Of a stretch of DNA of 63,437 nucleotides, positions 1-63,437 are shown one piece after another. The stretch covers positions 1-63,437 of the forward strand of contig JABDDE010000005.1 of the NCBI GenBank assembly GCA_013287775.1, read 5' to 3'. The position numbers and the translations under genes are program-made. The notes under the pieces were generated by a model, which saw only the letters and a list, made by a program, of their open reading frames with translations, did not search any database and was not told the DNA's origin. This DNA comes from Chlamydiota bacterium (GTDB lineage Bacteria; Chlamydiota; Chlamydiia; Chlamydiales; FEN-1388). Each line of letters opens with the position of its first letter. Position 1 is the stretch's first letter.

Positions 1-182
1 TTTACCTATTTTAAGTAAAATTATTTCACTTGCAGGCAAAATCTGCGGTTTTTAGAAAAAAAATTACGCAGTGCACCCGATTTTAGTCGAAAAAATGGGG
101 TTTTGAATTAAATAATTAACAAATGGAAAATACCTCACAACATGATGTAGGCTGACCCAACTGGATTTTGCGCTCATAGAGA

Positions 183-290
183 TTTTTGGTTAAATTACAA
201 ACCAAAAATCCTCACTTTTTGGTCAAATTACAAACCAAAAAATGAGAATTTTTGGTCGTTTGACAAAGCAAAATCGCTCATTTGTTGGTC
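183..290. repeat. Degenerate 33-bp-period tandem array (about 4 units)
   Basis: TTTTTGGT at 183, 216 and 249, degenerate at 282; first two units TTTTTGGT(T/C)AAATTACAAACCAAAAA. Confidence 0.7.
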
Positions 291-374
291 GTATTGTATG
301 GTAAATTTTTTTGAATTGCAGGCAATTAGGAATTTTATTGAGGTGCTGAAATGCCTGAGGAGAAAAACAACTAT

Positions 375-408
375 GTACATGCCATCAAGCTTGCTTGATG
401 GCATGTAC
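375..408. repeat. Perfect 16-bp palindrome, possible terminator
   Basis: GTACATGCCATCAAGC-TT-GCTTGATGGCATGTAC just downstream of the 414..599 stop. Confidence 0.8.
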
Positions 409-413
409 CTTCA

Positions 414-599
414 TTATTCCTTGTCGCAATGTGAGCAATGGCCACAAGAGACCAAAAACAGCACGCCAGATACTATTGCACCTAACCCCAAGACAAAATT
501 TGCGGAGCTTCCCCAAGCATATCCAACAAGATTCACTCCCGTGGTCAAGATTAAATAGATGGCCAATATGATTAAAGCTATAGTCCGTACAGTTGTCAT
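414..599 (-). CDS. Small two-TM membrane protein with Cys/His tail
   Basis: ATG at 599 after GGAGG; LAIYLILT motif shared with neighbour; ends CGHCSHCDKE. Confidence 0.7.
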   Translation of the reverse strand: MTTVRTIALIILAIYLILTTGVNLVGYAWGSSANFVLGLGAIVSGVLFLVSCGHCSHCDKE

Positions 600-609
600 A
601 TAACCCTCC

Positions 610-795
610 TTATTCGTTATGTTTTCGAACACATGCTCCAATAGAAATCAGAAGCAGGATACCCGAAACTAAACCAGATAAATTTATAAGGTGCATTACC
701 GTTGGCATTGGCATAACTTCTGACATTCTACAAAGTCCTGTTAAAATCAGATAGATGGCCAAAAAAATCAAGCCAAGCATTTTTATACAATTCAT
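610..795 (-). CDS. Small two-TM membrane protein, paralog of 414..599
   Basis: ATG at 795 after AAGGAG; FLAIYLILTGL...GLVSGILLLIS. Confidence 0.7.
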   Translation of the reverse strand: MNCIKMLGLIFLAIYLILTGLCRMSEVMPMPTVMHLINLSGLVSGILLLISIGACVRKHNE

Positions 796-955
796 AACCT
801 TCTCCTTTACTTTTATGCTATGGCGAGTTCCTCCAACGGGAAATTCGCGCATGGCAGTTTTTTTCTCTTCCGCCAGCCCTACGAGCTGGAATTGCAACCA
901 CTCAGGATACCCCTGAAAAAGTTTGCATATTTATTCAAATACACAACCAAAGAAT

Positions 956-1786
956 TTAATGCAATCTTTTTTTCGCAATAGCTGCCAAATACGCAGCTCC
1001 GGCAAGAAGTGCAATGGTGGCGCCAACAGGGAGATCTAGCTGGAAGGCTAAAAGGGTGCCAAAGAAAGAAAAAAGACAGCTGAGGATAATGCTGAGCAGC
1101 ATCATGCTCTTCATCTTTTTGGTGAAAATATTTGCAATGGTAGGAGGCAAGGTAAGCTGTGTCATTACCAAGATAATACCCACTACTTGCATAAGAAGGA
1201 CCACTGCCGCTGCTATGAGTGTCAGCAGCAAGATATAAAGGCGATGTGTATGAATGCCTTGAAGCCGTGCTTGCTCTTCATCGAAACAAATGGCAAGGAG
1301 TTTTTCATGAAGAAACACCACTACCACAATCACCACCGCATCGAGAATGGCAAGAAGGATGAGATCTTGAGGCGTCACCCATAAAATATTGCCGATAAGA
1401 AAATTGGTAAGCTCAACAGCAAAGCCCGGTGTCTGCGCAATAAATAACACCCCTAGTGCCATGCCTATAGACCACACGGCAGCAATCACAGAATCCTCTC
1501 TCTGCCGATAGGATATATGGATATAGCCAATGATCATGGCAGAAATAGTACTTGCAATAAGCGCACCAATAATGGGCGAGCCAGAGCTTATCCCTTGCGT
1601 TCTTTCTAGCCAGACAGAAAAGCCAATGCCCGCAAGTACCGAGTGCGAAATACTCCCCGTAATAAAAGCAATGCGCTTAACAACCACATACGTGCCAATA
1701 ATACCGCCCACCACCGATGCAAGCAACCCTGCAAGAGTTGCCCAGAGAAGAAAATGATTCGATACGATAGCTTCAAAAAATGTCAT
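956..1786 (-). CDS. Zn/Mn ABC transporter permease (ZnuB-like)
   Basis: ISHSVLAG and AICFDEEQARLQG motifs, multi-TM, operon context. Confidence 0.9.
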   Translation of the reverse strand: MTFFEAIVSNHFLLWATLAGLLASVVGGIIGTYVVVKRIAFITGSISHSVLAGIGFSVWLERTQGISSGSPIIGALIASTISAMIIGYIHISYRQREDSVIAAVWSIGMALGVLFIAQTPGFAVELTNFLIGNILWVTPQDLILLAILDAVVIVVVVFLHEKLLAICFDEEQARLQGIHTHRLYILLLTLIAAAVVLLMQVVGIILVMTQLTLPPTIANIFTKKMKSMMLLSIILSCLFSFFGTLLAFQLDLPVGATIALLAGAAYLAAIAKKRLH

Positions 1787-2538
1787 GTTAGTTTAAGAGG
1801 TTTGTTGGAAAAATGCGTCTCACCTGTTTGCATGAGAGGAAAATGATATAATCCAAGAGCGAAATGCTCACAAAGCCTACTGGGTATTACACTCTCGACT
1901 CTATTCTGAACACAAAGCACGCGCTCTACATCATGAATCACTCTTCGAATGTCATGGGTTACCATGAGAACGGTTGTATTTTTTCGAATGCGCTGCAGGA
2001 TTTCATAAATTTCGGCCTCTGCTTTTTCGTCGACACTGGCTGTCGGCTCATCTAAGATCAAAATTCGCGGCTTTGCAGCTAGAGCTCTGGCAATAAAGGC
2101 CCTCTGTGCTTGCCCTCCTGAAAGGGCACTGAAGGGCTTTTTAGCGTAGTCGGCAAGTCCTACCTGCTCGAGTGCAGACAGCCCAATTTCTCGATCTTGC
2201 TTGCTAAATCCTCCCCACCAAGAAAGCTGAGACAAACATCCTCCAAGTACCAGCTCCAGCACACTGATTGGGAACTCTTTGTCAAAACGAAAGCTTTGCG
2301 GCACATAAGCGATGCCATTTGGATACTTGGTAGCAGGCTGTCCATACACAGAAATATTTCCAGACCAAGGAATCAAAAACCCCATAATGAGCTTTAAAAG
2401 GGTCGTTTTCCCGCCACCATTGGGCCCAATAATGCCAATAAATTCGCCCTCTTTGATATTGACCGTCGCCTCTTGAATGATCGGCTCGCCTTTCTGATAG
2501 CCAAATGTCACGCTCGTGAGCACTACTGCTGCTGTCAT
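1783..2538 (-). CDS. Zn/Mn ABC transporter ATPase (ZnuC-like)
   Basis: GPNGGGKT, LSGGQ, LDEPT. Confidence 0.92.
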   Translation of the reverse strand: MTAAVVLTSVTFGYQKGEPIIQEATVNIKEGEFIGIIGPNGGGKTTLLKLIMGFLIPWSGNISVYGQPATKYPNGIAYVPQSFRFDKEFPISVLELVLGGCLSQLSWWGGFSKQDREIGLSALEQVGLADYAKKPFSALSGGQAQRAFIARALAAKPRILILDEPTASVDEKAEAEIYEILQRIRKNTTVLMVTHDIRRVIHDVERVLCVQNRVESVIPSRLCEHFALGLYHFPLMQTGETHFSNKPLKLT

Positions 2539-3371
2539 CGTGCTGCAACCGCAAATTGTGTGGCAATCCCATGCATCATCTGAAAATAATCAGGAAGATT
2601 GGCCTGCAAGACTACCACATTTGCCCCAATCTCTTTTGCTATATAGTCTGCCGCTTTAGAGCCATACTGGCTCTGTATGAATAGGGTATCGATATGAAGC
2701 GTCTTTGCTTGGGCTATGATTTCCAAAAGTCGTTTAATGGTTGGCTCCTTCCCTTCTTCTTCGAGTGAAAGCTGTGTAACGCCATACTCGCGACAAAAAT
2801 AACCATAGGCAGGATGCACCACAAACACCGTTTTCCCAGAGGCTCCCTGCATAAGAGAGTGGATTTCTTGATCTAAAAGAGTCAGCCTTTCTAGGTAGGC
2901 TTGCAGCCTGCTTGCTATTTCTTCTTGTTTCTCTGGTAGTACACGCTGCAGTGCTTGACCTATAAGCCGCACCTCATGCTGCATCATTTTAGGACTCATC
3001 CAAATATGTGGATCAGCCATCCCTTGATGATGGTGGCACCCAGCATGTTCAAGAGTAAGCCCCTGCCGCAAATCACAGACGATGAGCTGTTCATTTTGCC
3101 TTCGTAATACTTCAATTGCTTTATTTTCAAACAACTCACCTACAGTAAACCACACTTTTGCATGAGCAGCTTCTTGAATTTGCCGTGGTGTGGGTTCATA
3201 ATTATGTGAATCGGCTCCTTGTGGCACCACAAGCTGCACTTCTACTTCATCCCCGCCAATATCGGTTACCACCTGCATATAAGGGGCCACGCTCACGAGC
3301 ACACGTATTTTTGCCTCAGCAAAGCCACAATGGAGGCAGAGGAGCGCCATTAGAATCAATATTTTTTTCAT
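2535..3371 (-). CDS. Zn/Mn ABC transporter substrate-binding protein (ZnuA/TroA-like)
   Basis: Signal peptide, SHNYEPTP, DPHIWMSP, HPAYGYF. Confidence 0.92.
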   Translation of the reverse strand: MKKILILMALLCLHCGFAEAKIRVLVSVAPYMQVVTDIGGDEVEVQLVVPQGADSHNYEPTPRQIQEAAHAKVWFTVGELFENKAIEVLRRQNEQLIVCDLRQGLTLEHAGCHHHQGMADPHIWMSPKMMQHEVRLIGQALQRVLPEKQEEIASRLQAYLERLTLLDQEIHSLMQGASGKTVFVVHPAYGYFCREYGVTQLSLEEEGKEPTIKRLLEIIAQAKTLHIDTLFIQSQYGSKAADYIAKEIGANVVVLQANLPDYFQMMHGIATQFAVAAR

Positions 3372-3490
3372 ACGAAAAAGAAGTATACACTGTTTTTACT
3401 ATCTTTTAAAGGCAAAAGTGATGTACAATGAGTTTGCCGATAAGGATTTTTTCTACTACTCTGTGGCTCCCGAGCTTGCGAGGGACCTAA

Positions 3491-3660
3491 GGGATCGTTA
3501 AGGAATAAATCGTACTTTTCAGAGGGTGTTAGAGTGAATTAAATTCTCAAGCCGATCTTGCGTAGGAGATATTACAAGGCAATATCTTCAAGCAAGGAGG
3601 CGCAGAGGGTAATTTGCTATAATCCCCTCTCAAATGTACGAGTTATTTCTTAACGATCCC
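3491..3660. mobile_element. 170-bp MITE with 25-bp TIRs and TAA target duplication
   Basis: GGGATCGTTAAGGAATAAATCGTAC / GTACGAGTTATTTCTTAACGATCCC (23/25 match); TAA on both sides. Confidence 0.8.
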
Positions 3661-3680
3661 TAAGAGTAGTTGGCCCATCT

Positions 3681-3768
3681 GGAAGGGTGTCCGAGCGGCT
3701 TAAGGAGCACGCTTGGAAAGCGTGTGTATGGCAAAACTGTACCGTGGGTTCGAATCCCACCCCTTCCA
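3681..3768 (+). tRNA. tRNA-Ser (GGA)
   Basis: GGAAGGG/CCCTTCC acceptor stem, TTGGAAA anticodon loop, long variable arm, GGTTCGAATCC. Confidence 0.96.
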
Positions 3769-3772
3769 TTTT

Positions 3773-3965
3773 CCCAGGGCGTTGCCCCAATGGTGTGAAC
3801 TTAAGGAAAACGCATAACACATCATGCTTCTAGTTGATATGAATTCCACCGCTGCCGCGGTGGGGTCCATATTAGTCACACAACTCGGAGACTAAAAGAT
3901 GTGTGGTAAAGTGTGTCGGTCACGCGGGGCTAATGAGCTTCCGACGCTACCGCGTCGGCGTCCTG
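3773..3965. repeat. Composite REP/MITE debris
   Basis: Truncated CCCAGGGCGTTGCCC, then CAATGGTGTGAACTTAAG end, then REP-A pieces (CACGCGGGGCTAATG). Confidence 0.7.
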
Positions 3966-4424
3966 GTTGGCTAATCGAATTTTGTCTCCACCGCTTTTAT
4001 TTTGCGCCATATAAAACTTCAACGCTTCTTGTTTGATTCTGAGATATACTGAAGCCAAGCCATTAGCACGCCCAGGTGTGAGCGTCTGGCGAATACCCAG
4101 CTCGTCGATATGATGTGGGGGACATTTTAGAATGACTTCCGGAGTTTCCCCGCTATAGACATACAAGAGAAGACAGCCCAGGCCCGCAGAGATAAGCGCG
4201 TCGGCTTCTGCTTCGAAAAATACAAAACCACCACGCATTTCTGCATGCAAATACATACGGCTCTGACAGCCTTGGACAAGGTGTTCTTCCGTTTTATATT
4301 TTAGGTCAAGATGCGGCTGCGTTTTTCCCAAATCAATAATCTTTTGGTATTTTTCTTCAGCAGTGGTGCAGCCAGTAAAAAAGTCTAAAACTTTCTTTTG
4401 TTTTTCAAGGCATGTCTCGAACAT
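3930..4424 (-). CDS. sufE: SufE family sulfur acceptor
   Basis: EEKYQKIIDLG, VQGCQSRMY, TPGRANGL; upstream extension of the ORF lies in a MITE. Confidence 0.88.
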   Translation of the reverse strand: MFETCLEKQKKVLDFFTGCTTAEEKYQKIIDLGKTQPHLDLKYKTEEHLVQGCQSRMYLHAEMRGGFVFFEAEADALISAGLGCLLLYVYSGETPEVILKCPPHHIDELGIRQTLTPGRANGLASVYLRIKQEALKFYMAQNKSGGDKIRLANQDADAVASEAH

Positions 4425-4430
4425 AAGGAA

Positions 4431-4612
4431 TAATACTTCGGGGCGTTGATTTTTTTCGTTTTCTGGCCAAAATTCGATGATTTTGGCAGTGAGGAAAACT
4501 CGCTGCAAATCGACATACTCAACGAGTAGGCGATTTGCGGCGAGTTTTGCCCAATGACAAAAGCGCGGATTTTGGCCCCGAAAAACGAAAAAATCAGCGC
4601 TCTGAAGTATTA
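4431..4612. mobile_element. About 180-bp palindromic MITE with TA-bounded ends
   Basis: TAATACTTC...GAAGTATTA long imperfect IR; core similar to the 11006 and 48048 elements. Confidence 0.75.
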
Positions 4613-5263
4613 TGAGGCGAGCAGGTTAGATGGGAAAAGTTTTAAAGTCACTTCCTCCGCGGTTTTGATATGCACTCCAAGGTCGCGCATTACATCGATT
4701 GCGCGATCGACATCACCCGCTCTGAGGTCTATACCACGGCATCCATCGATAATCACCGTTGTTTTGAAACCAAGCGCGCGCGCATCTTGCACAGAGTAGA
4801 GAACGCAATAATCAGTCGCAAGGCCTGCTACGTATAGTTCATCGATAGCGTGCTGGCTGAGGTAGTCACCAAGTCCCGTCGAGCGCCTCTTTTGGTTATC
4901 AAAAAAGGCACTATAACTATCAATTGCGATATCAACCCCTTTATAAACCACTTTGTGAAAGCGAGAATAATGAAGCTCTAAAGCAAATTCTGAACCTTTT
5001 GTCCCTTGCACACAGTGATCAGGCCACAGGATCTGCTCACCTCCATCTACTATTATACACTCTCCGACATTTTTTCCCCAAATAGATGCAAAACTACAAT
5101 GGTGTCGTGGATGATAGTCTCTACTCCCCACACGCACATCGAAAGGCAACTCTAAAAGCTGATTGACGACAGGAATAATAGTATCCCCACCAGGTACTGC
5201 CAAGGCGCCGCCCGGCAGAAAGTCATTTTGCACATCTACTACTAACAATGCTCTCTTTATCAT
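4610..5263 (-). CDS. pncA: Nicotinamidase
   Basis: VDVQNDF, WPDHCVQG, DSYSAF, GLATDYCV. Confidence 0.93.
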   Translation of the reverse strand: MIKRALLVVDVQNDFLPGGALAVPGGDTIIPVVNQLLELPFDVRVGSRDYHPRHHCSFASIWGKNVGECIIVDGGEQILWPDHCVQGTKGSEFALELHYSRFHKVVYKGVDIAIDSYSAFFDNQKRRSTGLGDYLSQHAIDELYVAGLATDYCVLYSVQDARALGFKTTVIIDGCRGIDLRAGDVDRAIDVMRDLGVHIKTAEEVTLKLFPSNLLAS

Positions 5264-5297
5264 AACCTGACTATTTTGCACGCCATTGCAAAAAAGT

Positions 5298-5545
5298 CAC
5301 GACTTTTCTGCATTCCACTGCAGAAAAGTCGTGTTCTCCCCTCATCAGAGGTCGAGCAAGCTCGACCTCTGATGAGGGGAGAATAGAAACCGACACCCTC
5401 GGGTAGAGGTCACCGTAAACATGTTGCCTGAAGGGCAACAACAGGGCAAAAAAATCTGTTGTTGCCCTTCAGGCAACAATGTGGGGGTGATCGCCTACCC
5501 CAGGGCGTTGCCCTGGGCTGTTGCAATTTTTGCCCTTTGGGCAAA
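5298..5545. repeat. Palindrome cluster with REP-B
   Basis: Perfect 24-bp hairpin 5334-5383; TTGCCTGAAGGGCAA pair; CCCAGGGCGTTGCCCTGGGCTG. Confidence 0.8.
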
Positions 5546-5729
5546 GAAAGAGACCTAATTCTACCTAAAAATGCTGCAATCCGACACGTTTTTCCTGCCC
5601 GAGCCTGACCTAACGTGTGGGCAGAGATAGCCCTGTGTGTTTAAAATTACACTTTAAAATTATCTTGATAATATACATTTATTTGTGATAAAATCGATGT
5701 GTTGTTAATTAATTTTTATGAGGTAAAAT

Positions 5730-6446
5730 ATGAATACATATATAACAGGTAGTTATGATGGCGATCTGAGGCTGGCCTTAGCAAATAGCCTTACAGAGAG
5801 CACAAATAGCACGTCATCATCGTCTTCTTCCAGTTCGAGCTCGAGTAGCTCATCGAGTACGGGCGCGACAAGTAGCACATGGCAAGGCAGGCAAGTATAC
5901 ACAAGGGATGAGCCTTTACGGCTTGCACTTGTAAATACGGGCTTTCTGATTCCTGATGTTATCAATACAATTTGCGACTACACTACTAACATTGGCGAAG
6001 TGCTAAAAGAAGAGGTAGATGCTGTTGTAAATAGAGCTGAGTCGCTAATAGATAATCCACAAGTGAAGAAAGCCTACACTGAGTATGAAGCTTTCTGCGA
6101 GAGGGAGAATGGGGGTCAACAATATTTCATGACCAGATTGCTAGTTGATCTACAGCGACCAACTTATGTGAATGATAAGAAAAAGGCATTGAAAGAATAC
6201 ATTCTCAAGGTGGCAAATGATCCTCTCTTTGCAAGTAATACTGGTGAATGCATGGCTAATTTGAAAAATAGTATGCACGAAAAATTCATAAGTGATGGCC
6301 AAAACTACCTTCGTAGTGAAGATGCCTTAGGCTGGCATACGGTAATGTTCCCAGAAAGTGTTGCCTATCATTGTATTGCAGGTTTTCTGAAGGAAAGAAA
6401 TAGAGAAAGCCGCAGCTGCTATAGCCGCTGCCACACCAACAACTAG
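5730..6446 (+). CDS. Orphan Ser-rich putative effector, paralog of 8388..9110
   Basis: GAGG RBS, poly-Ser N-terminus, duplicated promoter and N-terminus. Confidence 0.75.
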   Translation: MNTYITGSYDGDLRLALANSLTESTNSTSSSSSSSSSSSSSSSTGATSSTWQGRQVYTRDEPLRLALVNTGFLIPDVINTICDYTTNIGEVLKEEVDAVVNRAESLIDNPQVKKAYTEYEAFCERENGGQQYFMTRLLVDLQRPTYVNDKKKALKEYILKVANDPLFASNTGECMANLKNSMHEKFISDGQNYLRSEDALGWHTVMFPESVAYHCIAGFLKERNRESRSCYSRCHTNN

Positions 6447-6487
6447 TTGATCTCATAGCCTGTTTCGCGCATTTCGACACCAGCATA

Positions 6488-6659
6488 CTACTGCCCCATC
6501 GGGGCAGTAGTATGCTGGTGTCGATATTGCTTAATTAGATCGAGCTTAATGTGATACAGCCTCTCTTCCATCATCACAGGGTAGCTGTGGGGGTTCAAGA
6601 AACGCTTGATACCCACAGGAAACGCCTGGAGCTGTGTTTTGGCAACTTCTCGAATTTCT
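6488..6659 (-). pseudogene. Duplicated 3' fragment of pncB
   Basis: Near-identical to 9148-9319 (EIREVAKTQ...TTAP(M/A)GQ). Confidence 0.9.
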
Positions 6660-6883
6660 CCCTGATTTCGGTAATTTGGATACCTTTTATGACCTATCCA
6701 TGATATATTGTGAGACCTTACGTGCAACTGCTTCATGCATGGAAAATCTATTTATCTTTGTAGATACTTTTTCTGTTGTCTACGTCATCGTGTTCTCCTC
6801 TCATAGTGACAGAGCAAGCTCTGTCACTATGAGAGGAGAATAGAAATTGATTATCGCAAAGCTTGTCACATAGTTGTGTCAAT

Positions 6884-8200
6884 TTATTGGCCTATTGGCG
6901 GCCTATGAGGAATATGTATAAGGCGAGGAATATGCCGAGCACCTGTTAAGGGTAATAATGGCGCTGAAGGTGTTGCTTCAGTTGTTCCTGCCAAGGATGC
7001 TGCTCTTTCGTGCAAACGTTGTACTAAGCGCTCTCCTAATGCTTGCGTTGCTGAAGAAGGTGGTGTTACTCTAGCAGGTTGTGGTAAAATCGGTCTTAAA
7101 CGATCACGGGCTTCTCGAGCTTCGCGCATTACTGAAGATACAAGCTCTGGATATTCAGGAGCGACGGGGGCCTCTGGTATTTCTGATATTACTGATGGAG
7201 ATACTGGCTCAGGATATTCAGGAGCGTTTGGGACCTCTGGTATTGATGGTAATGCAGATGCTGCTTCTAACTGCTGTAGCAGCTGTGGATTTTCTCGTAC
7301 TATATTTTCAATTTGATAACGTATCAACTCATTATTTGTGGTGACAAGAAGATCTCGATAGCTATTATAGCGTGATAACATAGTATTGTATTGGTTCCCT
7401 AACACATCACGATGTTCATTAATCCAATTAAGGGCAAAGTCCTGCACATTGTCAAGCTCGTCTGCTACTGTAGCACGTAACTCCCGTACATAGTTAATAT
7501 CAGTAAGCCTATTCTCATCGACATCTAACCAGTTGGCAAAGGTTGTTTCATCAACATCCGCATGCAATAAATGTTCTAAATCAATAGACCATTCACGAAG
7601 AGTCGAAATCTGTGCCAATTGCCGCTGTAGATTGTTTATTTGATTTCTTATCCCTCGAGTTTCTGCATTTTTAGGCTGAGAGGATAACCACGTGGCAAGA
7701 TTATCTACAAACTCCTCCAATTGACTAATACGAGCTCTATCCTCGGATGAGATAATACGACGCGGTGTTGCCTCCAGAGACTGAAATGCTCGATTACATA
7801 TAGCATCCAGCTCTCTATTCGTCTGAGCAATATCACGTATTTGCTCAGAATATATAGACTCTCCGCCTGACATTGGCTGCATCTCAATTTCCTGAGAAGA
7901 TGGCATTGATCGAACCCAAACTGTTGAACCATTCCGTTCTAGAACAGCATTCATTATTGCACAAATGCGTGTATCTGTCATTGAATTGGAAACATGCATA
8001 CCCGCAGTGCTAAGATATGACACCATATTGTTTCTATTCAGGGTCACGGTATGAGACTCTCCTGTACCTTCGTCTCGGATAATACATCGAAGACCAACCG
8101 ATGTAACCCCATCACTTCCAGTAGCAATAGAGACGCCCTGCCCTATTTCCCTATTGTTATGTAAAAAATGGACACCATTATCTCTTATTTCAATTGGCAT
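6884..8200 (-). CDS. Orphan helical/Pro-rich protein, putative effector
   Basis: 438 aa, AAGGAGG RBS, repeated APEYPE segments. Confidence 0.75.
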   Translation of the reverse strand: MPIEIRDNGVHFLHNNREIGQGVSIATGSDGVTSVGLRCIIRDEGTGESHTVTLNRNNMVSYLSTAGMHVSNSMTDTRICAIMNAVLERNGSTVWVRSMPSSQEIEMQPMSGGESIYSEQIRDIAQTNRELDAICNRAFQSLEATPRRIISSEDRARISQLEEFVDNLATWLSSQPKNAETRGIRNQINNLQRQLAQISTLREWSIDLEHLLHADVDETTFANWLDVDENRLTDINYVRELRATVADELDNVQDFALNWINEHRDVLGNQYNTMLSRYNSYRDLLVTTNNELIRYQIENIVRENPQLLQQLEAASALPSIPEVPNAPEYPEPVSPSVISEIPEAPVAPEYPELVSSVMREAREARDRLRPILPQPARVTPPSSATQALGERLVQRLHERAASLAGTTEATPSAPLLPLTGARHIPRLIHIPHRPPIGQ

Positions 8201-8387
8201 ATCACCTCCTTTATTAAACCAAATAATATTTATATGTCTACTTTTTTATACATATATCATTTTTTTTATTTTTCTAAAATTAATTTTTTTTATACGAATC
8301 CGACAACATGTTTAAAATTATCTTGATAATATACATTTATTTGTGATACAATAATGATATTATTAATCAATTTTTATGAGGTAAAAT

Positions 8388-9110
8388 ATGAACACAAATA
8401 TAACAGGTAGTTATGATGGCGATCCGAAGCTGTCCTTGGCAAATAGCCTTACTGAGAGCACAAATAGCACGTCATCATCGTCGTCATCTAGCTCAAGTAG
8501 CTCATCGAGTACGGGCGCGACAAGTAACACATGGCAAGGCAGGCATGTACACACAAGAAATGAACCATTACGGCTTGCCCTTGAAACGTTTCAAGCAAAT
8601 ACCCTCGCACTACCCCTCCCTATTTTTGGTATCATTTACGACTACGTTGCCCATTTTGATATTGGCGATGAACTGCGTGAAGCAGCAGAGTCTTTAGTTG
8701 ACACAATAATAAAATCAATTAAGGAAAATGATCGTCCTTATAGGTTGAAAGTAGAACTCAGAGGTAGCGAGCTTGAAGGATCGTTCGTTGGAGATTATCA
8801 TTTTACACAAAATGCTGAGAATGCTGAGAGATACATTGGGTCCTCGAGACCTCTATTTATCAATCGTGCACCTGATTCAATGAGTCAACTTACACAACAA
8901 GTCAAACAACTTATTCAAGATATAGCAAATAATTCAGAATTTGTGAATAATCCTGACCAGTACATAGCGAAATGGGTAAACGCACGAGAAGAAGGCGAGC
9001 AACCAACTTACGCAAATGAGATTGCCTTGGCGTGTCTAGCTAATTTTTTAAAACAAAGAAAAGAGAAAGCCGCAGCTGCTATAGCCGCTACCACACCAAC
9101 AACTAGTTGA
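8388..9110 (+). CDS. Orphan Ser-rich putative effector, paralog of 5730..6446
   Basis: Same promoter, RBS and N-terminal ~65 codons as 5730. Confidence 0.75.
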   Translation: MNTNITGSYDGDPKLSLANSLTESTNSTSSSSSSSSSSSSSTGATSNTWQGRHVHTRNEPLRLALETFQANTLALPLPIFGIIYDYVAHFDIGDELREAAESLVDTIIKSIKENDRPYRLKVELRGSELEGSFVGDYHFTQNAENAERYIGSSRPLFINRAPDSMSQLTQQVKQLIQDIANNSEFVNNPDQYIAKWVNAREEGEQPTYANEIALACLANFLKQRKEKAAAAIAATTPTTS

Positions 9111-9147
9111 TCTCACAGCCTGTTCCACGCATTTCGACACCAGCATA

Positions 9148-10629
9148 CTACTGCCCTGCAGGGGCAGTAGTATGCTGGTGTCGATACTGCTTAATAAGAT
9201 CGAGCTTAATGTGATACAGCCTCTCTTCCATCATCACAGGGTAGCTGTGGGGGTTCAAGAACCGCTTGATGCCCACAGGAAATGCCTGGAGCTGTGTTTT
9301 GGCAACTTCTCGAATTTCTTGCAGGCCAGGCAGTGTATACACACACGCTCCCTTCCGAAAAATAGGCTGCAGAAGATCCTGATAGGTGCATCCACCATCA
9401 AAGCTCACCTGCTTGGTTGGATCAAACTGATCCACAGCAAGGACTTTCGTGCCCACACCAATTTCTCGATCATAAATCACGTCGCCAATAGGGACCCCAT
9501 CTCGAATAAACCTGCGCACTTGGTGCAGGCCTGGATTAGATATTTTGGCAAGCTGCTCTGAGAGCTTCAGGATATAGCGCCACCTGCCCTGCTCACCTTG
9601 AATTGCTGATAACTTGTATACACCATCGAGGGCGCCCTGATCTTTTCCTGTAACTAAGTTTGTACCCACTCCCCACGCAGAAATCTTAGCACCTTGCCTT
9701 TTAAGCTCTGAGATAAGCGTCTCATCAAGCTCGTTACTGGCCACAATACGCACATCCGATAAGCCTGCGGCATCAAGAAGCTTGCGACTCTCACGACTCA
9801 GCTCTGCCAAATCCCCAGAGTCAAGACGTATCCCCGTTACTTTCTTGCCTTGGCTTTGAAGCTCTTTTGCAACCACTATTGCCTTCTTTACCCCGTCAAT
9901 CGTGTGGTAAGTATCCACAAGAAAAACAATGGAGTCTGGCATAACGTCGGCGTATGCAGCAAATGCCTCTTGCTCTTGCTCAAAGGCCATCACCCAGCTA
10001 TGCGCCTGCGTGCCTTGTACAGGAATTCCATACAGCTTGCCTGCAAGCACATTAGAAGTCGAGCTACAGCCCCCAACAAACGCGGCCCTGGATGCCGTGA
10101 GCGCCCCATCAATGCCTTGTGCGCGGCGCATCCCAAATTCCATCACAGGATCCCCTGCGGCGGCAGTCACCACACGCGCAGCTTTGGTTGCAATGAGCGT
10201 GGGAAAATTAATGAGGTTTAAAAGAGGGCTCTCGAGAAGCTGGCACTGCATGAGCGGTCCTTCAACCCGTACTAAGGGCTCATAGGGAAAGACTACCGAT
10301 CCTTCTGGGACAGCATCGACATCCACCGTCAGCTTAAGATTCGACAGCATATCTAAAAAGGCTCTCCCAAAATAACGCTCACCATTAGAATGAGTCAGAG
10401 AGTCCAGATAGGCAAGATCACTCGAATCAAAATGAAAATGCTCGACGAAGTGCACCACCTGCTCAAGGCCGCAAGCAATGGTAAAACCCCCTTTAAAGGG
10501 GGGCCTTCGAAAAAAAAGATGAAATACAGCACGTCTCTCTGCGAGTGATTTCTTCCAGTAGGCATATGCCATGGTCAGCTGATAAAAATCCGTCAAGAGC
10601 GCAAGATGTTCGTATCTATTCTGCAACAC
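9148..10629 (-). CDS. pncB: Nicotinate phosphoribosyltransferase
   Basis: LLTDFYQLTM, EFGMRRAQG, GTQAHSW, IRLDSGD, VYKL. Confidence 0.95.
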   Translation of the reverse strand: MLQNRYEHLALLTDFYQLTMAYAYWKKSLAERRAVFHLFFRRPPFKGGFTIACGLEQVVHFVEHFHFDSSDLAYLDSLTHSNGERYFGRAFLDMLSNLKLTVDVDAVPEGSVVFPYEPLVRVEGPLMQCQLLESPLLNLINFPTLIATKAARVVTAAAGDPVMEFGMRRAQGIDGALTASRAAFVGGCSSTSNVLAGKLYGIPVQGTQAHSWVMAFEQEQEAFAAYADVMPDSIVFLVDTYHTIDGVKKAIVVAKELQSQGKKVTGIRLDSGDLAELSRESRKLLDAAGLSDVRIVASNELDETLISELKRQGAKISAWGVGTNLVTGKDQGALDGVYKLSAIQGEQGRWRYILKLSEQLAKISNPGLHQVRRFIRDGVPIGDVIYDREIGVGTKVLAVDQFDPTKQVSFDGGCTYQDLLQPIFRKGACVYTLPGLQEIREVAKTQLQAFPVGIKRFLNPHSYPVMMEERLYHIKLDLIKQYRHQHTTAPAGQ

Positions 10630-10952
10630 TATTTTGTTGTTTTCCCTTTTATTTTCTGGAGAGCATCAAGCTGGGCATTGACCTGATCAAGCTGCGCTTG
10701 CATAAACTTTATCTCCCGCACCCTTCGCTGATACCCCATCCAATCTGAAAACATAATGCGATCTGCATCTGACTGTGCAAAAAACAGACGGCTCTCAAGC
10801 TGCTTTTTTTGCTCCTGAAGTGTAGCAATCTGACTATCTATAGACTGCCTCGATTCCTTAACAGGAGTATTCTCGAGAGCTGCCAAATGCATGGGCAGCG
10901 TAGTTGCCATAGCAGCAACTATAGCACATAAAACATATCTTTGTAATGACAT
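10629..10952 (-). CDS. Small exported coiled-coil protein
   Basis: Signal peptide and heptad pattern; abuts pncB. Confidence 0.65.
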   Translation of the reverse strand: MSLQRYVLCAIVAAMATTLPMHLAALENTPVKESRQSIDSQIATLQEQKKQLESRLFFAQSDADRIMFSDWMGYQRRVREIKFMQAQLDQVNAQLDALQKIKGKTTK

Positions 10953-11005
10953 ATCTGATTCCTATAATTACGCAATATGCGACTTTTTGCTGTAGTTGCC
11001 CTTTG

Positions 11006-11168
11006 GAGGTACTTGCAAAATTCCGATTTGGGCCAAAATTCGCGCTTTTGTCGCTGGAGAAAATCTTTTCCAAATCGCCTACTCGATGGAGTATGTCGAT
11101 TTGGAAAAGGTTTTCCCCATCGCCAAAATCATCAAATTTTGTCTCCAACGGAATTTTGCAAGCACCTC
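11006..11168. mobile_element. 163-bp MITE, copy 1
   Basis: TIR GAGGT(A/G)CTTGCAAAATTCCG; close copy at 48048-48211. Confidence 0.85.
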
Positions 11169-11287
11169 TTTGGACAAAGAAAAGGCAATCCGAACAGCTC
11201 GTAAGTTGCACATCGCGTTAAATGTATTGGCACTATGTGCGCTATTTTCGTCATGTGCCATTTTCCAAAGGAAAATGGCACATGACA

Positions 11288-12379
11288 TTATAATTTAGCG
11301 ATCTTTCCCATAAGCCATGCATCGGCACAAACAAGGCCGCACATGGCCGCACACACCGGCACTGCCCTCACAGCCACGCAAGGGTCATGACGCGACATCT
11401 CCCCCAAGCAAAAAGCTGTGGGATTGCCATGTATATCCACTGTCGGCTGTGTTTTCTGAATACTTGACGCAGGCTTAAAGTGAGTGCGTAGTACAAGCGG
11501 CGCTCCTGTGGTAATCCCCCCTAAAAGCCCGCCTGCATGGTTTGTGTGTACACACACCTTTTCCTTCTCTATACAGAAAAGATCATTATGTGTGGAGCCC
11601 TTTTTTACAGCTGCACCGTAGCCGTCGCCTATTTCAAAACCTTTCGAGGCTGGCAAACTCATCATAGCTGCTGCAAGCTTTGCTTCGAGCTTTTCATATA
11701 CCGGATCACCAAGACCAGCAGGCAAGTGCAAGACGAGACACTCTACAACACCGCCAATAGAGTCCCCCTCTTGTTTTACCGCTTGTATACGCGTTTTCAT
11801 TTGCTCCTCAGCCTCTTTCTCAGGGCAAAAAAGTGGGCTTGCACATATGGCTGCCTCAAACACATCAATATCTTCAATATTCGGATTAATTGAGTACTCA
11901 CCTACTGCTTTGAGATAGCTTATAATCCGCACTCCTGCAAGGCTTAAGAGCTTTTCTGCTACTGCCCCAGCGGCCACTCTGCAGGCTGTTTCCCTTGCCG
12001 ATGCTCTGCCTCCTCCTCGATAGTCAAAAATACCATATTTCGCAAGATAGGTAAAGTTGGCATGCCCAGGTCTGAGTACCTCCTTACAGCTCTCATAGGC
12101 TGCTGTATTGGCATCAGTATTTTGTATGTGCAAAGCAATAGGGGCACCCGTGGTCTTGCCTTCAAATACCCCAGAGAGTATCGCTACCCTATCTTTTTCC
12201 TGCCTTTCGCTCACTTGGTAAGACCTGCCAGGAATTCGTAAATCCAGTTTTTTCTGAATATCCATCTCTGTGAGGGCAAGTCCCGCAGGACAACCATCAA
12301 TCACACACCCTATTGCAGGCCCATGTGATTCCCCCCATGTGGTCACTCGAAAGAGAGTGCCAAAACTATTACTTCCCAT
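11288..12379 (-). CDS. aroC: Chorismate synthase
   Basis: TTWGESHG, RPGHA, RGGGRASARETA, RHDPC. Confidence 0.96.
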   Translation of the reverse strand: MGSNSFGTLFRVTTWGESHGPAIGCVIDGCPAGLALTEMDIQKKLDLRIPGRSYQVSERQEKDRVAILSGVFEGKTTGAPIALHIQNTDANTAAYESCKEVLRPGHANFTYLAKYGIFDYRGGGRASARETACRVAAGAVAEKLLSLAGVRIISYLKAVGEYSINPNIEDIDVFEAAICASPLFCPEKEAEEQMKTRIQAVKQEGDSIGGVVECLVLHLPAGLGDPVYEKLEAKLAAAMMSLPASKGFEIGDGYGAAVKKGSTHNDLFCIEKEKVCVHTNHAGGLLGGITTGAPLVLRTHFKPASSIQKTQPTVDIHGNPTAFCLGEMSRHDPCVAVRAVPVCAAMCGLVCADAWLMGKIAKL

Positions 12380-12384
12380 AAATT

Positions 12385-12882
12385 TTATGTCATGTGTGGG
12401 TTTTCCTTCGGAAAATCCACACATGACGGAATTGTTATACACGCTAACTTTTCAAAGATGGCATGTCTCTTGTTATAAACTTGTTCCAGATGTGCCTCGG
12501 GATCTCCTGAGTTCAAGTATGCAGGCAATTCTACTGCTTGTTTCAATCGCTGCCTAAAAAAAGCATAAGACGCATACAGGTAAAATAAAACACCGCTCTG
12601 TATAACCACCTGCTGTGACTCTGTGCTTTCCAATGAACCTCCACCTAAGGCAACGATGGTGTGAGAGTACTTCGAAAGCTGCAATACCGTGAGTGCTTCA
12701 AGCCTTCGAAATTCTGCAAGCCCAAGCTCTTTGCATAGCGCCCGGACACTGTCATATTGTGATCCATACTGCTCTAAAATGACAGCATCAACATCAAAGA
12801 AAGGACACTGTAAATAGCGAGCAAGCTCCTTGCCAAATGTCGTCTTCCCCACGCCTTGGAGGCCCCCTATATAAATATTCAT
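12385..12882 (-). CDS. aroK: Shikimate kinase
   Basis: GLQGVGKTT, FRRLE, ALGGG. Confidence 0.9.
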   Translation of the reverse strand: MNIYIGGLQGVGKTTFGKELARYLQCPFFDVDAVILEQYGSQYDSVRALCKELGLAEFRRLEALTVLQLSKYSHTIVALGGGSLESTESQQVVIQSGVLFYLYASYAFFRQRLKQAVELPAYLNSGDPEAHLEQVYNKRHAIFEKLACITIPSCVDFPKENPHMT

Positions 12883-14141
12883 AGCAATTGAGCGAGCGAG
12901 CCAAAAAAATCCGGAAAGCTTTTTTGTATGCAGGCAATATCTGTAAGTGTTGAAGGGCCTTGTGCACACAGTGCCGCCACACTCAGTGCAAGCGCTATGC
13001 GATGATCGCCGTGAGAGGAAAGATCGGCTCCGTGTAGCTCTGTGGAGGTAATGATCAAACCATCTTCGCTCTCCTCGATATTGGCTCCCATTTTTGTAAG
13101 CTCTTGAGTTATCGCATGCAGTCGATCTGACTCTTTATCACGAGCAATACGAGCACCTGTAATATGCGTCTTGCCTGTGGCAAAACAGCCAACTACAGCG
13201 ACAATAGTAATCATGTCAATACAATCATTAATATCGATATGCGCTCCACATAGTCTCTGCGGCCCTTTTACAAAAAGTTTTTTCGCTTCATGATCAATTG
13301 TGAAGGATGCCCCCATTTTTTGTAAAATGAGAAGAAATACAGCATCGGGCTGCCCGTCAGCAAGATCCACATCTTCGATACAAACATCTGTTGGTAAAAG
13401 GAGTGCTGCTACAAGAAAATAGGCAAGCGAGCTCATATCACCATGAACCCTATAGTGAAAAGGCATAAAATGTTTTTTTCCATGCACACGAAACGTACTA
13501 TAAGCATCATGTTCAATGGTAACACCTTGTTGTTGCAGCCAATGCATTGTGAGGGCAATCCATGACTTTTCCCCTGCATTTTGTACATGGATCTCCGATA
13601 TTCCATCGAGCAGGGACGTAGCAATAAGACACCCTGAGACGGGCTGTGAATCAGCCCCGTCAATGTGCACGCGCCCTGGACGAATGGGGCCGAGAATGGT
13701 GAGTGGTACATGAGATGCATTCGATGTTACTTTGGCTCCAAGCTGCTCTAACCCTCTTATCAAAGCACTGCAAGAGCGGCGTGCCATCATTGAGGCATCC
13801 CCAGTAATGGTTACTTGCTCACCAAAAAGCCCCAAGACAGCGCCTACAAAGCGAAGCACAATACCTGAATTGCCAGCATCAATTGCATGAGAAGTAAGTG
13901 TGCGCCTCATGCCTACACCCCTAATCGCATAGCCGCCAGTGCAAGGCTCTATATGGGCACCAAGGGCCCTACAAGCTGTGAGCATTGCATCTGTATCGGG
14001 CGAAGGTAGCGGGTTATAGACGTGCGATAGCCCATCTGCCAGGGCGGCAAAAAGGCATGCACGCATGGTCTGCGATTTTGACGGAGGGAGCCTAACAGTG
14101 CCTTGTAATGCTTTTGTGGGATGTATAGTGATAGTAGTCAT
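12879..14141 (-). CDS. aroA: EPSP synthase
   Basis: PPSKS, GNSG, KESDRL, HGDHRIA. Confidence 0.95.
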   Translation of the reverse strand: MTTITIHPTKALQGTVRLPPSKSQTMRACLFAALADGLSHVYNPLPSPDTDAMLTACRALGAHIEPCTGGYAIRGVGMRRTLTSHAIDAGNSGIVLRFVGAVLGLFGEQVTITGDASMMARRSCSALIRGLEQLGAKVTSNASHVPLTILGPIRPGRVHIDGADSQPVSGCLIATSLLDGISEIHVQNAGEKSWIALTMHWLQQQGVTIEHDAYSTFRVHGKKHFMPFHYRVHGDMSSLAYFLVAALLLPTDVCIEDVDLADGQPDAVFLLILQKMGASFTIDHEAKKLFVKGPQRLCGAHIDINDCIDMITIVAVVGCFATGKTHITGARIARDKESDRLHAITQELTKMGANIEESEDGLIITSTELHGADLSSHGDHRIALALSVAALCAQGPSTLTDIACIQKSFPDFFGSLAQLL

Positions 14142-14238
14142 GGGATCCACTTATACCAGATGGCAGGGATAAATGGAACGACATATGCCATTTTCCTGAT
14201 GGAAAATGACATATGTCGAAAATGAATATAAAGGAGTG

Positions 14239-14877
14239 TTAGCTTATTGAAGAAGAGGTCGCAGATGACGAGGAAGACAGATCGGAAAGAGTTGCCGCTG
14301 CTGTAAGAGAATATGGTTGGTCTTGAGGTGAGTCAGGCGAAGAATTCTCAGGAACAGAAGACTCCTCATGAATATAAAAAGGCGTTATCCATTTTTCAAA
14401 GGTATAGGTTTGATTACGACCAAAATCAAAGTGAACTCGCCTTCTTCCCTCTTCCATTGGAGCTACGGGTGACGACAGCTCTTCAGGTGATGGCAGCTGA
14501 GGTATGTTTCTGCTCTTTGATTCATCAGATAATGGATGAGGCGTTACGGGCTCCATTACAAATCTCATAGTCCTATTCAAAGGTATCGAAATAGGCGGCA
14601 CAGTATGACCAGAGCGTAATCGTACTAGTGATGGTAATATAATCGGCGGTGGCGTTGGCGGTTCTTGTGATGATGCCGCTATCGGTGTTCGAGGTGTTAT
14701 AGGTTCAGGCCTTTGTCTTAGACACTCAGGTACTGGCATCGAAATAGGCGGTAAAGCAATACCAGACGCTAATATAGTCGGCGGTGGCAACGGTAATTCT
14801 GGTGGTGGTACTGATATTGGTGGCAATACTATTGGCGAATAGGACGCCTGATTGCCTATTGTATTATTGAACGACAT
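14239..14877 (-). CDS. Pro/Ser-rich orphan protein with RVxF motif
   Basis: AAGGAGG RBS; PPIS repeats; RRRVHF. Confidence 0.7.
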   Translation of the reverse strand: MSFNNTIGNQASYSPIVLPPISVPPPELPLPPPTILASGIALPPISMPVPECLRQRPEPITPRTPIAASSQEPPTPPPIILPSLVRLRSGHTVPPISIPLNRTMRFVMEPVTPHPLSDESKSRNIPQLPSPEELSSPVAPMEEGRRRVHFDFGRNQTYTFEKWITPFYIHEESSVPENSSPDSPQDQPYSLTAAATLSDLSSSSSATSSSIS

Positions 14878-15034
14878 GTTTTTTATCCTCCTTATTAAAA
14901 TTAATTATATAACACCGATTGTACCATCTTTAAGAAAAAATTGCAATTGAAAAATATTCCATTATCATTACTTTTCTCTTCTGCATATTTAAATAAAAAA
15001 TTTTAAATTGTATAATGAAGGGTGAGGGAATGTC

Positions 15035-16579
15035 ATGACTGAAGCACCTAGTCCTCTAGTAACAACTACACAAATATCGACGCCTCTCTTCTCTTTACGG
15101 AGTAGAAGAGGTCGCGCTGCCCCTATTTCTCTTCCTACTGCGCAAACACCACATGGGCCCTCCTCACCCATAACACAAACCGCAAGAGCGATAAATTCTC
15201 TATTTGTTGAGAACTATTTTTCCTCTCAACAAACACCTTTGCCACCGTCACCACCTCCTCTTTACATCACCCAGAATTACCTCTTAAATGGAGTTCCAGC
15301 GCATCTCCGTGAAGATATCAAAAGAAATGTATGTGAGCTATTAGCAGCAAATCCAGCATGGCTTGATACCTTTATCAACCGCCTTCCCAGTACGTCCATA
15401 ACACTGATCCAAGAAGCACTCACTGGGTCTTCTCATTCCGAGCACACAATGATAGGGCGGCTCTTTCAGGCCATCTTTCCTTACGATAGCTCTGGACTGC
15501 CTCTCACCGCCTTACGCACCGCAAGAGCCATTGAACGAGCAATACGCACAAACAATCTCGCCATTTCCAGCCTCTTATTGCGTCCTTCAGAAACAGGTGC
15601 GCAACATGAAGTGCGAATAATCGGCAGGCACATCTACATCTTCCCTCAGAGGAACACGGCGAACATTATAGGAGAGGGAGCATCCAAGGAAGCAACAATG
15701 AGTTTGCGTATTACCCTACCTGAATCAGCAGAACAAAGTCTCACTCCCCATGCTAGAGTAACACTTACTGCGTATGGTGCTATTGAGAGTACCCAAAGAG
15801 AAATCAGAATACTCGAAGAGCTCCATGCACGCCATGTACCTCACATTATCGAGCCACCTGAACTTGTAGTAAGCAGACAAACAGAGTGTAATTTACCCTC
15901 AGGCACTATCAGTCTACCATGGCTGCAACTTGTAACCGAGCGGGCAACACCGTTGAACCGATTTATTCATTCTGAGGGAAATACGCCAGCACAACAAGTA
16001 CGTATATTTAGAGAGTCGTTGACAGGCCTTGCTGCAATACATAATGCAGGATACATTCATAGAGATATAAAACCTGCAAATATGTTGTGCTATGAAGATG
16101 CAAGCACTCGATTTGCAGACTTTGGTTGTGCTGAAGTAGTGACCAATAGCCATCCCTTAAGAGTATACGCAACACCTGCCTATACTTCACCTGAAGTACT
16201 CACACTTATGAGACAGCAACATCCAACACAAGATGCTATAATGGCTCAAGCAGCGGATGTCTGGGCATTAGGGCTGACACTCTATCAAACAGTTATTGGA
16301 AACGCGCCATCATGGATGTCCACTATGGCACTACTAGCAAGAAACTGGCATGAAAATCATAGTAACATACCAACGCAAGACATTTGTAACCAGCTTCTAG
16401 AAGACATAAACACCACCCGCAGAGCACTTGTAGCTGGAGAAAGTTTCAGTAATGCAAGTGCGGAAGCACAAAATTTGCGCCTGCAACTCCACTTCATGCT
16501 TGATCCAGACCCACAAACACGTATGACAGCCCGCCAAGCGCAAGAAAACTTTTCCATCTTTTTCCCTCAATCATCGTAA
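15035..16579 (+). CDS. Eukaryote-like Ser/Thr protein kinase, putative effector
   Basis: IGEGASK, IHRDIKPANM, DFG, TPAYTSPE, DVWALG; S/T/P-rich N-terminus. Confidence 0.88.
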   Translation: MTEAPSPLVTTTQISTPLFSLRSRRGRAAPISLPTAQTPHGPSSPITQTARAINSLFVENYFSSQQTPLPPSPPPLYITQNYLLNGVPAHLREDIKRNVCELLAANPAWLDTFINRLPSTSITLIQEALTGSSHSEHTMIGRLFQAIFPYDSSGLPLTALRTARAIERAIRTNNLAISSLLLRPSETGAQHEVRIIGRHIYIFPQRNTANIIGEGASKEATMSLRITLPESAEQSLTPHARVTLTAYGAIESTQREIRILEELHARHVPHIIEPPELVVSRQTECNLPSGTISLPWLQLVTERATPLNRFIHSEGNTPAQQVRIFRESLTGLAAIHNAGYIHRDIKPANMLCYEDASTRFADFGCAEVVTNSHPLRVYATPAYTSPEVLTLMRQQHPTQDAIMAQAADVWALGLTLYQTVIGNAPSWMSTMALLARNWHENHSNIPTQDICNQLLEDINTTRRALVAGESFSNASAEAQNLRLQLHFMLDPDPQTRMTARQAQENFSIFFPQSS

Positions 16580-16608
16580 GCGGAGCGTCATGTGCGTGCC
16601 CGAGTCCG

Positions 16609-17348
16609 CATATGCATCAGGCTAAGGATGTTAGTATGACAAACGTTATAGCTAGTGCAAGCCCTGGTTGCTTTTTTTTACAGGGAGAGCCACAGGAGAG
16701 AGCTTACAGAGAGAGCTTGTCAGAGGCGTGTAGGGTGCTTGTGGTGTTGGTGGTTATGGCCTGGGCTCTTTTTTTTACAGAGCTCCTCAATACCTGTAAA
16801 TAAGTGTGGCTCAGGGGACATGCTATTACACGCAAGTCAAAAAAGTGCCCTGAAGCTGCTTTCAGGATGCTATTTTAGATAGATAGTGCCACGGCTTGGT
16901 GACAAAGAGAATGGAGAGTTTAGAGGAGAATAAGAGTGGACGCAGGATCTTACGGTATGGAAAATTACAAGTATTGGGAACTTTTTTTAAGAGGGAGATC
17001 ACAGAGATGCAGAGAAAGATCCGGGTTGTTCGATGCATTTTTCTGCTGAAAGCAGAAAAGTCCAGACATATAAAAATAGACTGAAAAATTAATTTGTCAG
17101 TCTATTTTTATATGTCTGGACTTCAACGAGCGTACGCTCGTTGAAAATGCATCTTTGGTGCTTCGTATAAGCCAATACAGGTCTCGTAGCTCTCTCTAAT
17201 CTCCCTATTGTCCAGACCGTAAACACCAACGCGCCTAATCACCCCACACGCCTCTGACAAGCTCTCTCTGTAAGCCCTCTCTTGCAGCTCTCCCTGTTAA
17301 AAATGTGACGAAGCCTGTGAGAGCTATGGTCTTAGCCTGGCGCATATG
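16609..17348. mobile_element. 740-bp non-autonomous IS4-like element
   Basis: TIR CATATGCATCAGGCTAAG / CTTAGCCTGGCGCATATG; 9-bp flanks CCGAGTCCG / CCAAGCCCG; internal inverted repeats. Confidence 0.65.
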
Positions 17349-17380
17349 CCAAGCCCGAGCCTGTGCAATGAGATAAATTT

Positions 17381-17440
17381 TTTGCAGGATTTTGCAGGAT
17401 TTTGCAGGATTTTGCAGGATTTTGCAGGATTTTGTAGGAA
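17381..17440. repeat. 10-bp tandem repeat upstream of mutS
   Basis: TTTGCAGGAT x5 plus degenerate TTTGTAGGAA. Confidence 0.95.
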
Positions 17441-17498
17441 AAGGCAGAGCAACAATCTGGCAGCGATTAAAATAACAAATCTGGCACAATAGTTACCT

Positions 17499-20063
17499 AT
17501 GGATACACAAATAGACACACAATCTGCAACCTCCTCGCAAGATCTCGTGCCATCGACGCCGATGATGCTGCAGTGGAAGCAATGTAAGGATCAGGCAGGC
17601 TCTGCGCTTCTGCTATTTCGGCTGGGCGACTTTTATGAGGCCTTCTATGAAGATGCTCAAGTCATAGCTAAAGAGCTTGGCCTCACACTCACACATAGAC
17701 AGGGAATACCTATGTGCGGTGTGCCCTGGCATACAACCGAGGGCTATGTCGATAGCCTTGTGGAAGCAGGATTTCGCGTAGCCATCGCTGAACAAGTTGA
17801 GGGCGATAAAAATGGGCCTGGGAAAGGCCTTATGAGCCGCATGATATCGCGTATTGTCTCTCCAGGAACCGGTGGCCTTACAGCCCCCACAAGCACCGAA
17901 GGACGCGGCACTCATACTTTTTTCGCTGCCATTACCCGGGAAAAAGAACACTATGGTCTTGTCTATGGTCTTGCCCTTCTCGACATTCAAACAGCACAGT
18001 TTCTCCTCTTTGAATCGAGCAACAAAGCTGCCTTTATCAATACCATTTTACGCTATGCTCCCAAAGAGCTTTTCATCCCTCACCACTTTATAACGCTCGA
18101 GCCTGAGCTCATGCATGAACTCGACTATGCCCTACGCCCACGTATAGAAGAAGATCGCAGCTTTCGCTTCGATCGCGAGCGTACAGGAGGGCTTACGACA
18201 CTCCACAGCCACTTTCAGGTGCACACCCTTGATGGCTTTGGCCTTAAAGAGATGCATGCAGCCATCTGTAGCGCAGGAGCGCTCCTCTCCTATGTCCAGG
18301 GAGAGCTGCATATAAACACCTCACATATTCGCAAATGCTCTCCCATCCATGCTGAGAACCACATGCTCCTCGATCGGGCAACCCTTTCTCATCTCGAAAT
18401 CGTAGAACCCCTCTCTCAAAGCAAAAAAGGAGCGCGCACGCCAAAGCGCACACTTTTGGATATCATTGATGCAACAAATACCCCTATGGGCGCAAGACTC
18501 CTTAGACAGTGGCTCTTAAGCCCGCTTTTACATGTACAAGAAATCAACGCTCGTCAAGATGCCATCGCAGAGTGCCTCAAACTTGCTCTGAGCGTTGATG
18601 ACAGCCTCGCTCGCATCGACGATATCGAGCGCATAGCCTATCGCATTCAAGCAGGCCTTGCCGGCCCTCGAGACTATGTCGCATTGAAAGCCTCGCTGCG
18701 AGAGTGTGCAAACATAAAAAAATATCTTGATAATTGTACATCTCCACTTCTTACAACGCTGCGGGCAAAATTCGAAGTGAGCGTGCCTCACGTGGAAGAA
18801 GTTCATACACTTATTGAACGTGCTTTAGTAGATAATCCCCCTCTTCGCGTATCTGACGGCTCGCTTTTCAAACGCGGCTATAATGCAGAGCTCGATGAGC
18901 TCTACAACTTGCGCTCCAACGGCCATGAATGGCTCCATAATTTTCAAAACAAGCTTCGTGAAGAGCTCGGCATCAAAACCATAAAGGTGGGCTTTACCAA
19001 AATGTTCGGCTACTACATTGAAGTCAGCCGAGGCGCTAGCCAAAAAATGCCCGATACCTTTGTGCGAAGACAAACGCTTGTGAATGCTGAGCGCTATATT
19101 TGTCCTGAGCTTAAAGACTATGAAGAAAAAATACTCCAAAGCGATGCACGCACTGCAGAGCTCGAACAACAATGCTTCCAGGCCATCCAGGCATATGTGA
19201 CAGAGAAGATAGCGCCACTTTTAGAAGCAGCTCACATAATAGCCACACTCGATGTCATTCGCAGCTTGGCAATTACTGCTGAGAAGCACCATTTTAAGCG
19301 ACCCATCGTGGACAGCTCTAAGGGGATAGAAATTGTAGGAGGACGCCACCCAGTCATAGAAGCACATCTTACCACTCCTTTTACTCCTAATGACATTCAT
19401 CTTGGATGTGATGAAAAGACGCTCATGTTGCTTACAGGGCCTAATATGGCGGGCAAATCGACCTATATACGCCAAGTTGCTCTCCTCGTGATCCTTGCAC
19501 AAATTGGCTCTTTTATTCCTGCAGCCAAAGCGAAAATAGGCATTGTCGATAAAGTGTTTTCAAGAATTGGAGCAAGCGATGATATCGCCCGCGGTCAGTC
19601 TACATTCATGGTGGAGATGGCAGAGACAGCTTCTATTCTCAACCTTGCAAGCAATCGCTCGCTTGTGATTCTTGATGAGATTGGGCGCGGCACCAGCACC
19701 TACGATGGCATCTCCATCGCCTGGGCTGTCGCCGAATTCTTGATCATGAAGGGCGTAAAAACACTTTTTGCCACCCACTACTATGAGCTGACTGAGCTTG
19801 AAAATCACTTCCCTTGTGTCTGCAACTATCATGTAGCTGTCTCAGAACATCAAGATGGCATTACCTTCTTACATACTATTGTCAAAGGCAAAACCGATCG
19901 TAGTTATGGCATTCATGTCGCTCGCATTGCAGGACTGCCGCCATCTGTTGTTGCACGGGCAACTGTGATCTTGGCGGAGCTCGAAAAACAGAAAAGGGCG
20001 AGTCGAGCAAAGCCTGTACTCGAAAAAGGGACGCTACCGGCGCTGCCGGACTTGTTTCATTAG
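17499..20063 (+). CDS. mutS: DNA mismatch repair protein MutS
   Basis: TPMMLQW, GDFYEAF, TGPNMAGKST, STFMVEM, DEIGRGTST. Confidence 0.97.
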   Translation: MDTQIDTQSATSSQDLVPSTPMMLQWKQCKDQAGSALLLFRLGDFYEAFYEDAQVIAKELGLTLTHRQGIPMCGVPWHTTEGYVDSLVEAGFRVAIAEQVEGDKNGPGKGLMSRMISRIVSPGTGGLTAPTSTEGRGTHTFFAAITREKEHYGLVYGLALLDIQTAQFLLFESSNKAAFINTILRYAPKELFIPHHFITLEPELMHELDYALRPRIEEDRSFRFDRERTGGLTTLHSHFQVHTLDGFGLKEMHAAICSAGALLSYVQGELHINTSHIRKCSPIHAENHMLLDRATLSHLEIVEPLSQSKKGARTPKRTLLDIIDATNTPMGARLLRQWLLSPLLHVQEINARQDAIAECLKLALSVDDSLARIDDIERIAYRIQAGLAGPRDYVALKASLRECANIKKYLDNCTSPLLTTLRAKFEVSVPHVEEVHTLIERALVDNPPLRVSDGSLFKRGYNAELDELYNLRSNGHEWLHNFQNKLREELGIKTIKVGFTKMFGYYIEVSRGASQKMPDTFVRRQTLVNAERYICPELKDYEEKILQSDARTAELEQQCFQAIQAYVTEKIAPLLEAAHIIATLDVIRSLAITAEKHHFKRPIVDSSKGIEIVGGRHPVIEAHLTTPFTPNDIHLGCDEKTLMLLTGPNMAGKSTYIRQVALLVILAQIGSFIPAAKAKIGIVDKVFSRIGASDDIARGQSTFMVEMAETASILNLASNRSLVILDEIGRGTSTYDGISIAWAVAEFLIMKGVKTLFATHYYELTELENHFPCVCNYHVAVSEHQDGITFLHTIVKGKTDRSYGIHVARIAGLPPSVVARATVILAELEKQKRASRAKPVLEKGTLPALPDLFH

Positions 20064-20068
20064 TACAC

Positions 20069-20411
20069 ACGTCATGTACAATTTTTCTACGAAAAATTGC
20101 ACATGACGTTAGGTATAGTCTGTACCTTTTTCCTAACCCAGGGCGTTGCCCTGGGCTGTTGCAATTGTCGCCCTTCAGGCGACCTTGTGGGGGTAATCGC
20201 CTAACCCAGGGCGTTGCCCTGGGCTGTTGCAATTGTCGCCCTTCAGGCGACCTTGTGGGAGTAATCGCCCAACCCAGGGCAACGCCCTGGGTAAAGGACG
20301 TGCCCCTTTTCCGTTGCCTGAAGGGCAACAACAGCATGAACGGCAGCGCAAGGTACAAACTATAGACGTCATGTACAATTTTTCTACGAAAAATTGCACA
20401 TGACGTTAGGT
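20069..20411. repeat. REP-B cluster bracketed by 46-bp direct repeats of a hairpin
   Basis: ACGTCATGTACAATTTTTCTACGAAAAATTGCACATGACGTTAGGT at 20069 and 20366; three CCCAGGGC..GCCCTGGG units between. Confidence 0.9.
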
Positions 20412-21426
20412 TATTCCTCATCGCAGGAGAGTGCCTGCACAAAACACACCGCCTTTCGCACCTTGTCGGGAAAACGGCTCTCAACATCAAGATCCTTAGA
20501 GTGATGATGTCTCCTACAATAGAGGCAATGTTTTTGAAGATAGCGTAGATATTCCCGTACCTCTTTCTTTTTGGACCCAATGAGAATCACATACTGTGGG
20601 GTTTGAGGACTTCTGTGACGCGATATTTTTTCAAGTGATCCATTCTCTTCTTTATTCCCCTTATGACAGATTCTTTTTGTCTTCCTAAAGATTGACCGCC
20701 AATGAGGAGACGGCAACTCTACTTCTTCAAAAAGGGTATTAAAAAAGGCATTTGTAAAATACGATCCACCCTTTTCCCATCTCTCTGTGCCCCTCTCAAA
20801 TATAACTCGATCGCCATCCCCCCCAGAATATTCCTTGGGCTTTGCAGCAGAAGCCACAAGTACCCCACATCGTTTCAAGAAAAGCTTTCGGAAATTAGCA
20901 GCAATACGAGGATCATTCTTGCGCTTAAGCTCAAATGTTTTAATTGATTCCACGGCTTGAGAATCCTTGGAACTTAAGTTATTACAGCAATCAAATAAGA
21001 CAAGCGTAAGGGCTGCCCTTTTTGCAAATAATTTCTCAATAGTTGCCGCAGCGTCTATTTTGCCATCGCTAAATCGCATACGTGGCCATATCATAGGCGT
21101 TTTTTTTGCACTGCGATCACCATGTCCAGTGAAATAAAAATAAGTATATCATCGGGTGCGACATGGGCTTCTTTTATCCATGCTTCAAGATGTGCACTCG
21201 TAAGCGTTTGATCCGTGCTTGTGATTTTTTTACTGTAAAACGCAACATTACATAACTCTGCAATATAAGAAAAACTCTCTTCTACAGTCGCGCAATCGCG
21301 CACAGGACTCCCCTTTAAATTTTCAGCAGCTGTATCTGCAGCAAGAAAGAGATGCATTGCTTTCGCAGATAAAGTCAGAGGAATAAAAAACTGCAAAATC
21401 AAAAATAAAAATCCAAAAATTCTCAT
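20411..21426 (-). pseudogene. Caspase-like (C14) peptidase split by a 1-nt frameshift
   Basis: Adding one T in the run at 21136-21140 gives DDILIFYFTGHG in frame with downstream LFDCCN; signal peptide. Confidence 0.7.
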
Positions 21427-21450
21427 ATATGTGTTCCTTTTTTGTTATGT

Positions 21451-22299
21451 TCACACTGCTCTCACCGCACGTTTCAGCATAAAATATTGCTTAACACTCC
21501 TTTCCACGGCTTTTTTCACCGGCACTAGCCAGCGCCCGTGATATGCATTGACGTGTTTTTGTTCATACTCTCGAATCCCTGTTTTTGTTACGATATATCG
21601 CAATACAAACTCGGTGTTAACACCTGTCTTCTTCCAGTATGGTGTGAACGTAGCTGTAGCTACGATCATAGAAGTTTTTCTCTCAGCGTCCTCTTCTTTC
21701 TTAATGGCAATCTTAACAACCCGTGACTGATAAGGATAAAATGCACCTGTCTGAGACCCTAACACATATGTCGCATACATCACGCTATCATTATATGACC
21801 GTATTCGAAAAGGCCAACGTGCTCGTCCCAAATGAGGCAGACCTGAGAATCCTCCCGACTTTGTTGCAATGTTATCACATTGGCATGCAACTCTCATGAT
21901 CCTATTAAGTGGCACATACCACATGGAAGAGGTATGGATATGTTTCTTCTGCGTTGTGAGTTTATGAGATCTCCGTTCTTGGAACTCAATACGAGCAGGC
22001 TTATTATCAATTGTAAAGAATAACTTCCCTTTTAAACCTTGCGCAAACAAATTCCGGTATCCAATTTCGTGTGTTTTAAGGATTAACGTGCCACGCCCTA
22101 ACCACAAATGAACATCAAGCGGCGCTACATCAGTATGTGATATGGGATGAATTTTATATTTCGAGATATAGTAATATCCCACTGAACGTACAGCAATTTT
22201 ATGCGTACGGTCTTTTCCATATAGAGAAGATATACTACAGACAAGTCCTAGTAATAGACTTGCTGTTAACAACACGGTTTTTATGGTAAAATTTTTCAT
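21451..22299 (-). CDS. Hypothetical exported basic protein
   Basis: AAGGAG RBS and signal peptide. Confidence 0.65.
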   Translation of the reverse strand: MKNFTIKTVLLTASLLLGLVCSISSLYGKDRTHKIAVRSVGYYYISKYKIHPISHTDVAPLDVHLWLGRGTLILKTHEIGYRNLFAQGLKGKLFFTIDNKPARIEFQERRSHKLTTQKKHIHTSSMWYVPLNRIMRVACQCDNIATKSGGFSGLPHLGRARWPFRIRSYNDSVMYATYVLGSQTGAFYPYQSRVVKIAIKKEEDAERKTSMIVATATFTPYWKKTGVNTEFVLRYIVTKTGIREYEQKHVNAYHGRWLVPVKKAVERSVKQYFMLKRAVRAV

Positions 22300-22357
22300 G
22301 TTATCGACTCCTTTTGTATGTTTTGTCAAGATCTGCATTGATTATGCCAAACACAAA

Positions 22358-22980
22358 TGGGTTTCGCTGCTACCGCAGCTCTATTGTATTTCATGCACCT
22401 GTAACCCCACGTTGCGCCGGCCGTAGCGCAGGCGCTACGGCCGTGCTCCACGCGGGGCTAATGAGCTTCCACCGCTGCCGCGGTGGGGTCCATATCAACT
22501 AGAAGCATGATATGTTATGCGTTTTCCTTAAGTTGACACCATTGGGCGTGCCCCGGGCTGTTACACTTTTTGGCCTTCAGCCAACTTGCGGAACCTTTTC
22601 TCGTTATTTAAAATTCGATTCAATCACATGAGTGTGGCTACCTTAAAAACACTCAATCCGACCGGTGTTTGCGCCCACAGATTTTTCTTCAACGGTAGCA
22701 TATCATTCTGTGATTTGTCAACAAGAGAAAAATGTAAAGCGCACACAAGAGATATTTAAAACTGTCGCTGCTACCCCACGTTCCATTCGGGCTCGCTCTC
22801 GCTCGTCCTCATTGCACGCGGGGCTAAAACATAAATTTCGTCACTGCCGCGGCGGGACGTATTGTCCATCCTCGCTAAAATTCCTCACGTCTTTAAGAAA
22901 AAATGCATCTAGCACCCCTAACGCCTCTGACAAGCTCTCTCTGTAAGCTATCTCCTGTAGCTCTCCCTGTTAAAAAAAGC
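22358..22980. repeat. REP-A/REP-B cluster with IS4-like end and a solo copy of the 16.7/17.25-kb repeat
   Basis: CCCCACGTT..CACGCGGGGCTA x2; CTTAAGTTGACACCATTG; ACGCCTCTGACAAGCTCTCTCTGTAAGC. Confidence 0.8.
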
Positions 22981-23006
22981 CCCCACAACCTCCAACTGCC
23001 CACACC

Positions 23007-24383
23007 CTAAGCTCCCGCTCTCTCTTGTACCTCAGCTCCTTTGACTACGGCGTGCTCCATAAAAAATGCAAGCGCCTCCTGAGCCCCAACCCTCCCTTCA
23101 GTCCAAATTGCAATCTGCTGCGCAGCTTGCCTACACCACATTTCAAAGCCAGAAATAGCAACAGCTCCGCGCGCCTTTGCCCATGATAAAAGGGGTGTCT
23201 CATGCGCTAAAACAACATCCACCACTCGAGTACCAGGATGTATGCATTCAGCCGTTATGGGAAGCTCTGTTATCGGCGTTGCTTGCACCAATATATCGTA
23301 GCCAGCAAGGCACGCCGCTTGCAAATCCTCAAGAGGCTGAACCCCCTCTTTTGCTGTTCGATTGAAAAACTGTACCTGGCACCCTCGCTTCTTCGCTGCA
23401 GCTCCAATGGCCTTCCCAGTGACTCCAGCGCCAATAATAAGGCAGCGTGCGCCTTTAAGTGGTCCATGTGCTTGCAGCGCATCCATAACAGCAAGGCCAT
23501 CAGTATTCAAAAACTTCGTTCTTCCTTTAAAAAAAACAGTATTTGCATTCCGCAGCTGTTGTTTTAAGGGGGCTGTAATACTCAATCCTCTCGCAAGGAA
23601 GAATAAATGAGCCATCACTGTCTTACATTCATCAGGAGTAACTGTCAACTTCACATACACAAAATCAAGGCCAAAAAACCGAAATAACGCATTGTGCAAA
23701 ATATGTGAGGGGCTTTTGTCAACGGGGTCGCCAAGTAAAGCAAAAAGCTTTGTCTGCGCACTCAGCTTATGAAAATGGTATACCTCTTGCATCTCTTTGT
23801 AAGAGAGCTGCCCCTCGGCCGTCGGCTTTCCCTCGAGGCATGCATAGGACATTGCCTCTTTGCCGCCAAAAAGTGGTTGTAGGATACGGGTACAGCGCCC
23901 CATTTCTCCCATGCAAAATGCAGTCACAGGTATATGAGGAGCCAAGAAATGCAAAAAGCAGAGCATGCGGAGTGCATCAAGTGTTGACGTTGCATAGGTT
24001 ACTATTTTTACTCTGTCGCAGTCGCATAGAAACATATCAATATAAATTCCGGACAAGTCCTCAGGAGTGCACTCATAATTATGATATGATGCAATAATCT
24101 TTACATCAGGGTATTGCCTTTTCAAGCGTGTAAAAAGAGCCGAAGGCATTGTACAAGGCACATCAAGATAGAGAGGAGCGCAGGCAGCAAGCTGTACATA
24201 CACTTCCTCATCCATGATGTGCGGTGCTGCGAGGATGAAAGGGATTCCTCTTCTTGCAATATCTTGCAGCTCATGAAATGGTATTTCTTGTAACCCATCG
24301 AGGCGTATTTCAATAAGATCCACATCAGCGGGCAATTCTCTAAGTTCCTCTACACAAGTAGGGCGTATAGAACAGACTAACAT
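23007..24383 (-). CDS. aroDE: Bifunctional 3-dehydroquinate dehydratase/shikimate dehydrogenase
   Basis: IEIRLD, SYHNY, then KSPSH, NTDG, IIGAG. Confidence 0.9.
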   Translation of the reverse strand: MLVCSIRPTCVEELRELPADVDLIEIRLDGLQEIPFHELQDIARRGIPFILAAPHIMDEEVYVQLAACAPLYLDVPCTMPSALFTRLKRQYPDVKIIASYHNYECTPEDLSGIYIDMFLCDCDRVKIVTYATSTLDALRMLCFLHFLAPHIPVTAFCMGEMGRCTRILQPLFGGKEAMSYACLEGKPTAEGQLSYKEMQEVYHFHKLSAQTKLFALLGDPVDKSPSHILHNALFRFFGLDFVYVKLTVTPDECKTVMAHLFFLARGLSITAPLKQQLRNANTVFFKGRTKFLNTDGLAVMDALQAHGPLKGARCLIIGAGVTGKAIGAAAKKRGCQVQFFNRTAKEGVQPLEDLQAACLAGYDILVQATPITELPITAECIHPGTRVVDVVLAHETPLLSWAKARGAVAISGFEMWCRQAAQQIAIWTEGRVGAQEALAFFMEHAVVKGAEVQERAGA

Positions 24384-25411
24384 ATAGTGCTTATAACCTC
24401 TTGTAGTATTCTCCTATCTACTGCATGGCAATACCTGCCCTTTTTTTTCAGCGGCTTTCCCATCCTCTCAAGCAGTACAAAATAAGGAGAGTGATGCTTC
24501 ACCTTCTTGTCTCTCAATAATGCCTCCATCCACGCATTGAAGGGGTATTTTTGGGGTATCTTCAGAGGTAATCCTATACGCTTAATAAGGCTTTCGATGG
24601 TTGTATACTCAGAAAGAGGAAGATACCCGGAGAGGTGTGACAGCATACTCTCTCCAATAATGCCTATAGCCACCGCTTGCCCATGCGGGATCGTGTAGCC
24701 AGATAGCACCTCTATAGCATGGCCAAGGGTATGTCCAAAATTTAAAATATCTCGTATCTCAATATCGAGAAATACTATTTTGCGCCGTACACTATATTCT
24801 ATCTGTTCAAGTACAATGGTTGTATCTCGCATGAGTATTGCCGAGAGGGCAGCGTCAAAGCGATATACATCATCACAAAGGATCGCATGCTTAGCCATTT
24901 CTACACAACCGTTCTGCATTTCACCGTCTGGAAGCGTATTCAGAAAAGCTACATCAACACCTACAAAGCGCGGATAATATATAGTCCCAATACAGTTTTT
25001 TACCTCTCCTACATTCAACCCATTTTTCCCCCCAATTGCCGCATCTACCATAGCAAGAAGTGTCGATGGAAAATAACAGACATCGATGCCCCGATAGTAT
25101 GTTGCTGCGACAAAACCAGCAACATCCAACACAGTACCGCCCCCTACAGCTACCAAGAGTGTATCTTTATCACAGCCATAGGCAATAAGCTGATTTTCTA
25201 TATGCTCTTTACTCTGTCTTGTCTTTATCCCTTCTCCCCCATCAATAGCGATCGTATTATCCCACAGGTGACATAGCTGAGACACCTGTGGCTCCACGAC
25301 TCTATCCACCACTAACACCCTACGCGAATAGGGCTGCATAAAATCAACTACTGTTTCATTGTCAAACAAATTGACACCATACATGATTTGACTACGATTT
25401 TTTTTTTGCAT
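24377..25411 (-). CDS. aroB: 3-dehydroquinate synthase
   Basis: GGGTVLD, DAAIGGKNG, LNFGHTLGHA. Confidence 0.95.
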   Translation of the reverse strand: MQKKNRSQIMYGVNLFDNETVVDFMQPYSRRVLVVDRVVEPQVSQLCHLWDNTIAIDGGEGIKTRQSKEHIENQLIAYGCDKDTLLVAVGGGTVLDVAGFVAATYYRGIDVCYFPSTLLAMVDAAIGGKNGLNVGEVKNCIGTIYYPRFVGVDVAFLNTLPDGEMQNGCVEMAKHAILCDDVYRFDAALSAILMRDTTIVLEQIEYSVRRKIVFLDIEIRDILNFGHTLGHAIEVLSGYTIPHGQAVAIGIIGESMLSHLSGYLPLSEYTTIESLIKRIGLPLKIPQKYPFNAWMEALLRDKKVKHHSPYFVLLERMGKPLKKKGRYCHAVDRRILQEVISTIC

Positions 25412-25434
25412 TATAAAACCTTTTTTGCTAAAAT

Positions 25435-26175
25435 TTGTTTATGCGTTATTTACTGTTTCTTTGTTGTCTTGTTGCCTTGCCTCTACATGTACTTACTCTG
25501 CATGCACTCACTCTGCGCGAGGAGTTTTACAAAGCAGAAAGTGGTGATTTCATTGTGTTTGCCCATCAAAAACAGCTGACCTTTTTTCATATTATGGAGA
25601 AGACAGAAAATGAGTGTACCATTGAAGAGATCACGGTGCAAGAAAAAGATATTGATAAAAATAATAGCTGGCAAGCGTGGCTTGCATCGGATGCTCCAGG
25701 CCATACTGCATGGCGCGTTTGTCGTGTGAGTATGACATCCGGAGAAATACTACGATCGTTCTCTTTGGTCGGCAGTAATTGGATTCAAGATTCACTGAAC
25801 CCCCAATACTCCTTTTTGCCTACGCTGTTAAAGCTTCACTTGACCCTAGTACCCATAGAAGCAAGAAAGCGCATCGGCCCCCCACCAATGCCTGGTGAGC
25901 CTGATTTTCGAAAACTATGGCAGCCAAAAGTATATTACGAAGGGAGCGAGCAAGCCGTGCAGTGCCACGTATATCGTACTGAATGGCCAAAAGATGTCAG
26001 TGATCTCAGTGGCAGAGTGCTCTACATCTATATTCCTAAGCCCTCTTCTCAGGCCCTTTCTTTCTTCCCTTATTGGATTGAAATCACCGGCAATATTGGC
26101 AAGGTGAAACTCAGAGTTGTCGATTCTGGGCGCTTACTCTATAATCCTGCTCTAACGCTTGGGATACCTGAGTAA
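25435..26175 (+). CDS. Conserved chlamydial exported hypothetical protein (CT021-like by position)
   Basis: Signal peptide; directly upstream of lepB as in Chlamydia. Confidence 0.65.
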   Translation: MFMRYLLFLCCLVALPLHVLTLHALTLREEFYKAESGDFIVFAHQKQLTFFHIMEKTENECTIEEITVQEKDIDKNNSWQAWLASDAPGHTAWRVCRVSMTSGEILRSFSLVGSNWIQDSLNPQYSFLPTLLKLHLTLVPIEARKRIGPPPMPGEPDFRKLWQPKVYYEGSEQAVQCHVYRTEWPKDVSDLSGRVLYIYIPKPSSQALSFFPYWIEITGNIGKVKLRVVDSGRLLYNPALTLGIPE

Positions 26176-26521
26176 TACGTTTCTTATGAACAAAAAAAAT
26201 GCAAGCAAAATCATGCATGCCCTGTTTGTAACAACTCTCTTTTCCACAATATAAGTCACTGATTATCAGTAACTTATAAAACAGCTTCTGAGATATGCAG
26301 TTTCTTAGATGTTCATAAATTGACCTCTACTTATCTACAATACTAACAATCCATCTACACACTTCCCACACAAACAGAGGAAAAAATCGAAAAAATGGCG
26401 AACATTTAGAGAACTTATTGTAACCTACTACCCCTCGCAAGCTCAGGGCAGTAGGTTAATTATTGCTGTTATTGCCTTTATTGCCTTTGTTCTTATTTGC
26501 AAAATTTGATACACTTGGAGA

Positions 26522-28360
26522 ATGTTTTCTCTACACAAATGTAAGCTCATATGGAGAGAGGCGATCAGCTTCTATAAAAAAACACAAAATACGCTACCAG
26601 ATGAGGCACGTACACGTCTTGAAAAGCAAATAACGGCCCTTGATCAGGCTATACTCTCTAAGGATCGACTGCACGCAAACGACTATGCTAGCGAGCTTGA
26701 CAGTTACCTAAAGACCCACGGTCACAAAGGTATGCTACGACGCTGTTTGGAATTCGTTGCCGTCCTTGCATGTGCTATCTGTATTGCAGGCATCGTGCGC
26801 TATACCTGGTTTGAGCTCTATGAAATACCCACAGGATCGATGCGCCCGACATTTAAAGAGCAGGACCGTGTCATCGTCTCAAAGGATGCCTACGGTATTA
26901 ACACGCCCTTTCAAACATCGCATCTCTATTTCGAACCAGACCTGATACAGCGTGGCAATATTATTGTCTTATCAGGAGATGGTATCGACCTTCCCGATGT
27001 GGATACAAAATATTTTCTTCTTTTCCCTGGAAAAAAACGATACGTGAAACGCTGTATGGGCAAGCCGGGCGACACCCTCTATTTTTATGGTGGCCGTATC
27101 TATGGTATTGATAAACACGGGCAATCTTTTTCGACCATCCATTCCCCTATTGAACACATTCCCTTCTCTACCTTCGAAGGCAAAATTGATGAGAAAATAC
27201 TACGCAAAGACTCTGAGCAGCAGTTTACCATCAAGCAGATGAATATGCCTCTTGCTCGAGTGACCTTTACGCCTACTACTGTTTCTGCAACACTTCTCGA
27301 ACACAATCCTGCCAATAGCTATGGTGCGCTTTGGGGAATAAAAAACTATGCTGAGTGCCGGCTCATTAATCCACAAGATCTACCTGGTGAGGCCTTGGAA
27401 GCTGGCTACACGGAGACTGCCGCCCTATTATTTCTCGAACTCAAACACTCGCCTACCCTCATTACTGCGGAGGCGCTCCAGAAATGGCTTGAGAGACACA
27501 ATACGGCTTCTCCAATATGCACCCACACGACCTGGATACCACTGCATGAGCAGGAACTTGAAGCGCTGAAATCCGGCCTCTACACTTCTCGCTTTATAGT
27601 AAAGAATGGAGCCGCTTTTCGATATGGAGAAGGGGATGCACCGACGGGGCCTTCAATCTTCCTTGGAAGCGATGTGCCAGATGGCGTATACGAATTTTTC
27701 AATGGCAAAGCCTATTCGATCAATTCACTCAGCATAAGTAAAGAGCTTGCCCCCTCACATCCTATTTATCCGAAAACACCAGCAGCACTAAAGACACTTT
27801 TTAACTCAGGGATAGAGCTCAGCCCCTTCACCAATCCAGGAGCTCGAGGGGCAGCGAGTAAGCGAACCTTCTTTCCCGCGCGCTACGCTTATTTTAGAAA
27901 TGGGGTATTATTTACGATGAATACCCCCCTTTTGGCTGAAAACTCTCCTGTACTGTATCGCTTCCATGAGTTGGAAAAAGAGCGAGCTATACACTCTTCG
28001 AATTATGTTGCCTTTACAGATTCTGGCCCCCCATCAGAAGAGCAAATTAGAAACTTTGGCTTAAAAATTCCTGAGAAAAACTATCTTGCACTTGGAGACA
28101 ACTATGCCAATAGTGCCGACAGTCGCTACTTTGGTTTTGTCCCAGAAAAAAACATTCAGGGCTCCCCTGTGTGCATATTCTGGCCTTTTGGCAAACGATT
28201 CGGCGAACCCCCACAACCTTCAGTCCCCTTCTTTCGCCTCCCAAATGTGATTGTACTGAGTATTGTTGCGATAATTGCCATCATTTTAAAGTGTTATTAT
28301 AGTGACACGCGATATAGACGAATACTTTCACTGCCCCCTTCGCACGCGCGGGAGCAGTAG
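26522..28360 (+). CDS. lepB: Signal peptidase I, long chlamydial form
   Basis: PTGSMRPT, YVKRC, LGDNYANSADSRYFG. Confidence 0.93.
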   Translation: MFSLHKCKLIWREAISFYKKTQNTLPDEARTRLEKQITALDQAILSKDRLHANDYASELDSYLKTHGHKGMLRRCLEFVAVLACAICIAGIVRYTWFELYEIPTGSMRPTFKEQDRVIVSKDAYGINTPFQTSHLYFEPDLIQRGNIIVLSGDGIDLPDVDTKYFLLFPGKKRYVKRCMGKPGDTLYFYGGRIYGIDKHGQSFSTIHSPIEHIPFSTFEGKIDEKILRKDSEQQFTIKQMNMPLARVTFTPTTVSATLLEHNPANSYGALWGIKNYAECRLINPQDLPGEALEAGYTETAALLFLELKHSPTLITAEALQKWLERHNTASPICTHTTWIPLHEQELEALKSGLYTSRFIVKNGAAFRYGEGDAPTGPSIFLGSDVPDGVYEFFNGKAYSINSLSISKELAPSHPIYPKTPAALKTLFNSGIELSPFTNPGARGAASKRTFFPARYAYFRNGVLFTMNTPLLAENSPVLYRFHELEKERAIHSSNYVAFTDSGPPSEEQIRNFGLKIPEKNYLALGDNYANSADSRYFGFVPEKNIQGSPVCIFWPFGKRFGEPPQPSVPFFRLPNVIVLSIVAIIAIILKCYYSDTRYRRILSLPPSHAREQ

Positions 28361-28362
28361 AT

Positions 28363-29121
28363 ATGACCATTTGGGCAATAGGCGATTTACATTTAAGTTT
28401 TGGCTGTCCTGGCAAGGAGATGGACAAGTTTGGCCCTCATTGGGTGCGCCATTTCGAAAAAATCCAAAAAGATTGGGACGACAAAGTAGCGCCTGATGAT
28501 CTCGTGCTGATTCCTGGCGACATTTCATGGGCAATGCATCTAGAAGAGGCTGAAAAAGATCTTGCATGGATTGCTGAGCGCCCTGGCACCAAAGTACTCA
28601 TCAAAGGCAACCACGATTACTGGTGGCACTCCCTTTCAAAAATTCGCAAAATACTTCCTCCCAGCATCCATGTGCTTGGAACTGATGCGTTTCATTACAA
28701 TGACATCTCTGTGTGCGGCGCAAGGCTCTGGGATAGTCAAGAGTATACTTTTGCACCCTATATTCTTATCTCTGATACCGGCAATGAAAAAAAAGCAGCA
28801 AAAAAAGATAGAGATATCGAAGAAGATGAAAAAATTTTTCAGCGCGAAATTGGACGACTTGCTCTAGGCCTCCAAGCACTGCACAAAGATGCAAAAATAA
28901 AAATCGTGCTTACACACTACCCCCCCATTTCGGCAGATCTTGCTGATTCTACGGTATCAAAAATGGTAGAAGCTGCTGGGGTACACCATGTCATTTTCGG
29001 CCACCTCCATAACGTGCACGCCGGAAGTGGGGAAAAACTCTTTGGCGTCAAAAATGATGTAAATTATCAATTGACATCGTGCGATTTTCTTAATTTTTCA
29101 TTGCTTCGTATTATTCCGTAG
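28363..29121 (+). CDS. Calcineurin-like metallophosphoesterase
   Basis: DLH, GDIS, GNHD, GHLH. Confidence 0.9.
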   Translation: MTIWAIGDLHLSFGCPGKEMDKFGPHWVRHFEKIQKDWDDKVAPDDLVLIPGDISWAMHLEEAEKDLAWIAERPGTKVLIKGNHDYWWHSLSKIRKILPPSIHVLGTDAFHYNDISVCGARLWDSQEYTFAPYILISDTGNEKKAAKKDRDIEEDEKIFQREIGRLALGLQALHKDAKIKIVLTHYPPISADLADSTVSKMVEAAGVHHVIFGHLHNVHAGSGEKLFGVKNDVNYQLTSCDFLNFSLLRIIP

Positions 29122-29218
29122 CGTAAAATGTCTGTTTTTGGCATAAGTATTGGGTCATGTGCAAATTTTCCTCCGGAAAATTGTACATGACGAAAATAAC
29201 ACAACAAGGAGAACCATT

Positions 29219-30175
29219 GTGAACATAATAAAAGCATTGATGACAATATGTATGATAACAGCGGCAATAACACCAGCAGTATCATATGCCGAGGAACAAA
29301 CACAACCCTACTTCCAAGAAATCGATCCCAGGGAACCTCTTGATCCATGGATGCAATCTTTTGCAATTACGGAAAAATTATATGAAGGAAAAAGTGATTT
29401 TCAGGATATCTTAATCTTTGAAAATAGCCGTTTTGGTCGGATGCTTGCACTTGATGGCGTTGTTCAAACCACTGAAGCAGATGAGTTTATCTATCATGAG
29501 ATGATTGTACATGTGCCCATGCTCACACATCCAGAGCCTAAAAAAGTGCTTATTATCGGTGGCGGTGATGGGGGCTCTCTTCGAGAAGTACTCAGGCACA
29601 AAACTGTCGAACAAGTCACCATGGTTGATCTCGATGGTCAAGTGGTGGATCTGTGTAAGAAATGGCTGCCAAATCATTCTAGTGGCGCGTTTGATGATCA
29701 GCGCGTAAAGCTTGTCATTCAAGATGGGACGCAATTTGTAAAAGAAACACAAGACACGTTTGATGTTATCATCTGTGATACCACTGATCCTATAGGGCCT
29801 GGCAAGGTGCTTTTTAGCTCGGAGTTTTATGCTGACTGCAAGAAAATCCTGAACCCCGAAGGGCTTATTTCCATGCAAAACGGCATACCCTTTACAAATG
29901 GTTTGGAAATAACCAGTGTGTTTGCCAACATCGCCCATGAATTTAAGCACGTAAGCTTCTATGTAGCGCCAGTGCCATCCTATCTCGGTGGCTATCTGGC
30001 CTTTGGCATAGCTTCAGAGAAATATTCCAATTATGCGCTCTCTTCGAAAAAGCTCTCCAAGAGACTGCATAGTGTGAAAGGATCCATGCGCTATTACAAT
30101 CCAAAGATACATAAAGCTTCATTTGCTTTGCCAGAATATGTGAATCAGTATATTCCAAAAATCAAAAAGAAATAA
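29219..30175 (+). CDS. speE: Spermidine synthase with signal-peptide-like N-terminus
   Basis: LDGVVQ, YHEM, IIGGGDGG, DTTDP; GTG start after AAGGAG. Confidence 0.9.
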   Translation: MNIIKALMTICMITAAITPAVSYAEEQTQPYFQEIDPREPLDPWMQSFAITEKLYEGKSDFQDILIFENSRFGRMLALDGVVQTTEADEFIYHEMIVHVPMLTHPEPKKVLIIGGGDGGSLREVLRHKTVEQVTMVDLDGQVVDLCKKWLPNHSSGAFDDQRVKLVIQDGTQFVKETQDTFDVIICDTTDPIGPGKVLFSSEFYADCKKILNPEGLISMQNGIPFTNGLEITSVFANIAHEFKHVSFYVAPVPSYLGGYLAFGIASEKYSNYALSSKKLSKRLHSVKGSMRYYNPKIHKASFALPEYVNQYIPKIKKK

Positions 30176-30176
30176 C

Positions 30177-33100
30177 ATGTTTGAAGCTATCAATACCAAG
30201 GAAAGTTTTGCAAAACGAGAAGAGCGCGTCCTGCAGTTTTGGCAGGACAATGCAATTCTCCCTAAGTCTATAGCACAAAGAGAGGGAGGACCTCTCTTTT
30301 CTCATTATGATGGGCCACCTTTTGCAACGGGACTCCCCCACTATGGCCACTTGCTTGCTGGAACCATTAAGGATGTGGTTCTTCGCTACAAAACGATGAA
30401 GGGGTATTATGTTCCTCGTCGTATAGGTTGGGACTGCCATGGGCTGCCTGTTGAAAACGAAATTGAAAAGGCATTTAACCTCTCTGGCGCTGCCTCCATA
30501 GAAGCATTTGGTATTGCGGCATTTAATGAAGAGTGTCGAAAGATCGTACTTAGGTATACAAGTGAATGGAAGAAAACGACGCTCCGAATGGGCCGCTTTG
30601 TGGATTTTGATACAACCTACCGAACTATGGATCTTCCTTTTATGGAATCGGTATGGTGGGTGTTTCAGTCGCTCTATAAAAAAGGATTAATTTATGAAGG
30701 GTATAAAGTAATGCCCTTCTCTGCAAAATTGGGGACTCCTCTTTCTAATTTTGAAGCTTCTGAAAATTATAAAGACGTTGACGATCCCTCCCTTACAGTA
30801 GCCATCGAACTTCTTGGCGAAGAAAATACCTTCGTACTTGTCTGGACGACAACACCGTGGACCCTTGTTTCTAACATGGCTATCACTGTAGGCGCAGAAA
30901 TTGACTATGTGATGATTCAAGAGAGTGCAAGCAGTAAAAAATACATCCTCGCGCGCCAGTGCCTTGATCGCTACTTTAAAGACAGTGTAGCGTATCAAAT
31001 ACTCAATGAATATTCAGGCAAAGCCCTTGTTGGCAAGCGTTATAAGCCCCTTTTCCCCCATTTTCAAGACTATGCAATGAAGGGCGCCTTTCACATTATT
31101 GCTGACGGTTTTGTCACCATCGATGAAGGCACTGGCCTTGTCCATACTGCCCCTGCCTTTGGTGAAGCCGACTTTTACGCCTGTGAAAAACATAAAATCC
31201 CTCTCGTTTGCCCTGTTGATCAAAATGGCCAATTTACAAACGCTGTTCCCGAATTTGTAGGCCGTTTTGTCAAAGACTGCGATAAAGACATTATTAAAAT
31301 GCTGAAAGATCGAGGCAGCGTCTTTCGCCATGAAAACTGCCGCCACCGCTACCCCTTTTGCTGGCGCTCCGATACCCCACTTATCTATAAAGTTGTGGCG
31401 ACCTGGTTTGTTGCAGTGGAAAAAATCAAAGATAAAATTTTAAATTCAAACGAACAAATCTACTGGATGCCCGAGCATATCAAGTATGGCCGATTTGGAA
31501 AATGGCTTGAGGGGGCACGTGACTGGGCAATTAGCCGCAATCGTTATTGGGGAACACCTATACCTATCTGGAGAGCCGACGATGGGGAGATAGTTGTATT
31601 TGGCAGCAAGCAAGAACTCGAAGATGCTACGAGTACAAAGATCCAGGATTTGCATCGCCATTTTATTGATGAGCTGACCTTTACCAAAAATGGCAAGCTC
31701 TTTCGCCGTATTCCTGAGGTATTTGACTGCTGGTTTGAATCAGGATCCATGCCCTATGCAGAGCAGCATTATCCCTTCGAGAATGAAACACATTTTAGGA
31801 CAGCATTTCCTGCTGACTTTATTGCAGAAGGGCTGGATCAAACACGAGGCTGGTTTTATACACTGACAGTGCTGGCGACAGCGCTTTTTGAAAAGCCTGC
31901 GTTTAAGAATGTCATCGTTAATGGAATTATCTTAGCGGCAGATGGCAACAAGATGTCAAAGCGGCTTAAAAACTATCCTGACCCGCAAGAAGTGATCGAT
32001 ATCTACGGTGCTGATAGTATTCGCTTGTATATGCTGAGTAGCCCTGCTGTGAAGGCCGATGATCTCTGTTTTTCTAAACCAGGCGTGGAACTCGTACTTC
32101 GCCACGTGCTTTTGCCTCTCTGGAATGCCTATAGCTTTTTTATCACCTATGCCCGCTTAAACTCGTGGGAAGCCGAGGCGATCGACCCCACCTTCACGCC
32201 TCAGGCAGCCATCGATCGCTGGATGCTCTCACTGGTCCATAAACTCATTCACGATGTGGAAGGGGCCATGGATCGCTATGATTTGAGCCATGCTGTGCAT
32301 CCCTTTGTGGATTTTATTGACCAGCTTACAAACTGGTATATACGCCGCTCAAGGAGGCGTTTTTGGAGTGATGAGGCAACCCGTGATCGCCATGAAGCGC
32401 ATAAAACGCTCTATACCGTTCTCGTCCACCTTGTAAAGATTGCAGCACCCTACGTGCCCTTTATTGCAGAAGAGATGTATCTGAACCTCAGGCTCAAAAC
32501 CAACCCTGAGTCTGTACATCTTACACACTTTCCACAGTATGTGGCAAGCGAACGGGATCTTTTCCTAGAAGAAGTGATGGCTACCGTACAGCGTGCTGTC
32601 AGCCTTGGTCACAGCCTGCGCAAGGAAAAACAGCTCAAAGTGCGCCAGCCACTAGCGAGGGCCTTTATTATCTCGGCAAATAGGCGAAACATAGAGCTCT
32701 TAGAACAGGAAAAGCAGCTTATAGCCGATGAGCTCAACGTGCAAGAAGTGGTGTTTTCAACTGATGAAAGTGGGTTCGTACGGCTACAAGCAAAGCCCAA
32801 TTTCCGCCTGCTTGGCAAAAAAATTGGCAAGCTCATGAAGCAGGCTCACGCTGCAATTGATGCATTTTCCCAAGAAGAGCTTAACAAAATCATGCAAGGC
32901 GGGACGCTGACGCTTATTCTCGAGGGGCAGCAAGTGGTGCTTTTACCTGAAGATGTAGCTGTCGAGCGCATTGTGAAAGAGGATCTTGTTGCTGCCAACA
33001 GTGAAGATATCACGGTTGCCCTTGATACAGCACTCACCCCAGAGCTGATCTCTGTAGGCATTGCCCGCGAGTTTGTAAACCGTGTGAACACGTTGCGCAA

Positions 33101-33314
33101 GGAGAAGAATTTCAATATTTCTGACCGCATTCACCTCACGGTCGCTGCCCCTGCCGAAATCGAGCAGGCACTCAAGGCACACGAAGCCTTTATTGCGAGC
33201 GAAATACTGGCACTCTCGCTTACCTTTGCCCCAAATGACGGCGATGTGTGCGACATTAACGAGCAGTCTGTACGGGTGGAAATTCTACGACCCCTCGCGA
33301 GCTCGGGGCTGTAG
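30177..33314 (+). CDS. ileS: Isoleucyl-tRNA synthetase (type 2)
   Basis: DGPPFATGLPHYGH, WTTTPWT, KMSKR. Confidence 0.97.
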   Translation: MFEAINTKESFAKREERVLQFWQDNAILPKSIAQREGGPLFSHYDGPPFATGLPHYGHLLAGTIKDVVLRYKTMKGYYVPRRIGWDCHGLPVENEIEKAFNLSGAASIEAFGIAAFNEECRKIVLRYTSEWKKTTLRMGRFVDFDTTYRTMDLPFMESVWWVFQSLYKKGLIYEGYKVMPFSAKLGTPLSNFEASENYKDVDDPSLTVAIELLGEENTFVLVWTTTPWTLVSNMAITVGAEIDYVMIQESASSKKYILARQCLDRYFKDSVAYQILNEYSGKALVGKRYKPLFPHFQDYAMKGAFHIIADGFVTIDEGTGLVHTAPAFGEADFYACEKHKIPLVCPVDQNGQFTNAVPEFVGRFVKDCDKDIIKMLKDRGSVFRHENCRHRYPFCWRSDTPLIYKVVATWFVAVEKIKDKILNSNEQIYWMPEHIKYGRFGKWLEGARDWAISRNRYWGTPIPIWRADDGEIVVFGSKQELEDATSTKIQDLHRHFIDELTFTKNGKLFRRIPEVFDCWFESGSMPYAEQHYPFENETHFRTAFPADFIAEGLDQTRGWFYTLTVLATALFEKPAFKNVIVNGIILAADGNKMSKRLKNYPDPQEVIDIYGADSIRLYMLSSPAVKADDLCFSKPGVELVLRHVLLPLWNAYSFFITYARLNSWEAEAIDPTFTPQAAIDRWMLSLVHKLIHDVEGAMDRYDLSHAVHPFVDFIDQLTNWYIRRSRRRFWSDEATRDRHEAHKTLYTVLVHLVKIAAPYVPFIAEEMYLNLRLKTNPESVHLTHFPQYVASERDLFLEEVMATVQRAVSLGHSLRKEKQLKVRQPLARAFIISANRRNIELLEQEKQLIADELNVQEVVFSTDESGFVRLQAKPNFRLLGKKIGKLMKQAHAAIDAFSQEELNKIMQGGTLTLILEGQQVVLLPEDVAVERIVKEDLVAANSEDITVALDTALTPELISVGIAREFVNRVNTLRKEKNFNISDRIHLTVAAPAEIEQALKAHEAFIASEILALSLTFAPNDGDVCDINEQSVRVEILRPLASSGL

Positions 33315-33340
33315 AAAAATAATTCATACATCAGGCGACT

Positions 33341-33996
33341 GTTGGCTAGGGTGTCGCTGCTACCGCAACCCCACGCTGCCGCCGGCCGTAGCGCGAGCGC
33401 GCTGCGGCCGTGCTCCACGCGGGGCTAATGAATTTCGCCGCTACCGCATACGCGTCAGGCTAAGGCTGGAGTGGTGTCAACTTAAAAAAACTTGTAACCA
33501 ATCAGAGCCGAGCCACGGTAGTGGCGAAATGCAGCTCTAGCCCCGCGTGCAGTGAAGGCTGCGCGCATCGCGCGCAGGCCGAGCGGAACGTGGGGTTTAT
33601 GAGGCATCAATAAAAACGGAGCTGCGGTAGCAGCGACACAGAAATGTGTCTGCAACGACAATTATGTGCACTGACTAGGTCAAATACAATGGGTTTCGCT
33701 GCTGCCGCAGCTCTCTGTTTATTTCATGCTCCACAACCCCACGTTCCTTCGATCGCACGCAATGCGTGCGCTCTTCAGTCACGCGGGGCTAATGAATTCC
33801 ACCGCTACCGCGGTGGGGTCCATATTGGTCACAACATGGTAAGGCTCTATACATTATCCCAATGGCCTTAGCCTGATGCGTATGCCGCTGCCGCGGCTCG
33901 GCTCCGATTGGCTGCAGGTTTCTTTTTAAGTTGACACCATTGGCCTTTTAGCCTGATGCATATATGCTGTCGCAGCGGAAGCGCATTAGCCCCGCG
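33341..33996. repeat. REP-A nest containing IS4-like MITE 33447-33884
   Basis: Multiple GCTGCTACCGCAGC and CCCCACG..CGCGGGG units; TIR CATACGC(G/A)TCAGGCTAAGG; 9-bp flanks CCGCTACCG / CCGCTGCCG. Confidence 0.8.
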
Positions 33997-34234
33997 ACAG
34001 ATGTTTCCCTTTTCGTCCATAATGGCGATAAAAGTTGTTTTCATAGAAACATCAAATCCTGCATAATAGGTCATAGCTTACTCCTGAGTTGTTTTGGGCC
34101 GTTTGAGCCCTTGGTTTAATCGTGGAGGGTAAATATTGCCCTCTGACGTGTACTTTCAAGTACGACTTTAACTTAAGGAGTAGGCTTTTTTTGCCACCCC
34201 TAATTGCGCCGCGTTAGCGCGCAATTAGGGTATG
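33997..34234 (-). mobile_element. Truncated IS110-family element (5' leader plus first ~26 codons)
   Basis: MTYYAGFDVSMKTTFIAIMDEKG resembles the IS110 DEDD N-terminus; AGGAG RBS; flanks rejoin into one REP. Confidence 0.75.
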
Positions 34235-34556
34235 TGACTGTAGGGAATGCGTTGCGTGCGACCGAGAGAACGTGGGATTGCGGTAGCAGCGACACCCATG
34301 GTATGACCGTAGGGTGTTGTGCATTGTGCTATGACGAGGGCACGGAGACAATGTATAGAGCCGTACCACGTTGTGGCCAATATGGACCCCACTGCGGCAG
34401 CAGTGGAATTCATTAGCCCCGCGTGGAGCACGGCCGTAGCGCGCTCGCGCTACGGCCGGCGGAACGTGGGGTTACAGGGGCGTAAATAAAAACAGAGCTG
34501 CGGTAGCAGCGACACTCACAGCATAGAAACGCATGGTATGAGGAGAAAAATCACAG

Positions 34557-35009
34557 ATGACACATTCCTATCGGGTACATTTTTACCATTGTATTTGGTC
34601 GACAAAACAACGATGCGCATTCATCATACCTAAAGTGCAAATGCATCTCTACACATACATAAATGGCATTATTACAAATCAATCTGGTAACTTGTTAGAA
34701 ATTGGTGGTATGCCAGATCATGTACATTTATTACTAAAACTAAGCGACGACCAGCAGTATTCTCATTTTATTCGGAACGTGAAAGCCAGTTCTTCATCAT
34801 GGATACATAAAAATTTTCCTGATATGCAAGAGTTTGCTTGGCAAGAAGGATATGGATCTTTTTCTGTGAGTTACTCCGCCCTAAAAACTGTTCAAAATTA
34901 TATACAAAACCAAGAAAAACATCATAAAAATATGACATTCGAACAAGAATATCGGCGTCTCTTGCAATTGCATGACACGCCATATGATGAGCGTTTTGTT
35001 GTTGGATAG
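34557..35009 (+). CDS. tnpA: IS200/IS605-type Y1 HUH transposase flanked by inverted REPs (RAYT-like)
   Basis: WSTKQR, DHVH (HUH), WQEGY, NYIQNQ; no tnpB; REP-A in opposite orientations at 34413-34516 and 35011-35079. Confidence 0.88.
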   Translation: MTHSYRVHFYHCIWSTKQRCAFIIPKVQMHLYTYINGIITNQSGNLLEIGGMPDHVHLLLKLSDDQQYSHFIRNVKASSSSWIHKNFPDMQEFAWQEGYGSFSVSYSALKTVQNYIQNQEKHHKNMTFEQEYRRLLQLHDTPYDERFVVG

Positions 35010-35010
35010 G

Positions 35011-35560
35011 GTGTCGCTGCTACCGCAACCCCACGTTTCGCCGGCCGTAGCGCGGGCGCGCTACGGCCGCGCTCCACGCCATACTTTACCACACATCTTT
35101 AATAATGGCGTAAACCCCAAGGCTGGAGTGATGTCAACTTAAAGAAACTTGTAACCAATCAGGACCTCGCCACGGTAGTGGCGAAATTTGCCGCTCTAGC
35201 CCCGCGTGCAGTGAAGGCTGCGCGCATCGCGCGCAGGCCGAGCGGAACGTGGGGTTTATGAGGCATCAATAAAAACGGAGCTGCGGTAGCAGCGACACAG
35301 AAATGTGTCTGCAACGACAATTATGTGCACTGACTAGGTCAAATACAATGGGTTTCGCTGCTGCCGCAGCTCTCTGTTTATTTCATGCTCCACAACCCCA
35401 CGTTCCTTCGATCGCACGCAATGCGTGCGCTCTTCAGTCACGCGGGGCTAATGAATTCCACCGCTACCGCGGTGGGGTCCATATCAACTAGAAGCATACT
35501 ATGTTACGCGTTTGCCTTGAGTTGACACCACTCCAGCCTTAGACTGATGCGTATGCCGCT
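35011..35560. repeat. REP-A nest, largely a direct repeat of 33341-33835
   Basis: About 35120-35484 closely matches 33462-33835. Confidence 0.85.
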
Positions 35561-35678
35561 GCCAGTGAAATATAAATATGCTAGAACTGACAACGCGCTC
35601 GACAACATCGCTTGCAGCTCTTTTCGTCATGTGCTATTTTCCTTTCGTAAGAAAGGAAAATGGCATATGACGTTATCA

Positions 35679-36800
35679 TTATTCCACTTCCCTAAGCTTG
35701 CGAGAGGACAACATCCCCCATACCTTACGGCCAATGTTGACTACCGTGAGCACAATGAGCGCAGGATACATAGTCTCCAGGATTGGCCCTAAAAACTGTG
35801 CAATACCAGAAAATTCAAGAGTCGACACAAGAAAAGCCACTATAAGGGTGCTCACTATCGCCGTGGTGTTGCCAATTTTTTCGCGAAAAACCTCTGTACG
35901 CAAAAATTCTGCAAACAGAGAAGTGAGTGCAATAGCCGTTGTCAAACATGCTAACACTACAGCAACGCATATGCAGGGAGCAGCAAAGAAGCCGAGTGAG
36001 GCAATTGCCACCTTGCCAAACATCTCTTGCGGACGAGCACCCTCCAGGAGAGGCGCATAGAACCAGCCAAGTAATACCAGAGCAAAGTATACCACATATA
36101 AGAGCACTGCCCCTACTACTGATGCTTTTATAAAAAATTTTAACGGTGACCCTCCTTCGCCTCGTTCAGAGCGTGTCTGCAACAGGTGTTTGATGACAAA
36201 TCCTGAAAAGAAGAACGCAGCCACCAAATCCATCGTCTGATATCCTTTAAAAAAACCATTTGTAAAGGCCACAAAACCTTCAGACTGCATTGGAGCAGAT
36301 ACTGGAGCCTGATAGAGGCTGACACCGGTAATGCTTGCTACAGCAAGTAATAAAAAGGGCGTAAGGAACACCCCCAAGATCGACACAATCTTGTTTTTAT
36401 TTGCCGTTAACAGATAAATGAGTACGCAGAGTACCAAGCTCGTCACTGGAAGCGACATAGATGGAAACAGTGGAAGACAGGCACCATGAATCACGGTGAG
36501 GCAACGCGCAAGCACTCCAAATGGTCCCATAAGCCCAAGTGCAATAAAAGAAAATATAAATATCCCCTTTTTCCCGAAATAACTAAAAAATTCCTTAATC
36601 TCGCCATTATATAGTGCCATACCCAGCATCCCAAGAAATGGAAAAATCACACAGGTACAGAGCACGCCCAATGAAGCCATACCATAATGGCCTCCACTTT
36701 CCATACCTATCGCTAAGGGGAAGACGAGATTGCCCGATCCGAAGAACATCGAAAAGAGCGCAAACCCCGTGCTTAGTATCAGTAACGTTTCTTTTTTCAT
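35679..36800 (-). CDS. brnQ: Branched-chain amino acid transporter
   Basis: FSMFFGSGNLVFP, GYQTMD, ACLTTAI. Confidence 0.92.
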   Translation of the reverse strand: MKKETLLILSTGFALFSMFFGSGNLVFPLAIGMESGGHYGMASLGVLCTCVIFPFLGMLGMALYNGEIKEFFSYFGKKGIFIFSFIALGLMGPFGVLARCLTVIHGACLPLFPSMSLPVTSLVLCVLIYLLTANKNKIVSILGVFLTPFLLLAVASITGVSLYQAPVSAPMQSEGFVAFTNGFFKGYQTMDLVAAFFFSGFVIKHLLQTRSERGEGGSPLKFFIKASVVGAVLLYVVYFALVLLGWFYAPLLEGARPQEMFGKVAIASLGFFAAPCICVAVVLACLTTAIALTSLFAEFLRTEVFREKIGNTTAIVSTLIVAFLVSTLEFSGIAQFLGPILETMYPALIVLTVVNIGRKVWGMLSSRKLREVE

Positions 36801-36826
36801 AAACCTCCTATAATTTATAACAAAGC

Positions 36827-36862
36827 AAAAAAAAACCGCACCTCTTACGAGAGTGCGGTTTT
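36827..36862 (-). terminator. Intrinsic terminator (attenuator) in the brnQ leader
   Basis: CCGCACTCTC-GTAA-GAGGTGCGG followed by U9, just before the brnQ RBS. Confidence 0.8.
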
Positions 36863-36900
36863 GACTACCACATGAATTGGAATTTGTAGGTAAATACCAA

Positions 36901-36987
36901 TTACATAGGCCCGCACCTCCAAAAGATGTGGCTCATAATAATCTCAACAATGCTCAGAGATATGTAATTGTTAGTACCCATACCCAT
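36901..36987 (-). CDS. Candidate Ile-rich attenuation leader peptide (28 aa)
   Basis: MGMGTNNYISLSIVEIIMSHIFWRCGPM; 5 Ile, 1 Leu, 1 Val; its 3' part can pair with the terminator 5' arm. Confidence 0.65.
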   Translation of the reverse strand: MGMGTNNYISLSIVEIIMSHIFWRCGPM

Positions 36988-37200
36988 ACGGTATCTTAAT
37001 CCTTGTAAATTGGTCATCTCCTAACTTTAGCAGACGACAATGACATTTTATAAAAATTTTAGCACATCTAATTATAATTATGCAAGGAGAAAAAATCAAA
37101 TCAACACTTTATTTCCTGATTGATGAGTAAAAAGAAAACAATACACTGTATGCTACTGCTCGAGCGGAGCTCGGGCAGTAAGCATACAATGTTTATCACC

Positions 37201-38556
37201 TTACAACACGAACCCATCCGGAATGGATGCCCCGCGTGGCACGACAATAACACCATCGCGAATGAAGATATTGTCCCCATCATAGTTTGTGAGGTTATTT
37301 TTGTTGACAAGCTGCACGTTTTTGCCAATGGAGACGTTTTTATCGATAATGGCACTCCGAATAGTACAGCCAGCATCAATACACAGATTTTTAGCTGCAC
37401 CGCCACCCATGTCAGAGGGCGCTGTATAAAAATCATGACCCATAATGTACGAGTCCTGAATCACCGTGTCGCGCTTTATCACAGCACGATGGCCTAAAAG
37501 GGAGTTACAAATCTCCTCGGCCTCAATAATAGTGCCCTCACAGACGATGGAGAGCTTAATTTTGGTATTATAAATTTTTGGGCCTGGCAGGTGGTGGCGA
37601 TTGGTATAGATGGGCTGCAGCTCATTGTAACAGTCAAAAGGCGGCTCAGAGGTGGTAAGCGCCATGTTTGCCTTGTAAAATGAGCCAATCGTGCCAATAT
37701 CTTCCCAGTAGCCATCATGCGCAAAGGCGGCAATGGAGCCACTCTTTACCTTGGTTGGAATCAGGTGTTTGCCAAAATCCTCCCGAGGATCATCTTGGAG
37801 CAGTTTAAAAAGAGCTTGCCGCTTAAAGAGATAGATGCCCATAGAGCCGAGATAGCATTTTTCAGAGTTGCTATCGAGACCCATCTTTTCGAGGGAGGCT
37901 GGAGCGGTCTTGAGCCTATCAAGATCGGCGCGCTCGCTTGGTTTTTCATAAAAATCAATAATGTGATGATCTTCATTGATTTTCATGATCCCCATACGCT
38001 TGGCATCCTGTTCATTGACTGCCAAGGTCGCAACTAATACATCGACATCCTTTTGTATGGCTGTCTGCATCATCTGCCGAAAATCTAAGCGATAGAGCTG
38101 ATCCCCTGAAAGGATTAAAAAGTACTCTGCATTGGTTTCTAAGAGGTATTCCATATTTTGGCGCACAGCATCGGCAGTCCCCAAATACCATGTCGTTCGA
38201 TCCATCTTTTGCTCGGCGCTCAGCACTTCTATAAATCCTGGCGAGAAGGTGCCAAGACGATATGCCTGAAAAATATGCTTGTGCAACGATGATGCCAAAA
38301 ACTGCGTCACTACAAAGATTTTTTGTATGTCGGAGTTTAGGGAATTGGAAATCGGCACATCTATAAGACGATATCTGCCCCCAAAACATATTGCAGGCTT
38401 ACATCGGCTTTTAGTCAATGGATACAACCTCGATCCTTGACCACCACCCAAGATAACACAGGCTACATTACTCATGTTTACTGGCTTTGGAGCTACCGTA
38501 GAGGCTATTTGTGGAGCTACTGTTTTTTTGACGAGAGAAGAAATGATAGTATTCAT
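37201..38556 (-). CDS. glgC: Glucose-1-phosphate adenylyltransferase
   Basis: GGGQGSRLYPLT, KPA, GTADAVRQN, YWEDIGT. Confidence 0.95.
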   Translation of the reverse strand: MNTIISSLVKKTVAPQIASTVAPKPVNMSNVACVILGGGQGSRLYPLTKSRCKPAICFGGRYRLIDVPISNSLNSDIQKIFVVTQFLASSLHKHIFQAYRLGTFSPGFIEVLSAEQKMDRTTWYLGTADAVRQNMEYLLETNAEYFLILSGDQLYRLDFRQMMQTAIQKDVDVLVATLAVNEQDAKRMGIMKINEDHHIIDFYEKPSERADLDRLKTAPASLEKMGLDSNSEKCYLGSMGIYLFKRQALFKLLQDDPREDFGKHLIPTKVKSGSIAAFAHDGYWEDIGTIGSFYKANMALTTSEPPFDCYNELQPIYTNRHHLPGPKIYNTKIKLSIVCEGTIIEAEEICNSLLGHRAVIKRDTVIQDSYIMGHDFYTAPSDMGGGAAKNLCIDAGCTIRSAIIDKNVSIGKNVQLVNKNNLTNYDGDNIFIRDGVIVVPRGASIPDGFVL

Positions 38557-38795
38557 AATTTTATTTTCCTTATTCCCGTCGTATAGCAAATGGGAGGATT
38601 TTGGTAAATTTTTTTTTGTGTGGGAGCCGCGTGTGCGGCCCCCACACAAATGAGTTGGCACGCACCTAGTGTAAAAAAAATAATTTACAAAATAATCAAA
38701 AAATGTTTATATGAAGATATAAAGTAAAAATATAAAATTTGCTCATAGTGTAGAATCCAATTGGTTGTGCACTTAGAGTATAGAGGAGGTTTTTT

Positions 38796-39611
38796 ATGGG
38801 TCCATTAGGTGATATAGGTTTTAATGTCTTTAGACAAGCTGTAACTGCACTCGCACGAGGTTTTCATTATAGAAACCCGGAGGACATAGGGAACGCTGCA
38901 GCAAATGCAGTATCAGTAAACATAGTAGCGCAGAATACGTTATCGCCACGAGAAGCAGAATATAACCCAAACGTTCCAATACAAAATGCGGCACAAAATG
39001 CGCGTGATGCACTGCAATATGCACGAGAGGCGTTGGAGAATGCACACACTATGCCATTAACGCCAGAACGAAAGAGTCTAATGATCGCTAATGTTCAGGC
39101 CTTTGTAGCGCTAGCGAGACATGCACAATCGAGTGCAGCAGACGTACCCCTTGATGAAGGGGCTGTACCAAACAACGAAACAGGGACTATACTGCATGAT
39201 ACTGTACGTAATATAGATATCAACGTTCAGGAGACACAACGAATAGCCACCGAGATACTGCGCTCCATACCTACACAAGTAGTAGTACAAGCAAGTCAAC
39301 AGCAGCCGACACAAGCTCCGCTAGTAGCACTGCCCGCCACTCCAACTGTACAAGCATCATTAAACCAGATTACCAATCAACTCGCAAACATATCAAACAG
39401 AATACAGCAGATAGCAAACACAACCCCGGTATCATTACCTCGCGGGCCTAATGAAGGGGCTCCTGTAACCGACTTGGCAATGATCAATGAGCGACGCAGG
39501 CAGATGCACCTTGACCCACTGAACGAGCTACCAGCGTGGGCAATTGGAGGCCAAGTAAGGTCCTATATGGGGCAGATCGTATCTAGACCAGACAACCAGT
39601 ATAGAGGCTAG
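38796..39611 (+). CDS. Orphan Ala/Gln/Asn-rich protein, putative effector
   Basis: GAGGAGG RBS, AT-rich upstream region, 271-aa ORF. Confidence 0.7.
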   Translation: MGPLGDIGFNVFRQAVTALARGFHYRNPEDIGNAAANAVSVNIVAQNTLSPREAEYNPNVPIQNAAQNARDALQYAREALENAHTMPLTPERKSLMIANVQAFVALARHAQSSAADVPLDEGAVPNNETGTILHDTVRNIDINVQETQRIATEILRSIPTQVVVQASQQQPTQAPLVALPATPTVQASLNQITNQLANISNRIQQIANTTPVSLPRGPNEGAPVTDLAMINERRRQMHLDPLNELPAWAIGGQVRSYMGQIVSRPDNQYRG

Positions 39612-39666
39612 GCTCAAGTTATTCCCAAAATCTACACTGGCGATAGAATTGAACTCGTATCGCGAT

Positions 39667-40926
39667 CTACAGGCGCGCTACGAGTCCAAATATCCCCCCA
39701 CCCTCTCCGTACTGCATCTCCCCAGGAAGCACCATAACTGGCTCGCCATCAAGCTCAAGACCAAGTTCTGGGGCTATTTTTTCGAGAAGAGCTTCGTTTT
39801 CTTCTGGGAGAATGCTACAGGTGCTGTACCAAATCCGTCCACCGGGCGCAAGAAGCCGTGCAGCACTCTGTAGCAACCTGAATTGCTGCTGTGTGAGCTC
39901 ATTAATTGCCTGCTTTTGCAGCCGCCAGCGTGCTTCGGGGCATTTATAGAGGACGCCGCTATTACTACACGGTGCATCCACCACAATAAGATCAAATCGC
40001 TGCTCTAATTGTAGCTCTTGTAATTGGAGCTCTTCACCACGCCCACAATGCACTCTAGCAGCAATTCCATATTTTGTGAGGTTTTCTTGTAAAAGAGCCA
40101 CTTTTGCAGGTGAGACATCATTAGCAACCAGCATGCTTGTTGGGAAAAGATCATGAAGAAGCACTGTCTTTCCACCAGGGGCTGCACACATATCTAAAAT
40201 GGTTTTTGGTGGCTTTTCAAGGCGTTTTGCGCACTGCCATAGAAGATAGGGCTGCGTCTTGTTTTGAATGTAAAAAGAGGGCGATGCTGCGATAGCTCCA
40301 ATGGGAGCACTGCCCTCAAAGACATACATCTGCCCATCTTGTATGGCATCCTTCAAAAGAGCACGGGTTTCTGCATTGGGGTCACATCTTAGGCGCGCCA
40401 TGAATGGGCAAGGACGGTTTTCGGCCTGAAGAATCTTCTCGGCACGCGCTTGATCATAATGCTGCACGAGCTGCTCTACAAAAAAATCGGTATAGGAGTA
40501 GCGGTCAGCAAGGTTTTCAGGCACTTGGGCGTGTTCTCGATCAATATTTCGAAGCAGTCCATTTATAAAGCGAGCAAAATGGGGGCTTGCTGTTTCTTTA
40601 CTCAGCGCTACCATTTCATTGACAATAGCGTGAGGGGGCATTCTATCCAGGAAAAACCATTGATAGAGAGCGAGCCGCAAAAGCACCTTTTCAGCAAGTT
40701 TTGCGGGCAGTTTGTGGTTTGCTGTGACTCTTTTTGCCTGATAGTCTAAATAACGCTGCATCCGTAGGGTGCCACAAGCAAGCTCATAAGCGAGGTCGAC
40801 ATCCAGTTTTGAAGGCGCTGCATGTGCTTTCCAGCGTGTTATTGAATCGTCGATAAAGGTGTGAGTGCGCTCCCACGCCATCAGCGCATGAAATGCCGCC
40901 GCACGGGAGGATGTTTTTGACGCCAT
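39667..40926 (-). CDS. rsmB: 16S rRNA m5C methyltransferase (RsmB/Sun)
   Basis: NusB-like N-terminus, DMCAAPGGKT, DAPCS, YSTCS. Confidence 0.9.
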   Translation of the reverse strand: MASKTSSRAAAFHALMAWERTHTFIDDSITRWKAHAAPSKLDVDLAYELACGTLRMQRYLDYQAKRVTANHKLPAKLAEKVLLRLALYQWFFLDRMPPHAIVNEMVALSKETASPHFARFINGLLRNIDREHAQVPENLADRYSYTDFFVEQLVQHYDQARAEKILQAENRPCPFMARLRCDPNAETRALLKDAIQDGQMYVFEGSAPIGAIAASPSFYIQNKTQPYLLWQCAKRLEKPPKTILDMCAAPGGKTVLLHDLFPTSMLVANDVSPAKVALLQENLTKYGIAARVHCGRGEELQLQELQLEQRFDLIVVDAPCSNSGVLYKCPEARWRLQKQAINELTQQQFRLLQSAARLLAPGGRIWYSTCSILPEENEALLEKIAPELGLELDGEPVMVLPGEMQYGEGGGIFGLVARL

Positions 40927-40927
40927 A

Positions 40928-41222
40928 GGTTTCGCTGCTACCGCAGCTCTGTTTTTATTTATTCGCCTATAACCCCACGTTCCACGCAGGCTGTGCGCAT
41001 AGCGCACTGCCGCGTTTCACGCGGGGCTAACCCCACGTTCCGCTCGGCCCGCGCGCTAGCGCCGCGGCCTTCACTGCACGCGGGGCTAGAGCTGCATTTC
41101 GCCACTACCGTGGCTCGGTTCTGATTGGTTACAAAACCCCACGTTCCACGCAGGCTGTGCGCATAGCGCACTGCCGCGTTTCACGCGGGGCTAACCACTG
41201 ACCGCCGCTACCGCGGCGGGGC
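40928..41222. repeat. REP-A array (three clamp units)
   Basis: CCCCACGTTCC...CACGCGGGGCTA at about 40973, 41031 and 41137. Confidence 0.88.
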
Positions 41223-41311
41223 TCTACAGCGCAAAGTCGTCTTTAGACATCTTAGGCATGGCAGAATAAGCACAAATATAGTATACTCTTATTTAAATCA
41301 TTTATACAAGT

Positions 41312-42490
41312 ATGAATACGATACGTCTACCCATATATCTTTTGCTGCTCACCGTGGCAGGTCATTTTGCCATCGACTTCATGCTCAGTATCTGGCCTGT
41401 GTTTAAAACCATGGCAGGCGTCGATATTAAGGTCGCAGGCTTTATGGCTACCATTGCCGTCGCAGGCGGCGAGATGATGCAGCTCTTCTTTGGCAAGCTC
41501 ATCGATAAAGGCTACCAAAAACCCCTCCTCTTCGTCGCACCCCTCCTGGGAAGTGTCGCTTTTTTCTTCCCCTATGTAGAAACACCCACCACCTTTTTCC
41601 TCTTTTTATTGCTCACCTGCCTTGGCTCCGCAGCCTTTCATCCCACAGCAGCAAGCATTGTAGGCTCCATCCAAGAGAGACGTGGCTTGTTCTTAGGCCT
41701 CTTTCAGACCGCAGGTATGGTTGGAATGGGGATTGGCCCCCTCTTTTTCGTTACCACCCATAACCTCCTCGATGGCCATACTGCTGTCCTGGCAGCGATT
41801 CCCCTACTCGTTGCCCTTGCCGTCCTGTATATTCCCCAAAAAGAGCACTCTGCCCTTGCAGTTAAGCCTGAGCATGCCTCACTCAGACTCGTTCTCAAAC
41901 TCTTCCAAATTCCTGAGCTGCGTGCACTCTATTTCATCCAGCTTACCACACAAGCAATAGGCTGGTCGGTGATATTTCTTCTACCCGACTTCTTAACCTC
42001 CAGGCAATATCCCGAATGGATGGCCCTTGGTGGTGGCCAGGCAGCCTTTACCCTTGGTGCTGCTGCTAGCTGTTGCCCTATGGGCTACTTAGGCGACCGC
42101 TTTTCTCCTCCCAAGGTAATCTTTGCCTCCTGCCTCATGATGATAGCAAGCCTCTATGCCATGCTCCTGGCCCCAAATGACATGATAAGCACCACCCTCA
42201 TTTTGCTGTTTTGTACCGGATGGTCCTTTGGAGGCCTCACCCCACTGGCCTTGAGCTCAGGAAGCGACTATGCCCCTAATAATCGCGGCCTTGTATCTGC
42301 CTTTTTACTTGGCCTCGTGTGGGTTGCTGCTGAAGCAATTGGCATCGGTGGCGGCAGCTTCCTTGCAAGCTCTTTTGAAACCGAAGGCCCAACCCTTGCA
42401 CTTATGTGGCTTGGCAGCCTCCTTTGCGTTGGCTGCATTTTTGCCTGGAAACTCATCGCAAGCCCTCAAAAAATACCCGAGGAATTATAA
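41312..42490 (+). CDS. MFS transporter (Fsr-like)
   Basis: About 12 TM; GSAAFHP and GYLGDRF motifs. Confidence 0.85.
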   Translation: MNTIRLPIYLLLLTVAGHFAIDFMLSIWPVFKTMAGVDIKVAGFMATIAVAGGEMMQLFFGKLIDKGYQKPLLFVAPLLGSVAFFFPYVETPTTFFLFLLLTCLGSAAFHPTAASIVGSIQERRGLFLGLFQTAGMVGMGIGPLFFVTTHNLLDGHTAVLAAIPLLVALAVLYIPQKEHSALAVKPEHASLRLVLKLFQIPELRALYFIQLTTQAIGWSVIFLLPDFLTSRQYPEWMALGGGQAAFTLGAAASCCPMGYLGDRFSPPKVIFASCLMMIASLYAMLLAPNDMISTTLILLFCTGWSFGGLTPLALSSGSDYAPNNRGLVSAFLLGLVWVAAEAIGIGGGSFLASSFETEGPTLALMWLGSLLCVGCIFAWKLIASPQKIPEEL

Positions 42491-42491
42491 C

Positions 42492-43853
42492 ATGAACAAA
42501 CTTTTATTTTTATTTTTGATCCTTTACACCCCACTCTTCACTGAAGAGCTTGTGGTGACACTACGAACCGAGGCAGACCTTTTACCTACCTATCTAGGAA
42601 AAATCGAAAGCAAGAAGAGTGATTTTTCTGGTGAATACCTACATGCGCTCTCACAGGTACTCGAATATGATCTTGCCAATAATGGTGCCCTCACGCTGAT
42701 CTCAGACAATGATAAACGCGCATTTCGTGCAGTAATCAATCAAGAAAGTTATGATAGTGACGTAAGCTTTCACCGCTGCAAGGAAGCCAAGATGATCTAC
42801 TGGATCAAATTGAAAAATGAGGGAAAGGCGCTGAGCTGCAAAATCATTTCAGTGCCAGAGCAAAATAGCACGACGATTGTTGGCCTTATGCTCAGCGGCG
42901 ACATTGCGAAAGACAGAAGAATGATACACACGCTTCATGATAGGATACATGAGGTGCTCTTCCAAAAACCAGGAATTGCCTCAACCCGTATTCTCTACAC
43001 GCTAAGAAGTAGCCCTACTCACTCAGAAATTTATGAAGCAGATTGGGATGGCTACAATATAAAGCAGCTTACCCACGAGAAGAACTACATCGTTACCCCT
43101 GTTTTTGCGCCGCAGGGAACTCTAGTCTATGTCTCTTATAAGATTGGCCAGCCGAAGATTTACTATGCTACCCTACACGATGGCAAGTCAAAACGCCTGA
43201 CACCGCTTAAGGGCAATCAAATGACCCCACAAGTGTCTCTCGATGGAAGCCGTGTTGCGTTTGCATGCGATACTACAGGCACCTCAGATATCTTTATACA
43301 AGACTTTCACCCCGTTACGGGGTCATTAAGTAAGCCGCGTCAAATTTTTGCCTCAAAAGGTGCGACCTCGGCATCACCTGTCTTTTCCCCAGATGCAAGT
43401 CGTATCGCCTTCGTATCCAATAAAGATGGCTCTCCAAAAATTTATGTTATGGATGTCCCCAAAGAAGGCGCCTCCATAAAGCAGCTGAAGCCCCAGCTTA
43501 TTTCAAAAAAGATGCGTGAAAATAGTGCCCCTAGCTGGTCTCCTGATGGCAAAAAAATTGCCTATAGCGCAAAAGCACAAGGCAATCGTCAGATTTGGGT
43601 GTATGATATAGAGACGCAAAGCGAGACACAGCTTACCAATGGAACAGGTGATAAGGAAAATCCTGTTTGGGCATCAAATAGCCTTCACCTCCTTTTTAAC
43701 GCAACCACTGGCAAGGAGACTGAGCTTTTCGTGATAAACATACATCAGAAGAAAGCAGTGCAAATTACCCATGGCAGTGGAGAAAAACGATTCCCCTATT
43801 GGGAAAAATCTGATAAAATAATGCCACTACCCCTCGCAAGCTCGGGGCAGTAA
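42492..43853 (+). CDS. tolB: Tol-Pal protein TolB
   Basis: PD40 repeats (SPVFSPD, PSWSPDG); upstream of pal. Confidence 0.9.
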   Translation: MNKLLFLFLILYTPLFTEELVVTLRTEADLLPTYLGKIESKKSDFSGEYLHALSQVLEYDLANNGALTLISDNDKRAFRAVINQESYDSDVSFHRCKEAKMIYWIKLKNEGKALSCKIISVPEQNSTTIVGLMLSGDIAKDRRMIHTLHDRIHEVLFQKPGIASTRILYTLRSSPTHSEIYEADWDGYNIKQLTHEKNYIVTPVFAPQGTLVYVSYKIGQPKIYYATLHDGKSKRLTPLKGNQMTPQVSLDGSRVAFACDTTGTSDIFIQDFHPVTGSLSKPRQIFASKGATSASPVFSPDASRIAFVSNKDGSPKIYVMDVPKEGASIKQLKPQLISKKMRENSAPSWSPDGKKIAYSAKAQGNRQIWVYDIETQSETQLTNGTGDKENPVWASNSLHLLFNATTGKETELFVINIHQKKAVQITHGSGEKRFPYWEKSDKIMPLPLASSGQ

Positions 43854-43923
43854 CATCATTATAATTTACTCAAGGCGATATGCTTCAACGAAGCCTCAAG
43901 CCCGAAACTGTAAAAGGAGTATT

Positions 43924-44637
43924 ATGCGTACATATATATTAGCAACAACATGTCTTGCTATGAGCCTTACTATGTCTTGTCGACGATCCTCAGACGAGGT
44001 ATGGCGTGATACAAAATCTGCTGGCAGACATGTGAAACGAGGTGTGGGCACACTGGGAGGCAAACATGGAGAGTCCCGTGCGGTTGTCTCAGATGAAGAA
44101 TTCTATGGTGCAAAGCCACAAGCCAAAAACGAGGAATTTATTGCCCTCAGTGATGATGCTGACGCACCTACCCTCACAGTCACACAAGCTCCAGTGCCTC
44201 AGCCAAAAGAGACTCCAGGCGAGCTTGGAAGTACCATTCCTGGTATTGATGCTTTTAAAGATCCAAGTGAAATTCCAGAACTTGCATCGCTCTTTCAGCA
44301 CATTCACTTTGAATACAATAGCAGTCTTGTGAAAAGTGATGAAAACCTTGCCACTATGCAAAAAATTGCCACCTACATGAAATCGCACCCAACGCTCTAC
44401 ATATTCGTTGAAGGGCACTGCGATAAGCGTGGCCCTGCTGCCTTTAACTATGCACTCGGCGCCAATAGAAGCAATACCGTGCGCAGTTTCCTTATAAATG
44501 AGGGTGTCTCACCTGATCAGCTCTTTACGGTATCTTACGGCAAAGATCGCCCCCTTGTAGAGGGAGACTCCGAAGAGTTTTATCAGCTCAACCGCCGCGC
44601 TCAGTTTCGCGTGTATGAGAAGCCACAGCACGGATAA
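43924..44637 (+). CDS. pal: Peptidoglycan-associated lipoprotein
   Basis: Lipobox Cys, EGHCDKRG, VSYGK, NRR. Confidence 0.92.
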   Translation: MRTYILATTCLAMSLTMSCRRSSDEVWRDTKSAGRHVKRGVGTLGGKHGESRAVVSDEEFYGAKPQAKNEEFIALSDDADAPTLTVTQAPVPQPKETPGELGSTIPGIDAFKDPSEIPELASLFQHIHFEYNSSLVKSDENLATMQKIATYMKSHPTLYIFVEGHCDKRGPAAFNYALGANRSNTVRSFLINEGVSPDQLFTVSYGKDRPLVEGDSEEFYQLNRRAQFRVYEKPQHG

Positions 44638-44676
44638 CGTATGTCATGATCTGTCTCCCTGCGGGAGACTGATCAT

Positions 44677-44736
44677 GAAAATGTGAGGCAAGAAAACGTG
44701 AGGCAAGAAAACGTGAGGCAAGAAAACGTGAGGCAA
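44677..44736. repeat. 15-bp tandem repeat x4
   Basis: GAAAA(C/T)GTGAGGCAA. Confidence 0.95.
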
Positions 44737-44741
44737 GAAAA

Positions 44742-45392
44742 ATGTTTATTTACTTTTCAAAAAATTTGTTTATATTAGCTTTACTGTCTTTCGCCCCTGT
44801 ACTTTTCTATGGGGACGAGGCACAAAACGCAGCTCTTCGCAAGGTGGCCCACACCCAACAGAATCACGAGACAGAAATTAGCACCATCCATCAAAAAATG
44901 CAAACTATCGATAGTTCTATCGATGCTCTCCGAGAAGAGCTTACCGCCCTTATCCAGGCAACTAAAACAGTGACGGCCGATGGTATACAAGGCACAGAAA
45001 AAAAAGCAAAATCACTCGAGGCCTCTATAGAAAAATGCGTGCGCGATACGCACCTTCTTAAAGATCGAACCAATGAATTAGTAGAATGCGTACAGTCATT
45101 TAAAAAAATGGCTGAGAGTGCTGTAGAGAGCACAAAAGTACACGCCAAACAAATACAAGATCTTGAAAGCGCTATGCGCTCCTTAGTGAAGGCCATTGAC
45201 AAAGCAGCCTGTAGATGTTGTAGCACAGCGAGCGGTGCGAAATGCTCAGGCCCTGCTATCTATCGTGTCCAATCAGGCGATAGCCTTGGCAAAATTGCTA
45301 AAGAGCAGCATAGCAGTATTTCCGCAATCAAAGAAGCTAATAACCTGCGCTCCGATACCATTGTTCCTGGCCAAGAGCTGCAAATCCCATGA
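44742..45392 (+). CDS. Coiled-coil LysM-domain protein
   Basis: YRVQSGDSLGKIA...PGQELQIP. Confidence 0.88.
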   Translation: MFIYFSKNLFILALLSFAPVLFYGDEAQNAALRKVAHTQQNHETEISTIHQKMQTIDSSIDALREELTALIQATKTVTADGIQGTEKKAKSLEASIEKCVRDTHLLKDRTNELVECVQSFKKMAESAVESTKVHAKQIQDLESAMRSLVKAIDKAACRCCSTASGAKCSGPAIYRVQSGDSLGKIAKEQHSSISAIKEANNLRSDTIVPGQELQIP

Positions 45393-46213
45393 CCTTACGA
45401 ATTGGCATGTTTGATTCAGGAGTAGGTGGCCTGACAGTACTCTCTGAAGTAAAACACCTTCTTCCTCATAACTCTTTTTTCTACTTCGGCGATACAGCTC
45501 GCTGTCCTTATGGAGGAAAGAGTAAAAGCACGATCACTCGATACAGTCTTGAAAATAGCGCATTTTTGCACACTCTCGGCATTGATCTCCTCATTATTGC
45601 TTGCCACACAGCTTCCGCACTGGCCATTGATGCAGTGCAACAACAGCTTTCTATTCCCATCCTGGGCGTTATCGAGCCCGCGATTACTTGCGCCTTGCAG
45701 GCCACACGCACAGGCCATATTGGGGTTATTGGGACAAAGGCAACCATTGCCTCTCAGGTGTATGAGCAGAAGCTCAAGGCGGCGCATCCAGGTATTACTG
45801 TTACCTCACTTGCCTGCCCTCTTTTTGTGCCTCTTGTGGAAGAGCAGTTTCCCAATACGGAAATTATACGACTTGTCGTACAGGAGTATCTGCAACCCCT
45901 TAAAAACAAAAAAATAGACACGCTGCTTCTTGGCTGTACACACTATCCCTTGCTGCGGCCTTATATTGCAGAAGAAATGGGACCTGAGGTGTCGATCATT
46001 AATCCTGCTACCACCTGCGCTCAAGCGGCTCATACCCTCTGCCAGCAGCTTACACCGCACTCAAATGAGCCCTTGGAAGATCGTTTCTTTGTCTCTGATG
46101 ATCCTGAACGTTTTCGCCATATCGGCGAGCATTTCTTGGGCTATCAGGTAATACCATTAATACCATCAATACCATGTACAAATTTTCCTGACGGAAAATT
46201 GCACATGGTATAA
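45389..46213 (+). CDS. murI: Glutamate racemase
   Basis: FDSGVGGLTV, ACHTAS, LGCTHYP. Confidence 0.95.
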   Translation: MTLRIGMFDSGVGGLTVLSEVKHLLPHNSFFYFGDTARCPYGGKSKSTITRYSLENSAFLHTLGIDLLIIACHTASALAIDAVQQQLSIPILGVIEPAITCALQATRTGHIGVIGTKATIASQVYEQKLKAAHPGITVTSLACPLFVPLVEEQFPNTEIIRLVVQEYLQPLKNKKIDTLLLGCTHYPLLRPYIAEEMGPEVSIINPATTCAQAAHTLCQQLTPHSNEPLEDRFFVSDDPERFRHIGEHFLGYQVIPLIPSIPCTNFPDGKLHMV

Positions 46214-46353
46214 AAAAGTTCTATCACTTCTCTTTTTTCTCTCTCTATTAATTAAAAATAAATTTTTTTGTTGCTTTTTTTATTGCTTATGGTAAAATGA
46301 GATTAAATATGTAAGTGTATGTTTTGTTAAAAATATATTTTTTGGAGGTTATT

Positions 46354-46749
46354 ATGTCGCTAACAAGTGATTATTTAATGCAACCTGGCATGGGTCCGGA
46401 AGGAGCCAGGCCAGCCAATGCTTTACAATTCGAACTCGGGGCCAATGCAAATGAGATATTACAAGCCTTATTTGCTGCAATCCATGATAGTAGATCTAAT
46501 CCATTGACGAGAACAGCGCAACTCACTGGAGGCACAGAATTAGCGGAAGCAACCAATCATATTGCACTGGCAACCCTGTCAGATATTTACGATATTTTAG
46601 ACCAGCGTTGTACTAACGATGAAACAGCGCGATCAGAGCGCACTGATCAAACATGGAATCAGAGCGAAGAGATCAATGAGCTACTACGGGCTGGATTTGC
46701 TGAAATTATAGCGAAGCGACAAAAACAACAACGCTCCGGATCTCTATAA
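46354..46749 (+). CDS. Orphan hypothetical protein
   Basis: GGAGG RBS after an AT-rich promoter region. Confidence 0.6.
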   Translation: MSLTSDYLMQPGMGPEGARPANALQFELGANANEILQALFAAIHDSRSNPLTRTAQLTGGTELAEATNHIALATLSDIYDILDQRCTNDETARSERTDQTWNQSEEINELLRAGFAEIIAKRQKQQRSGSL

Positions 46750-46777
46750 CCCCCCCCAAAAAAAATTGCTCCTTTTT

Positions 46778-47782
46778 CTATCCCTGCTGTCCCGTCAGGG
46801 ACAGTAGGGATAGTACTAGCTCTCGACACCCCTGCCCTGTCTCGGCAGAAATCACATGAGTGACCTGTGTGTATCGTGGGAAGACTTCTGTAAAGGCTGC
46901 AATATGCGGAGCTGCCTCTTCGGCAAGGTCGCATTTGTTTAATGCGATCAGCATGGGCTTGTCAAGAAGCGATGAATCATAGGCTTTAAGCTCATGCTGG
47001 AGCGCGCTAAAGTCATCACACGGGTTCCTGCCATCATAGCCTGCGATGTCAATAACATAGAGAAGTACCTTGGTGCGCTCAATATGGCGCAAAAAGTCAA
47101 GGCCAAGGCCACGATTTTGATGTGCGCCTTCAATAATACCAGGAATATCGGCAATACAGATGCTGTGGAGTTCATCTATGCTGACATACCCAAGATTTGG
47201 CTGTAGTGTGGTAAAAGGATAGGCCCCTACCTTCACATTGGCACGGCTAAGCTGCTGCAGTAATCTTGACTTACCAGCATTGGGAAAGCCCACAAGACCA
47301 ACGTCTGCAATTAATCGCAGCTCGAGCTGGATTTGGCGCGTCTCCCCAGGCGTCCCCTTTGTGGCAATATTGGGTGCTCTATTTGTAGAGGTTCGAAAAG
47401 CATGATTGCCTTTGCCGCCTCTGCCGCCCTTACATACGGTGAACGCCTCACCATCTTTTGTAAAGTCGTAGAGAAGCTCCTGTGTTTCCCCATCTGTTAA
47501 CAGCGTCCCAGCAGGAATTTTTACAATAAGATCTTGCCCGTTTCTGCCCTGCTTACAGGCAGAACCACCTGCCTTGCCATCTTCAGCACGAACAGTGTGC
47601 TTATAGGCAAACCAATCCAAAGAATATACGTTGTGATCAGCTTGAAAAATGATAGAGCCGCCCTTGCCACCATTACCGCCAGCAGGACCACCCTTAGGAA
47701 TATACTTCTCGCGCCTCCAGGCAATAACGCCTGGACCGCCGTCGCCAGCTATGCAAAGCGCATTCACACGATCTATAAACAT
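46778..47782 (-). CDS. obgE: GTPase ObgE/CgtA
   Basis: Gly-rich Obg domain, GFPNAGKS, DIPG, NKCD. Confidence 0.96.
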   Translation of the reverse strand: MFIDRVNALCIAGDGGPGVIAWRREKYIPKGGPAGGNGGKGGSIIFQADHNVYSLDWFAYKHTVRAEDGKAGGSACKQGRNGQDLIVKIPAGTLLTDGETQELLYDFTKDGEAFTVCKGGRGGKGNHAFRTSTNRAPNIATKGTPGETRQIQLELRLIADVGLVGFPNAGKSRLLQQLSRANVKVGAYPFTTLQPNLGYVSIDELHSICIADIPGIIEGAHQNRGLGLDFLRHIERTKVLLYVIDIAGYDGRNPCDDFSALQHELKAYDSSLLDKPMLIALNKCDLAEEAAPHIAAFTEVFPRYTQVTHVISAETGQGCRELVLSLLSLTGQQG

Positions 47783-48047
47783 GTATTTAGTGGTCGATCC
47801 CCTTTGAGGCACCTGCTCACGCAGATGCCTCAGGGGACCGACCACTAAAAAATAGTAACTTTATGATCGATCTCCCGTAGAGGAATTATTCTTTTCGAAA
47901 ATTATGTTATTTGCCTTGCCCGAAGGGCAAGAACTGCAACAGCCCGGGACAACGCCCTTCCATATAACAGATGCAATCCCGTGTTATTTGTAGATAGGTG
48001 CTGCGATGCAGCGGGAGAACTAGGTACGAAATTTTACATCACGTGTT

Positions 48048-48211
48048 GAGGTACTTGCAAAATTCCGACTTGGGCCAAAATTCGCGCTTTTGTCGCTGGG
48101 CAAAAACCTTTTGCAAACCGCCTACTCGAGAGAGTATGTCGATTTGCAAAAGGTTTTCCCCATCACCAAAATCATCAAATTTTGTTTCCAACGGAATTTT
48201 GCAAGCACCTC
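48048..48211. mobile_element. 164-bp MITE, copy 2, inserted in a hairpin
   Basis: Same TIRs as 11006; removal restores a perfect 19-bp palindrome. Confidence 0.85.
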
Positions 48212-48240
48212 ATTTTTCACAGAAAAATAACACGTGATGT

Positions 48241-48495
48241 TTACACTTCTACAGGTGCAATTGAAATATATGTACGCGCAGCTTTTTTGAAAGCAACAAA
48301 GCCATCCTTCAGCGCAAAAAGAGAATCATCTTTTGCTCGCTGCACATTTTTGCCTGGATGCCATTTTGTTCCTCGCTGCCGTGCTAAAATACTACCCGCA
48401 GTGACAAATTCACCCGATGCAGCTTTAATGCCAAGCCGCTGTGAGTGTGAGTCACGCCCGTTGCGCGTCGATCCCTGTCCTTTTTTATGTGCCAT
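48241..48495 (-). CDS. rpmA: 50S ribosomal protein L27
   Basis: [16 protein letters not shown]. Confidence 0.98.
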
Positions 48496-48498
48496 TGT

Positions 48499-48813
48499 TT
48501 ACCCCACAATATCTACAATTTTCACCTGTGCATATGTTTGCCTATGGCCAAACTTGCGATACTGATTCTTTCGTCGCTTATATTTCACAGCTTGAATTTT
48601 TGTTCCCTTTACGTCGTTGAGATACTCCCCTTTAACCACACAGCCACTTACTGTAGGAGCTCCAACTTTAATGGCACCATTGGCACCACCTAAAAAAAGC
48701 ACATCATTAAAAGCAACGCTAGTCCCCGGCAGAGCATCAAATAGCTCTACATGGATCACATCGCCCTTTTTTACACGATACTGCTTACTGCCACTTCGGA
48801 TAATTGCATACAT
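48499..48813 (-). CDS. rplU: 50S ribosomal protein L21
   Basis: MYAII..GSKQYRV, GHRQ. Confidence 0.98.
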   Translation of the reverse strand: MYAIIRSGSKQYRVKKGDVIHVELFDALPGTSVAFNDVLFLGGANGAIKVGAPTVSGCVVKGEYLNDVKGTKIQAVKYKRRKNQYRKFGHRQTYAQVKIVDIVG

Positions 48814-48971
48814 ACTCTAAGACCCTAGTAGTAGTATCTACGGGAAAATGTGCTTGGACGTTTTCCCGCAGATGCTACAAAAATACAAATAATAATGGTT
48901 TAGTATACACTGCGGCACCATTATCTTCAACTATAATTGTTGTTGCCCGTTGCCATGGGGACCACACGCAT

Positions 48972-49044
<73 letters not shown>

Positions 49045-49101
49045 TTTAATACAAAAAAGATACATGACATCGTCTTTTCTTGCAATAGGTATTTCAGGTG
49101 T

Positions 49102-50430
49102 TTAAAACAACCACGTCATCATCTCCTCTGCACGCATACACAAAACCTTGTATGCAGGCGCGATGATGATTCTACCATGCTCAGTCTGTATATCATCCTC
49201 TTCGTCTCGAGTAACAATAAACGCTTGTCTTACCTTACACTCCTGCATAGCCACCTCAAGCGCCCTATACTCTCGCTCTTTTGTTTCTCGATCATGCATA
49301 TGCCAGGCGGTCTGTATAAGTGCAAGACGACTACCATGCTTTGCAATAAAATCCACCTCGAGATTGTTTTTTGTTTTGTAATAAAACAGCTCAAGATGGC
49401 ATCGTTTCAATTGCAAAAACACGGCGTTTTCGAAAAGCCTTCCTACGTTTTGAGAAAAGGTAAAAGTCATAGCATTAATTTGCCCCATATCTATGCCATA
49501 CACTTTTTTGGGACTGCGAATTTGTGTTGCCCGTAAATAGGAAAACGCGTCGAGCTCAAATAAAAGATAGGCATCAGAAAACGCCTGGATATAGTCCTTC
49601 AAGCTCTTATCAGAACAATCAAAAAGGCTCGCTAACTTATTATAGGAAAAAGATTTCCCAAAATGCGATAAAAGCAGCGTAAAAATGCGCTCGAGCTCGT
49701 ACGGCTGTCTTGCATGGATACGCGGCACCACATCTTGATAGAGAATCGTTTTTGTATAAGCGCCTAGTATATCAGCCGCCTCTTCATAATGTTTGTGTAT
49801 AGCGACCTCAGGAAAGCCACCATATTGCAGATAGGTGTCTAAAAGCTTGGTTAATCTATGCCGCTCCTTCACTATCTTGATGGGATTTTCTATAGGAATT
49901 GCATGTGCAGAGGCCACTTCAGCAAAAGAGAGCGGAAACACATCTATCGGCAATGTTCTTCCAGACAACATCGTCATCAGATCTGCTGAAAGCAGTCGTG
50001 AATTTGAACCCGTGATCACGAATTTCACCTTTTTCATTTCATAATGCGCTTTGATAAATATAGGAAAGTCATGAAAAAACTGCACTTCATCAAGCAAACA
50101 ATAGATTTTCCCTGTTGGCGAACACATTGTCAGGTATTCGTCAAAGGCTTTTTGCAGATAGGTGATATCTTTTGCATAAGGTGCAAAAAAAGGCTGCTCA
50201 AGATTTAAAAAGAGAATATTTTTGGACGGAATTTTCTCTTCTTGAACAAGATGGTTAATAAGCTGCTTAAGGATCGTGCTTTTTCCAGAGTGTCTCACTC
50301 CCATAAGCGAGACTACCATATTCACCTTCAAAAACTTAAGGAGTGTATGGAAACATTCGCGCTGAATCCCGTGTGCATAGAATTGCCCTTTCCAATGGGG
50401 ATTTTGTGCACCTAAAACTTCTTGAAACAT
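49102..50430 (-). CDS. AAA+ ATPase with DUF4143-like C-terminus
   Basis: GVRHSGKS, LDEVQ, TGSNS, GGFPE, FENAV, EVDF. Confidence 0.85.
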   Translation of the reverse strand: MFQEVLGAQNPHWKGQFYAHGIQRECFHTLLKFLKVNMVVSLMGVRHSGKSTILKQLINHLVQEEKIPSKNILFLNLEQPFFAPYAKDITYLQKAFDEYLTMCSPTGKIYCLLDEVQFFHDFPIFIKAHYEMKKVKFVITGSNSRLLSADLMTMLSGRTLPIDVFPLSFAEVASAHAIPIENPIKIVKERHRLTKLLDTYLQYGGFPEVAIHKHYEEAADILGAYTKTILYQDVVPRIHARQPYELERIFTLLLSHFGKSFSYNKLASLFDCSDKSLKDYIQAFSDAYLLFELDAFSYLRATQIRSPKKVYGIDMGQINAMTFTFSQNVGRLFENAVFLQLKRCHLELFYYKTKNNLEVDFIAKHGSRLALIQTAWHMHDRETKEREYRALEVAMQECKVRQAFIVTRDEEDDIQTEHGRIIIAPAYKVLCMRAEEMMTWLF

Positions 50431-50451
50431 ACCTATAATCCGAATAATTGA

Positions 50452-51513
50452 CTATTTTCTCGGATTATACTCCGAATCAAAATATGCATCCAGAATTTTC
50501 TTATGTCCCGAAGAGAAGGCAAGTTTTGCACTTTCTTCGTAGGTATACCACTTGTATCCTGGCACATCACATACCTGCCCTACAGTAAAGATCTTGGGAT
50601 ACAGCGTGACGCGATATCGCGTAAATGACTGCTTGACCTCTTGAAAATCCTGACTAAAGACAGCTTCCAGCTGTAGCTCTTGCTGAATGGTATGCTCTAC
50701 TTCATGGGGAAAGCGTCCATTTTTGGCTGCTGCAAAATAAGGAAACTCATAGAGCCCAGCCATGATTTTGCCCGCTTGGCCACATTGGAGGAGCAGCTGA
50801 TCATCACATACAATAACAGCTACATCGCGAAAGAGGGTCTCGTAGATGGTTTTTTTGGAAGTAACAGGAATGGCCTGCTGTGTGCCATGGACAAAGCTTT
50901 TGCATTGCATCTTGAGAGGACACTCTTCGCACTCAGGCTTTTTCTTACATACTAAAGCTCCGAGTTCTATAAGCGCCTCTCCTATAACCCAGCTTTCCTG
51001 CTCTGGCAAAATCGAGTCTACAATCGCATGAAGATGCTGTTTCGTCTTTGAAAGTGATATGTCTTCTTCTATTTCATAAAATCGAGTAAGCACACGCACA
51101 ACATTGGCATCAATGGCAACAGAGCGTTTATGAAAACCAAAGGACAAAATAGCCCCTACAGTATAGGGTCCAAGGCCTTTGATCTGTGCAAGCAGCTCTG
51201 GATCGACAGGAATTTCTCCACCAAAACGCTCGACAATCGTACGTGCAGCCTGAAGCAGCTGGCGCGCACGGCTATAGTAGCCCAGCCCTTCCCACACCTT
51301 CAGCACTTCAGCTTCGTTTGCACGAGCGAGATGATGAACAGATGGGAATAACGCCATCCATTTGTTGAAATATTCAACAACACGAAGAGCTTGTGTTTGC
51401 TGCAGCATGACCTCTGACACCCATACATGATAGGGTGAGGAGTTTTCACGCCACGGAAAGGCTCTTTTCTCTTGTTCAAACCACGTACGCAAAAGGTGAA
51501 TAGGCAACGTCAT
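50452..51513 (-). CDS. mutY: A/G-specific adenine glycosylase
   Basis: VSEVMLQQT, GLGYYSRA, HhH, Fe-S Cys cluster; start uncertain. Confidence 0.93.
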   Translation of the reverse strand: MTLPIHLLRTWFEQEKRAFPWRENSSPYHVWVSEVMLQQTQALRVVEYFNKWMALFPSVHHLARANEAEVLKVWEGLGYYSRARQLLQAARTIVERFGGEIPVDPELLAQIKGLGPYTVGAILSFGFHKRSVAIDANVVRVLTRFYEIEEDISLSKTKQHLHAIVDSILPEQESWVIGEALIELGALVCKKKPECEECPLKMQCKSFVHGTQQAIPVTSKKTIYETLFRDVAVIVCDDQLLLQCGQAGKIMAGLYEFPYFAAAKNGRFPHEVEHTIQQELQLEAVFSQDFQEVKQSFTRYRVTLYPKIFTVGQVCDVPGYKWYTYEESAKLAFSSGHKKILDAYFDSEYNPRK

Positions 51514-51526
51514 AACATAGGGTAGT

Positions 51527-51716
51527 GCCATGTGCAACTTTTCCTGCCGGAAAAGTGCACATGGCGAAAATAATGCACATAGTACCAATGCTATGGGTTA
51601 GGCAATCCACCCCCTACATGTTGCCTGAAGGGCAACATGCTAACCCCCAGGGCAACGCCCTGGGTTATGCAATTTTACGTCATATGCAATTTTCTTCGGA
51701 AAATTGCATATGACGT
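51527..51716. repeat. REP-B bracketed by two CATRTGCAA-type hairpins
   Basis: Hairpins 51527-51565 and 51677-51716; CCCAGGGCAACGCCCTGGG between. Confidence 0.8.
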
Positions 51717-51722
51717 CCCCTC

Positions 51723-52094
51723 TCATTTAACGTTGGGCAAATAAGGGTTTAAAAATGCGCCAAAAATGGTACCAATGATTAAGCCAGGTGATGCAATAAA
51801 CACAGCAATGATCGCAACTATAGTAACATATGCGCGAAAAATACCTTCACGAGAAAAATGTTCTTTACACTCTACAAATTTTTCTTGCATCTCTTTTGAA
51901 AAGTAGAGGCCAGAAATAAAGCCAACGATAAGCCCGCCCAGAAGGCGTTCAAAAATCGAAAGCAAGAGTCCTAGAAACAAAATGACATATGCTACCGCAT
52001 CCCATTTATGCGTCGATAAAAACTCCATAAACCCATTAAAATCATGAGGCGGCTCTTCACCGCCCGGCCTTTTATTTGATGGTTCTATACCCAT
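51723..52094 (-). CDS. Small membrane protein
   Basis: Four hydrophobic segments. Confidence 0.7.
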   Translation of the reverse strand: MGIEPSNKRPGGEEPPHDFNGFMEFLSTHKWDAVAYVILFLGLLLSIFERLLGGLIVGFISGLYFSKEMQEKFVECKEHFSREGIFRAYVTIVAIIAVFIASPGLIIGTIFGAFLNPYLPNVK

Positions 52095-52244
52095 AAATAT
52101 TTTTTTCCCCCTTTACAGTTGTCTCTCTTATCTGATACAGTCTTTGGTGACTTATTGTCAAAGAGCTTCTTGCAAATTTCGCTTTGGAGGCAAAATTCGA
52201 TGATTTTGCCCCAAATGGAATTTTTCAAGGAGCTCGTTAACTAT

Positions 52245-53756
52245 ATGGAAATAAAACCATCACACATACGTAAATGTATTATCATTTTAGGGGCCACCCT
52301 GATGTGCCTCATAGGGATAGCTGTCTACAACTATTTTTGTGATAGCACCTTGGCAACACCTATCCCACAGCCACCTGTGACCAAACAATTAGCCTCTTTG
52401 CCATATAGCTTTCGTGGCAAGGAAGACTCTTATAACTTCACGCAAAGTAGCTGCTTTCATCTTAAAAAATACCCCATGAAGTGGCAGCTACCAGATCTTC
52501 GAAGCCTCATTATTTCCTATGGCATTAGCTGCCGCCCAGATGCCCCCAAAAACAAGCAACAAATTGCGCTTGGCATCCGTGGGTATAATCAAATTGTATA
52601 TATTCCTCTTGGCCAAAAGGCCTATCTTAAGGCTGACACGCGCGCCTTGGGCCGTTTTGTATTTAGCGAACAAAACAGCCCAACATCCCTCTGGATTGCT
52701 CCAGAGCTGCAAAACGGAGTCACTGCCGCCCAGGTACAGATGAAAGATAGCGATGGGAAAATTGTGAGCACTCCTGAAGAAGTCAGCTCCTTTGTCATCC
52801 AGGAGGGGGATTTGCCTGCTGCACCCAATGTTTTACAAGGCTGGACTATTGGTTCAGAGCGCGTTGACTGCTCACTTCTTGCAAAACAGAAAGCAAAATG
52901 GGTAGGCCAAGATCAGTTTTTAAGTCGCTTTGGTGGTAAAGAATATGCCTTCACAGTAGGCAGAGAACGCATTGAGTTTGGAGAAGAAGGCGCACGCTTC
53001 GTTTGTTTTGCCAAAGAGGGTGATCTCTTCTTTTTCGATAATGAACGATGGCAGCCTGTAAAAGAAGTGAGCGCATCTCAAGGAAAGCCTCTTTTAGAAG
53101 TAAAGAAAGTGGGCGAGAGCGCTATTTTGTTTACTCTTTGGAATGAAGATGGCACCTACAAAATCCCACTGGAGCTACACCGTAGCCCAGAAGGAATGGC
53201 ATTTGCTAATCCTCTCGAAATCAAATTGGTAGGTGCAAAATCGCAAAAAGACTGGCTCGCCGAATATGAAAGCAAACGCTTTCCTTTACGCGTTGATGAT
53301 TGGGTTCTTTTGAAAGATGGCCATATTGAAAAAGTGACAAAAACTGAGCAAATTGATGCCTATATTGAAGGAAATCTCAGGGGCGAGATGATTGTATTTG
53401 AAGGCGTAAAAAGGCAAGGAAGAGAGCTCTGTCTGAGTGGCGTGCGCTTTAATGACAATAAAACACAGTACACCGACGTTATGTGCCCCCTCTACAAAGC
53501 CCAAAATACTAACAGCAGCCGCGGGGATAAAAAAGAAACACTTCACAATCAAAGGCAAAATCGGCAAAATAAGAAACTCAATCATGAAGATGACGATGAT
53601 GACGACGATGATGATATTTTTGATGATGACGATGATGATCTCATCGCAGATGATGATGGGGAAGATGTCCCTGATGATGATCACGATGAAAACCCTCCAG
53701 ATACCGATGATGCTCAGGATGATGAAGAGGGCAAAGAAGATGAGGATTTTATGTGA
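52245..53756 (+). CDS. Chlamydial T2SS-linked membrane-anchored protein with Asp-rich tail (CT573-like by position)
   Basis: N-terminal TM; precedes gspD. Confidence 0.7.
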   Translation: MEIKPSHIRKCIIILGATLMCLIGIAVYNYFCDSTLATPIPQPPVTKQLASLPYSFRGKEDSYNFTQSSCFHLKKYPMKWQLPDLRSLIISYGISCRPDAPKNKQQIALGIRGYNQIVYIPLGQKAYLKADTRALGRFVFSEQNSPTSLWIAPELQNGVTAAQVQMKDSDGKIVSTPEEVSSFVIQEGDLPAAPNVLQGWTIGSERVDCSLLAKQKAKWVGQDQFLSRFGGKEYAFTVGRERIEFGEEGARFVCFAKEGDLFFFDNERWQPVKEVSASQGKPLLEVKKVGESAILFTLWNEDGTYKIPLELHRSPEGMAFANPLEIKLVGAKSQKDWLAEYESKRFPLRVDDWVLLKDGHIEKVTKTEQIDAYIEGNLRGEMIVFEGVKRQGRELCLSGVRFNDNKTQYTDVMCPLYKAQNTNSSRGDKKETLHNQRQNRQNKKLNHEDDDDDDDDDIFDDDDDDLIADDDGEDVPDDDHDENPPDTDDAQDDEEGKEDEDFM

Positions 53757-53799
53757 GGTACTGGGACAATTTACCCCAGCAGCTCAAGGATATAAAAAT

Positions 53800-56235
53800 A
53801 TGCTAATAAAAGGTACTAGTAGACTATTCGTTTTGTTATTGACTGCAGTGTTGATGCTGCAATCAGCTCTTCATGCCGTAGATCTGGCAGAAAAGCGTGC
53901 AAATTTGGCAAAAGAGGCTTCTGCCCCAGCTGACAACCAACTGAAAGAGTTAAACCGACAACTGTCTGAAAAAAAGAAAGCGCTTTTGAAGCTGCAAATT
54001 GAAACCGATGAGCTATATAGAGCTGAACTTGCCAAAAATGCAGATCAGAATGCCATCGATGCATTACTCAAAGAGCGTGCTGGGCTTATTGAAAAGGCAA
54101 AAAAAGAGATTGCTGCCACAGAAATTACCTGGAAAGAAGTTGCAGAAAGCTTGACCGTTCAAGAGGACGATGGCCTCTGGCATCAGCCTGACACAACTAT
54201 CGGACAACTTGTCATCGACTATGGAAGCACAGAACATGTCTATCTCATGCCGCCAGAGATTGCAGCACTCCATGTCTATGTGAGCTCTCAGCTTACCATT
54301 CCTAAGGCTGCCTGGACAGAAATGCTCGAGCTCATTTTGGCCTCTTATGGTGTAGGCATCAAGCCTCTCAACACTTTCATGCGCCAGCTCTTCTTTCTCA
54401 GAATGAATCAAGCTGATCCGGCAACGATTTGCAGCTCACCTGATGTGCTCAAGAGCCGGCCTTTGAACAGCCGCGTTTGCTATATCATCTCCCCACCTCC
54501 TGCAGAGCTCAGACGCATCTATCAATTCCTTGAAAAATTTGTGCCACAAGAACAAATGGCATTTCAGGTACTTGGCAGCAATATTGTAATGGTCGGGTAT
54601 GTGCGTGAAGTCTTAGAGCTCATGAAGCTCTATGATTTTGCCCTCTCTCCAAAACAGGCTCAAGAATATAAAATTGTAGCTCTACAAAAAGCACAAAGCG
54701 AAGAAGTTGCACAGATTTTACTTTCCATATTTGAAGGAGTGGCCCCTAGAGAGGCACGAGAAGGCGCTTCTTCTGAAAAACGCTTTACCTACTTTCCACA
54801 AGATAGCTCCCAAGTATCAGGATTTCGCGTTATCCCTCTCAAACACCCAGCACATTCCCTCTTTTTGATGGGCAAACGCGATCAAATTGAAAAAGCTGCA
54901 GAAATTATTGCAGAGGTCGAAAATAGAATCAATGAAGTCCAAGAAAAAACCATTTTCTGGTACCCATGTAAGCACTCTGATGCAGAAGAGCTCGGCAAAG
55001 TAATCAGCCAAGTATATCTGAAAATGATTGCCATGCCTGGTCAATTTGCAGCTGATAGAGAAAAGTTTATAACTAAGCGATCTCGTGAAAAAATTGTCAA
55101 CTTCAATCGCGGTGACAACGGTAATGTGCCACCACTTATCGTCACCCCTCCTCCTGTTGAAGCACCTGGCGAGACCATGAAAAAGAAGCAGGTAGATATC
55201 CATGATGACTTTATTGTGGATGTGAAGACCAACTCTATCGTTATGGTCGTAGAAGCCTTTGTGCTTGATAAGTTGAAAGAGCTTATTTATCTGCTCGACG
55301 TTCCCAAAAAGATGATTCAGATTGACGTGCTGCTTGTCGAGAAAAAGATGATCGACAAAAATGATTTTGGGCTTAATCTCTTACGCCTTGGAGATTACGC
55401 GAAAGATAAAGATAAGTGGGGTCTCGGCTGGAATGACAACAGACGAAAAGGTGGTAAAGGGATTTTACACTACATTATTTCCCGTGCCAATAATCACGCC
55501 ATGCCTGCCTACGACATATCATTTAATTTTTTACTTTCACAAAAAGATGTTCAGATTAATGCGAATCCTTCGATGGTGACGGTCAATCAAACGCCTGTAA
55601 AATTTGCAATTGTTGATGAAATTTCGATAAATACAGGTACCTATGAGACCGATTCGAGGCGTTCACATCTCAAGAGCTCCTATGAGCGGGCGCAATATGG
55701 TATTACGATTCAAGTAACGCCTACGGTGCATGCTAAGGCCGAAGGGGAAGATGATGATGGGCATTCTAAATTCGTAACCATTACGACGGATATTAATTTT
55801 GATACACCTATCGAAAATAAAGACCATCGCCCTGATGTGACGAGAAGATCTATTAAAAACGAAGTGCGGATTAAAGATGGGGAAACCGTTATTTTAGGTG
55901 GGCTTCGAAGAAAAGAGGCGGGTGAAAATAAGGAAATGATTCCTTTTCTTGGGGAGATTCCTGGAATTGGTAAACTCTTTAGCAATACCTCTCTGACTGA
56001 CAGTAGCACCGAGATGTTTATCTTTATTACCCCTAAGGTTATCCCTGATGCCACAGAAGAGTTTCGTGAAATGCGAAAAGCCGAACTCATGAAGCGCCCC
56101 GGTGATATCCCTGAGTTTCTGTATGAAATTGAGGTGGCAAAAAAGGACATGAAGAGAAAGCTCTTTGAAGGTGGGCTGAAAATGCTTTTTGGAAGAGATG
56201 AACCCTTTTACAACACACCACAATGCCAAAACTAA
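53800..56235 (+). CDS. gspD: Type II secretion secretin
   Basis: LDVPKKMIQID, DGETVILGGL, IPFLGEIPGIGKLF. Confidence 0.92.
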   Translation: MLIKGTSRLFVLLLTAVLMLQSALHAVDLAEKRANLAKEASAPADNQLKELNRQLSEKKKALLKLQIETDELYRAELAKNADQNAIDALLKERAGLIEKAKKEIAATEITWKEVAESLTVQEDDGLWHQPDTTIGQLVIDYGSTEHVYLMPPEIAALHVYVSSQLTIPKAAWTEMLELILASYGVGIKPLNTFMRQLFFLRMNQADPATICSSPDVLKSRPLNSRVCYIISPPPAELRRIYQFLEKFVPQEQMAFQVLGSNIVMVGYVREVLELMKLYDFALSPKQAQEYKIVALQKAQSEEVAQILLSIFEGVAPREAREGASSEKRFTYFPQDSSQVSGFRVIPLKHPAHSLFLMGKRDQIEKAAEIIAEVENRINEVQEKTIFWYPCKHSDAEELGKVISQVYLKMIAMPGQFAADREKFITKRSREKIVNFNRGDNGNVPPLIVTPPPVEAPGETMKKKQVDIHDDFIVDVKTNSIVMVVEAFVLDKLKELIYLLDVPKKMIQIDVLLVEKKMIDKNDFGLNLLRLGDYAKDKDKWGLGWNDNRRKGGKGILHYIISRANNHAMPAYDISFNFLLSQKDVQINANPSMVTVNQTPVKFAIVDEISINTGTYETDSRRSHLKSSYERAQYGITIQVTPTVHAKAEGEDDDGHSKFVTITTDINFDTPIENKDHRPDVTRRSIKNEVRIKDGETVILGGLRRKEAGENKEMIPFLGEIPGIGKLFSNTSLTDSSTEMFIFITPKVIPDATEEFREMRKAELMKRPGDIPEFLYEIEVAKKDMKRKLFEGGLKMLFGRDEPFYNTPQCQN

Positions 56236-56250
56236 AATGACAACACTACA

Positions 56251-57939
56251 ATGAAACATACTCTGCATACTATCACGCAAAATGTGCGTGCCTTTTTGGC
56301 TCCCTATCTTCCAACACAAAGACAGTCTGTTAAAGCGCAGTCTGCCTCTACCCAAAAGCCAATAGAAGCACAGCCTCAGCTCCATGTATCATTCAATGTG
56401 GAAGAGTTTAAAGCCAAGCTGCAGTCGCTCGGTATTGCCGTGTACCCAGACCTTGGCGCCTTTCAGATTGACAAGCAGCTGACCAAAAAAATCCCCTATT
56501 CTTTTGCGAAAAAGCATTTGCTGTTACCTGTGGGCGAAAAGGGAACTTCCCTACTCATAGCAACACACGATCCCTTTAACCTCGATGCCATTGAAGAGCT
56601 GAGGCTCATTGTGAATAGCGAGATCGAAACAGTATTTGTGCCCAAACAGGCAATCATTGCTGCTATTCATGAATACTACACTCAAGAAGGATCCTCATCT
56701 GACATAGCCCCTGGAGGCAAAAAAGATGATGTTGACTCCATTCAAGAAGAGAATCACGAAGTGTATGACCTTCTTAATGACTCTTCCGAGCTTGCCCCAG
56801 CAGTGCGCCTCATTAACTTTTCCATTGCAGAGGCCATCCAACAAGGTGCCTCTGACATTCATTTCGAACCACTAGAAAACGGCCTCCTCATTCGATACCG
56901 AATTGATGGTGTGCTGCAAAATCGCCTCTCACCTGCTCATGAGCTACAATCACAGCTCTTGACAAGGCTGAAGGTCATGGCAAAACTCGACATCGCAGAG
57001 CGGCGCCTGCCACAAGATGGTAGAATCAAGATGCGCCTCGGTGGCAAGCAAATTGACTTTCGAGTAAGCACCATCCCTACAGTTACTGGTGAGCGCATAG
57101 TACTTCGTATTCTCGATAAAGGCAATATTGTGCTCGGGCTCAATATGATTGGCATGCCAGAGTATATTCTTACTGCCTTTCGACGTGCAATTGATGTTCC
57201 CGAAGGTATTATCTTAGTAACAGGGCCTACAGGCAGCGGAAAGACCACCACCTTATACAGCGCTATCATTGAGCTACAAAGCGAAGACACCAACATCATG
57301 ACCATCGAAGACCCCGTTGAATATCGCCTCAAAGGCATTGCTCAGATTGGCGTACATCCAAAAATTGGACTCACCTTTGCCGCAGGCCTTCGCCACATCC
57401 TCCGCCAAGACCCAGATATTATCATGATTGGGGAAATTAGAGATAAAGAAACTGCAGAAATTGCCATTCAGTCAGCGCTGACAGGGCACTTGGTATTTGC
57501 AACACTGCACGCAAATGATGCACCTTCTTCGATTGCCCGACTTGTGGATATGGGCATCGAGCCCTATCTTATTTCTTCATGTGTGATTGGAGCCCTTGCA
57601 CAGCGCTTAGTGCGCAAAATTTGCCCTGCATGCAAATGCTCTTATGTACCTGAGGCTGATGAAAGAACAAGTTTTTCCCTCCCAGTAGGGACAGAGCTAT
57701 TTCACGGCAAGGGATGCAATGAATGCTCTGGCTCCGGCTACAAAGGACGACATGGTATTTATGAATTTATGCCCCTGACACCGGCCATACGCAAGCAGCT
57801 TTCACACTCACCTGAAGCGACGGAGATCTGCCGAGTAGCCATAGAACAGGGTATGAAAACTCTTCGAGATCATGGAAAGGCGCTCGCTATGCAAGGGGGT
57901 ACCACACTTGCTGAAATACTTCGCGTCGCTAAAAATTAG
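56251..57939 (+). CDS. gspE: Type II secretion ATPase
   Basis: ASDIHFEP, GPTGSGKTTT, LRQDPD. Confidence 0.95.
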   Translation: MKHTLHTITQNVRAFLAPYLPTQRQSVKAQSASTQKPIEAQPQLHVSFNVEEFKAKLQSLGIAVYPDLGAFQIDKQLTKKIPYSFAKKHLLLPVGEKGTSLLIATHDPFNLDAIEELRLIVNSEIETVFVPKQAIIAAIHEYYTQEGSSSDIAPGGKKDDVDSIQEENHEVYDLLNDSSELAPAVRLINFSIAEAIQQGASDIHFEPLENGLLIRYRIDGVLQNRLSPAHELQSQLLTRLKVMAKLDIAERRLPQDGRIKMRLGGKQIDFRVSTIPTVTGERIVLRILDKGNIVLGLNMIGMPEYILTAFRRAIDVPEGIILVTGPTGSGKTTTLYSAIIELQSEDTNIMTIEDPVEYRLKGIAQIGVHPKIGLTFAAGLRHILRQDPDIIMIGEIRDKETAEIAIQSALTGHLVFATLHANDAPSSIARLVDMGIEPYLISSCVIGALAQRLVRKICPACKCSYVPEADERTSFSLPVGTELFHGKGCNECSGSGYKGRHGIYEFMPLTPAIRKQLSHSPEATEICRVAIEQGMKTLRDHGKALAMQGGTTLAEILRVAKN

Positions 57940-58141
57940 GATATATGTTACGTGACATCATATGTAATTTTTCGAGAGAAAAATTACATATAACGTCACG
58001 TAACGTAAATAATACACCATGAGCAGTTTCAAGGCCCTTTAGGGCCGCAATATGTATAGCCCAGGGCGAAGCCCTGGGGGGCAGGCCGCAGGCCTGCAAA
58101 AAAATCATGGAGGCCTGAAAGGCCGACACAAAGGAACAGGG

Positions 58142-59326
58142 ATGACGCTCTATTCATATAAAGGCTTTACCCAAGAGGGAAAAAGGATCCAGGGTACCAT
58201 TGAAGCAGGCTCTGATTATGAAGCCAAGGGGAAAATTCGTGAGCTGCAGATTATTCTCTCGGAGCTACGCGAGCAGCATGCCAAGAGCATAAAATCGCTT
58301 GCCTCCGATGTCTTGATTATCTTGACTTCACAGCTCTCACAGCTCCTTGGGGCAAAAATTCCACTCTATGAAAGTCTGCTCGCACTTGAAGAGCAATATC
58401 GCAACACCCCTCCCCATTTTATCATTTTATCGGTAACGGAGCGCATTAAATCAGGCTCTTCATTTAGTAAAGCCCTCGAAGACTTCCCCGACAGCTTTCC
58501 ACCTCTCTATAGAGCCCTTGTGACGGCGGGTGAAGCCGTGGGCAATCTCGAGCTTTCTCTGAAGCGACTTACCTCACTCCTTACCTACCAACAGAAGATG
58601 AAAAAGCAACTTCTGTCCGCTCTCACCTACCCAATCTTTCTTGTGGTCCTGCTCTTTGTTGCCATTGGCGTACTTGTAGGCTTTGTAATCCCCTCGATTG
58701 AAGCACTCTTTGAAGATAAAACTCTACCCTGGTTTACGTCTGTAGTATTTGCCGCAAGTAAGATGCTACGTGCATACTGGCCCTTTATTGTTGCTACTTT
58801 TCTAGGCCTCACTTTCTTTTGCGTTTTTTATCTCAGGCAGCCCCACATCAAAAAGCGCATTCAATATGGGCTGCTCAAGTTGCCTGTCATGAAGCGCTAT
58901 ATCATTCATGCCTCCCTTGCTCGCTTTGGACGCACGCTCTCATCGCTTTTGGAAGGCGGATTGCCGCTTACAAACTCGCTTGCCTTTGCGACAGAGTCCC
59001 TCCATAATGCCCGCCTTGAAGATATTATGAAGCGAGTCTCTGATAAGGTCATCGAAGGAAAAACCATTAGCTACGAGCTCAGCCAATATAAAGAAATTCC
59101 CTTTCTTTTTTCTCGTATGATGAAAATTGGTGAAGAGTCAGGACAGCTTGCCCCCTTGCTCAACCAAGTGGCTGCTATGTACGAAGAAGAGACTGAGCGG
59201 GCTTTAAACCGCCTCGTCACCCTCTCTCAGCCCGTTTTACTCATCATTATGGGCGGTGCAATTGGGACAGTCATACTCTCGATCTTGCTCCCAATGAGTG
59301 ATATTGGAAATGTTATGCAGCTATAG
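58142..59326 (+). CDS. gspF: Type II secretion inner-membrane protein
   Basis: GEAVGNL, ALTYP, GEESGQL; longer ORF start lies in a REP. Confidence 0.92.
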   Translation: MTLYSYKGFTQEGKRIQGTIEAGSDYEAKGKIRELQIILSELREQHAKSIKSLASDVLIILTSQLSQLLGAKIPLYESLLALEEQYRNTPPHFIILSVTERIKSGSSFSKALEDFPDSFPPLYRALVTAGEAVGNLELSLKRLTSLLTYQQKMKKQLLSALTYPIFLVVLLFVAIGVLVGFVIPSIEALFEDKTLPWFTSVVFAASKMLRAYWPFIVATFLGLTFFCVFYLRQPHIKKRIQYGLLKLPVMKRYIIHASLARFGRTLSSLLEGGLPLTNSLAFATESLHNARLEDIMKRVSDKVIEGKTISYELSQYKEIPFLFSRMMKIGEESGQLAPLLNQVAAMYEEETERALNRLVTLSQPVLLIIMGGAIGTVILSILLPMSDIGNVMQL

Positions 59327-59504
59327 CATTGATCTACGATCAATGCTATAGCTGCATAACAATTGTGAAATAATGCGCTAGACTATTTATCTCTATTCAT
59401 GATATACTGTAAGTTTAAATAAAAAAACAATTGCAATTATACCAAAAAAATCTTTAAATAAAGATAGGTATTTGCTATAAAATATTTAATTAACATAAGG
59501 TTCT

Positions 59505-60461
59505 ATGAATAATATAATACCCAACGCTGAGACATATCAAACACGGATCTTGGCGATTTTAAATCAGGGGAATCTTCCTACCAATGCGCAAGATGAGCGC
59601 ATCGAAGCTATTGTCACAGAAATATTTAATAATTTAGGTCATTCCAATGAAGTTCGCACAGCCGTGAGTAACCTCATTAATGCGCCTCTAGCGAGAGTAT
59701 CAAGAATAGTAGATAGTGCAGCGCTGACATCTCAAATGGGAGCATTGACATTCACAATAGGTACAAGAACTGAACAGAAGAGCGAGCAGAAAACAGAGCA
59801 AGAAAGCCACCGCGCATCTGTTAAGACTTCTTCTATGAAGACCAGAGAAAAGCGTGAGACTGAAGCATACACAATCAGACATGCAGCGCGCGAACAAGAC
59901 ATCCAGAGACGACGAATCGTAGATGGATTAATACGGTATTTCCAACTACCAGCTGATTTCCGTTGGAGAGTCGATGTGTGGTATGACTTTACAAAGATGT
60001 CTGAAGCGGAACAAGCCCAAATACGACAGGCCGTCGCGAGCGATCCCAGGTGTACTGACAGTATCCAGACAGAATTAAATAATTTCCTGGCTGAAGTAAA
60101 TACCTGCCGAAGCACCGTTGATAGATTAGCAGCAGCGTCAAATAATCTCCGTCAGTTTTGTGAAGCTGCCAACGGATTAACAGGTCGTCAAATCTACTTT
60201 GCTGCTTTTAGTCGCTCTAGATTTCCTGCAGGATATTCTCTCATTCCTTCTTACATGGACTCCTTAAGAATGGCCCTCAATAGCGAACCTCAATATATTC
60301 CAGATAACCTTGAAACTACCTTAAACAACTTGTCTTATAGATGCCCACCAGAAGTACGATCGATGATGATTGCTGTTTTAAAAAACCAATTTAGCAATAA
60401 CGTTGCAGCTTTGAATGCACTCAATGCCGCTGCGAACGACTTGCCAGCCCCGTCACTATGA
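59505..60461 (+). CDS. Orphan paralog family member 1
   Basis: EQKSEQKTE motif; N-terminus shared with member 2, C-terminus with member 3. Confidence 0.8.
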   Translation: MNNIIPNAETYQTRILAILNQGNLPTNAQDERIEAIVTEIFNNLGHSNEVRTAVSNLINAPLARVSRIVDSAALTSQMGALTFTIGTRTEQKSEQKTEQESHRASVKTSSMKTREKRETEAYTIRHAAREQDIQRRRIVDGLIRYFQLPADFRWRVDVWYDFTKMSEAEQAQIRQAVASDPRCTDSIQTELNNFLAEVNTCRSTVDRLAAASNNLRQFCEAANGLTGRQIYFAAFSRSRFPAGYSLIPSYMDSLRMALNSEPQYIPDNLETTLNNLSYRCPPEVRSMMIAVLKNQFSNNVAALNALNAAANDLPAPSL

Positions 60462-60685
60462 TAGTAGCGAGGAAACTATGAGCGCAAAATCCAGTTGGAT
60501 TTTGTGCTCATTGGTAGCCATACAGTGAATCCGGATAAAATATCTGTGAAATAATGCGCTAGACTATTTATCTCTATTTATGATACACTGTAAGTTTAAA
60601 TAACAAATAATTGCAATTATATCAAAAAAAATCTTTAAATAAAGATAGGTATTTACAATAAAATATTTAATTAACATGAGGCTCT

Positions 60686-61681
60686 ATGAATAATATAATA
60701 CCCAGCGCTGAGACATATCAAACACGGATCTTGGCGATTTTAAATCAGGAAAATCTTCCTACCAATGCGCAAGATGAGCGCATTGAAGCTATTGTCACAG
60801 AAATATTTAATAATTTAGGTCATTCCAATGAAGTTCGCACAGCCGTGAGCAACCTCATACTGCCCAATCCAAATGAGGCCCCTCTATCGCGCAGAGAGAG
60901 AGTGGCAAGAATAGTAGAGAATGCGGCACTGGCGTCTCAAATGGGAGCACCGACATTCACAATAGGCACAAGAACTGAACAGAAGAGCGAGCAGAAAACA
61001 GAGCAAGAAAGCCATCGCTCATCTGTTAAGACTTATTCTATGAAGACCAGAGAAAAACGCGAGAAAGTAGCAGAAGCATTTCGACAAGCAGCGCGCGAGC
61101 AACAAATCACCCGGGATCGCGTTATACACGCAATAAGGAACTATTACTTATCCCCAGCGAGCGAATTTGCACTACGAACGGCTATCTCAGTATATACATC
61201 TTTGATATCATCACGAGAACAAGATCGCGTAATAGAGATAATTCGCACCTCTCCTCAATATTCTCAAGTGGCAGCGTCACTCGATAACTTTTTAGATATA
61301 GTGAGTTCTTGTCACAGAGCGGTTACTAGCCTAGGACAACTGGTAGATAATCCTCAGACATTTTGTGAAGCAGCTAGCAGATTAACACCTGCCCAAATAT
61401 CCTTTGTTTTAGGGCATCATGAATTCCCAAACGGTTATAATCTCATCGGGCATGACATTGCTGCATTTAGATGCAGTCTTGAAACAGATTATATTTCTTT
61501 GAATATGGATAGAACCTTAGATCAAATACTCAATCGTGCATCTGGTTATCCTAAAGCTATATTATTCATAATTATCGATATTTTAAGAACTGAAGTGCGT
61601 AACTCCCAGCCTTCCAATAACACTGACGCTGCTTTAGAAGCACTTAATACAATCGAAGACCGAGTCAGGGAGCGCCCCTAA
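60686..61681 (+). CDS. Orphan paralog family member 2
   Basis: Duplicated promoter and N-terminus. Confidence 0.8.
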   Translation: MNNIIPSAETYQTRILAILNQENLPTNAQDERIEAIVTEIFNNLGHSNEVRTAVSNLILPNPNEAPLSRRERVARIVENAALASQMGAPTFTIGTRTEQKSEQKTEQESHRSSVKTYSMKTREKREKVAEAFRQAAREQQITRDRVIHAIRNYYLSPASEFALRTAISVYTSLISSREQDRVIEIIRTSPQYSQVAASLDNFLDIVSSCHRAVTSLGQLVDNPQTFCEAASRLTPAQISFVLGHHEFPNGYNLIGHDIAAFRCSLETDYISLNMDRTLDQILNRASGYPKAILFIIIDILRTEVRNSQPSNNTDAALEALNTIEDRVRERP

Positions 61682-61709
61682 TTCCCGTCGGAAATAATAA
61701 GGAGTTTAT

Positions 61710-62762
61710 ATGAATAACATAACACCAAGTATACCGAATCCTCAAGCCCAGCAAGTTCAAAATATCGCGGGAATTTTACAGTCAAATAGTTCTGAAAACG
61801 AACAAGATGTAGGTATTGAAACTATTGCCACGCAAATGTTAGCAGGAAATTACGCTTCTGACAATGTTTCGGAGGTGAAAAGCCGTATACTATCTAACTT
61901 AAACAATGTAAGTCCAGTTCTAAGCGCGAGAATATCGAGAATAGTAGATGCTGCAGCACTTGCATTACAGTTCCAAGGATTCAACTTCCAGGGAGAATTG
62001 ACATTCGACCCGGGTATAAGAACTGCGCCAATAACAGTACCCATGCAAACCACAACACAGGCCACAGAACAGAAAAGGGAAAGAAAAACAGAGAAAACCC
62101 ATCGTCAATCGATAAAGGGGTCATCGCAGGGCCAGAGCACTGTCCAGAAAACAACTACAATCAGTCCACATACCGCCGCATATGCGCGACAAATCGAGAG
62201 ACAGCAGATTGCAGATCGCCTAATGCGCTATTTAGTATTATCATCTGAATACAGGTCCAGAGTTTCTGGTCCTTGGCAATCTTTTATTAACATGTCACCC
62301 ACAGAAATAAATCTAATACGCAGCGCTCTACGGAACCATCCTGAATACAATAGTAATATCGAAAACGCGTTCGAGACTTTCATGTCCGCCATAGACACCT
62401 GCCGTCACGCAGTTGATAGATTGGCAGCAAAGTCAAATAATCTTCGTCAATTCTGTCAAGCTGTTAGTGACAGGGAATTAACGCAGCAGCAGAACTTCTT
62501 TATTCAAGATAGTCACTCAAGATTTCCTCCAGGATACAATAGAATTCCTCTGGACATGGCCACCTTGAGAATTGCACTTCGAAGAGACCCTTCCTATATT
62601 ACTTCGGCTCTTGAGATAGCTTTAGAGGGCATGTCTTATAGATGCTCACAAGAAATACGATCAATGATGATTGCTGTTTTAAAAACCGAATTTAGCGGTA
62701 ACATTGCAGCTTTGAATGCACTCAATGATGCTGCGAACAACTTACCAGCCCCGTCACTATGA
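61710..62762 (+). CDS. Orphan paralog family member 3
   Basis: AAGGAG RBS; ends AANNLPAPSL, like member 1. Confidence 0.8.
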   Translation: MNNITPSIPNPQAQQVQNIAGILQSNSSENEQDVGIETIATQMLAGNYASDNVSEVKSRILSNLNNVSPVLSARISRIVDAAALALQFQGFNFQGELTFDPGIRTAPITVPMQTTTQATEQKRERKTEKTHRQSIKGSSQGQSTVQKTTTISPHTAAYARQIERQQIADRLMRYLVLSSEYRSRVSGPWQSFINMSPTEINLIRSALRNHPEYNSNIENAFETFMSAIDTCRHAVDRLAAKSNNLRQFCQAVSDRELTQQQNFFIQDSHSRFPPGYNRIPLDMATLRIALRRDPSYITSALEIALEGMSYRCSQEIRSMMIAVLKTEFSGNIAALNALNDAANNLPAPSL

Positions 62763-63029
62763 TAATAGCGAGGAAACTATGAGCGCAAAATTCAGCTGAG
62801 TTTTATGCTCATTGGTAGCCATACAGTGAATCTGGATAAAATATCTGTTCTTGTTTATTTCCAAATATGTTATAATTTATTTATGAATAAATCTTATTTT
62901 TATATGCAGATTAAAAACAAAGATAGATTTTAGTGTTTCAAAAAATGACTTTCCAGCTGCTTGGCAAATACTTAACCAGGTTGAGCAAAGATTGAATGCA
63001 TAAGAGGGCATAAATGAAGGAGGCATACA

Positions 63030-63437
63030 ATGAGTAGTATAAGTATAATATCGGCGAATGAGGCGGCCATTGAAAATCTTACACTCCTCGCAGCAGGACT
63101 CAGCTTAGAACCATCGCTATTTGCAATACCACCAACAGAACAAAAAACTGAACAAAAGAGAGAGCGTCTTACCACAACTACAAACCTCACATCGACAACA
63201 AGTAGGGAGAGACGTATAAAAGAGGCACACACCAAAAGGCAGGAGTTACGTAGTGAAGATCTCCAAATACACCGTTTGATGCAATATTTACAACTTAGCA
63301 GTCTTCCGAATCAAAATATCTCGCCTCAGATATGCTGTAGCCAGTTGGAGGAGTTTATGATACTACCAATAGCAGCAAGACAACGCATACAACAAGCTAT
63401 CCTAAACAGTCCTCAGTACAATCCAGAGATCGCACAG
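63030..63437 (+). CDS. Orphan paralog family member 4 (runs off window)
   Basis: AGGAGG RBS; open to window end; TEQKTEQKRE, RLMQYL, SPQY. Confidence 0.75.
   Translation, partial: MSSISIISANEAAIENLTLLAAGLSLEPSLFAIPPTEQKTEQKRERLTTTTNLTSTTSRERRIKEAHTKRQELRSEDLQIHRLMQYLQLSSLPNQNISPQICCSQLEEFMILPIAARQRIQQAILNSPQYNPEIAQ

What the first reader, a model, noticed from the sequence alone, without database searches (positions are those of the whole stretch)
33331..35560. RAYT-like transposase at the centre of a REP nest in a chlamydial genome
Seen: an intact Y1 HUH gene without tnpB, flanked by inverted copies of a repeat that also occurs at 3.9, 22.4, 22.8 and 41 kb. The locus is bracketed by long direct repeats (several hundred bp) that start with GTTGG(C/A)TAGGGTGTCGCTGC, which is the gene's own 3' end. 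Established: RAYT/REP systems are characterised mainly in free-living bacteria, and Chlamydiaceae are repeat-poor. Inference: a REP-amplifying system in an intracellular lineage that also seeds targets for other elements.
Basis: partly seen in the sequence, partly recalled or inferred. Interest (0 to 1): 0.7.

Follow-up and report, generated by a model that had tools for sequence, protein, structure and literature searches.

The report
Hairpin-repeat family around a Y1 transposase
An environmental chlamydial genome carries a small single-strand-DNA transposase gene sitting between inverted copies of a three-hairpin repeat that is scattered hundreds of times through the genome, much like the REP/RAYT systems of free-living bacteria but built on a different branch of the enzyme family.

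Summary
Window 34557-35009(+) is an intact 150-aa Y1 HUH gene. No tnpB was found in the 73%-complete assembly. The gene lies between inverted copies of a 133-nt unit made of three hairpins. That unit gives 284 nhmmer hits (178 full length) in the 2.17-Mb draft, almost all outside genes, most often as convergent doublets with a 51-54-nt spacer. The second gene copy (another contig, 85% aa identity, dN/dS 0.15) has the same inverted flanks. So do 13 of 14 testable chlamydia-labelled loci and 51 of 72 testable loci across phyla. Their flank sequences differ, but the "TAG + hairpin" layout facing the gene is shared.

The protein is not a canonical RAYT. It fails NCBIfam's RAYT cut-off and passes the IS200 one. 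Its motifs (DHVH, WQ, Y-x3-Q-x2-HH) match TnpA-Y1 "subclass 1.2" of Quentin et al. 2018, which that paper describes as having no REPs.

Best reading: a REPtron-like system on an IS200-proximal enzyme branch, a new variant of a known kind. That the enzyme moves the repeats is inferred, not shown. The long direct repeats and the 10-nt gene-end tag are real, but look like a local duplication. An IS110-type remnant splits one unit.

The parts
34557..35009 (+). Y1 HUH transposase-like gene, 150 aa. HUH at H55/H57, W95-Q96, Y115-x3-Q119-x2-H122-H123. This is the TnpA-Y1 subclass 1.2 type.
34383..34515 (+). Full 133-nt unit upstream of the gene. Order: hairpin H1, then the TAG-headed central hairpin, then hairpin H3. 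H3 is the end nearest the gene, and the unit ends 41 nt before the ATG.
35009..35082 (-). Short-form, truncated unit downstream of the gene, in inverted orientation. It starts at the stop codon. It lacks the A-rich spacer and the H1 end.
   Evidence: (I3, I16)
33340..33892 (.). Left long direct repeat. It begins with a 10-nt copy of the gene's 3' end (33340-33349), then a short-form unit (33356-33450, minus strand), an outer arm, and a convergent doublet.
35000..35563 (.). Right long direct repeat, 93% identical to the left one, with a core that is 100% identical over 296 nt.
33506..33822 (.). Convergent doublet 1: unit 33506-33639(+), a 53-nt spacer, then unit 33693-33822(-).
35161..35481 (.). 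Convergent doublet 2: unit 35161-35298(+), a 53-nt spacer, then unit 35352-35481(-).
33967..34294 (+). One unit split in its central stem. Left part: 33967-33996 (model positions 14-42). Right part: 34238-34294 (model positions 53-132). About 240 nt of foreign DNA lies between them.
33985..34237 (-). Remnant of an IS110-family element. It keeps the first ~26-30 codons (34074 down to ~33985; a 27-aa match to the C41 paralogue) and the upstream non-coding end (34075-~34237). The full 401-aa paralogue is on contig C41.
22361..22492 (-). Full unit elsewhere in the window.
22753..22857 (-). Partial unit (model positions 6-110).
40929..41224 (-). Cluster of three overlapping or adjacent unit hits.
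3919..3963 (-). Unit fragment (model positions 3-46, the H1 end).

Best explanation
The locus is a REPtron-like system. It pairs a low-copy, selectively maintained Y1 HUH single-strand-DNA endonuclease/ligase of the IS200-proximal 'subclass 1.2' with its own family of structured repeats.

Each 133-nt unit has three parts:
- a small hairpin H1 (7 bp, GGTA or GGCA loop);
- a central hairpin headed by an invariant TTAGCC, closed by an invariant 7-bp stem that holds a fixed G.T pair, and enclosing a variable but always self-complementary 35-43-nt insert;
- a second small hairpin H3 (5 bp, same loop) followed by GA(C/A)AC.

Units mostly occur as convergent doublets. With their outer arms these form a palindrome of about 395 nt. 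The gene occupies the place of the doublet's spacer.

Proposed mechanism (inferred by analogy with IS608 and ISDra2 TnpA and with E. coli TnpA-REP): the enzyme binds the folded hairpins on one DNA strand when it is single-stranded. The TAG-headed central hairpin plays the part of a REP. The enzyme cuts and rejoins through Tyr115 and so copies or moves units or doublets in trans, while the gene itself stays put.

Shown here: the anatomy, the covariation, the extragenic dispersal, the linkage of gene and repeat in this genome and in relatives, and purifying selection on the gene. Inferred: binding, cleavage, mobilisation and the choice of strand.
For: 1. Both gene copies in the assembly lie between inverted units with H3 nearest the gene. 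They are the only Y1 genes found.

2. The unit gives 284 hits, 178 full length. Of those 178, 173 are distinct sequences, with a median pairwise identity of 68%. The blocks TTAGCCCCGCGTG and GAACGTGGGG are at least 97% invariant.

3. The structure is conserved through compensatory change.
- H1 pair 9/22 is G-C in 92 and A-T in 77 of 173 sequences.
- H1 pair 12/19 is G-C in 86 and A-T in 85.
- H3 has T-A in 154 against C-G in 17, and G-C in 160 against A-T in 10.
- The central stem pairs in 172-173 of 173, with G.T in 171.
- The central insert folds with z < -2 in 142 of 163 units.
- Mean DNA folding energy is -36.1 on the GGTA strand and -30.7 on the other.

4. Only 10.8% of unit bases lie in ORFs of 150 aa or more, against 84% of the genome. 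There are 54 convergent pairs, against 18-19 of each other orientation, and most have 51-54-nt spacers.

5. The gene is under purifying selection: dN/dS 0.15 and dS 0.44 between the two copies.

6. Relatives show the same pattern.
- All 7 inspected loci from related genomes have inverted hairpin-rich flanks with the same layout but different sequence.
- 51 of 72 testable loci from a scan of named genomes have significant inverted flanks. Among chlamydia-labelled loci the figure is 13 of 14.
- TAG + hairpin points toward the gene upstream in 53 of 72 loci and downstream in 53 of 72. The opposite orientation is found in 25 and 28.
- Flank units are dispersed in other genomes: 28 matches in G015, 8 in G031, 46 in G032.
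- Partial matches to this unit occur in 4 relatives, all of which carry the gene, and in 0 of the 19 relatives without it.

7. The fold and sequence are those of hairpin-binding ssDNA transposases. The AF2 model has pLDDT 89. Foldseek finds ISDra2, IS608 and IS200 TnpA at E about 1e-8 and E. coli RayT at 1.4e-4.
Against: - No activity was tested, and no polymorphic (filled versus empty) site was found.
- The units are old and diverged: only 5 of 178 full-length copies duplicate another. There is no sign of recent bursts, although short-read assemblies collapse identical repeats, and 36 of 284 units lie within 300 nt of a contig end.
- Unit orientation shows no bias against local GC skew (Fisher p 0.21 and 0.25). 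The expected replication-strand signature was therefore not seen.
- One related genome with the gene (G017) has the flank repeat only at the gene itself, 3 matches.
- 21 of 72 loci show no significant inverted flank.
- Quentin et al. 2018 report no REPs for subclass 1.2 (Table 1, read).
- In the best-holding run, the contig matching the second gene copy has depth 16 against about 97-113 for the window's copy. The two copies may therefore not sit in the same genome at equal dosage, although C49 carries no near-identical duplicate of other contigs.
Confidence: 0.65

Rival explanations
1. It is an ordinary selfish insertion sequence of the IS200 family that happens to have long inverted ends. The gene-less doublets are its MITE-like deletion derivatives, and the gene moves together with its flanks.
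For: - The protein passes the IS200 equivalog model (71.8 bits against a cut-off of 55).
- It is closest to IS200/IS605 TnpAs by sequence, fold and tree.
- The doublet has exactly the shape of the gene locus with the gene removed.
- There are two gene copies at unrelated loci.
- The left direct repeat keeps 10 nt of a gene end.
Against: - The two copies are 88% identical at the DNA level, with dS 0.44 and dN/dS 0.15. IS copies in one genome are near-identical: 99.4% mean for subclass 1.1 in Quentin et al. Table 1.
- The flanks are inverted, not same-strand left and right ends.
- The spacer of the doublets shows no clear similarity to the gene's edges, and the gene-end tag occurs in only 2 of 194 unit ends.
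- The copy ratio is about 140 units per gene.
- No tnpB was found.
Confidence: 0.2
2. The repeats spread and persist for reasons unrelated to the gene, for example as terminators, mRNA stabilisers, protein-binding sites or recombination products. On this view the gene merely sits in a repeat cluster.
For: - The units are extragenic and strongly folded.
- The fixed G.T pair and the strand asymmetry would also fit an RNA-level role.
- The units are old and diverged, with no direct sign of recent movement.
Against: - The same gene-between-inverted-units arrangement recurs at both copies here.
- It recurs in 13 of 14 chlamydia-labelled loci and 51 of 72 loci overall, with flank sequences that differ between genomes.
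- Partial unit matches in relatives occur only in genomes that carry the gene.
- No Rfam family reaches its gathering score in 33000-36000.
Confidence: 0.1
3. The local picture (two long direct repeats, the perfect 296-nt duplicate, the nest) is partly an assembly artefact of a repeat-rich metagenome bin.
For: - Public contigs of the best-holding run break at every unit, and none spans the locus.
- Several alternative joints are seen, and depth differs between pieces (79 to 190), with depth 16 for the second copy.
- 36 of 284 units lie within 300 nt of a contig end.
Against: - The pieces that matter are each covered by single contigs without differences: the IleRS end plus the tag (32500-33375), the IS110 remnant (33866-34392), and the gene with both inner unit ends (34488-35036).
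- The gene-flank arrangement is repeated on contig C49 and in other genomes.
- Only the order and number of doublets is at stake, not the system.
Confidence: 0.05

Closest known systems
REPtron / RAYT (TnpA-REP) with REP, BIME and REPIN repeats of E. coli, Pseudomonas and Stenotrophomonas (class 2 of Quentin et al. 2018)
   Same: - A low-copy Y1 HUH gene between inverted copies of a hairpin repeat.
- The repeat is dispersed outside genes in high copy, often as inverted doublets.
- The hairpin has a TAG-containing 5' head.
- Gene and repeat change together between genomes.
   Different: - The protein lacks the class-2 Y-x3-NP motif and fails NF047646 (32.5 bits against a cut-off of 80).
- E. 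coli RayT sits on a very long branch in the quick tree and ranks 30th in the fold search.
- The unit is 133 nt with two extra flanking hairpins, and the doublet is about 395 nt, not 20-40 nt or about 100 nt.
- The head here is TTAG, not GT[AG]G.
TnpA-Y1 subclass 1.2 (Quentin, Siguier, Chandler, Fichant 2018, PMC6006769; Table 1 and sections 12 and 15 read)
   Same: - The signature motifs DH[IV]H, WQ and Y-x3-Q-x2-HH.
- A length of about 148 aa with a conserved C-terminal tail.
- Low, diverged copy number.
- No IS200-type ends.
   Different: - The paper lists 'REP: no' and a distribution in Cyanobacteria and Bacteroidetes.
- Here the genes sit between inverted TAG-headed hairpin repeats in 51 of 72 testable loci.
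- The loci carry labels of Chlamydiota, Planctomycetota, Acidobacteriota, Verrucomicrobiota and Bacteroidota.
IS200/IS605 insertion sequences (IS608, ISDra2, IS200) and their gene-less palindromic derivatives
   Same: - The closest enzyme by HMM, sequence and fold.
- Recognition of small hairpins on one strand. H1 and H3 lie on the same strand with the same loop, like left-end and right-end hairpins.
   Different: - The gene copies are not near-identical.
- The flanks of the gene are inverted.
- No tnpB was found.
- The four IS200/IS605 TnpA references, three of them next to tnpB, form a separate group (SH-aLRT 90, quick tree).
TIRYT / TIRtron (Di Nocera et al. 2013, PMC3733652; passages read)
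   Same: Y1 genes flanked by inverted repeats, some of them self-complementary and moderately amplified. That paper reports a 'plethora' in the planctomycete R. baltica.
   Different: According to Quentin et al., the 26 TIRYTs fall in subclasses 2.1, 2.2 and 2.5, not in 1.2. The main text of the 2013 paper names no chlamydial genus. I did not see its supplementary files.
IS110-family elements that insert into REP sequences (recalled from memory, not checked in a paper here)
   Same: The IS110-type remnant splits a unit in its central stem. The full paralogue on contig C41 also abuts a unit cut in that stem.
   Different: There are only two cases, one of them at a contig end. The target rule was not worked out.

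Membership tests
RAYT / TnpA-REP (class 2; NCBIfam NF047646) | Y1 HUH core with a catalytic tyrosine | tested here: met
   Pfam Y1_Tnp at 98.4 bits. H55, H57 and Y115 are invariant in 16 aligned homologues.
RAYT / TnpA-REP (class 2; NCBIfam NF047646) | Class-2 tyrosine motif Y-x3-NP (Quentin et al. 2018) | tested here: not met
   The motif here is YIQNQEKHH. The paper's Table 1 was read.
RAYT / TnpA-REP (class 2; NCBIfam NF047646) | Score above the curated cut-off of the RAYT equivalog model | tested here: not met
   32.5 bits against a cut-off of 80. 31.8 and 27.1 bits for the two copies in the genome search.
RAYT / TnpA-REP (class 2; NCBIfam NF047646) | Low copy number with diverged copies | tested here: met
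   2 copies in a 73%-complete assembly, at 85% aa and 88% nt identity.
RAYT / TnpA-REP (class 2; NCBIfam NF047646) | Gene flanked by its cognate hairpin repeats in inverted orientation | tested here: met
   Both copies. 51 of 72 related loci.
RAYT / TnpA-REP (class 2; NCBIfam NF047646) | Cognate repeats dispersed in high copy outside genes | tested here: met
   284 hits. 10.8% of unit bases lie in long ORFs against 84% of the genome.
RAYT / TnpA-REP (class 2; NCBIfam NF047646) | 5' GT[AG]G head at the foot of the hairpin | tested here: inconclusive
   The head is an invariant TTAG here. Relatives show TTAG, ATAG, CTAG or GTAG. TAG is kept but the first base varies.
RAYT / TnpA-REP (class 2; NCBIfam NF047646) | Cleaves and rejoins single-stranded REP DNA | not testable with these tools
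   This needs a biochemical assay.
IS200/IS605 insertion sequence (subclass 1.1) | Score above the IS200 equivalog cut-off, and a Y-x3-Q motif | tested here: met
   NF033573 at 71.8 bits against a cut-off of 55. Y115-x3-Q119.
IS200/IS605 insertion sequence (subclass 1.1) | Several near-identical copies per genome | tested here: not met
   Two copies, 88% nt identity, dS 0.44.
IS200/IS605 insertion sequence (subclass 1.1) | Distinct left and right ends with subterminal hairpins on the same strand, and no inverted repeats | tested here: not met
   The two flanks are reverse complements of each other.
IS200/IS605 insertion sequence (subclass 1.1) | Frequent tnpB partner | tested here: not met
   No PF07282 match in the assembly, which is 73% complete. 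The control search hit 8 of 14 known genomes.
TnpA-Y1 subclass 1.2 (Quentin et al. 2018) | Motifs DH[IV]H, WQ and Y-x3-Q-x2-HH, with about 148 aa and a conserved C-terminal tail | tested here: met
   78 of 79 family sequences examined carry Y-x3-Q-x2-HH.
TnpA-Y1 subclass 1.2 (Quentin et al. 2018) | Low genomic copy number | tested here: met
   1-3 matches per genome in the 12 of 31 related genomes (G000 counted) that have any.
TnpA-Y1 subclass 1.2 (Quentin et al. 2018) | No associated REP-like repeats, as the paper describes the subclass | tested here: not met
   Searches show inverted, dispersed hairpin repeats. This changes the description of the subclass rather than excluding the protein from it.
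REPIN (REP doublet forming a hairpin) | Two inverted REPs separated by a short spacer, forming a long hairpin, present as a population of diverged copies | tested here: met
   54 convergent pairs, most with 51-54-nt spacers. 25 strict doublets align over about 395 nt.
REPIN (REP doublet forming a hairpin) | Demonstrated movement within the genome | not tested
   No strain or population data could be used. Contig-level runs cannot show rare variants.

The most novel reading that the evidence does not exclude
Subclass 1.2 Y1 enzymes form a third lineage of repeat-mobilising, host-retained transposases. The lineage spans phyla (Chlamydiota, Planctomycetota, Acidobacteriota and others) and has not been recognised as such. 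It would be an evolutionary bridge between IS200 transposases and RAYTs.

Its substrate is a three-hairpin composite. The two outer same-strand hairpins act like IS200 left-end and right-end sites for a dimer, and the TAG-headed central hairpin acts like a REP.

In this obligate intracellular bacterium the system has grown to about 130 units per Mb. The two enzyme paralogues may each serve one of the two equally common H1 stem subfamilies, 84 against 77 units. The unit upstream of the window's gene is of one type, and the units around the C49 gene are of the other.
Probability: 0.3. Interest if true: 0.75.

Novelty: new variant of a known kind. Interest (0 to 1): 0.6.

Why it matters
REP/RAYT systems are the main example of a transposase kept by its host over long times together with a population of non-autonomous repeats. 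They have been described for class-2 enzymes, mostly in Proteobacteria.

Here the same arrangement appears on the branch closest to true IS200 transposases. The only systematic survey recorded that branch as repeat-free. The arrangement also appears in an obligate intracellular lineage, where mobile DNA is expected to be scarce.

If the enzyme does act on these units, three things follow:
- Domestication of Y1 transposases with their repeats happened more than once, or earlier than thought.
- It offers a compact, well-defined substrate for studying how hairpin recognition evolved from IS ends to REPs. The substrate has invariant blocks, two covarying hairpins and a fixed G.T pair.
- It explains part of the repeat load that breaks assemblies of environmental chlamydiae.

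Tried and rejected
- Homodimer prediction (complex prediction, two copies of alignment A1). The queue was full and the tool was then withdrawn. Nothing was folded, so whether the enzyme is an IS200-like dimer or a RayT-like monomer stays open.
- Replication-strand bias. Unit orientation against local GC skew gave 40/44 against 30/50 for all long units (p 0.21) and 17/9 against 10/11 for singletons (p 0.25). There is no signal. Draft contigs and small numbers limit the test.
- Rfam. All five matches with E up to 1 are well below their gathering scores.
- A 27-nt exact core as a genome-wide marker gave only 1-5 hits. It was too strict because the gene-adjacent copy is the short form, so I replaced it with a profile.
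- Gene-end tag as a general unit feature: found in 2 of 194 unit ends, one of them doubtful. Rejected.
- Careful maximum-likelihood tree: not finished in 288 s. Only the quick tree (SH-aLRT, no bootstrap) is reported. It has a single class-2 reference (E. coli RayT), on a very long branch.
- Sequencing runs. X1 holds 88% of the sampled words but may be the source sample. X2-X4 (5-7% of words, three other studies) gave only short contigs on units and on the IS110 stub, not on the unique flanks. I draw no conclusion about habitat or strain. The joints listed in X1 lie in repeats with short sides and were not interpreted.
- Whether C49 is a strain duplicate. Only 2,348 of its 14,267 bases match other contigs, and these are the Y1 locus, units and 67-78% paralogue-level matches. 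It is therefore not an obvious duplicate, but the depth difference stays unexplained.
- Literature searches found no paper linking subclass 1.2, or any Y1 gene, to repeats in Chlamydiae. The library lacks most subscription journals. I did not see the supplementary files of Di Nocera 2013 or Quentin 2018, and they could list such cases.
Full report
WHAT IS THERE

The ORF at 34557-35009(+) encodes 150 aa. It matches Pfam Y1_Tnp (E 4e-28, 98.4 bits). In an alignment of 16 homologues, H55 and H57 (HUH), W95-Q96, Y115, Q119 and H122-H123 are invariant, and the C-terminal tail is conserved to the last residues.

The neighbours are unrelated housekeeping genes. IleRS ends at 33314, and a branched-chain amino-acid transporter lies at 35679-36800 on the minus strand. 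The stretch 33331-34556 has 54% G+C. The genome has 44% and the gene 36%.

The window is contig C5 of a 2.17-Mb, 128-contig assembly that is 73% complete. The best named IleRS relatives are Chlamydiales and Parachlamydia at 64-65% identity, and the best unnamed one is at 73%. The host is therefore an environmental chlamydia without close sequenced kin, not a member of the Chlamydiaceae.

THE REPEAT

BLAST of 33300-35600 against the genome gave 1383 matches on 85 contigs. Coverage was 100-200-fold over the repeat parts and 2-fold over the gene.

Aligning 167 copies defined a 133-nt core. A profile built from it finds 284 hits, 178 of them full length, covering 1.5% of the assembly.

The unit has three hairpins.
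- H1: 7 bp with a GGTA loop in 102 units and GGCA in 67.
- Central hairpin: headed by TTAGCC and closed by a 7-bp stem that pairs in 172-173 of 173 distinct copies. It carries a G.T pair in 171 of them.
- H3: 5 bp with a GGTA loop in 139 units and GGCA in 31, followed by GACAC or GAAAC.

The small hairpins keep pairing through double changes. H1 pair 9/22 is G-C in 92 and A-T in 77. Pair 12/19 is G-C in 86 and A-T in 85. H3 has T-A in 154 against C-G in 17, and G-C in 160 against A-T in 10.

Inside the central stem lies a 35-43-nt insert with 118 different sequences among 163 units. It still folds far better than shuffles, with z < -2 in 142 of 163.

Overall the units are diverged. Median pairwise identity is 68%, and 173 of the 178 full-length copies are distinct. 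The blocks TTAGCCCCGCGTG and GAACGTGGGG are at least 97% invariant.

The strand bearing the GGTA loops folds more stably as DNA, -36.1 against -30.7 kcal/mol on average. This fits the fixed G.T pair, which would be an A.C mismatch on the other strand.

The units avoid genes. Only 10.8% of unit bases lie in ORFs of 150 aa or more, against 84% of the genome. No Rfam family reaches its threshold in the region.

ARRANGEMENT

Neighbouring units are most often convergent, with their H3 ends facing each other. There are 54 such pairs, against 18-19 of each other orientation, and most have a 51-54-nt spacer. Twenty-five strict doublets align over about 395 nt, including outer arms that end in a shared motif. 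The whole doublet is one long palindrome.

The gene sits exactly where the spacer of a doublet would be. A full unit (34383-34515, plus strand) ends 41 nt before the ATG, and an inverted, shortened unit starts at the stop codon.

The second gene copy, on contig C49, is 85% identical in protein. It has a full unit upstream and a full inverted unit that starts at its stop codon. These are the only two Y1 genes found in the assembly. No TnpB domain was found. Between the two copies dN/dS is 0.15 and dS is 0.44. Both are therefore maintained, and they are not recent IS copies.

THE LONG DIRECT REPEATS

33340-33892 and 35000-35563 align at 93% (503 of 542 columns), with a 296-nt core that is 100% identical and equals one doublet. 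Both begin with the last 10 nt of the gene followed by the short-form unit. This tag is not a general feature of units. It occurs in 2 of 194 unit ends, one being the C49 gene itself and the other doubtful. The bracket is therefore best read as a local segmental duplication of the gene's downstream region, or the relic of a lost gene copy.

Public contigs of the best-holding run cover each unique piece without differences but break at every unit. The order and the number of doublets rest on the original assembly.

AN IS110 REMNANT

The ORF at 33868-34074 on the minus strand starts like an IS110-family transposase. A full 401-aa paralogue is on contig C41, with Pfam DEDD_Tnp_IS110 and Transposase_20 matches. 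In the window only about 26-30 codons and the upstream end survive.

The remnant splits a unit in its central stem. Profile hits at 33967-33996 cover model positions 14-42, and hits at 34238-34294 cover positions 53-132. On C41 the element also abuts a unit cut in the central stem. Two cases support the idea that units are landing sites, but they do not prove it.

RELATIVES

Of 31 related genomes searched (G000 counted), 12 have 1-3 matches to the protein. In all 7 loci I read, the gene lies between inverted, hairpin-rich flanks with the same order but different sequence: small hairpin, TAG-headed hairpin, small hairpin, gene.

A scan of named genomes found 588 relatives. The 80 best-scoring loci that were kept carry labels of Chlamydiota, Planctomycetota, Acidobacteriota, Verrucomicrobiota, Bacteroidota and others.
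- Of those 80 loci, 72 could be tested. Of these, 51 have a significant inverted match between the 300 nt on either side. Among chlamydia-labelled loci the figure is 13 of 14.
- A TAG followed by a stem of at least 6 bp points toward the gene upstream in 53 of 72 and downstream in 53 of 72, and on both sides in 41. The opposite orientation is found in 25, 28 and 15.
- Several chlamydial flanks even share the central-stem blocks of this genome's unit.

Flank units are dispersed in other genomes to varying degrees: 28 matches in G015, 8 in G031 and 46 in G032, but only the 3 at the gene in G017.

Partial matches to this genome's unit occur in four relatives, all of which carry the gene. None occurs in the 19 relatives without it.

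WHAT KIND OF ENZYME

NCBIfam places the protein above the IS200 cut-off (71.8 against 55) and far below the RAYT cut-off (32.5 against 80).

Sequence search of solved structures finds ISDra2, IS608 and archaeal IS200 transposases (E 8e-11 to 5e-5). It does not find E. coli RayT among the 9 hits.

An AlphaFold model with pLDDT 89 matches the same transposases at E about 1e-8 and RayT at 1.4e-4, rank 30.

In a quick tree of 84 rows, the 79 sequences of this family form one group (SH-aLRT 83; 78 of them carry Y-x3-Q-x2-HH, L065 does not). It is apart from four IS200/IS605 TnpAs, three of which lie next to tnpB (SH-aLRT 90), and far from RayT. The two copies of this genome are sisters (SH-aLRT 100). 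The careful tree did not finish.

The motifs DHVH, WQ and YIQNQEKHH, the length and the conserved tail match 'subclass 1.2' of Quentin et al. 2018 (PMC6006769; outline and sections 12 and 15 read). That paper describes the subclass as follows:
- low-copy;
- without IS200 ends;
- restricted mostly to Cyanobacteria and Bacteroidetes;
- not associated with REPs.

Their automatic REP search required a GT[AG]G head. The heads here begin with T, A, C or G before TAG, which could explain why the repeats were missed. That explanation is my inference.

MECHANISM

By analogy with IS608 and ISDra2 TnpA and with E. coli TnpA-REP, I propose the following. The enzyme binds the folded unit on the GGTA-loop strand when it is single-stranded. 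It uses the TAG-headed central hairpin as a REP-like recognition element. It cuts and rejoins through Tyr115, moving or copying units or doublets in trans. This analogy rests on established knowledge of those enzymes and on the summaries in the papers read.

The two same-strand outer hairpins resemble the left-end and right-end hairpins that an IS200-type dimer holds together. No orientation bias against GC skew was seen. Nothing here shows activity.

COMPARISON AND NOVELTY

The system works like a REPtron with REPINs, but the enzyme is not a member of the RAYT class. It is a member of subclass 1.2, whose published description lacks the repeat association.

Four literature searches found no report of such a system in Chlamydiae or for subclass 1.2.
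- Di Nocera et al. 2013 mention GTAG repeats in the PVC superphylum, but their main text names no chlamydial genus (passages only, supplements not seen).
- The Waddlia genome paper reports 4.9% repeats and does not mention IS200 (passages only).

I rate this a new variant of a known kind, with interest 0.6.

CAVEATS

- The genome is a draft metagenome bin.
- The contig matching the second copy has much lower depth in the one informative run, 16 against about 97-113.
- The labels of some loci (Myxococcaceae, Francisellaceae, Klebsiella MAGs) disagree with where their sequences fall in the tree.
- Relatives are not independent samples.

Noticed in passing
window 33985-34237 (minus strand); contig C41 1-1470 of G000: There is an IS110-family remnant of about 26-30 codons plus the upstream end. 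A full 401-aa paralogue is on C41. Both lie next to a unit cut in its central stem, after a CAC, with the same orientation relative to the unit.
   Followed up: partly
genome-wide (173 distinct full-length units): The H1 stem comes in two almost equally common, fully compensated versions, 84 against 77 units. The unit upstream of the window's gene is of one type, and the units around the C49 gene are of the other. This may mean one subfamily per paralogue, but it rests on three gene-adjacent units.
   Followed up: partly
window 33351-33375, 34271-34297, 35011-35037: A short-form variant of the unit end has the central stem joined directly to the loop half of H3, so the A-rich spacer and the 5' arm of H3 are missing. 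It occurs three times in this locus, including the copy that abuts the gene's stop codon.
   Followed up: no
window 34545-35027 in run X1 (record 5): A contig matching the second gene copy (55 differences) has depth 16. The window's own gene piece has depth about 97-113, and the flanks 79-190. The two copies may differ in dosage or come from related populations.
   Followed up: partly
L021, L023, L027, L072: These loci are labelled Myxococcaceae, Francisellaceae, Gammaproteobacteria and Klebsiella MAGs. The first three carry Y1 genes that fall among chlamydial sequences in the tree, and L021 has flanks with the chlamydial central-stem motif. Possible causes are mis-binned contigs or horizontal transfer.
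   Followed up: no
window 33865-33892 and 35536-35563; also the outer flanks of doublets genome-wide: A further short repeat (family D10, 28 nt, 96%) recurs just outside doublets with raised conservation. It hints at a preferred insertion context or another nested repeat.
   Followed up: no
runs X2-X4: Short contigs from groundwater, lake-water and soil metagenomes of three other studies match units, some with 0 differences over 61-100 nt. They do not match the unique flanks. The unit family may therefore exist in related organisms elsewhere. The shares are too small to conclude anything.
   Followed up: no

What the first reader, a model, noticed from the sequence alone, without database searches (positions are those of the whole stretch)
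36801..37000. Candidate isoleucine/BCAA-sensing transcription attenuator controlling brnQ
Seen: a 28-codon leader (below the ORF-track cutoff) with ISLSIVEII..I, a U9 terminator before brnQ, and a 9-nt copy of the terminator 3' arm (GAGGTGCGG, 36911-36919) late in the leader. That copy would be free to form an antiterminator when the ribosome stalls on Ile codons and masked when it reaches the stop. Established: this is the ilv/leu/trp attenuation logic, and BrnQ imports branched-chain amino acids. I know of no described BCAA attenuator in chlamydiae.
Basis: partly seen in the sequence, partly recalled or inferred. Interest (0 to 1): 0.7.

Follow-up and report, generated by a model that had tools for sequence, protein, structure and literature searches.

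The report
Isoleucine-sensing leader-peptide attenuator before brnQ
A short isoleucine-rich upstream reading frame with switchable RNA hairpins sits before the branched-chain amino acid importer gene, and the same device recurs in many environmental chlamydiae, so these bacteria probably make more importer when isoleucine runs short.

Summary

In the window (minus strand) I found:
- a 28-codon leader ORF (36987..36901) with 5 Ile codons;
- GAGGUGCGG at 36919..36911, repeated in the 3' arm of a U9 terminator (36862..36827);
- brnQ starting at 36800.

No Rfam family matches. A covariance model built from relatives finds the element in 12 of 23 genomes of the same family. It gives strong hits in at least nine chlamydial families. 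It gives none in 27 small 1.0-1.2 Mb genomes, probably Chlamydiaceae.

The element lies before brnQ, biosynthetic acetolactate synthase (ilvB), ilvE and an ATP-grasp-like gene, often as two tandem copies.

- All 49 distinct copies keep an ATG-started ORF ending 3-16 nt after segment 2.
- Ile makes up 18% of leader residues, against 7.3% background.
- Some copies carry Val-rich, mixed Ile/Val/Leu or Thr-rich leaders on the same scaffold.
- Terminator, antiterminator (2:3) and 1:2 pairings are each kept in 86-95% of cells.
- The reading frame across segment 2 is not fixed, so the constraint there is on the RNA.

Verdict: a classical ribosome-mediated attenuator, a new RNA family, and I found no description of one in Chlamydiae. 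Confidence about 0.8.

The parts
37071..37099 (-). Promoter-like site, TTGATT-17-TATAAT. It would put the transcript start near 37064.
   Evidence: 10 of 12 matches. This is a consensus match only and was not tested for conservation.
36901..36987 (-). Leader ORF of 28 codons plus stop, MGMGTNNYISLSIVEIIMSHIFWRCGPM*. Alternative in-frame starts lie at 37017 and 36981.
   Evidence: Homologous ORFs are present in 49 of 49 distinct copies. AAGGA lies 12 nt before the ATG at 36987.
36925..36963 (-). Regulatory codons: Ile at 36963-61, 36951-49, 36942-40, 36939-37 (tandem AUU AUU) and 36927-25, plus Val at 36948-46.
   Evidence: The AUUAUUAU block aligns with the Ile runs of relatives.
36923..36931 (-). 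Segment 1 (CCACAUCUU). It pairs with segment 2 as the anti-antiterminator hairpin.
   Evidence: row L023, 8 nt of segment 2 paired upstream. Across the family 85.7% of cells are paired, against 26-66% when slid.
36911..36919 (-). Segment 2, GAGGUGCGG. It is the 5' strand of the antiterminator, lies inside the last leader codons, and is SD-like.
36868..36910 (-). Inner hairpin that contains the leader's last codons and its stop (CCUAUGUAA...). It is enclosed by the antiterminator helix.
   Evidence: fold of the window element. The CCUA/UAGG pairs are formed in 85.9% of cells, and 3 of the 4 pairs show changes on both sides. The aligned position in the window row is irregular.
36850..36862 (-). 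Segment 3, AAAACCGCACUCU. It is the terminator's 5' arm and pairs either with segment 2 or with segment 4.
36827..36845 (-). Segment 4, AGAGGUGCGG, followed by U9. This is the terminator's 3' arm and U-tract.
36827..36964 (-). Extent of the match to covariance model R1 (96.1 bits, E 1.3e-22).
35679..36800 (-). brnQ, the regulated gene (373 aa, PF05525 Branch_AA_trans). Its SD AGGAGG lies at 36809..36804.

Best explanation
This is a ribosome-mediated (leader-peptide) transcription attenuator that couples brnQ transcription to the supply of charged tRNA-Ile. Transcription probably starts near 37064 (inferred from a promoter-like site). A ribosome translates the short leader.

When Ile-tRNA is plentiful, the ribosome runs to the stop codon at 36903-01. 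There it covers segment 2 (36919-11) and opens the inner hairpin. Segment 3 then pairs with segment 4, and RNA polymerase terminates at the U9 tract about 27 nt before brnQ.

When Ile-tRNA is scarce, the ribosome stalls on the AUU AUU pair or on neighbouring Ile codons. It covers segment 1 but not segment 2. Segment 2 pairs with segment 3 as soon as segment 3 is made, forming a long antiterminator helix that stacks on the inner hairpin. This pre-empts the terminator, and brnQ is transcribed.

Without any translation, the 1:2 hairpin can hold segment 2 and termination follows.

Shown here: all sequence elements, their conservation, the alternative pairings, the geometry, and the BCAA-related regulon. 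Inferred: that the leader is translated, that stalling happens at Ile codons, that the choice between 2:3 and 3:4 is kinetic, and the direction of regulation.
For: - Anatomy in the window.
- Not a known RNA family: Rfam gives nothing better than E 0.5 in 36000-38000.
- Distribution: the 340-nt region matches 11 of 41 genomes by DNA, G000 included. Model R1 matches 12 of 23 genomes of the family. It matches 33 of 151 of an order-wide sample at E<=0.01, 12 of them at E<1e-10, in families f1, f6, f17, f20, f33, f37, f42 and f44. It also matches f31, f7 and f4.
- Placement: a plus-strand R1 hit lies directly upstream of brnQ in 25 of 80 loci encoding BrnQ relatives. That is 24 of the 36 loci that are at least 49% identical to the query.
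- Other genes behind the element: a 272-aa ATP-grasp-like gene; acetolactate synthase large subunit, TIGR00118, 635.7 bits; ilvE, TIGR01122.
- Leader ORF: 49 of 49 distinct copies have an ATG-started ORF of 18-58 codons ending 3-16 nt after segment 2. Only 3 ORFs occur in the other frames. One copy keeps the ORF through two compensating indels.
- Composition: Ile 221 of 1226 residues (18%) against 7.3% background. Leu is depleted (4.9% against 10.3%). 37 of 49 leaders have an Ile run of at least 2.
- Codon meaning rather than nucleotide motif: Val-rich, mixed Ile/Val/Leu and Thr-rich leaders sit on the same scaffold.
- Structure: terminator 94.5% of cells paired, with 66 cells changed on both sides over the terminator and inner-hairpin pairs together, and 0 of 500 shuffles reach that. 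Antiterminator 93% paired, against 31-48% when slid. The 1:2 hairpin is 85.7% paired, and its pair 46-65 switches to C-G in the three copies that carry the U-to-G variant of segment 2.
- Folding: the stretch from segment 2 to segment 3 folds into the antiterminator in 48 of 49 copies (mean -22.2 kcal/mol, against -20.5 for the terminator). For nascent RNA ending at segment 3, with a ribosome masked at the BCAA run, 2:3 forms in 41 of 47.
Against: - There is no experimental or RNA-level evidence. No RNA run holding this DNA was listed.
- An SD-like 4-mer lies 3-13 nt before a suitable leader ATG in only 15 of 49 copies, against 0.18 at random positions. Initiation signals are therefore weak.
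- The window's own leader is only modestly Ile-rich (5 of 28, P about 0.05). One of its Ile codons (36927-25) lies so close that a ribosome stalled there would partly cover segment 2.
- At equilibrium the full-length RNA prefers the terminator even with a ribosome masked at the run (44 of 47). The switch must therefore be kinetic, as is accepted for trp, but this is not shown here.
- Covariation in 2:3 is thin. Both strands are nearly invariant, only 13 cells changed on both sides, and 5-53 of 500 shuffles reach the observed measures. The alignment was fitted to the terminator structure.
- AUU is over-used: 174 of 235 Ile codons, against 511 of 1054 in the background. This could reflect a nucleotide-level constraint.
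- 12 of 36 close brnQ orthologue loci lack the element.
Confidence: 0.8

Rival explanations
1. Translation-dependent but not Ile-specific. The leader would report general translation capacity, or a ribosome would be held on segment 2. Segment 2 is SD-like and lies about 9 nt before a terminal AUG-stop, so it could serve as a start-stop or pausing site that sets termination as the default. On this view the Ile codons add little.
For: Segment 2 holds an SD-like 4-mer in 42 of 49 copies. AUG is the last codon in 26 of 49 and falls within the last two codons in 33 of 49. Classical SD signals before the leader start are scarce (15 of 49).
Against: - Ile is enriched 2.5-fold and sits at a fixed distance from segment 2.
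- Leader composition changes with the gene behind it: Ile for brnQ; a Val/Leu/Ile mix for ilvB and the ATP-grasp-like gene; Thr-rich for a second BrnQ paralogue.
- The terminal AUG is missing in 16 of 49 copies.
Confidence: 0.08
2. A non-translational switch. A protein or small ligand binds the AUU-repeat and CCAC region and decides between antiterminator and terminator, in the style of TRAP, PyrR or a riboswitch. The ORF would be a by-product.
For: AUU is strongly preferred among Ile codons (174 of 235). The AUUAUUAU block and CCAC are conserved as nucleotides in family f1.
Against: - The ORF with its ATG and positioned stop is kept in 49 of 49 copies, once through compensating indels.
- The upstream region is otherwise poorly conserved and has no conserved aptamer-like structure.
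- GUC/GUG/CUA-rich and ACA-rich leaders replace the AUU block on the same scaffold.
- No Rfam family matches.
Confidence: 0.05
3. An ordinary terminator or small RNA with no sensing role. The hairpin would insulate brnQ from glgC read-through, or the leader plus terminator would be a stand-alone sRNA, as described for rnTrpL in Sinorhizobium. The upstream 9-mer would have no switching role.
For: The terminator is strong and also reads as a terminator on the plus strand (21.8 bits). Stand-alone copies of the terminator occur: L019 has an extra one after the element. sRNA roles for attenuator transcripts are reported in the abstracts listed.
Against: - glgC has its own hairpin at 37190-37140.
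- The element follows the downstream gene (brnQ, ilvB, ilvE), whatever lies upstream.
- Segment 2 is among the most conserved blocks of the alignment.
- An sRNA role would add to attenuation rather than replace it.
Confidence: 0.05

Closest known systems
E. coli/Salmonella ilvGMEDA (ilvL) and ilvBN (ivbL) leader-peptide attenuators (recalled from textbook knowledge; not read here)
   Same: A short leader rich in branched-chain codons, mutually exclusive antiterminator and terminator hairpins, and a U-tract terminator before the operon. The chlamydial copies before ilvB carry mixed Ile/Val/Leu leaders, like the multivalent ilv leaders.
   Different: There is no sequence or structure homology: no Rfam leader family matches. 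The window copy controls an importer, not a biosynthetic operon. The element is frequently duplicated in tandem. It occurs in a different phylum.
E. coli trp operon attenuator, the four-segment model (recalled)
   Same: The 1:2 / 2:3 / 3:4 logic. The stop codon is placed so that a terminating ribosome blocks 2:3. The terminator is thermodynamically at least as stable as the antiterminator, so the choice must be kinetic.
   Different: The regulatory codons are Ile rather than Trp. Segments 2 and 4 are exact 9-nt copies of each other. The leader stop lies inside an extra inner hairpin that is enclosed by the antiterminator.
Corynebacterium ilvBNC leader / ilvB-II uORF motif (PMC10272879 and PMC11857589; search listing and start of abstract only)
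   Same: A BCAA-responsive uORF with alternative hairpins before ilvB, outside the Proteobacteria.
   Different: A different sequence family and phylum. No link to brnQ appears in what I saw.
T-box riboswitches before LIVCS/BrnQ-family transporters in Firmicutes (Wels et al. 2008, PMC2494555; passages read)
   Same: The same regulated gene family and the same underlying signal, tRNA charging. Different paralogues are placed under different amino acids, which parallels the Ile, Val and Thr leaders seen here.
   Different: In a T-box the sensor is direct binding of tRNA to RNA, not a translating ribosome. No T-box model matches here. That paper's table lists 0 T-boxes in 10 chlamydial genomes.
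Predicted trpL attenuator in the Chlamydia trachomatis trpRBA operon (PMC3937554, passages read; PMC7755916, listing and start of abstract)
   Same: The only leader-peptide attenuator proposal for a chlamydia that my searches returned.
   Different: It concerns Trp, a single lineage of pathogens and a 59-residue putative leader, and its existence was disputed according to the passage read. The present family is Ile/BCAA-specific, is supported by 49 distinct copies, and was not found in the 27 small genomes searched.
Tandem attenuators of Salmonella mgtCBR and mgtA leader ORFs (PMC3641672; listing and start of abstract only)
   Same: Leader ORFs control the transcription of a transporter gene, and there is more than one attenuator in series.
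   Different: The signals and sequences differ. In mgtCBR the two ORFs differ from each other, whereas here the tandem copies are paralogous repeats of one module.

Membership tests
Ribosome-mediated (leader-peptide) transcription attenuators of the trp/ilv/leu/thr/his type | A short ORF with a start codon in the 5' leader of the regulated gene | tested here: met
   Window ORF 36987..36901. An ATG-started ORF of 18-58 codons is present in 49 of 49 distinct copies, and only 3 ORFs occur in the other frames.
Ribosome-mediated (leader-peptide) transcription attenuators of the trp/ilv/leu/thr/his type | A cluster of codons for the regulating amino acid within the leader | tested here: met
   Ile is 18% of leader residues against 7.3% background. 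37 of 49 leaders have an Ile run of at least 2. The window has 5 Ile in 28 codons, including a tandem AUU AUU.
Ribosome-mediated (leader-peptide) transcription attenuators of the trp/ilv/leu/thr/his type | An intrinsic terminator (GC-rich hairpin plus U-tract) between the leader and the structural gene | tested here: met
   36862..36827 with U9. Hairpin at -18.5 kcal/mol. Across the family 94.5% of cells are paired, with covariation that 0 of 500 shuffles reach.
Ribosome-mediated (leader-peptide) transcription attenuators of the trp/ilv/leu/thr/his type | An antiterminator pairing (2:3) that is mutually exclusive with the terminator | tested here: met
   93% of cells are paired, against 31-48% when slid. 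It is the minimum-free-energy fold of the segment 2 to segment 3 stretch in 48 of 49 copies. Covariation is thin because both strands are nearly invariant.
Ribosome-mediated (leader-peptide) transcription attenuators of the trp/ilv/leu/thr/his type | A 1:2 pairing overlapping the region that a stalled ribosome would cover | tested here: met
   85.7% of cells are paired, against 26-66% when slid. Pair 46-65 is C-G in the three copies with the U-to-G variant of segment 2. Segment 2 pairs upstream in 44 of 49 folds, and with 8 nt in the window. This support is weaker than for the other helices.
Ribosome-mediated (leader-peptide) transcription attenuators of the trp/ilv/leu/thr/his type | Geometry: a ribosome at the stop codon covers segment 2, and a ribosome at the regulatory codons leaves it free | tested here: met
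   The stop lies 3-16 nt after segment 2 in 49 of 49 copies. The BCAA run ends 11-17 nt before segment 2 in 31 of 49. Masked folds give 2:3 in 41 of 47 nascent RNAs.
Ribosome-mediated (leader-peptide) transcription attenuators of the trp/ilv/leu/thr/his type | A recognisable ribosome-binding site for the leader ORF | tested here: inconclusive
   An SD-like 4-mer lies 3-13 nt upstream in 15 of 49 copies, against 0.18 at random positions. The window has AAGGA 12 nt before ATG 36987.
Ribosome-mediated (leader-peptide) transcription attenuators of the trp/ilv/leu/thr/his type | Read-through rises when the cognate tRNA is uncharged | not testable with these tools
   No RNA run holding this DNA was listed. 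This needs a reporter assay or an in vitro assay.
Rfam amino-acid leader families (Thr, Leu, His, Trp leaders and other curated cis-regulatory families) | A match to the family covariance model | tested here: not met
   cmscan of 36000-38000 at E up to 10 gave four chance-level matches and no leader family.
T-box riboswitch | A match to the T-box model (Stem I specifier, T-box sequence, antiterminator bulge) | tested here: not met
   No T-box match at E up to 10. In the literature, 0 T-boxes were found in 10 chlamydial genomes (PMC2494555).
Nascent-peptide arrest leaders (SecM/TnaC-like; the motif resemblance RAGP versus RCGP is recalled) | A conserved peptide motif read in a fixed frame | tested here: not met
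   5 of 49 copies read segment 2 in another frame (tails GAGPI, KEVRT, ARPGC, VRTYA, VRIMH). Residues R, C, G and P are each substituted while the nucleotides stay.

The most novel reading that the evidence does not exclude
The element is one instance of a re-programmable attenuator scaffold found across many chlamydial families. A fixed RNA switch is combined with exchangeable regulatory codons. The fixed part is segments 2, 3 and 4 with near-invariant sequence; segment 2 doubles as an SD-like site about 9 nt before a terminal AUG-stop, which could hold a ribosome and make termination the default state. The exchangeable part is Ile for brnQ, Val for a second brnQ, an Ile/Val/Leu mix for ilvB, ilvE and an ATP-grasp ligase, and Thr/Ala for another BrnQ paralogue. 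Two copies in series would sharpen the response. On this reading it would be the main way in which environmental chlamydiae read the amino-acid supply of their host. As I recall, chlamydiae lack the usual stringent-response machinery; I did not check this here.
Probability: 0.2. Interest if true: 0.75.

Novelty: new member of a known kind. Interest (0 to 1): 0.62.

Why it matters
Little is known about how chlamydiae sense nutrients. In what my searches returned, the only attenuator discussed for the phylum is the disputed trp leader of Chlamydia trachomatis. Naville and Gautheret noted in 2010 that almost none of the attenuators predicted in Chlamydiae had an assigned function.

This report adds a well-supported cis-regulatory RNA family that is not in Rfam, with a readable input (Ile and other amino-acid codons). 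Its regulon links amino-acid import (brnQ) and, where present, BCAA synthesis (ilvB, ilvE) to tRNA charging.

Three practical uses follow:
- It gives a handle for predicting the substrates of BrnQ paralogues from the composition of their leaders.
- It flags an unknown ATP-grasp-like enzyme as related to BCAA metabolism.
- It offers a compact switch of about 130 nt that can be tested in a reporter.

Its apparent lack in the small genomes searched (0 of 27) limits its medical reach.

Tried and rejected
- Rfam scan of 36000-38000 at E up to 10: only chance-level matches. T-box and known leader families rejected.
- Simple terminator scan: it missed the terminator because of the bulged G. I relied on folding instead.
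- RCGP(M) as a SecM-like arrest peptide: rejected as a requirement, because the frame over segment 2 differs in 5 of 49 copies and each residue varies.
- Equilibrium folds of the full-length RNA with a ribosome mask at the BCAA run: the terminator stayed the minimum-free-energy fold in 44 of 47. This test cannot show the switch. I replaced it with folds of the nascent RNA ending at segment 3.
- Weak R1 hits (E above about 1e-5): these are mostly the terminator half alone. The hit in a 1.1-Mb genome (L061) shows no Ile-rich leader, no terminator and no brnQ nearby, and is not an attenuator. These hits were not counted as members.
- R1 with filters off on 28 further chlamydial loci encoding BrnQ relatives: nothing below E 0.03. 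Their upstream regions show no convincing alternative leader.
- Public sequencing runs: no RNA holder listed. Seven DNA rows, one of which may be the source sample. Read laying was not used, because DNA contigs cannot show RNA ends.
- The third GAGGTGCGG in the window (2967-2975): it lies inside an ORF and is incidental.
- Pfam, NCBIfam and PDB sequence searches of the co-regulated 272-aa protein: no significant match. The only lead is an ATP-grasp (DcsG/RimK-like) resemblance from the protein atlas.
- Supplement of Brewer et al. 2021: the chlamydial genome they screened was Chlamydia pecorum W73, and brnQ is not mentioned.
Full report
**What is in the window.** All coordinates here are on the minus strand. 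glgC (37201..38661; NTP_transferase plus LbH_GLGC) ends with its own long hairpin at about 37190-37140. A promoter-like site, TTGATT-17-TATAAT, lies at 37099..37071. A short ORF runs from ATG 36987 to TAA 36903-01 and encodes MGMGTNNYISLSIVEIIMSHIFWRCGPM; the frame stays open back to an ATG at 37017. The sequence GAGGUGCGG at 36919..36911 lies within the last codons of this ORF. It recurs exactly at 36844..36836 as the 3' arm of a hairpin (5' arm 36862..36850, loop CGUA) that is followed by U9 (36835..36827). The brnQ SD (AGGAGG, 36809..36804) and ATG (36800) come next, and the product is PF05525. The 9-mer occurs three times in the window against 0.21 expected; the third copy is inside an ORF. 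No Rfam family matches the region at E up to 10. Taken alone, the Ile enrichment is only marginal: 5 of 28, P = 0.049 against 7.3% Ile in the window's long ORFs.

**Relatives.** A DNA search with 36801-37140 matched 11 of 41 genomes, G000 included. The matches covered the stretch from the Ile codons to the terminator. In the matched loci the intergenic regions hold one or two tandem copies of the same module. The gene behind them is either brnQ or a 272-aa gene that in other genomes lies directly after brnQ. The module consists of a short ORF with an Ile run, a tail that most often reads RCGP(M/I)-stop, a small hairpin around the stop codon, and a terminator of the form CCGCAxCUC-loop-GAGxUGCGG-U7-9.

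I aligned 19 copies (A1) and built covariance model R1 from them.
- R1 matches 12 of 23 genomes of the window's family, in 4 of 12 genera.
- It matches 33 of 151 genomes of an order-wide sample at E<=0.01. Twelve of these score below 1e-10 and fall in families f1, f6, f17, f20, f33, f37, f42 and f44.
- It matches 11 of 151 genomes of a second sample at E<=1e-5, adding f31, f7 and f4.
- Family f35, with 27 genomes of 1.0-1.2 Mb, had no match.

The titles of named records with BrnQ relatives place the carriers among Parachlamydiales, Parachlamydiaceae, Protochlamydia and other unclassified chlamydial MAGs. R1 hits lie just upstream of brnQ in 25 of those 80 loci. That is 24 of the 36 loci that are at least 49% identical to the query. 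With filters off, 28 further chlamydial loci gave nothing, and their upstream regions showed no clear alternative leader. The distribution is therefore wide but patchy.

**Regulon.** Behind strong hits I found four kinds of gene:
- brnQ, in the majority of cases;
- the 272-aa gene, which has no Pfam, NCBIfam or PDB match and only an ATP-grasp DcsG/RimK-like lead from the protein atlas;
- biosynthetic acetolactate synthase large subunit, with tandem copies in L044 and L049 (TIGR00118 at 533.5 bits for the truncated ORF and 635.7 bits);
- ilvE, in L054 (TIGR01122 at 256.6 bits).

This is the regulon expected of a BCAA sensor. One hit (L153) precedes a 108-aa ORF with no known family.

**Leader ORF.** One search gave 56 hits, of which 49 are distinct (A4). 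Every one of the 49 has an ATG-started ORF of 18-58 codons that ends 3-16 nt after segment 2. The other two frames give only 3 such ORFs. One copy (G017a) keeps the ORF through a 1-nt deletion and a 1-nt insertion: its tail changes to ...HTNGGAGPI while the nucleotides GGAGGUGCGG stay. In total, five of the 49 copies read segment 2 in a frame other than the usual one (tails GAGPI, KEVRT, ARPGC, VRTYA and VRIMH). The strong conservation of segment 2 is therefore a constraint on the RNA and not on the peptide. This rejects my passing idea that RCGP is a SecM-like arrest motif.

Ile makes up 221 of 1226 residues (18%) against 7.3% background. Leu is depleted and Val is close to background. These copies are related to one another, so the binomial P value is not a true probability.

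Leader composition tracks the downstream gene:
- Ile runs (II to IIIII) before most brnQ genes;
- Val-rich leaders before a second brnQ of G009 (L037);
- mixed Val/Leu/Ile leaders before ilvB of G027, before ilvE of G034 and before the 272-aa gene;
- Thr-rich leaders (L055 and L155, the latter also Ala-rich) before a different BrnQ paralogue.

E. coli BrnQ takes up threonine (abstract of PMC10070963), so a Thr-controlled BrnQ paralogue is plausible. Different codon families on one RNA scaffold argue that the codons are read as codons.

**RNA switch.**
- Terminator: 94.5% of cells are paired. Counted together with the inner-hairpin pairs in the same call, 66 cells changed on both sides, and 0 of 500 shuffles reach that.
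- Antiterminator (segment 2 with the terminator's 5' arm): 93.0% paired, against 31-48% when the partner is slid. Only 13 cells changed on both sides, because both strands are nearly invariant and much of the variation is G-C to G-U.
- Inner hairpin holding the stop codon: 85.9% paired, and 3 of its 4 pairs changed on both sides.
85.7% of cells are paired against 26-66% when slid. The three copies with GAGGGGCGG have a compensating C at the partner position.

Caveat: A4 was fitted to a model that contains the terminator and the four CCUA/UAGG pairs of the inner hairpin. The 2:3 and 1:2 helices were not in the model.

Folding results are as follows. The stretch from segment 2 to segment 3 folds into the antiterminator in 48 of 49 copies, with a mean of -22.2 kcal/mol against -20.5 for the terminator hairpin. 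The full-length minimum-free-energy fold shows the terminator in 46 of 49, with segment 2 paired upstream in 44 of 49. For the window itself, the two states are close: the antiterminator wins in one sequence context and the terminator in a longer one. With a 28-nt ribosome mask at the BCAA run, the full-length equilibrium fold still prefers the terminator in 44 of 47. In contrast, nascent RNA that ends at segment 3 folds 2:3 in 41 of 47. As I recall for the E. coli trp leader, the decision must be kinetic: whichever partner segment 3 meets first.

**Geometry.** The longest BCAA run ends 11-17 nt before segment 2 in 31 of 49 copies. A ribosome stalled there would cover segment 1 and leave segment 2 free. 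The stop codon lies 3-16 nt after segment 2. A terminating ribosome would cover segment 2 and melt the inner hairpin. In the window, the tandem AUU AUU (36942-36937) fits this geometry. The later AUC (36927-25) lies inside segment 1, and a stall there would partly cover segment 2.

**Weak points.**
- No RNA data exist for this DNA: no RNA holder was listed.
- SD-like signals before the leader start are present in only 15 of 49 copies.
- AUU is over-used among Ile codons.
- Covariation for 2:3 is thin.
- A third of close brnQ orthologue loci lack the element.

**An unexplained feature.** Segment 2 is SD-like in 42 of 49 copies and lies about 9 nt before a terminal AUG followed by a stop. AUG is the last codon in 26 of 49. 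This could hold ribosomes on segment 2, but I did not test it.

**Literature.** Six full-text searches returned no description of a BCAA or brnQ attenuator in chlamydiae. What I read:
- passages of Naville and Gautheret 2010 (PMC2965389), which say that almost none of the attenuators predicted in Chlamydiae had assigned functions;
- passages of PMC3937554 on the predicted and disputed trpL attenuator of C. trachomatis;
- passages and one supplement passage of Brewer et al. 2021 (PMC8632094), whose chlamydial genome was C. pecorum;
- passages of Wels et al. 2008 (PMC2494555), which list 0 T-boxes in 10 chlamydial genomes and describe BrnQ-family transporters under T-boxes of different specificity in Firmicutes.

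Papers in subscription journals are not in the library, so an earlier description cannot be excluded.

**Verdict.** In mechanism it is a classical leader-peptide attenuator. As an object it is a new RNA family, widespread in environmental chlamydiae, with tandem copies and swapped amino-acid specificities. I rate it a new member of a known kind, with interest 0.62.

Noticed in passing
L055:864-1015 (+) and L155 (reverse strand; leader at 1438-1521 in reversed coordinates, as printed): The same attenuator scaffold carries Thr-rich leaders (L155 is also Ala-rich): MLFLIGCTVTTTATTQTGGTPKARCGPMC and MKLFVTSTATCTATCTAAAVARCGPII. Both stand before a distinct BrnQ paralogue (PF05525). This suggests that this paralogue imports threonine or a related amino acid.
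   Followed up: partly
L009:1608-2426 (+) and its homologues in L002, L007 and L012; also directly after brnQ in L003, L005 and L008: A 272-aa gene with no Pfam, NCBIfam or PDB match lies under the same attenuator, with Val/Leu/Ile-rich proximal leaders. The protein atlas suggests an ATP-grasp (DcsG/RimK/glutathione-synthetase-like) fold. It is not next to brnQ in the window.
   Followed up: partly
L037 (G009, contig C14, about 357.3-357.7 kb): A second brnQ in the same genome has two tandem copies with Val-rich leaders (...VRVSVQVIVSH..., ...VLASVVIQAVVVVN...). The first brnQ of that genome has Ile-rich leaders.
   Followed up: no
window 36904-36919 (-) and the same place in 49 copies: Segment 2 (GGAGGUG) is a near-perfect Shine-Dalgarno sequence. 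It lies about 9 nt before a terminal AUG followed at once by the stop codon. It is SD-like in 42 of 49 copies, and AUG is the last codon in 26 of 49. It may be a site that holds ribosomes.
   Followed up: partly
window 34557-35009 (+): An IS200-like Y1 transposase ORF (PF01797, E 4e-28) lies just beyond the 3' end of brnQ, where relatives carry the 272-aa gene.
   Followed up: no
window 37140-37190 (-): A long, nearly perfect hairpin lies directly after the glgC stop and is followed by a U-rich stretch. It is probably glgC's own terminator.
   Followed up: no
L157 (G000 contig C29), locus 1240-1460: The window's genome has a second BrnQ-family gene without the attenuator. Its upstream region holds a stretch of about 200 nt bracketed by inverted repeats (GAGAGGTGCTTGCA... 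/ ...TGCAAGCACCTCT), which looks like a small inserted element.
   Followed up: no
L019:1540-1590 (same region as L008:1540-1590): A stand-alone second terminator of the same sequence type follows the single element. It may be the remnant of a lost tandem copy.
   Followed up: no
L153:1681-2004 (+): In one genome (G204) a strong copy of the element, with leader MLIHSIVSRIISRIIVVKIHVKSRCGSMH, precedes a 108-aa ORF that has no Pfam family.
   Followed up: no
G000, whole genome: No ilvD (PF00920) was found in the window's genome. The genome is only 73% complete, so BCAA auxotrophy is suggested but not shown.
   Followed up: partly
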